A DNA stretch of 15,799 nucleotides from contig CAYHAA010000028.1 in the NCBI GenBank assembly GCA_964354495.1, positions 1-15,799 on the forward strand, read 5' to 3'. Source of the stretch: an uncultured archaeon. Lineage in GTDB: Archaea > Asgardarchaeota > Thorarchaeia > Thorarchaeales > Thorarchaeaceae. A program made the position numbers and the translations under genes. This document shows, one piece after another, positions 1 through 15,799 of this stretch. Below the pieces are notes generated by a model, which saw only the letters and a list, made by a program, of their open reading frames with translations, was not told the DNA's origin and made no database searches. Within the stretch, counting starts at the first letter, position 1. Each line of letters begins with the position of its first letter.

Positions 1-138
1 ACCACCTTCTACCCAAGCATTGCACCACGAGTGATGTGGTCCGTCCTCTGGCTGACCATAGGTTTCACCTACATCATCTGGCCTCTCCTGTCAAGTCCTA
101 GGACCAAGGACGCTACAGTAAGTACTAACTCCAATTGA
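1..138 (+). CDS. 3' end of a hypothetical membrane protein (truncated by window edge)
   Basis: Frame +1 is open from base 1 to TGA at 136-138 and reads TTFYPSIAPRVMWSVLWLTIGFTYIIWPLLSSPRTKDATVSTNSN*: one hydrophobic helix plus a polar tail. Confidence 0.5.
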   Translation, partial: TTFYPSIAPRVMWSVLWLTIGFTYIIWPLLSSPRTKDATVSTNSN

Positions 139-200
139 ATATACTCGATTAGTCACAGAGGAACAGTTGTTGCTTCTTGAGTGAATAGAAGGAGAAGATA

Positions 201-224
201 GTGCGCCTGCCGGGACTCGAACCC
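201..224 (-). repeat. att-like duplicate of the tRNA-Gly 3' end (T-arm to acceptor stem)
   Basis: gtgcgcctgccgggactcgaaccc at 201-224 is identical to 817-840, inside the tRNA gene; 26/27 identity if extended to 227/843. Confidence 0.88.
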
Positions 225-231
225 CGGAGAA

Positions 232-729
232 TCATTCCATCAACTCATGGATTCTGCTTCTATGGGGCCAAAGGAGCACAAGGGAGCAAGTGATTTGATG
301 CACAAGAAGTGGGCGCATCTGATACGTGTAAAACTCCTCCACTCTAAGAATGTTGATACCCGGAGTCAGTACAAGAAGGAACGCGCTTAACACTATAATC
401 AGAAGTCCCTTTCGAAAACTGATTCTATTGGTTAGAACTAGCCATGATATGATCGGTGACAGGGTCCCAATTATCGATACTAGAAGTGTGACTGGACTAA
501 TGTAAGGAAACAACAACTCAAAAGTATCCCATTGTGGAGCCAGATATGTCGGCCTGTTCCACTCAATGGCCCAGCAAGTGCCTACGAATCTTGTTTGAAT
601 GAACACTGTGTCAAGAATCGTGTGTTCTCCTGCACCGAAGGTCTCTGATTCCAGAGTAGTTGGAGATAGAATGGTAATAAGGAATAGAACTAGAACTACT
701 CCTCTATGCAGTTTTTCATTACCTCCCAT
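232..729 (-). CDS. Hypothetical integral membrane protein (about 4 hydrophobic segments), cargo of the mini-islet
   Basis: 165-aa ORF with ATG start; hydrophobic stretches VVLVLFLITIL, LLFPYISPVTLLVSIIGTLSPIISWLVL, GLLIIVLSAFLLVLTP and LLVHQITCSLVLLW. Fills most of the space between the repeats. Confidence 0.75.
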   Translation of the reverse strand: MGGNEKLHRGVVLVLFLITILSPTTLESETFGAGEHTILDTVFIQTRFVGTCWAIEWNRPTYLAPQWDTFELLFPYISPVTLLVSIIGTLSPIISWLVLTNRISFRKGLLIIVLSAFLLVLTPGINILRVEEFYTYQMRPLLVHQITCSLVLLWPHRSRIHELME

Positions 730-814
730 ACTTCGTCTATTGTTACCAAATCAGAATATACTTTGTTACAGGCAAGAAGATGTACTAAGTTATAGTCTTG
801 AGAAGAGAAAAGAG

Positions 815-919
815 TGGTGCGCCTGCCGGGACTCGAACCCGGGCCGGATCCGTGGCAGGGATCCATCATAGCCCCGTCGCCGAGGTCGCAGAAACTGAGA
901 CCTCATAGACAACAGGCGC
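815..919 (-). tRNA. tRNA-Gly(GCC), CCA encoded, with a 30-nt intron at 876-905 (tRNA position about 14/15)
   Basis: Minus strand: acceptor GCGCCTG/CAGGCGC, anticodon stem GATCC/GGATC with loop CT-GCC-AC (anticodon 854-856), T-arm CCGGG-TTCGAGT-CCCGG, then A73 and CCA. Removing 876-905 restores D-loop AGGGGCTA and a 75-nt mature tRNA. Confidence 0.93.
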
Positions 920-974
920 ATTCTTCTGACTACCCTAAAGGGAGTGCATTGGCTTGTTGACCAAAGACGCTGTG

Positions 975-987
975 TTAAAAAGTTTGC
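975..987 (-). promoter_or_regulatory. BRE/TATA promoter of tRNA-Gly
   Basis: Minus strand GCAAACTTTTTAA, 56 nt upstream of the tRNA 5' end; nearly the same as GCAACGTTTTTAA upstream of tRNA-Val. Confidence 0.65.
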
Positions 988-1036
988 CAAAGGCTCGAGT
1001 GTTGAGCATGCCTACAGGTTCACTACGTGACTGACA

Positions 1037-1528
1037 TCACTTTCCCAGTATCATACGGATGGGCGCCGCCAACATGACCTCGTCTGAATAATCATCGTCA
1101 AACTTGAGTCCATCTTTTAGAAGACCAAATTGATGAAATCCGACTCTCTGGTAGGCAGCAATGGCATCCTTGTTTCTATGCTCTACACTAATCTGTACAA
1201 TCTCTACACCTCGTGTTGAGAAATGCTGAGCAACCAGTTGCATCATCTCTCGAGCAACACTTCTTCTGAACTCATCTCTCACGACAACCTGGACCATCTC
1301 AATGCGATGTCTGGCCCCAGCCCACGTCATCCTTACCCCTGTGCATACCCCTACGACCTATGTATCATGCAGGGCACAGACGCTGAAGACCTCATCGGGC
1401 CCTGGTCTGAGGAGCTCCTCTCTCTGGTTCAATACTACTTCAACTGGCACTCCCTCAAAGAGGTGTTCGGAGATCGATTTGGCGTGCTCCCTTGAGTATG
1501 CCACTACTCGGATGTCCTCTGCCGCCAT
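1037..1528 (-). pseudogene. GNAT-family N-acetyltransferase interrupted by an in-frame TAG (1358-1360)
   Basis: ATG at 1528 follows AAGGAGAGTGA. Reads MAAEDIRVVAYS...FSVCALHDT*VVGVCTGVRMTW, in frame with the track ORF 1037-1330 (VVVRDEFRRSVAREMM...NKDAIAAYQRVGF, GNAT motif A/B-like). 163 codons is a typical GNAT length. Confidence 0.75.
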
Positions 1529-1535
1529 GTGCAAT

Positions 1536-2606
1536 TCACTCTCCTTTGGTAATCTGTTTTAATCTCAGAACTCTGAATGTTGACTCGCACTCTATGGCCT
1601 TTGGATAGCTCTTTCGGTTATTGAAACCCATACGCAGCCCACCGACCCAGTAGCCGATTTGTTTCTCTGGCAGCCAAGTTCGTGGGAAGATGTAGGTGCC
1701 ATTCTCAGTCCTGAAACTCTCAAGATACTCCATTGAGTCTACGAACCATGGGCTTCTGCGAGCTGTTGCGAATCCTGCCATGAACTCCAGAGTGAGTAGC
1801 AGCTCAGCGAAACTTCTCCCCTCTGGTCTTGATGTATAGCCAGGAAGATGTGCTGCCCACCCCAGAACATAGTATCTCGTACCATACTTCGCCAGGCCAT
1901 AACTCCAAGGCAGGCTCTGGTACTCTGGAGTGAGTATCATCTCAATCACTCTGTTGATCTTATCACGATACTCCCGCTCCGTCATGAGCTCCTTGCAGCT
2001 CGCAAGTCCTCTGATGTCATGGACCCATGGAAGCATGAACTGCTGGTCCTGATACAGGTCTGGATTCACAAGTCTATACTTCTCGCTACCATTTGGAAAG
2101 CCTCTGAATCCTGACTTGTCAACGAACACGTGTGAGAGGTCCGGCTGTCTTGCAAATTCATAGAGTGCCTCCAAGCGCCGTGTCATCTGGCTCTTGACAG
2201 GACTTGTCGAGTCGTAGCCCGCAAATGCCAGAAGCGAGGCTATGATTGTTCGGAGAAACATAGCATGAGGTGCTACGGGTTCTGTGCCTACATTTTCTGA
2301 TAGCCAGACGCGGAAGGGCAGCGTCTTGTTGTCAAACGGCTGGAGACCTGCTCTGACGCCCATTTGCACGAGCTTTCCGACAACATTCTCAAAGGCATCA
2401 GACCTTCCTGAATGGATGCTATTGATATCAAATCGAGGAACGAGACGTCGTATCCATTCTCTAGTCTCAGGACTTCCGAACATCTCCTCCAGGGCTCGTG
2501 AGATCACTTTGACATCCTCTTCCCGAAGGATATCTACGAGTGTACGATATCTGATGGAAGGTCCTGAATTGTGCAGCAACCATTGAGCGGTGTCGTACAC
2601 ATCCAT
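1536..2606 (-). CDS. Hypothetical protein, probable alpha/alpha-toroid (prenyltransferase/squalene-cyclase-like repeat) family
   Basis: 356-aa ORF. N-terminal WLLHNSGPSIRYRTLVDIL and C-terminal NGTYIFP...STFRVLRL resemble a family I recall as terpene-cyclase-fold hypotheticals. The CDS is secure; the fold is tentative. Confidence 0.6.
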   Translation of the reverse strand: MDVYDTAQWLLHNSGPSIRYRTLVDILREEDVKVISRALEEMFGSPETREWIRRLVPRFDINSIHSGRSDAFENVVGKLVQMGVRAGLQPFDNKTLPFRVWLSENVGTEPVAPHAMFLRTIIASLLAFAGYDSTSPVKSQMTRRLEALYEFARQPDLSHVFVDKSGFRGFPNGSEKYRLVNPDLYQDQQFMLPWVHDIRGLASCKELMTEREYRDKINRVIEMILTPEYQSLPWSYGLAKYGTRYYVLGWAAHLPGYTSRPEGRSFAELLLTLEFMAGFATARRSPWFVDSMEYLESFRTENGTYIFPRTWLPEKQIGYWVGGLRMGFNNRKSYPKAIECESTFRVLRLKQITKGE

Positions 2607-2681
2607 GGGCCATTGTCAGGACTAGGCGGTATATCTGTTCTCGCACTCCAGAGAAGACGATAGAGAGTTAAGCACGAATAG

Positions 2682-2698
2682 ACTATGCAGGGCATAGT
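2682..2698. promoter_or_regulatory. Perfect inverted repeat ACTATGC-AGG-GCATAGT in the divergent promoter upstream of pyrE
   Basis: 7-bp arms with a 3-nt spacer, ending 8 bp before the ATG at 2706. Confidence 0.4.
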
Positions 2699-2705
2699 GT
2701 GACAT

Positions 2706-3422
2706 ATGCACAAAGGCACGACTTCTCTTGAAAGGCTCAGGACAGACATAATGAAAGACATCTATGAGAAGAGGATGGTTCTCACTTCGATTCGGGACAA
2801 GCCCGAGGGATGGACTTTGCACTCGGGATTGTGGAGTCCGTTTTATATCCAGCTCAGGGAGCTCTGCTCATATCCAGAGACCCTTGCAAAGGTCGGGACG
2901 GCTCTCTCGACTCTGATCAAGGAGAAGTCTCCGAACGTCAACAGGCTTGTCGGTATTGCATTTGCAGGTGTGCCAATTGCTACCTCAGTTTCCCTCGCGT
3001 CTGGTATTCCTGCGTGTCACACTCGAAAGATCCTCGGTGTGAGAACAGAGGAAGAGATGAAGCAGGCAATCAGTACCTATGGGCAACACTCACTCGTGGA
3101 AGGTATCATCGAGGATGGTGATGTCATCTGTCTGGTAGATGATCTTGTCACTGGGATGGAGAGTAAGGTTGAAGCTCGAGCTCAGGTGCTCGCCGAGGTT
3201 GCGAAACGCGGTCTCTCTGATGTGATGTGCGATGATATTGCTGTCATCATTGACCGACACCAAGGTGCACAACAACGAGCTCGTACCCTGAATCTGCGTC
3301 TGCATTATCTCATCGATATTGTCCACGATGGTCTTCCTATTCTCAAGGACTCCATGTCGAAGGAGGAGCACTCTCTGGTATCTGCCTATCTCACAAATCC
3401 CGAGAGCTTTAAGAGACCCTAG
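2706..3422 (+). CDS. pyrE: Orotate phosphoribosyltransferase-like type I PRTase
   Basis: Motifs WTLHSGLWSPFYIQLR, LVGIAFAGVP, TRK...YG and PRPP loop ICLVDDLVTG, plus VIIDR near the C-terminus. Confidence 0.82.
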   Translation: MHKGTTSLERLRTDIMKDIYEKRMVLTSIRDKPEGWTLHSGLWSPFYIQLRELCSYPETLAKVGTALSTLIKEKSPNVNRLVGIAFAGVPIATSVSLASGIPACHTRKILGVRTEEEMKQAISTYGQHSLVEGIIEDGDVICLVDDLVTGMESKVEARAQVLAEVAKRGLSDVMCDDIAVIIDRHQGAQQRARTLNLRLHYLIDIVHDGLPILKDSMSKEEHSLVSAYLTNPESFKRP

Positions 3423-3439
3423 ACTGCCTCATCCACCAC

Positions 3440-3453
3440 AGAAACCGTTTTCT
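3440..3453 (+). promoter_or_regulatory. AGAAA-N4-TTTCT motif (BRE/TATA-like or operator) before ferritin-like gene 1
   Basis: AGAAACCGTTTTCT ends 27 bp before ATG 3480; the same motif occurs at 3951-3964. Confidence 0.4.
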
Positions 3454-3479
3454 TCGCCTTGTACTCTCCTCCTTGCCCT

Positions 3480-3932
3480 ATGAGCCGCGAGAATCCGCTT
3501 GAACACCTACTCAATCTTGCCCTCTCTTTGTCTACGCGCCACTTTGAGTACTATGACAATACTGCGAAGAATGTTGAGACCCCGCAGGTCAAGGCTCTTC
3601 TCAGAGTACTTGCTGACACAGAACGTGACCTGATAGCACAGATACGACACATGATGGCGACGGGCGTGCTCGATGAGGTAGAGGCGATGGGCAAGCTCGA
3701 GGTCGCTGATACTCCTCCCGACGATTCTCCGTTTGCACCTGAGAGAAATGATACTGACCCCCGCATCTTTGTCTGCAACAAGGCTCTCGAACTAGAGGTC
3801 AAGGGCTATACATTCTATCTCTCCATTTCAGCACGAGCAAAGTCCGAGCTTGTCAGCCGCGTCTTTGAGTATCTTGCATTCATCAAGTCCCAACAGATAG
3901 AGCGGATTCGAAAGGTCTGCAAATCATTCTAG
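3480..3932 (+). CDS. Ferritin-like/rubrerythrin-domain protein with degenerate diiron ligands (paralog 1)
   Basis: Two-fold helical pattern AL....Y..YY...A..V.TP.VKALL..LA.TE and ALELE..GYTFY...A...LA. ATG 3480 preferred over TTG 3459. Confidence 0.75.
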   Translation: MSRENPLEHLLNLALSLSTRHFEYYDNTAKNVETPQVKALLRVLADTERDLIAQIRHMMATGVLDEVEAMGKLEVADTPPDDSPFAPERNDTDPRIFVCNKALELEVKGYTFYLSISARAKSELVSRVFEYLAFIKSQQIERIRKVCKSF

Positions 3933-3950
3933 GCACATGCACTAGATGAT

Positions 3951-3964
3951 AGAAAGTGCTTTCT
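3951..3964 (+). promoter_or_regulatory. AGAAA-N4-TTTCT motif before ferritin-like gene 2
   Basis: AGAAAGTGCTTTCT ends 26 bp before ATG 3990. Confidence 0.4.
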
Positions 3965-3989
3965 TGGTGTGCTACAGTATTTTCCTCCA

Positions 3990-4463
3990 ATGACAGACAA
4001 GACTGCAGTCCAGAATATGCTTCGAGTCGCTCTGACAACTGCTGCTAATCACTATGATTTCTATCTCAAGGCAGCCAATGCTGTTGAGACCCCTAAGGTG
4101 AAGGCGCTGCTGATGGTTCTCGCTGATACGGAGGGGGACCTCATGGACAGAATTCGACTCATGATGACCACTGGAATTCTGGATGCTGTCGAAGAGGTGC
4201 GGAAGAAGTCGTTCTCCTTGGGTGACCCAGATCCCACGCCCTTTGGCATGGATCGGACTCCCTTTGCCGAGATCAATCCAGACACAGACCCGCGCCTGTT
4301 CGTGTGCAATCGCGCCTTGGAGATGGAGTTCAAGGGATTCACCTTCTTCAGTTCTATATCCTCCCGGGCAAAGTCTGAAATGATGAAACGGCTCTATGAG
4401 TACCTTGCTTTCATCAAGTCGCAGCAGATATTGAAGATACGGAAGGTCTGTGAAACTTTTTAG
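3990..4463 (+). CDS. Ferritin-like/rubrerythrin-domain protein with degenerate diiron ligands (paralog 2)
   Basis: Tandem paralog sharing VETPxVKALLxVLADTE, DTDPRxFVCNxALExE and EYLAFIKSQQI with paralog 1. ATG 3990 preferred over GTG 3969. Confidence 0.75.
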   Translation: MTDKTAVQNMLRVALTTAANHYDFYLKAANAVETPKVKALLMVLADTEGDLMDRIRLMMTTGILDAVEEVRKKSFSLGDPDPTPFGMDRTPFAEINPDTDPRLFVCNRALEMEFKGFTFFSSISSRAKSEMMKRLYEYLAFIKSQQILKIRKVCETF

Positions 4464-4576
4464 ACTTCGAGATCTGTTCTCTTTTTGGAGTTGCCCTGAT
4501 TAGAGCACGTGTACCAAAGAGATAATACTCATAAATTCGCCTTCATCTCGCGATTACCAGAATCACGGTGAGATGA

Positions 4577-4885
4577 ATGGCAGATATTGAGACTTGGGCG
4601 ACCGACTCGTTTGAAGCGAAGTACAATGCTCTTATGGGAAAAATGTCGGAAAAAGAAATCAAGAGAAGCGCTGAACAAGTACTGTATCTCTGTCAATGTA
4701 GCAAGTGTAAGACCTGCATGGGGAGCGGAGAGACCAATCTTGTCTTTTGTTCCTTGGGAAGAAGTGAAGTCATTCGGGAACGAAAGAACTGCTTATGTTC
4801 GACCTGTGCAATTGCCAAGACGATGAGTCTTCGTTGGGACTACTATTGTATTCGAGGTTCAGCAGTAGAGCTGTCTGATCTATGA
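4577..4885 (+). CDS. DUF2769-like Cys-rich small protein
   Basis: CxCxxCxxC...FCxxGxS...CxCxxC...YYCxxG pattern recalled for DUF2769; GGTGA ribosome-binding site upstream. Confidence 0.75.
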   Translation: MADIETWATDSFEAKYNALMGKMSEKEIKRSAEQVLYLCQCSKCKTCMGSGETNLVFCSLGRSEVIRERKNCLCSTCAIAKTMSLRWDYYCIRGSAVELSDL

Positions 4886-4963
4886 AGATCATTCTTGACA
4901 TGCACTTGTGGGACCTCTGGAACTGTGATTCTTTCAGTCTTACCATGTGTATTCCAATGATTG

Positions 4964-4977
4964 AGAACACGTGTTCT
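4964..4977. promoter_or_regulatory. Perfect 14-bp palindrome AGAACACGTGTTCT
   Basis: Self-complementary; a related copy AGAGCACGTGTACC lies at 4502-4515. Confidence 0.45.
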
Positions 4978-5050
4978 AATTATTTAGGTTAGTATTCATC
5001 TATTAAAATAATAAATTAGATATGTTTATATGTGTCTGAGTATATGATAT
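4978..5050. other. Very AT-rich tract (candidate duplex-unwinding element and/or strong promoter; TTTATAT at 5025-5031)
   Basis: 4981-5030 has 7 G/C in 50 bp (14% GC) by hand count, against about 50% in neighbouring genes. Confidence 0.6.
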
Positions 5051-5082
5051 CGGTGATGATAATGTGGCCGGGAGGCCGCAGA

Positions 5083-5122
5083 CCAGTGGAAACCCCGAGA
5101 ATCTCCATCGGAAACGGAGGGG
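5083..5122 (+). other. Two ORB-like (Orc1/Cdc6 origin recognition box) motifs
   Basis: CCAGTGGAAAC at 5083-5093, and TCCATCGGAAACGGAGGGG at 5104-5122, which has 3 mismatches to the recalled consensus TCCAGTGGAAACNAAGGGG. Confidence 0.4.
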
Positions 5123-5147
5123 ATATACAGGGTTTCTAAGAAGCGAG

Positions 5148-5498
5148 ATGCGAATCATGAATAACGAACAAACTGTCTTCATTCCCCCCGTGCAATTGGA
5201 GAGCTACTCAGAATTCAGGGACATTCTCAATGAGGCTGCTTTGATTGTCTATAGCCCAGAGTACTTTCAGGGACCGTTCATGGATAGACCCAAGCAGATG
5301 CGCAGGCTCATTCTCTCGGCCGTGGGAGTCGTACGGAATGGGCTTCCTCTAACCTTCAGATATGTTCTCGAGAATGTCAGAGACCTTGACCGGATGGCAT
5401 TGGAGATCATCAAGGATTTGGAGCATAGTGCGAACGCGGTCCGAGGGACCATTGAGTATGCGCGCCCAATGGGAGAGCTACTTACAGCGCGACCCTAG
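5148..5498 (+). CDS. Hypothetical protein
   Basis: Globular-looking 116-aa ORF from ATG 5148 (or 5157). The track's GTG start at 5064 runs through hairpins and ORB-like boxes and is disfavoured. Confidence 0.7.
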   Translation: MRIMNNEQTVFIPPVQLESYSEFRDILNEAALIVYSPEYFQGPFMDRPKQMRRLILSAVGVVRNGLPLTFRYVLENVRDLDRMALEIIKDLEHSANAVRGTIEYARPMGELLTARP

Positions 5499-5626
5499 AC
5501 CTCACTCGTCACAACACCACACACACGACGGCTGCAGTGTCACAGGTATCTCGCTGCCTCTGACATGAACCGTTGGTGATACCGATACTGCTTTTTGTGT
5601 ATGAGTTATCTATAGAGTGAAACACA

Positions 5627-6154
5627 ATGACTGATCCGGAGCCTGCGGAAAAGATTGTTCCGCGTATTATGAAACAGTACACTGAGAACCCTCGTGGGTG
5701 GCATATCATGAACACCCCTCTTGGAGAGGTTCTTGTTCTCAGTCCAGACTCCGCATTCCAGCTCAAGCTCATTCCACTGAATCCGTTCGAGTTCACCGGT
5801 GCAGGGGTTGAGCTTCCTAAGTCCAGTAAGACGATTGAGGAGATACGTTCCTCTCCTGAATTTGGGCTTCGCCCGATTGACGAGAAAGACCTACAGGGAA
5901 TACTGACTGCTCTAGGAAGTCCGCAGGGCACCAGTCCTGAGATTCAGGAGATTCTCAGGCGTGCCCCTGTATCACTCGAAGACCTCTCTGCAAAGGAGCA
6001 TGCTGCTAACCATATTCTTCGGGGTCCTGTTCTGCTTCGTCCGGATTTGAGTTCATTGAGTCCGGAACTTCTCAAGATGCAGATGACACTTGACCGCAGT
6101 GCTCAGAAGACGTTTCGCAGCCGATTTCCCATGCGAGCAGGGATGTACGTCTAG
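5627..6154 (+). CDS. Conserved archaeal hypothetical protein
   Basis: 175-aa ORF with ATG after GAGTGA. The segment P.GW...FQLK...NPFE..G.G...FGLRP...GP resembles an uncharacterised archaeal family I recall but cannot name. Confidence 0.75.
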   Translation: MTDPEPAEKIVPRIMKQYTENPRGWHIMNTPLGEVLVLSPDSAFQLKLIPLNPFEFTGAGVELPKSSKTIEEIRSSPEFGLRPIDEKDLQGILTALGSPQGTSPEIQEILRRAPVSLEDLSAKEHAANHILRGPVLLRPDLSSLSPELLKMQMTLDRSAQKTFRSRFPMRAGMYV

Positions 6155-6231
6155 ATGTGAACTCCTGCCCGACTCTGTCAAATCCAAAACGGCTGCGGCA
6201 TACGCTTTTTAGTTGTCATGTAATCCCGTTG

Positions 6232-6726
6232 ATGAGTTGTATGATTCGAAATCTAATCATTCTTGACAGGAATGGTCGCGCTCTCCTCAGCGCCAACTTC
6301 GGAGAGTGCCATTCGTTTGGGGACAATGACGAGGTGTTCAGTAGTTTCGTCAGTGCAATCCTATCCTTCTGCAAGGAGGCGCTCTCTGCTGACAGTGTGA
6401 ACGAGATTCAGTTGGGGACTCTGTCGTTCATGCTCACCTCTCAAGATGATCTGGTATTCTCAATCTCCGCAGACGATAGCTCTACAGAGGCAAATAGAAC
6501 AACACTGTGGAGAATCGCCGATATGTTCACATCACGATATGGCTCCGTGTTGCCTGATGGCGAGGATGAACTCGATACGGCCTCGTTCAAGTCCTTCGCG
6601 CAGTATCTCGTGAAGGAAGGCGTTCTAAAGCCGAACTGCGGAAAGTTCGAGGAGTGCATCGGGTGCGAGAACAGGCAAAAGCGACTGCCCCTGCCTGAGA
6701 TGACGGAAACCCTTCGTCAGCACTAG
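6232..6726 (+). CDS. Longin-domain protein with C-terminal Cys cluster (CX5CX2C)
   Basis: MIRNLIILDRNGRALLS...FSSFVSAILSF...NEIQLG..SF.L....LVFSISAD...L..IADMF..RYG follows the longin pattern (AP sigma/mu, TRAPP-like, Asgard longins). Start at ATG 6232 or 6241, downstream of TTTTTA at 6206-6211. Confidence 0.78.
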   Translation: MSCMIRNLIILDRNGRALLSANFGECHSFGDNDEVFSSFVSAILSFCKEALSADSVNEIQLGTLSFMLTSQDDLVFSISADDSSTEANRTTLWRIADMFTSRYGSVLPDGEDELDTASFKSFAQYLVKEGVLKPNCGKFEECIGCENRQKRLPLPEMTETLRQH

Positions 6727-6793
6727 ACCGTCTATGGTCCAATCAGAGACCCGAATACCATTTGGCTTATCAGGCACCTTAGTGATTACTGTG

Positions 6794-6807
6794 AGTCACT
6801 AGTGACT
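6794..6807. promoter_or_regulatory. Perfect 14-bp palindrome AGTCACTAGTGACT upstream of the deacylase
   Basis: Self-complementary; ends 16 bp before ATG 6823. Confidence 0.4.
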
Positions 6808-6822
6808 GGGGATCGGACGACC

Positions 6823-8469
6823 ATGGACTATGATATCATCATCAAGAATGGGCGTGTCATTGATGGCACAGGGAATCCCTGGATGAAAGCGGACATCGGA
6901 GTCTCACGCGGCAGGATAACATCAGTAGGCGAGCTGAGCGCTTCTCAAGCGACGAAGATCACAGATGCAAGTGGTCTCATAGTGACCCCTGGTTTCATCG
7001 ATGTTCACACGCATTCTGACCTCACACTCCTCATTAACCCGAATGCGGAGAGCAAGGTACGTCAGGGCGTGACGACGGAGGTCCTAGGAAACTGCGGGAC
7101 TAGCCCTGCGCCAACTAGTGACTCAGCTCTGGAGCTTCTGAAGAAGACTTGGGGTTCTGAAGCTGACGAAGTGGACTGGAAATGGAAGACATTTGGTGAT
7201 TACTTGGCGAGGATTGAGGATCAGGGCACCGCAGTCAATGTCCTCGGTCTGGTTGGGCATGGGACCGTACGGATCGCTGTGATGGGCGTTGAAGACAGGG
7301 CGCCATCGCGGCAAGAGCTGGCAGAGATGAAGGAGCTGGTGAAGAGTGCGATGTCTGAAGGGGCTATTGGCATGTCGTCCGGTCTTGTCTATCTGCCTGG
7401 CTCGTTCGCAACGACACACGAACTCGTCGAACTCTGCAAGGTTGTTGCTGGACAAGGCGGGCTCTATACCTCTCATATCCGTGGCGAGCGTGAAACCATA
7501 GTGGATGCACTCAAAGAGGCAATCGAGATCGCTGAGAGGTCGGGGGCTCGCCTACAGGTCTCGCACAACTGTCCCAAGTACGGTGCCCATGGAAAATTCG
7601 ACGAGATGTCGAGGCTCTATGATGAGGCCAGAGCGAGGGGCTTGGACCTCACTATAGATAATGATGCACACACAGACTTCAATCCCCAGCTGAGCCAAGT
7701 GCTTCCGCAGTGGGCTCAGGCAGGCGGCGACCAGGCAGCGGCAGAGCGACTGAGACACCCTAAGATGCGAAAACGTATCAGGCAAGAGACCCTCGACGAC
7801 AGGCTTCCTGGACCGGGCTATGCTGGGCTCGTGAAACATGGTCGATGGGACAGAATCTTTCTCCTTCACGCAACCAAGAACAAGTCCCTCATCGGCAAGA
7901 GCTTTGAGGAGATTGCAGCACTCAGAGGCAAAGAGCCCGTGGATGCCTACCTCGACCTTCTCGTCGAGGAGGATGGCAATGCAAGCGCCCTCTTCGACTA
8001 TATGGAGCAAGAAGACATCAGAGCATTGCTCAGGCATCCCTTGATGATGGTATGCAGTGATAGCAACGCAGTTGCTCCCTACGGTGCTCTCGGCAAGATT
8101 CAGGGCTATTGGCCCTGCTCCTATGGGGAGTACCCCTACATACTCGAGAGATATGTGCGAGAGGAGGGCGTCTTGACTCTCCAAGAGGCAATTCGTAAGA
8201 TGACCTCCTTTCCAGCCCAGAAGCTCGGGTTGCGGGACAGAGGACAGATCCGCGAGGGGATGTGGGCAGATATCGTAGTGTTTGATTTCGAGAGAATTAG
8301 AGACCGGGCGACATGTCGATTCCCCTATACATTCCCTCTGTCCAACTATCCACACAGGTACCCGGAGGGTATCGAGTATGTCCTTGTGAATGGAGAAATC
8401 GTCGTGGAAAAGGGAGAACACACAGGCACTCTTGCAGGCCATGTGTTGCGTCACTCGAGAGAGAAGTAG
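6823..8469 (+). CDS. N-acyl-D-amino-acid deacylase (D-aminoacylase, amidohydrolase superfamily)
   Basis: IIKNGRVIDGTG, PGFIDVHTHSD, GVTTEVLGNCG, SSGLVYLPG, YTSHIR, SHN, CSDS, AIRKMTSFPA, G.IREG.WADIVVFD and PEGIEYVLVNG. Start at ATG 6823 (MDYDIII). Confidence 0.92.
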   Translation: MDYDIIIKNGRVIDGTGNPWMKADIGVSRGRITSVGELSASQATKITDASGLIVTPGFIDVHTHSDLTLLINPNAESKVRQGVTTEVLGNCGTSPAPTSDSALELLKKTWGSEADEVDWKWKTFGDYLARIEDQGTAVNVLGLVGHGTVRIAVMGVEDRAPSRQELAEMKELVKSAMSEGAIGMSSGLVYLPGSFATTHELVELCKVVAGQGGLYTSHIRGERETIVDALKEAIEIAERSGARLQVSHNCPKYGAHGKFDEMSRLYDEARARGLDLTIDNDAHTDFNPQLSQVLPQWAQAGGDQAAAERLRHPKMRKRIRQETLDDRLPGPGYAGLVKHGRWDRIFLLHATKNKSLIGKSFEEIAALRGKEPVDAYLDLLVEEDGNASALFDYMEQEDIRALLRHPLMMVCSDSNAVAPYGALGKIQGYWPCSYGEYPYILERYVREEGVLTLQEAIRKMTSFPAQKLGLRDRGQIREGMWADIVVFDFERIRDRATCRFPYTFPLSNYPHRYPEGIEYVLVNGEIVVEKGEHTGTLAGHVLRHSREK

Positions 8470-8555
8470 AAAATGCCAGAGGTACTGTCCTGCATAGGTG
8501 AGTATGTAAACAATGATTGGGAAGAAAGACACGCTAATCAGACCAGAGGACAGGC

Positions 8556-10799
8556 CTACTGCAGATCAACGGTTGGGAGGGTCTGCTTTGCAGTTTCACG
8601 CTCTTTCATATAGTCCCGCCACATGAAATACCACAGTAGCCAAAGCAGAGACAATCCAGAGAAGAGCAAGATTTCCATCCAGTTCAAACCTAGGCCTATA
8701 TGGGACATCCATACGGAATAGAGGAGTAGGATGCCCCGAGCTGTGACGAATAGACTGAGCCCAGTGTATACGAAGAAAAGACCAGATTTGGCAGTCTTAC
8801 GTATAGATGAGGGCGCCATAGCGTTGCTAACAATTACGTATGGTACGCAGACTAGAAGTGTGCCACAAAAGAGGAGAGTATCTGGATCTGGAAGTGGGAA
8901 TTGGGCGGGGCCTGTTGGATATGCTTTCATTATGTGATAGAAATAGACATCACGCATTGGATTGAAGACCAGGCCATCTCCAGAGATCCAGTCTCTCCAT
9001 GTTCGAAACTCTAAGACTTGATATGCCCAAAGATACGGCGCGTCATCAGCTATTGTATCTTGTATGTGATTGAGATACACTTGGCGCTGTGAGGAGTTGG
9101 TCTCAGCGATTGCCAGTTCGCACCAGAGATCGATGTCCGTACTGTTGTAGCCAATCCGCAGGGCCATGTTTTCACTTGAGTAGCAGAGTGGGTAGAGATA
9201 GCTGATAGGGTCTGCATTGTCTGCTGTCCAGCCAAATGGCAGTGCTAGGAGTCTTCCTTCAGTAAGGTACTCAAGATAGACTGAAAAAGAAATGTCCTCG
9301 ATTCTGATTGTTAGATTGTCATTCAGTCCTGTATGATTCGCAGCCGGATGCCAGAAGACGTCTTCAAGACCCTGTTTCAAGAGGTCTACTGACGCATTCC
9401 TCGGGGTGCTCCCTGCGATATAATGAAAGGTCAGTGTGCTGTTTATCGCATTCAATGAGGACCGGAATGCAGGATCCTGCATTGCTAGGTTCCATTCCTC
9501 TACTGCAGCAGTGATGTTATAGTTGAATACGAAGCTAGAACCATTGTGACCTGTCATTCCAATGGGGATTGGCCCCTTTCCCTTGGTCCCGAAGCCGTAG
9601 GCAGAGTCCTCTATGAACTCTTCGTAATCAAAGGCATACGAAGCAGCCCTCCTGAAGTTCTTGTTTTTGAACGGACTCTCTATGGTCACGTTGGTGGAGT
9701 CGATTGTAGTTGTGAACTTTCCCATATTGAATCCGAAGAAGACTGTCGTGTATTGGTACCCCCCCGTGGATACGTTGATTTCCTCATTGTGGATACTTTC
9801 ATTCTCAATCTCAGAGGCATCATCGATAGGCCAATTGGCACCATCAATAACCCCTGCCCAAAGATTCAGCCATCGCCCATAGGAATCCCAGTTATTTCTT
9901 ATGAAGACCTTTCTGATTGAGCCTGCATAGGAGGGCGATAAAGCATCTGATGTTGTGGTCGGTCCTCTCCAATAGTCATCATAGACGTCCAGCTCAATGT
10001 ATTGATTTTCTATCCAATTGGTGAGTGTGTATGGACCGGTACCACATGTGTGCGTGCGCATGTAGTTCTCAGACTCACCATAGTCTACACCATATGCTTC
10101 CCATGTTGCCAGGCCCTCAGTTGATCCATGATTGATTGCATAGGTAGGACTCATGATGAACGCGATACCTGTCGCCAAGATTGCGATAAAGGGTGAGAAT
10201 GGTCTCTCAAGAACGAAACGGACAGCATAGTCCTCGAGTACTTCGATTGCACTCGAGTTGGCAATCCAGTCATCAAAGGCGGCTATGAATACTGATGATG
10301 ATGTGCCATTCGATAATGCTGCCTCCATGACCTGAGCGCCTCCCTTCAGCACTTCGGCGATGGTCCAAATCTTGCCCCATTCTGAGAAGATCTTCATGGC
10401 TCGCTCGATGTTCCACTTCACACAGCTGGCATTGAATGGGGTGCCATCATGGAAGGTGATGCCCTGCCGCAGTTCAATAGTGTAGTTCTTCCCGTCAGCG
10501 GAGATTGAGGGTTGCTCGACTGCGAGGAGGGGTATCAATGGGGCTGTAGCGCTGCTATTGAAAGGATATGCGTACAGAGTCTCATAGATATTGGATAGAA
10601 TCCATTGTCCGAACTGCTCGTTGTCGACCGCAGGGTCCATGGAGTCAGGATCGCCCATTGTCTCCCAAATGAGATAGTCGGTGGGGGGACGGCTCGGCGT
10701 AATATAGAGATATACCACATTTAGAAGTGGGAGCAGGAGAGGCAGAAGCAGCATGACCACGAGCCACCGTTTCCTCACGTGGAGCTGTATTCTCACCAT
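8556..10799 (-). CDS. ABC-type peptide solute-binding protein (family 5, DppA/OppA-like), N-terminally anchored with a multi-TM C-terminal tail
   Basis: DPDSMDPA, IYETL, PLLA...S.DGK.YTIELRQGITFHDGTPFNA..VKWNIER, GTGPY, FRRA.SYAFD, GW.ADN.DP..YL and APYLW; many N-x-S/T sequons. Confidence 0.9.
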   Translation of the reverse strand: MVRIQLHVRKRWLVVMLLLPLLLPLLNVVYLYITPSRPPTDYLIWETMGDPDSMDPAVDNEQFGQWILSNIYETLYAYPFNSSATAPLIPLLAVEQPSISADGKNYTIELRQGITFHDGTPFNASCVKWNIERAMKIFSEWGKIWTIAEVLKGGAQVMEAALSNGTSSSVFIAAFDDWIANSSAIEVLEDYAVRFVLERPFSPFIAILATGIAFIMSPTYAINHGSTEGLATWEAYGVDYGESENYMRTHTCGTGPYTLTNWIENQYIELDVYDDYWRGPTTTSDALSPSYAGSIRKVFIRNNWDSYGRWLNLWAGVIDGANWPIDDASEIENESIHNEEINVSTGGYQYTTVFFGFNMGKFTTTIDSTNVTIESPFKNKNFRRAASYAFDYEEFIEDSAYGFGTKGKGPIPIGMTGHNGSSFVFNYNITAAVEEWNLAMQDPAFRSSLNAINSTLTFHYIAGSTPRNASVDLLKQGLEDVFWHPAANHTGLNDNLTIRIEDISFSVYLEYLTEGRLLALPFGWTADNADPISYLYPLCYSSENMALRIGYNSTDIDLWCELAIAETNSSQRQVYLNHIQDTIADDAPYLWAYQVLEFRTWRDWISGDGLVFNPMRDVYFYHIMKAYPTGPAQFPLPDPDTLLFCGTLLVCVPYVIVSNAMAPSSIRKTAKSGLFFVYTGLSLFVTARGILLLYSVWMSHIGLGLNWMEILLFSGLSLLWLLWYFMWRDYMKERETAKQTLPTVDLQ

Positions 10800-10942
10800 A
10801 TCATACCACGCTCGAAAGCAATCCTGCCGCTGTATCTTCCACTTCAGTTCCTTATGAAGTGTTGGAAGTACCAGACATCTCTATCCTGTCCGATTACTTT
10901 CGTGATTGTCAGAATGCCTTTCAACTAAGGAGAGAGGACTGG

Positions 10943-11047
10943 ATGAACTGTGGGTCGCATTCAAACCAGGGGTCTGCATTAGACGGAAACTCCAATCATC
11001 CCCGCTGTGTGTTTTGCGGTTTCCGGGAGAGCGAATTCCTTTTATGA
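10943..11047 (+). CDS. Possible 34-aa zinc-binding microprotein (CxxH...CxxC)
   Basis: MNCGSHSNQGSALDGNSNHPRCVFCGFRESEFLL*, preceded by AAGGAGAGAGG. Short, so it may be chance. Confidence 0.25.
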   Translation: MNCGSHSNQGSALDGNSNHPRCVFCGFRESEFLL

Positions 11048-11091
11048 TAGGGAAGGGATAGTAAGCAGGTTGAGTATTGAGGTGCAATTGC

Positions 11092-11979
11092 ATGACCAAT
11101 CGTTCTGTCTGGTCTATTACTGCCCTGAGAGTAGCCACTATCTTCCTGCTATTTTCATCAGCAGGCCTTCTTTCAAGCTCGCCCACTGCTCTTGAGCCGT
11201 CGACAGCCATTGATAACTCACGTACTGAATATGCTCCGCGGACATTCATCGAGTCTTCTCAGAGTTCAATGTCTGTAAGCGTGGCTGCCTACGACTGGGA
11301 ATCCTACTATGTCTACCTGTCATTCGATAACGTACTGATCTATGACTACTCTGTCTCGGGGGGAAACATCAATCTCCACCTGCTGTCATCAGGCCAGTAT
11401 AGCACATGGGTAAGTGCTGCTCCGGGCACCCTTGTTCCAACATTGAGATCTATTTCGAGTACATCTAGTGGTAGACTTACCTACCGATCCAGTTCTGGGG
11501 GCGAGTACTACCTGCTCTTTGACAATCAAGCCAGCAGTTCTTCAAAGTCCATTTCTGGTACAATAACAAAGGACACTGCAGCTCCCAGTATTAGCTGCAA
11601 TCTGACGCACGGACAAAACTACACTAGCCCTGTCACTATTCAGATCACTGCATCCGACGATGAGTCCAGCATTGAGCAGATTGCGTTGAAGATCGATGGT
11701 GAGACTGTCGCATCGGTGAACGATGCAGACACGCTACTCTATGAGTGGGAAGTAAGCTGGAGCGATTCAGGCAATTATACATTGCAGATTACTGCCCGTG
11801 ACAGTTGGGATAAGGCTAGGACCGTGGAGCTGAATGTGTCCATCAGTGGAATACCAGTCGAGCCTATACCGTTTTCAAGCATTGCTCTAATCTTTGGGTA
11901 TGCAATCCTGCCTCTTGTTGCTGTAGTCATCGGCATAATCTACTCAAGACATCAGAAGAGTGTCAGGAATCTTGGTTAG
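11092..11979 (+). CDS. Type I membrane protein: signal/anchor, GOLD(emp24/p24)-like domain, Ig-like (Big) domain, C-terminal TM and short tail
   Basis: GAGGTG before ATG 11092; GEYYLLFDNQAS..SKSI (GOLD-like); DTAAPSI...VTIQITASD...I..ALKIDG...YEW...GNYTLQITARD (Ig-like); TM SIALIFGYAILPLVAVVIGIIY. Confidence 0.72.
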   Translation: MTNRSVWSITALRVATIFLLFSSAGLLSSSPTALEPSTAIDNSRTEYAPRTFIESSQSSMSVSVAAYDWESYYVYLSFDNVLIYDYSVSGGNINLHLLSSGQYSTWVSAAPGTLVPTLRSISSTSSGRLTYRSSSGGEYYLLFDNQASSSSKSISGTITKDTAAPSISCNLTHGQNYTSPVTIQITASDDESSIEQIALKIDGETVASVNDADTLLYEWEVSWSDSGNYTLQITARDSWDKARTVELNVSISGIPVEPIPFSSIALIFGYAILPLVAVVIGIIYSRHQKSVRNLG

Positions 11980-12153
11980 TGGGACGAGCGGGTATGAGCA
12001 TAAGCTCTAGCTGGCATTGAAATAGCACTATTGGGGCATCGCGAGAAGCGGCAGCACATCAGCTCTTCCGATTGAGAAAGACTCACTCCTTCTCATGTAG
12101 GAGACTCGTTAGCAGGTGTGAAATCTGCAAATTGAGATGGTCTTGGAGCTAAA

Positions 12154-12293
12154 TGGTGGGCCGGACGTGATTTGAACACGTGACCACCGCACGTTTGAAC
12201 GTGCGTGGAAGTCAAGCACTTATGTCAATGCGGTATTTTCTAACATTCCAGAATGACTCTAGTCTGTTCATAGCCGAGCTAGACCACCGGCCC
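12154..12293 (-). tRNA. tRNA-Val(GAC), CCA encoded, with two introns: 32 nt at 12237-12268 (about 23/24) and 30 nt at 12193-12222 (37/38)
   Basis: Minus strand: acceptor GGGCCGG/CCGGCCC, anticodon stem CCGCA/TGCGG with TT-GAC-A (anticodon 12224-12226), T-arm ACGTG-TTCAAAT-CACGT. Removing both inserts gives a 78-nt cloverleaf. The 37/38 intron forms a BHB with central helix TTGA/TCAA. Confidence 0.92.
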
Positions 12294-12320
12294 TTTGAGG
12301 TCTCTGTCCTCTGCTGCCGA

Positions 12321-12333
12321 TTAAAAACGTTGC
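12321..12333 (-). promoter_or_regulatory. BRE/TATA promoter of tRNA-Val
   Basis: Minus strand GCAACGTTTTTAA ending 28 nt upstream of the tRNA 5' end. Confidence 0.7.
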
Positions 12334-12369
12334 GACAAGGTCAGCAATCAATATTGAGAATGAATCGGT

Positions 12370-12690
12370 TCACATGTTTTCGAAATCTGTTTCTCTCTGA
12401 CGGTGTAAGATCCATCTGATAGCTAGACCAAGTATCGCTAATTCAGCAATTAGGCTCGCCCACGACAGGACAAACATTAATGGGTCTCCCGTGAAAATCA
12501 GACTTCCACTGAGTATTGCTGGAATTGAAGCTAATAGAACGATAATAACCAAAGCAACAATGACACCGACACATGAACATCCATAATCCCTTACTCTACT
12601 TCTGTCAGTAAAAGCAGAATCTTGCCGAATTTCCCTTGGATATCTTTCCCACCTCTGCGCTACCATGCGAATTCTCTGTTCTAAGACCAA
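12370..12690 (-). CDS. Small two-TM protein with DYGCSC motif (YGCS family, copy 3)
   Basis: Basic N-terminus, RDYGCSCVGVIVALVIIVLL, second TM and charged tail. Start TTG 12690 or ATG 12666. Confidence 0.7.
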   Translation of the reverse strand: MVLEQRIRMVAQRWERYPREIRQDSAFTDRSRVRDYGCSCVGVIVALVIIVLLASIPAILSGSLIFTGDPLMFVLSWASLIAELAILGLAIRWILHRQRETDFENM

Positions 12691-12769
12691 TTAAACTATT
12701 CCAATCTCTTTTTGTGCGTCTAAATCTGCAAGACGAATTACAATCAGACTGATGACAATGCTACAGAGT

Positions 12770-13031
12770 CTAGTCACTTTCAGAGAGTGAACATTTGTGT
12801 CTAGCGTTCACCTAGAACGCTACCAGCAAGATGAATGCTATTGGGATTGTCTAGATGTACAGACCATCACTCCCCAGAGCTCTTGGCAGTGTGACGAGTC
12901 GGACAAAAAACAATCCGGTCAATGATAAGTTCGATACATGAACACCTATAGTCCTTCACATAGTCATTGACAGCATCATCCCTGCGGAACTATCCAGGAT
13001 GTGACATAACGGGACTGACGTATTCTGGCAT
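12770..13031 (-). pseudogene. Degraded YGCS-family paralog (copy 2), not in the ORF track
   Basis: Minus strand reads MPEYVSPVMSHPG*FRRDDAVNDYVKDYRCSCIELII, then +1 frameshift, then LFFVRLVTLPRALGSDGLYI*TIPIAFILLVAF*VNARHK. Aligns with copy 3 (YPREIRQDSAFTD...VRDYGCSCVGVIV). Internal TAGs at 12990-12992, 12851-12853 and 12812-12814. Confidence 0.72.
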
Positions 13032-13107
13032 TGCAGCCCCCAAATTGACTCTCTCTTGAAATGAGACAAGACCACTGAAACTGCGTCCAGAAACACTCCT
13101 CTGGGGT

Positions 13108-13407
13108 CTACTGACCCTCAGAGCCTGCCTGCCTAGACTGAGTGTATAGCCAACTACCGATTAACGCAGCGAATGTGCCTACTACAGTGATAATGGCAGT
13201 GATAGTGAATGCTGAAATCGCGGCCGGTGCTTCAGGACCCCACTCTATCTGGGATGGATTAACAAATGGAAAGAAGGCAAAGAATGAGTTTCCATTGAGG
13301 AACACAACTCCAATCATTATCACGACGACTACTATTAGAGCCATGACGACTCCAATCCATGAGCATCCGTAGGTTCTTTCTTCACGAGAATATATTGGAT
13401 AGTTCAA
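13108..13407 (-). CDS. Small two-TM protein with TYGCSW motif (YGCS family, copy 1)
   Basis: TTG start after GAGGG; RTYGCSWIGVVMALIVVVVIM followed by a second TM. Confidence 0.72.
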   Translation of the reverse strand: MNYPIYSREERTYGCSWIGVVMALIVVVVIMIGVVFLNGNSFFAFFPFVNPSQIEWGPEAPAAISAFTITAIITVVGTFAALIGSWLYTQSRQAGSEGQ

Positions 13408-13493
13408 TTCCCTCTAGAACCTCCTAGGAACCTGGAACGGCTGAACCTCACTCAACTCTTCTTCTGAGGAAAGATAAACCTATGGCAGGATGT

Positions 13494-13937
13494 CTATGCT
13501 CCAGTACTCCCGAAGCCGCCCTCTCCTCGCTCAGTGCCTGACAGCTCATCTGCTTCAACGAACTGCACCTTAGGCGCAGGGCGTATCGCAAGTTGGCTGA
13601 TTCTCATCCCTTTCGTGATCTTGAACGCTCTATCTCCGAGATTGATCATAATCGTCTTCACTTCGCCCCGATACCCGCTGTCGATGGTCCCCGGCGTGTT
13701 GAGCACAGTCACTCCCTCCTTTGCTGCGAGCCCACTTCGAGGTCTCACCTGACCCTCGTAGCCTTCTGGTATCTCAATAGCGATTCCAGTTGGAACTGCA
13801 TAGCGTTCTCCGGGCTTGAGTTCATAGTCGACTGCTGAATAGAGGTCGTAGGCTGCATCGCCCTCTCGAGCCGCCTGTGGCATCTTGGCATCAGGGGAGA
13901 GTAGTTTTACATGTACTACAATGGGTCCTTGTGGCAT
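13494..13937 (-). CDS. dut: dUTP diphosphatase (trimeric dUTPase)
   Basis: All five motifs: AAYDLY, RPRSGLA, PGTIDSGYRGE, RISQL and RGEGGFGSTG; AAGGAG upstream. Confidence 0.97.
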   Translation of the reverse strand: MPQGPIVVHVKLLSPDAKMPQAAREGDAAYDLYSAVDYELKPGERYAVPTGIAIEIPEGYEGQVRPRSGLAAKEGVTVLNTPGTIDSGYRGEVKTIMINLGDRAFKITKGMRISQLAIRPAPKVQFVEADELSGTERGEGGFGSTGA

Positions 13938-14308
13938 AGTAGGATACTCCTTCTAAGTTCAGTTTTGAGAGTTTCTTACTTCAGGTAGCGCGATTTATGC
14001 CCCATGAATTACTTCAATGAGTAAAAACGGAATGAGTCTGATGAACTTATTTATTGATTCGTCTGTGTGAATTCAATTACCGTTCATTGCACGTCGCACA
14101 GTCATGGACACCAGAGCGATGTACTCCTAGGAAACAGCATTGGGGAATCTCTATGAAATCGTTTATCGTGTTTCGGTAACCTCAGACATGAGTTGTTCAT
14201 CTAGAGTATGTTAGCACTTGTAGATTCTTGCAGATGAGTAGCCCAGAGATGTCCAACTCTGTCGATGTTTTTCTGGCTGCTATTTCTAACTCTTCTTCTC
14301 TCTTGGCA

Positions 14309-15757
14309 TTAATATCCAAGCTCTTTGGCTTTCTGGAAAGCTCTTTTTGCTTCACTCTCTCGTCCCAATGCATCAAGTGCTACAGCAAGGTTATTCCAAA
14401 ATAGTCCTTGATTGGGATCGATCTCAACAGCCTTCGACAATGCCTTCGCTCCCTCTGCAAATTCATTCCGCAGAATCTGGGCTACACCAAGATTAAACCA
14501 ATTAAATGGATCATTCGGATCGAGTTCTGCTGCTCTCCTGAATGGATCTTCTGCATCCTCTGGCCTTCCGAGTTTGCCCATTGCTGCGCCAAGATTACGC
14601 CACGCACGAACATCCCCGGGATTGATTTCGGCCGCTCTTTTCGATGCTTCTGCACTCTCAGCAGATTTGCCTTGCTCAAGCAGTGAGTCACCAAGATAGA
14701 ACCAAGCCACCGCATCTCTGGGATTGAGCTCAGTCACTCTCCTAAATGGACCTTCTGCCTCCTCATATCTTCGCAGCTTGCGCATCGCAGAACCCAGATT
14801 GAACCATGCATCAACAAAGGCGGGATCAATTTCGACGGCCTTCCTCGCCGCCTCCGCACTCTCAGCATATTTACCCTGTTCATACTGTACAATCCCCAGA
14901 CTGGCCCATGCCTCTGCATGTTTTGGGTCAAGCTCAGTCATTCTTCTAAATGGACCTTCTGCCTCCTCGTATCTTCCGTGTATGTACATTGCGCCACCTA
15001 AACTGTACCATGCACTAGTATACATGGGATCAATCTCGACTGCTCTTCTTAGTGCATGTATCGCCTCATCGTTTCTGTTCAGTTTTTCAAGGACAAGTCC
15101 TAAGGTACGCCATCGCTCAGCGTGTGAGGGATCAATGTCCACAGCCTTCCGGTATGCTCTTTCTGCATCAGAATGTCTTTCTTTCTCCCACAATGCTCCT
15201 CCGAGAAGATACCATGCCTTTGCATAGGTGGAATCCAACTTCGTGGCTCTCTCGTACGCCTCTTCCATCTCATCATGTTTGCCTTGGTGACTTAGTATCA
15301 TTCCAAGGTTCGTCCACGCTACGGCATTCTTCTCGTCTAGCTCGATTCCTCGTCGGTATGCCTTCTCTGCTTCAGTATACTTGTCCTGGCCGAAATAGAT
15401 ATCTCCGAATTTCTGCCATACGCCCGATGCTTGAGGATTGAGCTCGGCTGCTTTTCTGACTGCATCTTCTGCCTCTCTGAACCTTTTCTGGAGAAGCAAA
15501 TTGTTCGCTAGGTTCAACCATGTGAACCACTGCTTTGGGGCAATCTCTACAGCTTTTCTATGATTAGTCTCAGCTTCGCTCGTTTTCCCTTGTGCATCCA
15601 AGACCAGCGCAAGGTTTGTCCATCCACCTAGCTCCGATGGTCTTTCAAGAACTGCTTTGCGCAATAATTCCTCTGCTTTACGGAGTGATTCCTGAGCCTC
15701 AGCATGCATTCCTCTCTTCATTTGTTGTTCGGCGGCTATAATCAACTCATTCGACAT
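14309..15757 (-). CDS. Tetratricopeptide-repeat protein (about 14 TPRs, no other domain)
   Basis: Consecutive 34-aa units AWxxLG...A...FRRAxELxP. ATG 15757 follows GGGAGATAGG; the track start at 15787 is also possible. Confidence 0.93.
   Translation of the reverse strand: MSNELIIAAEQQMKRGMHAEAQESLRKAEELLRKAVLERPSELGGWTNLALVLDAQGKTSEAETNHRKAVEIAPKQWFTWLNLANNLLLQKRFREAEDAVRKAAELNPQASGVWQKFGDIYFGQDKYTEAEKAYRRGIELDEKNAVAWTNLGMILSHQGKHDEMEEAYERATKLDSTYAKAWYLLGGALWEKERHSDAERAYRKAVDIDPSHAERWRTLGLVLEKLNRNDEAIHALRRAVEIDPMYTSAWYSLGGAMYIHGRYEEAEGPFRRMTELDPKHAEAWASLGIVQYEQGKYAESAEAARKAVEIDPAFVDAWFNLGSAMRKLRRYEEAEGPFRRVTELNPRDAVAWFYLGDSLLEQGKSAESAEASKRAAEINPGDVRAWRNLGAAMGKLGRPEDAEDPFRRAAELDPNDPFNWFNLGVAQILRNEFAEGAKALSKAVEIDPNQGLFWNNLAVALDALGRESEAKRAFQKAKELGY
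14727..14976. repeat. Internal DNA direct repeat in the TPR gene, 204-bp period
   Basis: 14727-14772 vs 14931-14976: 43/46 identical. 204 bp equals two TPR units. Confidence 0.85.
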
Positions 15758-15799
15758 GACCCTATCTCCCTCGGAATTTGGATACATAGCTTCACTATT

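Follow-up and report, generated by a model that had tools for sequence, protein, structure and literature searches.

CIMEs, known from the att sites of Streptococcus ICEs and IMEs, are att-flanked elements without recombination genes that lie in tandem at a tRNA-type site and whose integrase is presumed to act in trans. The definition of a CIME presupposes a known ICE or IME with an integrase that recognises the att of the CIME. In archaea, integrons were reportedly found in MAGs by Ghaly et al. in 2022, and 'gene capture' by SSV-type integrases is said to have been described by She et al. in 2001. Genomic islands anchored at tRNAs are represented by the tycheposon islands of Prochlorococcus, in which successive site-specific integrations have left partial tRNAs between the modules; tycheposons encode a tyrosine recombinase and often a replication module, and pieces without an integrase are taken as remnants (Hackl et al., bioRxiv 10.1101/2020.12.28.424599). 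Disruption of tRNA genes by mobile elements has been described as well, including an insert in Caldiarchaeum that encodes a recombinase (Sugahara et al. 2012, PMC3293823). The tRNA-located elements mentioned in one paper on Asgard mobile elements are larger ones bearing an integrase or giant genes only.

Here we describe a locus of a Thorarchaeal MAG (G000; other G numbers denote the assemblies of relatives, L numbers metagenome contigs). The window, which is the whole stretch of 15,799 nucleotides that was analysed, corresponds to the entire contig C28 of this assembly of 3.3 Mb and 51 contigs. Close to its left end a tRNA-Gly(GCC) gene and a displaced copy of its 3' end enclose a single gene. 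We read positions ~185-846 as a self-contained gene cassette that was inserted site-specifically into the 3' end of tRNA-Gly(GCC), and give this reading a probability of about 60%. Relatives, when compared at this locus, support the cassette reading and an archaeal hotspot of integrase-less single-gene cassettes at this tRNA: a conserved, family-wide site behind an essential tRNA at which small accessory genes are exchanged in discrete units, with no integrase visible. The genes exchanged code for surface proteins, membrane proteins, enzymes and defence-like proteins. We know of no description of integrase-less tRNA-anchored single-gene cassette arrays in Asgard archaea.

The tRNA-Gly(GCC) gene, its displaced 3' end and the enclosed gene

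The tRNA-Gly(GCC) gene is located on the minus strand at 815..919 and includes an encoded CCA (815-817). The Rfam tRNA model (RF00005) matches the minus strand at 818-919 with 42.7 bits (E 2.5e-6) and makes an insertion in the D-loop visible. This insertion is a non-canonical intron of 30 nt (876..905, minus strand), its limits being set by the intron-less tRNA of G011; the tRNA-Gly gene is therefore intact only once spliced. Manual reading of the anticodon loop, CTGCCAC, assigns the gene to Gly(GCC). Default ARAGORN did not detect a tRNA at 815-919, and the call obtained with the option -i, an Arg(TCT) with a false intron, was overruled by the Rfam model and the manual reading. G000 contains one GCC anticodon arm with a subsequent T-arm, which makes this the sole GCC isoacceptor gene of the assembly. 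Another tRNA-like gene at about 12153-12290 gave no match in Rfam. Among the relatives, some tRNA-Gly genes are interrupted by a canonical intron or by T-arm insertions.

The 3' end of the tRNA gene (inner copy, 817-840) is repeated at 201-224 of the minus strand with exact identity over 24 nt, the starts of the two copies lying 616 nt apart. When the repeat is extended to 201-227 and 817-843, 26 of 27 bases match. It covers positions 51-74 of tRNA-Gly, with identity beginning at G51, 3 nt ahead of the T-loop. The outer copy consists of three T-stem bases, the T-loop, the 3' strand of the T-stem, the 3' strand of the acceptor, A73 and C74. It continues with ACTA instead of ACCA, leaving the displaced copy without CCA. 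The 24-mer is present twice in the assembly, and a search of the 51 contigs allowing up to 4 mismatches found no third copy belonging to tRNA-Gly(GCC). On the minus strand the pyrimidine-rich runs TATCTTCTCCTTCTATTC and CTCTTTTCTCTTCTC are located directly beyond the two copies. The trailer beside the displaced end (170..200, minus strand) shares a motif with relatives: (g)atagaagga(g) adjoins the outermost fragment in G000, G011, G012, G014 and L060. Its preservation across species at this position fits a fragment that represents the ancestral end of the tRNA, and to judge from this conservation the trailer probably flanked the tRNA gene downstream in the ancestral state. Positions 201-224 form the outer att-type junction.

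Only 200 nt separate the outer copy from the end of the contig, and repeats are frequent sites of contig breakage. The probability that the repeat is an assembly artefact, or arose by chance close to the end of a contig, is nevertheless practically negligible. For exact 24-mer repeats such as 201-224/817-840 the chance expectation in 15.8 kb is ~4e-7, and assemblies made independently from other samples show the same architecture. In addition, Logan contigs extend from the left flank into the fragment (7-222) as well as from the fragment into the cassette (189-802).

The 592 bp separating the repeats contain one long ORF (232..729, minus strand). It encodes a small polytopic membrane protein of 165 aa, in the following called cargo A, with hydrophobic segments at residues ~7-29, 76-101 and 102-130 and the conserved motifs E-x-E..G-x-GE and YTY. 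No Pfam family matched the protein, the protein atlas placed it in archaeal clusters without a name only, and a related-locus search using it returned one locus. We found 20 homologues with 62-100% identity, all of them hypothetical, and dN/dS values of 0.2-0.5. This indicates, on comparative grounds, that cargo A is a real gene with intact ORFs under purifying selection. The region between this ORF and the tRNA gene (730..814, minus strand) comprises the tRNA trailer and a promoter region borne by the cassette. A TATA-like box, AAAGTATATTC, is located at 754-764, ~25-35 nt upstream of the ATG of cargo A, and constitutes a predicted promoter. In six A units from different contexts the conservation of 730-814 goes with the cassette and not with the neighbours. 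The GC content of the cassette is 42%, compared to 49% in the window.

A sequence-only reading of the window had already pointed to a tRNA-Gly 3' end duplicated 616 bp apart, which starts 3 bp before the T-loop, is followed beyond both copies by a pyrimidine-rich run on the minus strand, and brackets a single membrane-protein gene without an integrase. Each of these points stands: the identity is exact over 24 nt and begins at G51, the tRNA is supported by Rfam, both runs are in place, and the one 165-aa ORF comes with no PF00589 match. The intron is the one addition needed.

Recurrence of the unit and variation of the site among relatives

Using blastn we compared the window with A units located elsewhere and obtained homologous blocks at 187-846, 201-837, 185-846, 191-852 and 195-770. 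Homology thus starts at 185-201 and ends at 837-853, and the full extent of the A unit in the window (185..846, minus strand) includes the two repeats and short trailers. Beyond these limits the sequence is unrelated from context to context. Between tRNA-Gly fragments the unit measures 614-617 bp in seven assemblies (G000, G014, L053, L054, L055, L058 and L060). Its right-hand neighbour varies: we observed a tRNA, a tRNA with T-arm insertions, cassette C and cassette D. In gene sense the aligned order is T-loop to CCA, a conserved trailer and promoter of ~95 nt, the ORF with its stop codon, ~5-8 nt and the next fragment. Both junctions, the one between stop codon and fragment and the one from CCA through the trailer to the promoter, are conserved together with the cassette. 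This is expected of an integrated circle with a single att between the 3' end of the gene and its promoter.

To the left, the locus could be followed beyond the window, as the end of contig C49 is identical to the first 55 nt of the window. The joined gene order is a flavodoxin-like gene, Amidohydro_2 (312 aa), two small membrane-protein genes and the outer tRNA fragment. From the amidohydrolase to the outer repeat we did not see further tRNA-Gly fragments, decayed ones included. The array in G000 is a single unit without leftward continuation.

Throughout the genus the site is flanked by the amidohydrolase gene on the left and by genes for a 356-aa protein, a 238-aa protein and a rubrerythrin-like protein on the right, and the stretch in between is variable. 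We mapped the arrays in the orientation of the window plus strand, with f denoting a tRNA-Gly 3' fragment and u a cargo without recurring family, labelled by its length. G000 reads f-A-tRNA in this notation, G011 f-B-A-tRNA, G017 f-C-f-A-u469-tRNA, G012 f-E-tRNA and G020 u257-f-A-tRNA. Longer arrays were found in G015 (D-f-u223-f-E-f-D-tRNA'-u484-tRNA), G023 (C-f-D-f-B-TM141-f-u162-f-u202-tRNA) and G004 (F-A-f-u480-f-u228-f-B-tRNA), and partial maps were obtained for G014 (f-F-f-u327-f-A-f-u74...) and G042 (...f-C-tRNA). The tRNA-Gly fragments of one array, separated by single genes, number as many as four or five in some relatives. At the other extreme, G001 and G002 have a tRNA-Gly without any duplicate, and in G001 the gap between amidohydrolase and tRNA is 350 bp. 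The number of single-gene units per syntenic site ranges from 0 to at least 4. Besides A, the families measure 701-733 bp (B), 1077-1207 bp (C), 2537-2552 bp (D) and 1320-1449 bp (F).

The order of the units is permuted: B-A in G011 stands against A...B in G004, and cassette C is tRNA-proximal in G042 and distal in G017 and G023. As the families are shared, differential loss from one ancestral array is insufficient to explain this order. The closest relative, G012, whose flanking proteins are 79-91% identical, carries cassette E where G000 carries A. Moreover, the two subfamilies of A are uncoupled from the flank, the amidohydrolases of G011 and G020 being 88% identical and their A proteins 38%. 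Among G000, G011 and G017, the divergence of A (66-69% aa identity) resembles that of the flanks; from this similarity, the insertion in G000 may be old and by now immobile. A fragment is missing between some neighbouring cassettes (B-A in G011, A-u469 in G017, F-A in G004), which suggests that units can fuse or that an array can decay.

The hotspot extends to other genera of Thorarchaeia, where fragments and cassettes occupy the same position; examples are a unit of 551 bp in G066, an ABC transporter operon of 3.8 kb in G080 and a gene for 1557 aa in G072. The ~25 Thorarchaeal array loci from the genus (g1) and from other genera consist mostly of single-gene units of 0.55-2.5 kb, together with a few multi-gene units of up to about 4.8 kb. 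The cargo was named by homology to the array ORFs of G042 and by start motifs. It includes putative NosD/beta-helix, FG-GAP, epimerase, GNAT, DUF4145, caspase, metallo-beta-lactamase, radical SAM, nitroreductase and Zn phospholipase C proteins as well as the ABC transporter operon.

Tyrosine recombinase genes are scattered over the Thorarchaeia and the layout of tRNA, cargo and displaced 3' end is the classical one of an island. Positions 201-840 could therefore be the scar of a larger integrase-bearing virus or plasmid island which collapsed by deletion and persists as a fixed, vertically inherited relic. The similar divergence of the A gene and the flanks in G011 and G017 would agree with such a history. 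We consider it improbable: random collapse does not account for a constant unit of 614-617 bp in seven assemblies with differing neighbours, the ORFs have remained intact under purifying selection, the units occur in permuted order, and different cargo is found in the closest relative. The arrays examined also contain no integrase gene, those of the class being located elsewhere. Of the two interpretations offered by the sequence-only reading, the collapsed island is thus disfavoured and the minimal integrase-less cassette is strengthened by the recurring unit and the variable alleles. Its suggestion that the cassette is one unit of a tRNA-anchored array applies to the relatives, and the proposed continuation to the left of the window does not apply to G000. 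Comparison across related MAGs, which it had recommended, yielded the unoccupied sites of G001 and G002 and the other cargo of G012, so that the cassette is neither fixed and syntenic in all relatives nor, given the independent assemblies, an artefact.

The fragments themselves vary. Their inner border ranges from tRNA position ~45 to ~57, they gather stem-breaking changes, and the sequence of their acceptor stem tracks the host tRNA rather than the cassette. One might see in 201-224 a functional spare 3' exon belonging to a split or trans-spliced tRNA, or alternatively a processing or termination signal of the cassette mRNA, as the tRNA genes of this lineage are heavily interrupted (the D-loop intron of G000, the canonical intron or T-arm insertions of relatives) and the fragment directly follows a stop codon and precedes a pyrimidine run. 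Such a role is very improbable in view of the stem-breaking changes and the variable inner borders. The intact tRNA has its own 3' end, the displaced copy reads ACTA and has no CCA, and upstream of the fragments only the end of the cargo gene is conserved; a conserved leader that could pair with a 5' partner was not seen.

Logan contigs likewise reveal modular joining at the repeats, though not excision in the source population; they come from four runs of one soil-metagenome study and represent related populations (88-99% identity) rather than reads from the source population. These contigs break at the repeat borders 189, 222, 811 and 837/843. The contig with the left flank and the fragment continues with other DNA beyond 222, the one with the fragment and cassette A is preceded by other DNA, and the matches of several contigs start at 810-811. 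One contig matches 693-837 with 1 mismatch, contains a 66-nt insertion at 837/843 and then enters a tRNA body that is 88% identical. No public run contains more than 0.20 of the sampled words of the stretch. In some relatives, a 66-nt insertion is located exactly at the recombination junction.

Proposed insertion and a possible recombinase

In its free form the cassette would be a circle of ~615 bp with a single att mimicking tRNA positions ~51-76. Next to the att, ~95 nt of trailer and promoter would lead into the single gene, whose stop codon would be ~5-8 nt away from the att. A crossover within the segment from T-loop to CCA would place the cassette directly behind the tRNA. The att copy of the cassette (817-840) would then complete the essential tRNA, and the previous tRNA end (201-224) would be displaced outward together with its old trailer. 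Repeated insertions at this one site would stack the units, the newest adjoining the tRNA, and recombination between any two repeats could delete, move or reshuffle them. Excision of the cassette as a circle would belong to this scheme. The proposed crossover falls into the T-loop sublocation class of tRNA-targeting integrases, which Williams is said to have distinguished in 2002.

A six-frame search of G000, a MAG of 97.7% completeness, gave 0 matches to the tyrosine recombinase family PF00589. Of 28 genomes in the genus 8 had matches, and of 87 in the class Thorarchaeia 29; none of these matches lies on or near an array, all being on other contigs or far away. Integrase genes were examined on 24 contigs from the genus and at 14 loci from the class, and no tRNA-Gly-like att, T-arm or flanking repeats of at least 18 nt were found there. 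The units of the ~25 array loci contain no integrase or visible integrase fragment. A partitioned integrase was not found either, the ORFs across the repeats (201-293 and 814-960) being short and without PF00589 match. G000 has neither Cas1 nor Y1 transposase. Two IS607-like serine recombinases of 201 aa (on C22 and C24) were considered and dismissed, as nothing links them to the site. A scan of IMG/VR with the 24-mer yielded 11 contigs, and those examined are phage tRNA clusters of other composition and not Thorarchaeal. An integrase with a matching att elsewhere in the genome, as the sequence-only reading had envisaged, was consequently not found. Since no recombinase is present in the cassette or the array or is recognisable in G000, a dedicated enzyme, if one performs the insertion, must act in trans.

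The same cassettes could be exchanged without any dedicated recombinase, by general homologous recombination (RadA) of the tRNA gene with the tRNA-derived repeats of 24-45 nt, with incoming DNA that could be taken up from relatives. This is the main rival, and one that we regard as rather unlikely. It agrees with the lack of a matching integrase in G000 or near any array. The variable inner border and the acceptor stem that follows the host tRNA fit gene conversion or homologous recombination; the two copies in G000 are identical even though the acceptor differs between species. Homologous recombination leaves unexplained how unrelated genes first gained a mimic of the tRNA 3' end ~5-8 nt past their stop codon with a constant junction. 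Against it are also the precise bounds of the A unit in the seven assemblies and the clustering of breakpoints in the T-loop, as for T-loop-class integrases.

More specifically, and tentatively, the Thorarchaeia may possess an integron-like system in which the segment from T-loop to CCA of tRNA-Gly is the dock, the mimic of the tRNA end is the cassette site, and the enzyme is an undescribed, non-canonical recombinase encoded on the chromosome. Candidates are a eukaryote-type topoisomerase IB syntenic with the arrays, small serine recombinases and the extra RadA paralogues of the lineage. If a dedicated enzyme exists, it would amount to a recombination system not known before, and its att of ~26 nt could make it a compact tool. 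If there is none, short tRNA-derived repeats alone suffice for cassette exchange. Given the 66-nt insertion at the junction in some relatives, the site further allows a test, in nature, of the long-standing proposal that tRNA introns originate where elements integrate, or guard against integration; cassette recombination events may seed the unusual T-arm introns of tRNA-Gly.

Comparison with known systems

The arrays resemble SSV-type capture and the tRNA-disruption model in that foreign genes are enclosed by tRNA-derived direct repeats, and tRNA fragments and new tRNA introns are found at the integration sites. In SSV-type integration the integrase gene is split across the two att copies, whereas here neither integrase halves nor a recombinase are present. 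In contrast to split or trans-spliced archaeal tRNAs, the fragments have no conserved leader upstream, their borders vary and the copies decay. Like a CIME, the Thorarchaeal cassette is att-flanked and devoid of recombination or transfer genes. It differs from CIMEs in that no helper element using the same att was found among the 24 and 14 integrase contigs and loci or among the IMG/VR matches examined.

With integrons the arrays have in common that cassettes are mostly single ORFs and mostly co-oriented, that their content and order vary at one fixed chromosomal site, and that each cassette ends in a short site with hairpin potential, here the T-arm. Unlike in integrons, no IntI lies next to the array and the repeats correspond to tRNA-Gly ~45/57-76 rather than attC. 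Insertion takes place in a functional tRNA gene, which needs to be rebuilt, and cassette A has its own TATA-like promoter.

The likeness to tycheposon and Islander islands lies in the intact tRNA whose displaced 3' fragments form direct repeats that enclose the insert, the older insertions pushed outward, and the accessory cargo whose content varies between close relatives. It includes presence/absence polymorphism at one tRNA, with empty sites in G001 and G002, another cassette in G012 and arrays in G014, G015, G023 and G004. Those islands carry a tyrosine recombinase inside, whereas the Thorarchaeal units are without integrase, mostly single-gene, conserved in their borders and located in an Asgard host. 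At this locus, tRNA-anchored island building takes an archaeal, integron-like form without an integrase.

Recombinases and gene neighbourhood

In the genome under study, a MAG of 97.7% completeness (G000), we found no match to the tyrosine recombinase family PF00589. Of 87 Thorarchaeia genomes, 58 lack the family as well, as do 16 of the 24 genomes of high quality. XerA would fall within this family. The class Thorarchaeia seems to have no Xer-type dimer resolvase common to all its members. A gene for a eukaryote-type topoisomerase IB (Pfam Topoisom_I; 670–678 aa) is a conserved left-hand neighbour, at a distance of a few kb, of the array, i.e. the stack of displaced tRNA-Gly 3’ ends and cassettes. 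It was located at 873–2885 of L011 (rc), 10950–12498 of the metagenome contig L053 and 1053–3089 of L077, and in the related genome G072 a gap of 5 nt separates the end of the gene from the outermost fragment of the tRNA. Topoisomerase IB and the tyrosine recombinases have a common catalytic fold. The position of the gene near the array is probably mere synteny.

The GNAT acetyltransferase adjoining the tRNA consists of two ORFs of 97 and 58 aa on the minus strand (1037–1330 and 1358–1534). A single gene of 170 aa is found in the related genome G017, while one metagenome relative likewise carries two ORFs; the arrangement could stem from a frameshift or an assembly error, or the gene could be split. 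An ORF of 492 aa at the right contig end (14309–15787, minus strand) contains diverged tandem repeats (14379–15475) with a period of 102 nt, corresponding to 34 aa and therefore TPR-like. The window (contig C28) overlaps with two other contigs of the same genome: positions 1–55 are 100% identical to the last 55 nt of C49, and positions 15750–15772 overlap the start of C18, making the order C49-C28-C18 likely.

Repeated 3’ ends of other tRNAs

In the closest relative (G012) the outer fragment, located at 2926–2946 of locus L013, carries the acceptor sequence GCGGCCA, which differs from that of tRNA-Gly(GCC). The same acceptor belongs to another tRNA of the genus with the anticodon loop CTTCCAA, encoded on the opposite strand 5–6 kb to the left. 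This acceptor suggests that exchange has occurred between the att sites belonging to different tRNA-Gly genes with a common T-arm.

Other tRNAs, of the acceptor types GTGCTCCGGCC and GCGCCCCCGCC, also have repeated 3’ ends: several copies follow one another on the same strand at intervals of a few hundred bp, or copies lie close to the termini of many short contigs. Such repeated ends were recorded in two related genomes, on C52 and C151 of G016 and, in G020, on C52 and the short contigs C172, C192, C218, C220, C234, C281, C314, C334 and C362. Cassette hotspots like the one at tRNA-Gly(GCC) are probably present at other tRNAs and break up assemblies. On contig C1 of G000 itself, identical ends comprising the full T-arm and acceptor (CCCGG-TTCAAAT-CCGGG-CGGTCCCG-CCA) are located at 33153–33175 and 33600–33622, on the same strand and 447 nt apart, and may represent a tRNA pair or a second mini-cassette.

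Interrupted tRNA genes

A second tRNA-like gene of the window (12153–12290, minus strand) was reported by neither ARAGORN nor Rfam. It features the acceptor GGGCCGG/CCGGCCC, the T-arm ACGTG-TTCAAAT-CACGT, an encoded CCA and a perfect 6-bp hairpin resembling the long variable arm of class II, and its D/anticodon region is longer by about 60 nt. The gene probably encodes a tRNA with several introns, perhaps for Ser or Leu.

The tRNA-Gly(GCC) gene is interrupted differently from species to species (compared loci include L011 and L033). G000 carries a D-loop intron (876–905 of the window), G011 a canonical 37/38 intron and G001 both types, whereas G012 (L013 3623–3688), G002 and metagenome contigs share an insertion of 66 nt that apparently comprises two introns, one near position 48/49 and the other near 53/54. 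The recombination junction of the cassette (837/843) coincides exactly with the site of this insertion. The coincidence bears on the idea that tRNA introns were created by mobile elements, or block them (PMC3293823).

Follow-up and report, generated by a model that had tools for sequence, protein, structure and literature searches.

The window analysed here spans an entire contig (15.8 kb) of a Thorarchaeota (Asgard) genome that comprises 3.30 Mb in 51 contigs and has an estimated completeness of 97.7%. Its minus strand carries a tRNA-Gly(GCC) gene that is interrupted in the D-loop (cf. Table 1). The Rfam tRNA model (RF00005) matched positions 919-818 with 42.7 bits (gathering score 29), a match seen only with permissive filters, and its alignment gave a D-loop of 36 nt as compared with 5 nt in the model. 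Default ARAGORN called no tRNA in this gene, and with introns allowed the program miscalled it as Arg(tct), the intron hairpin being forced into the anticodon arm. Deletion of the 30 nt at 905-876 left a 75-nt sequence that ARAGORN called as tRNA-Gly(gcc), with a D-stem GUCU/UGAU and a D-loop AGGGGCUA; the insert therefore breaks a tRNA gene whose canonical cloverleaf returns once it is removed, as in BHB-type tRNA introns. The molecule has an acceptor stem GCGCCUG/CAGGCGC with the pairs G1-C72, C2-G71 and G3-C70, a T-loop UUCGAGU, the discriminator A73 and an encoded CCA, while its 7-nt anticodon loop CUGCCAC, placed on a 5-bp stem, sets the anticodon as GCC (856-854). By hand reading of the spliced form, two further pairs are possible, G15-C48 (C48 being in the 4-nt variable loop) and U8-A14. 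The original prediction, made from the letters of the window, had named the same tRNA, an intron of 30 nt and a normal D-loop after its excision, and all three agree with the ARAGORN call on the spliced sequence, the anticodon loop and the intron-less orthologues described below.

Table 1. Features of the tRNA-Gly(GCC) locus in the window.
Feature	Position	Strand	Description and evidence
Whole tRNA-Gly(GCC) gene	815-919	-	105 nt, 75 nt mature including encoded CCA (817-815); Rfam RF00005, 42.7 bits; ARAGORN on spliced sequence
Exon 1, tRNA positions 1-14	906-919	-	GCGCCUGUUGUCUA; aligned to intron-less orthologues
Intron between A14 and G15	876-905	-	30 nt; missing in 16 orthologues; homologous intron in 23 distinct 30-nt sequences; 48-nt class at the same site
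Exon 2, tRNA positions 15-76	815-875	-	Starts GGGGCUAUGAUGG; aligned to intron-less orthologues; ARAGORN on spliced sequence
Anticodon GCC	854-856	-	Rfam alignment; ARAGORN on spliced sequence
Central helix H, 5' strand	908-911	-	U9 G10 U11 C12 (5' strand of the mature D-stem); C12-G in 23/23, U11-A/G in 23/23, G10-C in 22/23
Central helix H, 3' strand	878-881	-	GGCG, within the intron; covariation; RNAalifold
5' bulge, U13 A14 | U	905-907	-	Predicted cut after A14 (906); exon border between second and third bulge base (rule of PMC4307357); orthologues; RNAalifold
Intron hairpin h'	882-904	-	GAGGUCUC (904-897), 7-nt loop (896-890), GCGACCUC (889-882); 94.6% of cells paired
3' bulge, A C | G15	875-877	-	Predicted cut after C876; closed by no outer helix; orthologues; ViennaRNA; 23-sequence analysis
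Duplicate of tRNA 3' end (T-arm and acceptor strand)	201-227	-	27 nt, 26/27 identical; located 616 bp downstream of the matching segment of the gene

The 105-nt gene was then used to search 60 related genomes, and the matches were read. Sixteen complete tRNA-Gly(GCC) genes of related Thorarchaeota have no insert at 14/15 and all read GTTGTCTAGGGGCTATGATGG, i.e. the predicted spliced junction; the junction in the intron-less orthologues is GTTGTCTA|GGGGCTATG, and the spliced-junction string GTTGTCTAGGGGCTATG was present in 16/16 insert-free orthologues. The predicted mature junction of the window gene is GUCUA|GGGGCUAUG on the GCGCCUG acceptor. Three of the orthologues (L029, L031 and L032) are free of introns throughout, and their Rfam scores are 53-57 bits as compared with 42.7 bits for the window gene. 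An insert at exactly 14/15 was found in 10 genes of this search, with the window gene counted; most of them have, in addition, either a canonical intron of 33 nt or inserts amounting to 61 nt in the variable/T-arm region, and only in the window gene and in L030 is the D-loop intron the sole one. Further copies came from pattern scans of species genomes and metagenomes, bringing the totals at this site to 23 distinct 30-nt versions and four 48-nt versions. Public records with the same intron-bearing gene belong to Candidatus Thorarchaeota, including SMTZ1-45, OWC2 and OWC5, and a scan of viral contigs for the pattern of the intron-bearing gene gave no exact match. In relatives whose intron ends in AA, the borders 13/14 and 14/15 cannot be told apart. 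The window intron ends in AC, so this one-base ambiguity disappears and the junction is fixed at 14/15, the position that had been claimed for it. The 48-nt introns (L030, L077, L088 and L094) have a longer hairpin with the same 4+2-nt 3' end. The orthologue L041 (genome G021) has an insert of about 32 nt elsewhere in the D-loop (after GGGGCU, near 20/21), none at 14/15, and a canonical intron in addition. Five others (L028, L035, L036, L037 and L038) carry 61-62 extra nt between the variable loop and the T-loop, which by eye resemble two adjoining introns (at about 45/46-48/49 and 53/54).

All 30-nt versions share one layout: one bulge base, an 8-nt stem, a 7-nt loop, an 8-nt stem, four nucleotides pairing with U9-C12 and two bulge bases. 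Over the 23 distinct homologues, 89.9% of the cells are paired as compared with 76.5% in shuffles, and 48 cells are changed on both sides as compared with 12.1; neither observed value was attained in any of 500 shuffles. When the 3' partners were slid by 1-3 columns, pairing fell to 32-51%. RNAalifold independently arrived at the central helix, at the hairpin and at a 5' bulge of 3 nt, and both-side changes were found in 7/8 hairpin pairs. The central helix of the window copy has four pairs, two of them G-U; the U9 pair is standard in 6/23 sequences, including the window copy (U-G), and non-standard in 17/23. The helices proposed originally, U9-C12 (911-908) with GGCG (881-878) and GAGGUC with GACCUC, are thus present, but comparison with the relatives extends the intron hairpin from six to eight pairs with one U-C mismatch.

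Taken together, these elements form a relaxed motif and not a strict bulge-helix-bulge. A strict hBHBh' arrangement would need an outer helix h, which these sequences lack, as well as a fourth central pair, which is non-standard in 17/23 of them. What is found is a central helix together with a single closed bulge of 3 nt and the helix of the intron, the other splice site lying four positions off on the opposite strand; since the 3' bulge is closed by no outer helix, the motif is of the relaxed HBh' type. An outer helix proposed by RNAalifold (exon positions 3-6 with GGGC of exon 2) was rejected, because it consists of acceptor-stem bases with one-side variation only, and no other candidate emerged, which is in line with the prediction that this helix is absent. 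Crenarchaeal endonucleases set the exon borders after the second base of each 3-nt bulge, a rule established by experiment (PMC4307357), and the resulting cuts UA|U and AC|G coincide with the borders set independently by the intron-less orthologues, so the bulges foreseen in the window withstood both this comparison and the covariation analysis. Furthermore, the central helix uses the strand that later enters the D-stem, and the precursor fold and the D-stem are therefore mutually exclusive, as had been anticipated when the D-stem was said to unfold.

A second hidden tRNA lies in the window at 12153-12293 (minus strand); we read it by hand as Val(GAC) with a 30-nt canonical intron at 37/38. 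Its intron has a central helix UUGA/UCAA and the bulges CA|U and AC|G, and by hand reading it follows the same 1+8+7+8+4+2 layout. The gene has another insert of about 32 nt near positions 24-26, and it was neither called by ARAGORN nor matched by Rfam even at E values up to 10.

The main internal doubt concerns the fold of the window copy itself. ViennaRNA favours a register shifted by 3 nt, in which G10-C, U11-A and C12-G are formed with the last GAC of the intron; its pair probability is about 0.83 as compared with about 0.1 for the BHB register, and the constrained energies are -39.7 and -38.3 kcal/mol, respectively. The shifted fold contains no BHB, and most relatives are unable to form it. 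The 3' end of the intron is GGCGAC in the window and GACTAA in L087, a metagenome contig with nearly identical flanks. These three clustered substitutions create a second GAC, which is why ViennaRNA prefers the shifted register, and they keep or improve the pairing of the central helix, with U11-G in place of U11-A and U9-G in place of the U9-U mismatch. An independent lineage (L067, L078 and L079) shares the AC|G bulge, its intron having GGCCAC at the 3' end. We take the shifted fold to be a competing conformer rather than a sign of a dead gene.

The same observations could be read as marks of a disabled gene copy, in which the insert is kept or poorly removed through a non-BHB fold, while GGC/GGU codons are decoded by another gene outside the assembly. 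Both the preference of ViennaRNA and the clustered substitutions relative to L087 would be in keeping with such decay, and a second gene could sit in the missing 2% or so of a genome assembled in 51 contigs. However, both exons are intact and do not differ from those of orthologues that look functional, the substitutions keep or improve the central-helix pairing, the AC|G bulge is also seen in an independent lineage (with GGCCAC), and the genome yielded no other Gly(GCC) gene. Standard tools find about 31 tRNA genes in it, many of them intron-bearing, and its glycine isoacceptors besides GCC are CCC and UCC. No second tRNA-Gly(GCC) could be recovered from the genome, which is 97.7% complete, by blastn with the spliced sequence, by searches for GCC anticodon arms with a T-loop, by a looser version allowing a canonical intron or by ARAGORN with introns; another intact gene of this kind is what the original prediction had named as evidence against itself. 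A 'Gly(ccc)' candidate called by ARAGORN at C7:14246 was rejected, since hand reading identifies it as a tRNA of class II, probably Ser(GGA). In view of these data, we consider a disabled copy improbable.

Splicing at other borders, for example at 13/14 or at a junction set by the shifted register, appears more improbable still. In its favour, 13/14 and 14/15 yield the same mature sequence in the relatives with an AA-ending intron, and the shifted helix is thermodynamically preferred in the window copy. However, the bulge rule (PMC4307357) puts the cut at 14/15 in 23/23 sequences, and the shifted register is absent from most relatives. In the window copy, moreover, only 14/15 restores A14 and G15 and fits the intron-less orthologues. 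A mature tRNA that retains the 30 nt as a hairpin within a larger D-loop, though it would agree with the covariance model fitting a D-loop of 36 nt to the gene, is hardly credible, because the central helix occupies the D-stem strand and the tRNA core could not form with the insert in place, close relatives lack the insert, its borders coincide with the bulges of the splice motif, and no tRNA is known to have a D-loop of this kind.

Apart from the search for a second gene, the host genome was scanned for paralogues of the intron by blastn-short as a test of intron transposition, and only chance-level matches of ≤16 nt were obtained, the best of which (C7:77803-77818) sits in apparently coding sequence. 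Two other loci deserve mention. A tRNA-Gly 3' fragment preceded by TTCCAA, a UCC anticodon loop, lies at C27:14304-14335 of G000; the tRNA-Gly(TCC) gene (C27:7054-7128) is located about 7.2 kb upstream of it, and the fragment could be the far end of an integrated element. At C21:29257-29359 (minus strand, G000), another tRNA has a 30-nt insert in its T-loop region, so that this intron length recurs across genes.

With no outer helix and, in most relatives, a non-standard fourth central pair, the motif would depend on an enzyme of broad specificity. Asgard archaea have (alpha-beta)2 endonucleases with an L1 loop that allows cleavage of relaxed motifs (PMC5829648; PMC3239211), and the specificity loop of the crenarchaeal endonuclease and its K44 have been described (PMC5829648). 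In agreement with this, two tRNA_int_endo genes were found in the host genome, the subunits being encoded in the regions C7:64948-65196 and C6:24745-25002 of G000. The first encodes an alpha-like catalytic subunit of 188 aa that matches that of A. pernix (3P1Z_B, 1e-42), is gap-free across the Crenarchaea-specific loop, has a Lys opposite K44 and keeps the catalytic Tyr/His/Lys. The second encodes a beta-like subunit of 212 aa, whose nearest matches are the enzymes of M. kandleri and M. jannaschii and which lacks the histidine, as in a structural subunit. An RtcB ligase gene is present as well (588 bits). The host thus encodes an endonuclease predicted to be able to cut relaxed motifs, together with an RNA ligase, and the tolerant endonuclease postulated from the window has its counterpart in typed alpha and beta genes, the former with the loop and the Lys kept.

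These findings led us to conclude that 919-815 is very probably a working, and apparently the only, tRNA-Gly(GCC) gene of this genome, from which a 30-nt intron would be removed at 14/15 through a relaxed BHB. Judging from the gene, its insert and borders, the covarying structure and the enzyme genes, cleavage and ligation would be expected to proceed as follows. The gene would be transcribed as a precursor with a 105-nt body, in which U9-C12 would pair with GGCG near the 3' end of the intron in place of the D-stem partner of U9-C12. The central helix and the 8-bp intron hairpin would then build the HBh'-type motif, with the 5' splice site in the 3-nt bulge U13 A14 | U between the two helices and the 3' splice site, A C | G15, on the opposite strand at a distance of four positions, where no outer helix closes the stretch. 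The two-subunit (alpha-beta)2 endonuclease would cut after the second base of each bulge, and RtcB would join A14 to G15, after which the D-stem (G10-U25, U11-A24 and C12-G23) and the tertiary pairs U8-A14 and G15-C48 could form.

Introns in the D-arm or D-loop have been shown experimentally in tRNA-Thr of A. pernix, tRNA-Glu of S. tokodaii and tRNA-Glu of M. kandleri (20b/21, HBh') (PMC4307357; PMC5829648). In three complete Asgard genomes, 92-95% of tRNA genes are intron-bearing, often at non-canonical sites (PMC11291895), the D-arm is the commonest overlooked intron site in Asgard tRNAs (bioRxiv 10.64898/2026.10.13.758758; PMC11291895), and a 2026 preprint states that Asgard D-arm inserts are systematically missed by annotators (10.64898/2026.10.13.758758). 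An intron of this region is thus less unusual than had been thought from the window, given these crenarchaeal, M. kandleri and Asgard examples. The closest analogs are pre-tRNA-Glu(UUC) of M. kandleri (20b/21) and pre-tRNA-Thr(UGU) of A. pernix, which share with our case (i) a short protein-spliced intron in the D-loop, (ii) a relaxed motif without one closing helix and (iii) efficient removal only by an (alpha-beta)2 endonuclease with a specificity loop, the protein splicing and the last point being predicted for the window gene. Unlike them, the Thorarchaeota intron sits at the 5' edge of the D-loop (14/15), not at 20b/21 or base 22, and its host is an Asgard archaeon; its splicing is predicted, whereas theirs was demonstrated by cleavage assay or cDNA. 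Like the published Asgard D-arm inserts, the intron belongs to the class most often missed by annotators, prefers BHB-compatible borders and differs between close relatives. Those studies dealt with Atabeyarchaeia, Freyarchaeia and Jordiarchaeia, while here the family is a tRNA-Gly(GCC) of Thorarchaeia, in which a single site holds 23 covarying variants of 30 nt and a class of 48 nt. Non-canonical introns of Thermoproteales and other Crenarchaeota likewise combine a transplantable BHB, a broad-specificity heterotetrameric endonuclease and several introns per gene, as seen here in relatives (PMC4090602; PMC4033280). However, the sites given in the crenarchaeal reviews are 20/21, 22/23, 25/26 and others, 14/15 not being among them (PMC4090602; PMC4033280), and the Thorarchaeota tRNA-Gly introns are strikingly uniform at 30 nt, in contrast to the crenarchaeal ones.

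The surroundings of the gene bear on how the intron may have come and gone. The 27-nt copy of the tRNA 3' end at 201-227 supports the suggestion that the T-arm site had been used; it reads CTA where the gene has CCA. Between this copy and the gene lies a 165-aa hydrophobic ORF (232-729, minus strand) with no Pfam match, and no integrase was found in this interval. The ends of similar ORFs adjoin tRNA-Gly 3' fragments in L036 and L047. In L046 (about 1335-1375, genome G017), a stub with 86% identity to query positions 1-37, which comprises exon 1 and the greater part of a related D-loop intron, stands directly upstream of the promoter-like box of a live tRNA-Gly(GCC) that has no D-loop intron; it looks as if an intron-bearing gene had been replaced there by one without it. 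Four further loci (L034, L047, L048 and L053) have a 12-nt 5' stub upstream of the live gene (GCGCTCGTTGTC; GCGCTCGTTGTG in L053), located at the normal distance from the promoter-like box and followed by 15-16 nt and then by a complete gene with another acceptor stem (GCGTCCG). In the window (920-1000), as in L028, L081 and L087, the conserved promoter-like box AAACTTTTTAAC precedes the 5' end of the tRNA by 54 nt as compared with about 27 nt in other relatives, a spacing that points to a longer leader or a different start site. A decayed 5' stub that we suspected by eye upstream of the window gene was dropped, as MAFFT places a 26-nt extra segment after the promoter-like box.

Old tRNA-Gly stubs beside live genes in several relatives suggest that gene replacement contributes to the patchy distribution of the intron, which we regard as a lead. 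Going further, the 5' stubs, the stub with exon 1 and most of the D-loop intron, and the duplicated 3' ends are traces pointing to small cassettes with their own tRNA-Gly. That whole-gene replacement by such cassettes, and not precise gain or loss, accounts for the patchiness within one Thorarchaeota genus is nonetheless a tentative idea that we hold to be rather unlikely. If it were true, tRNA introns would travel with mobile tRNA-gene cassettes, a concrete route of arrival that was left open by the 2026 Asgard census.

As far as sequence comparison can tell, the window intron is a well-supported case of an intron type known already from Asgard archaea, and since both D-arm introns in Asgard tRNAs and the enzymology had been reported before, current understanding is unchanged. 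For this organism, it means that the only tRNA found for GGC/GGU codons is encoded by a gene that standard finders miss or miscall, and because D-loop introns hide genes from such finders, annotations of Thorarchaeota genomes look incomplete unless these introns are recognised. Furthermore, the intron-less, 30-nt and 48-nt alleles, with 23 covarying variants among them, make up a natural series at one site that could be used to test what Asgard endonucleases demand of a relaxed motif, as well as how tRNA introns are gained and lost.
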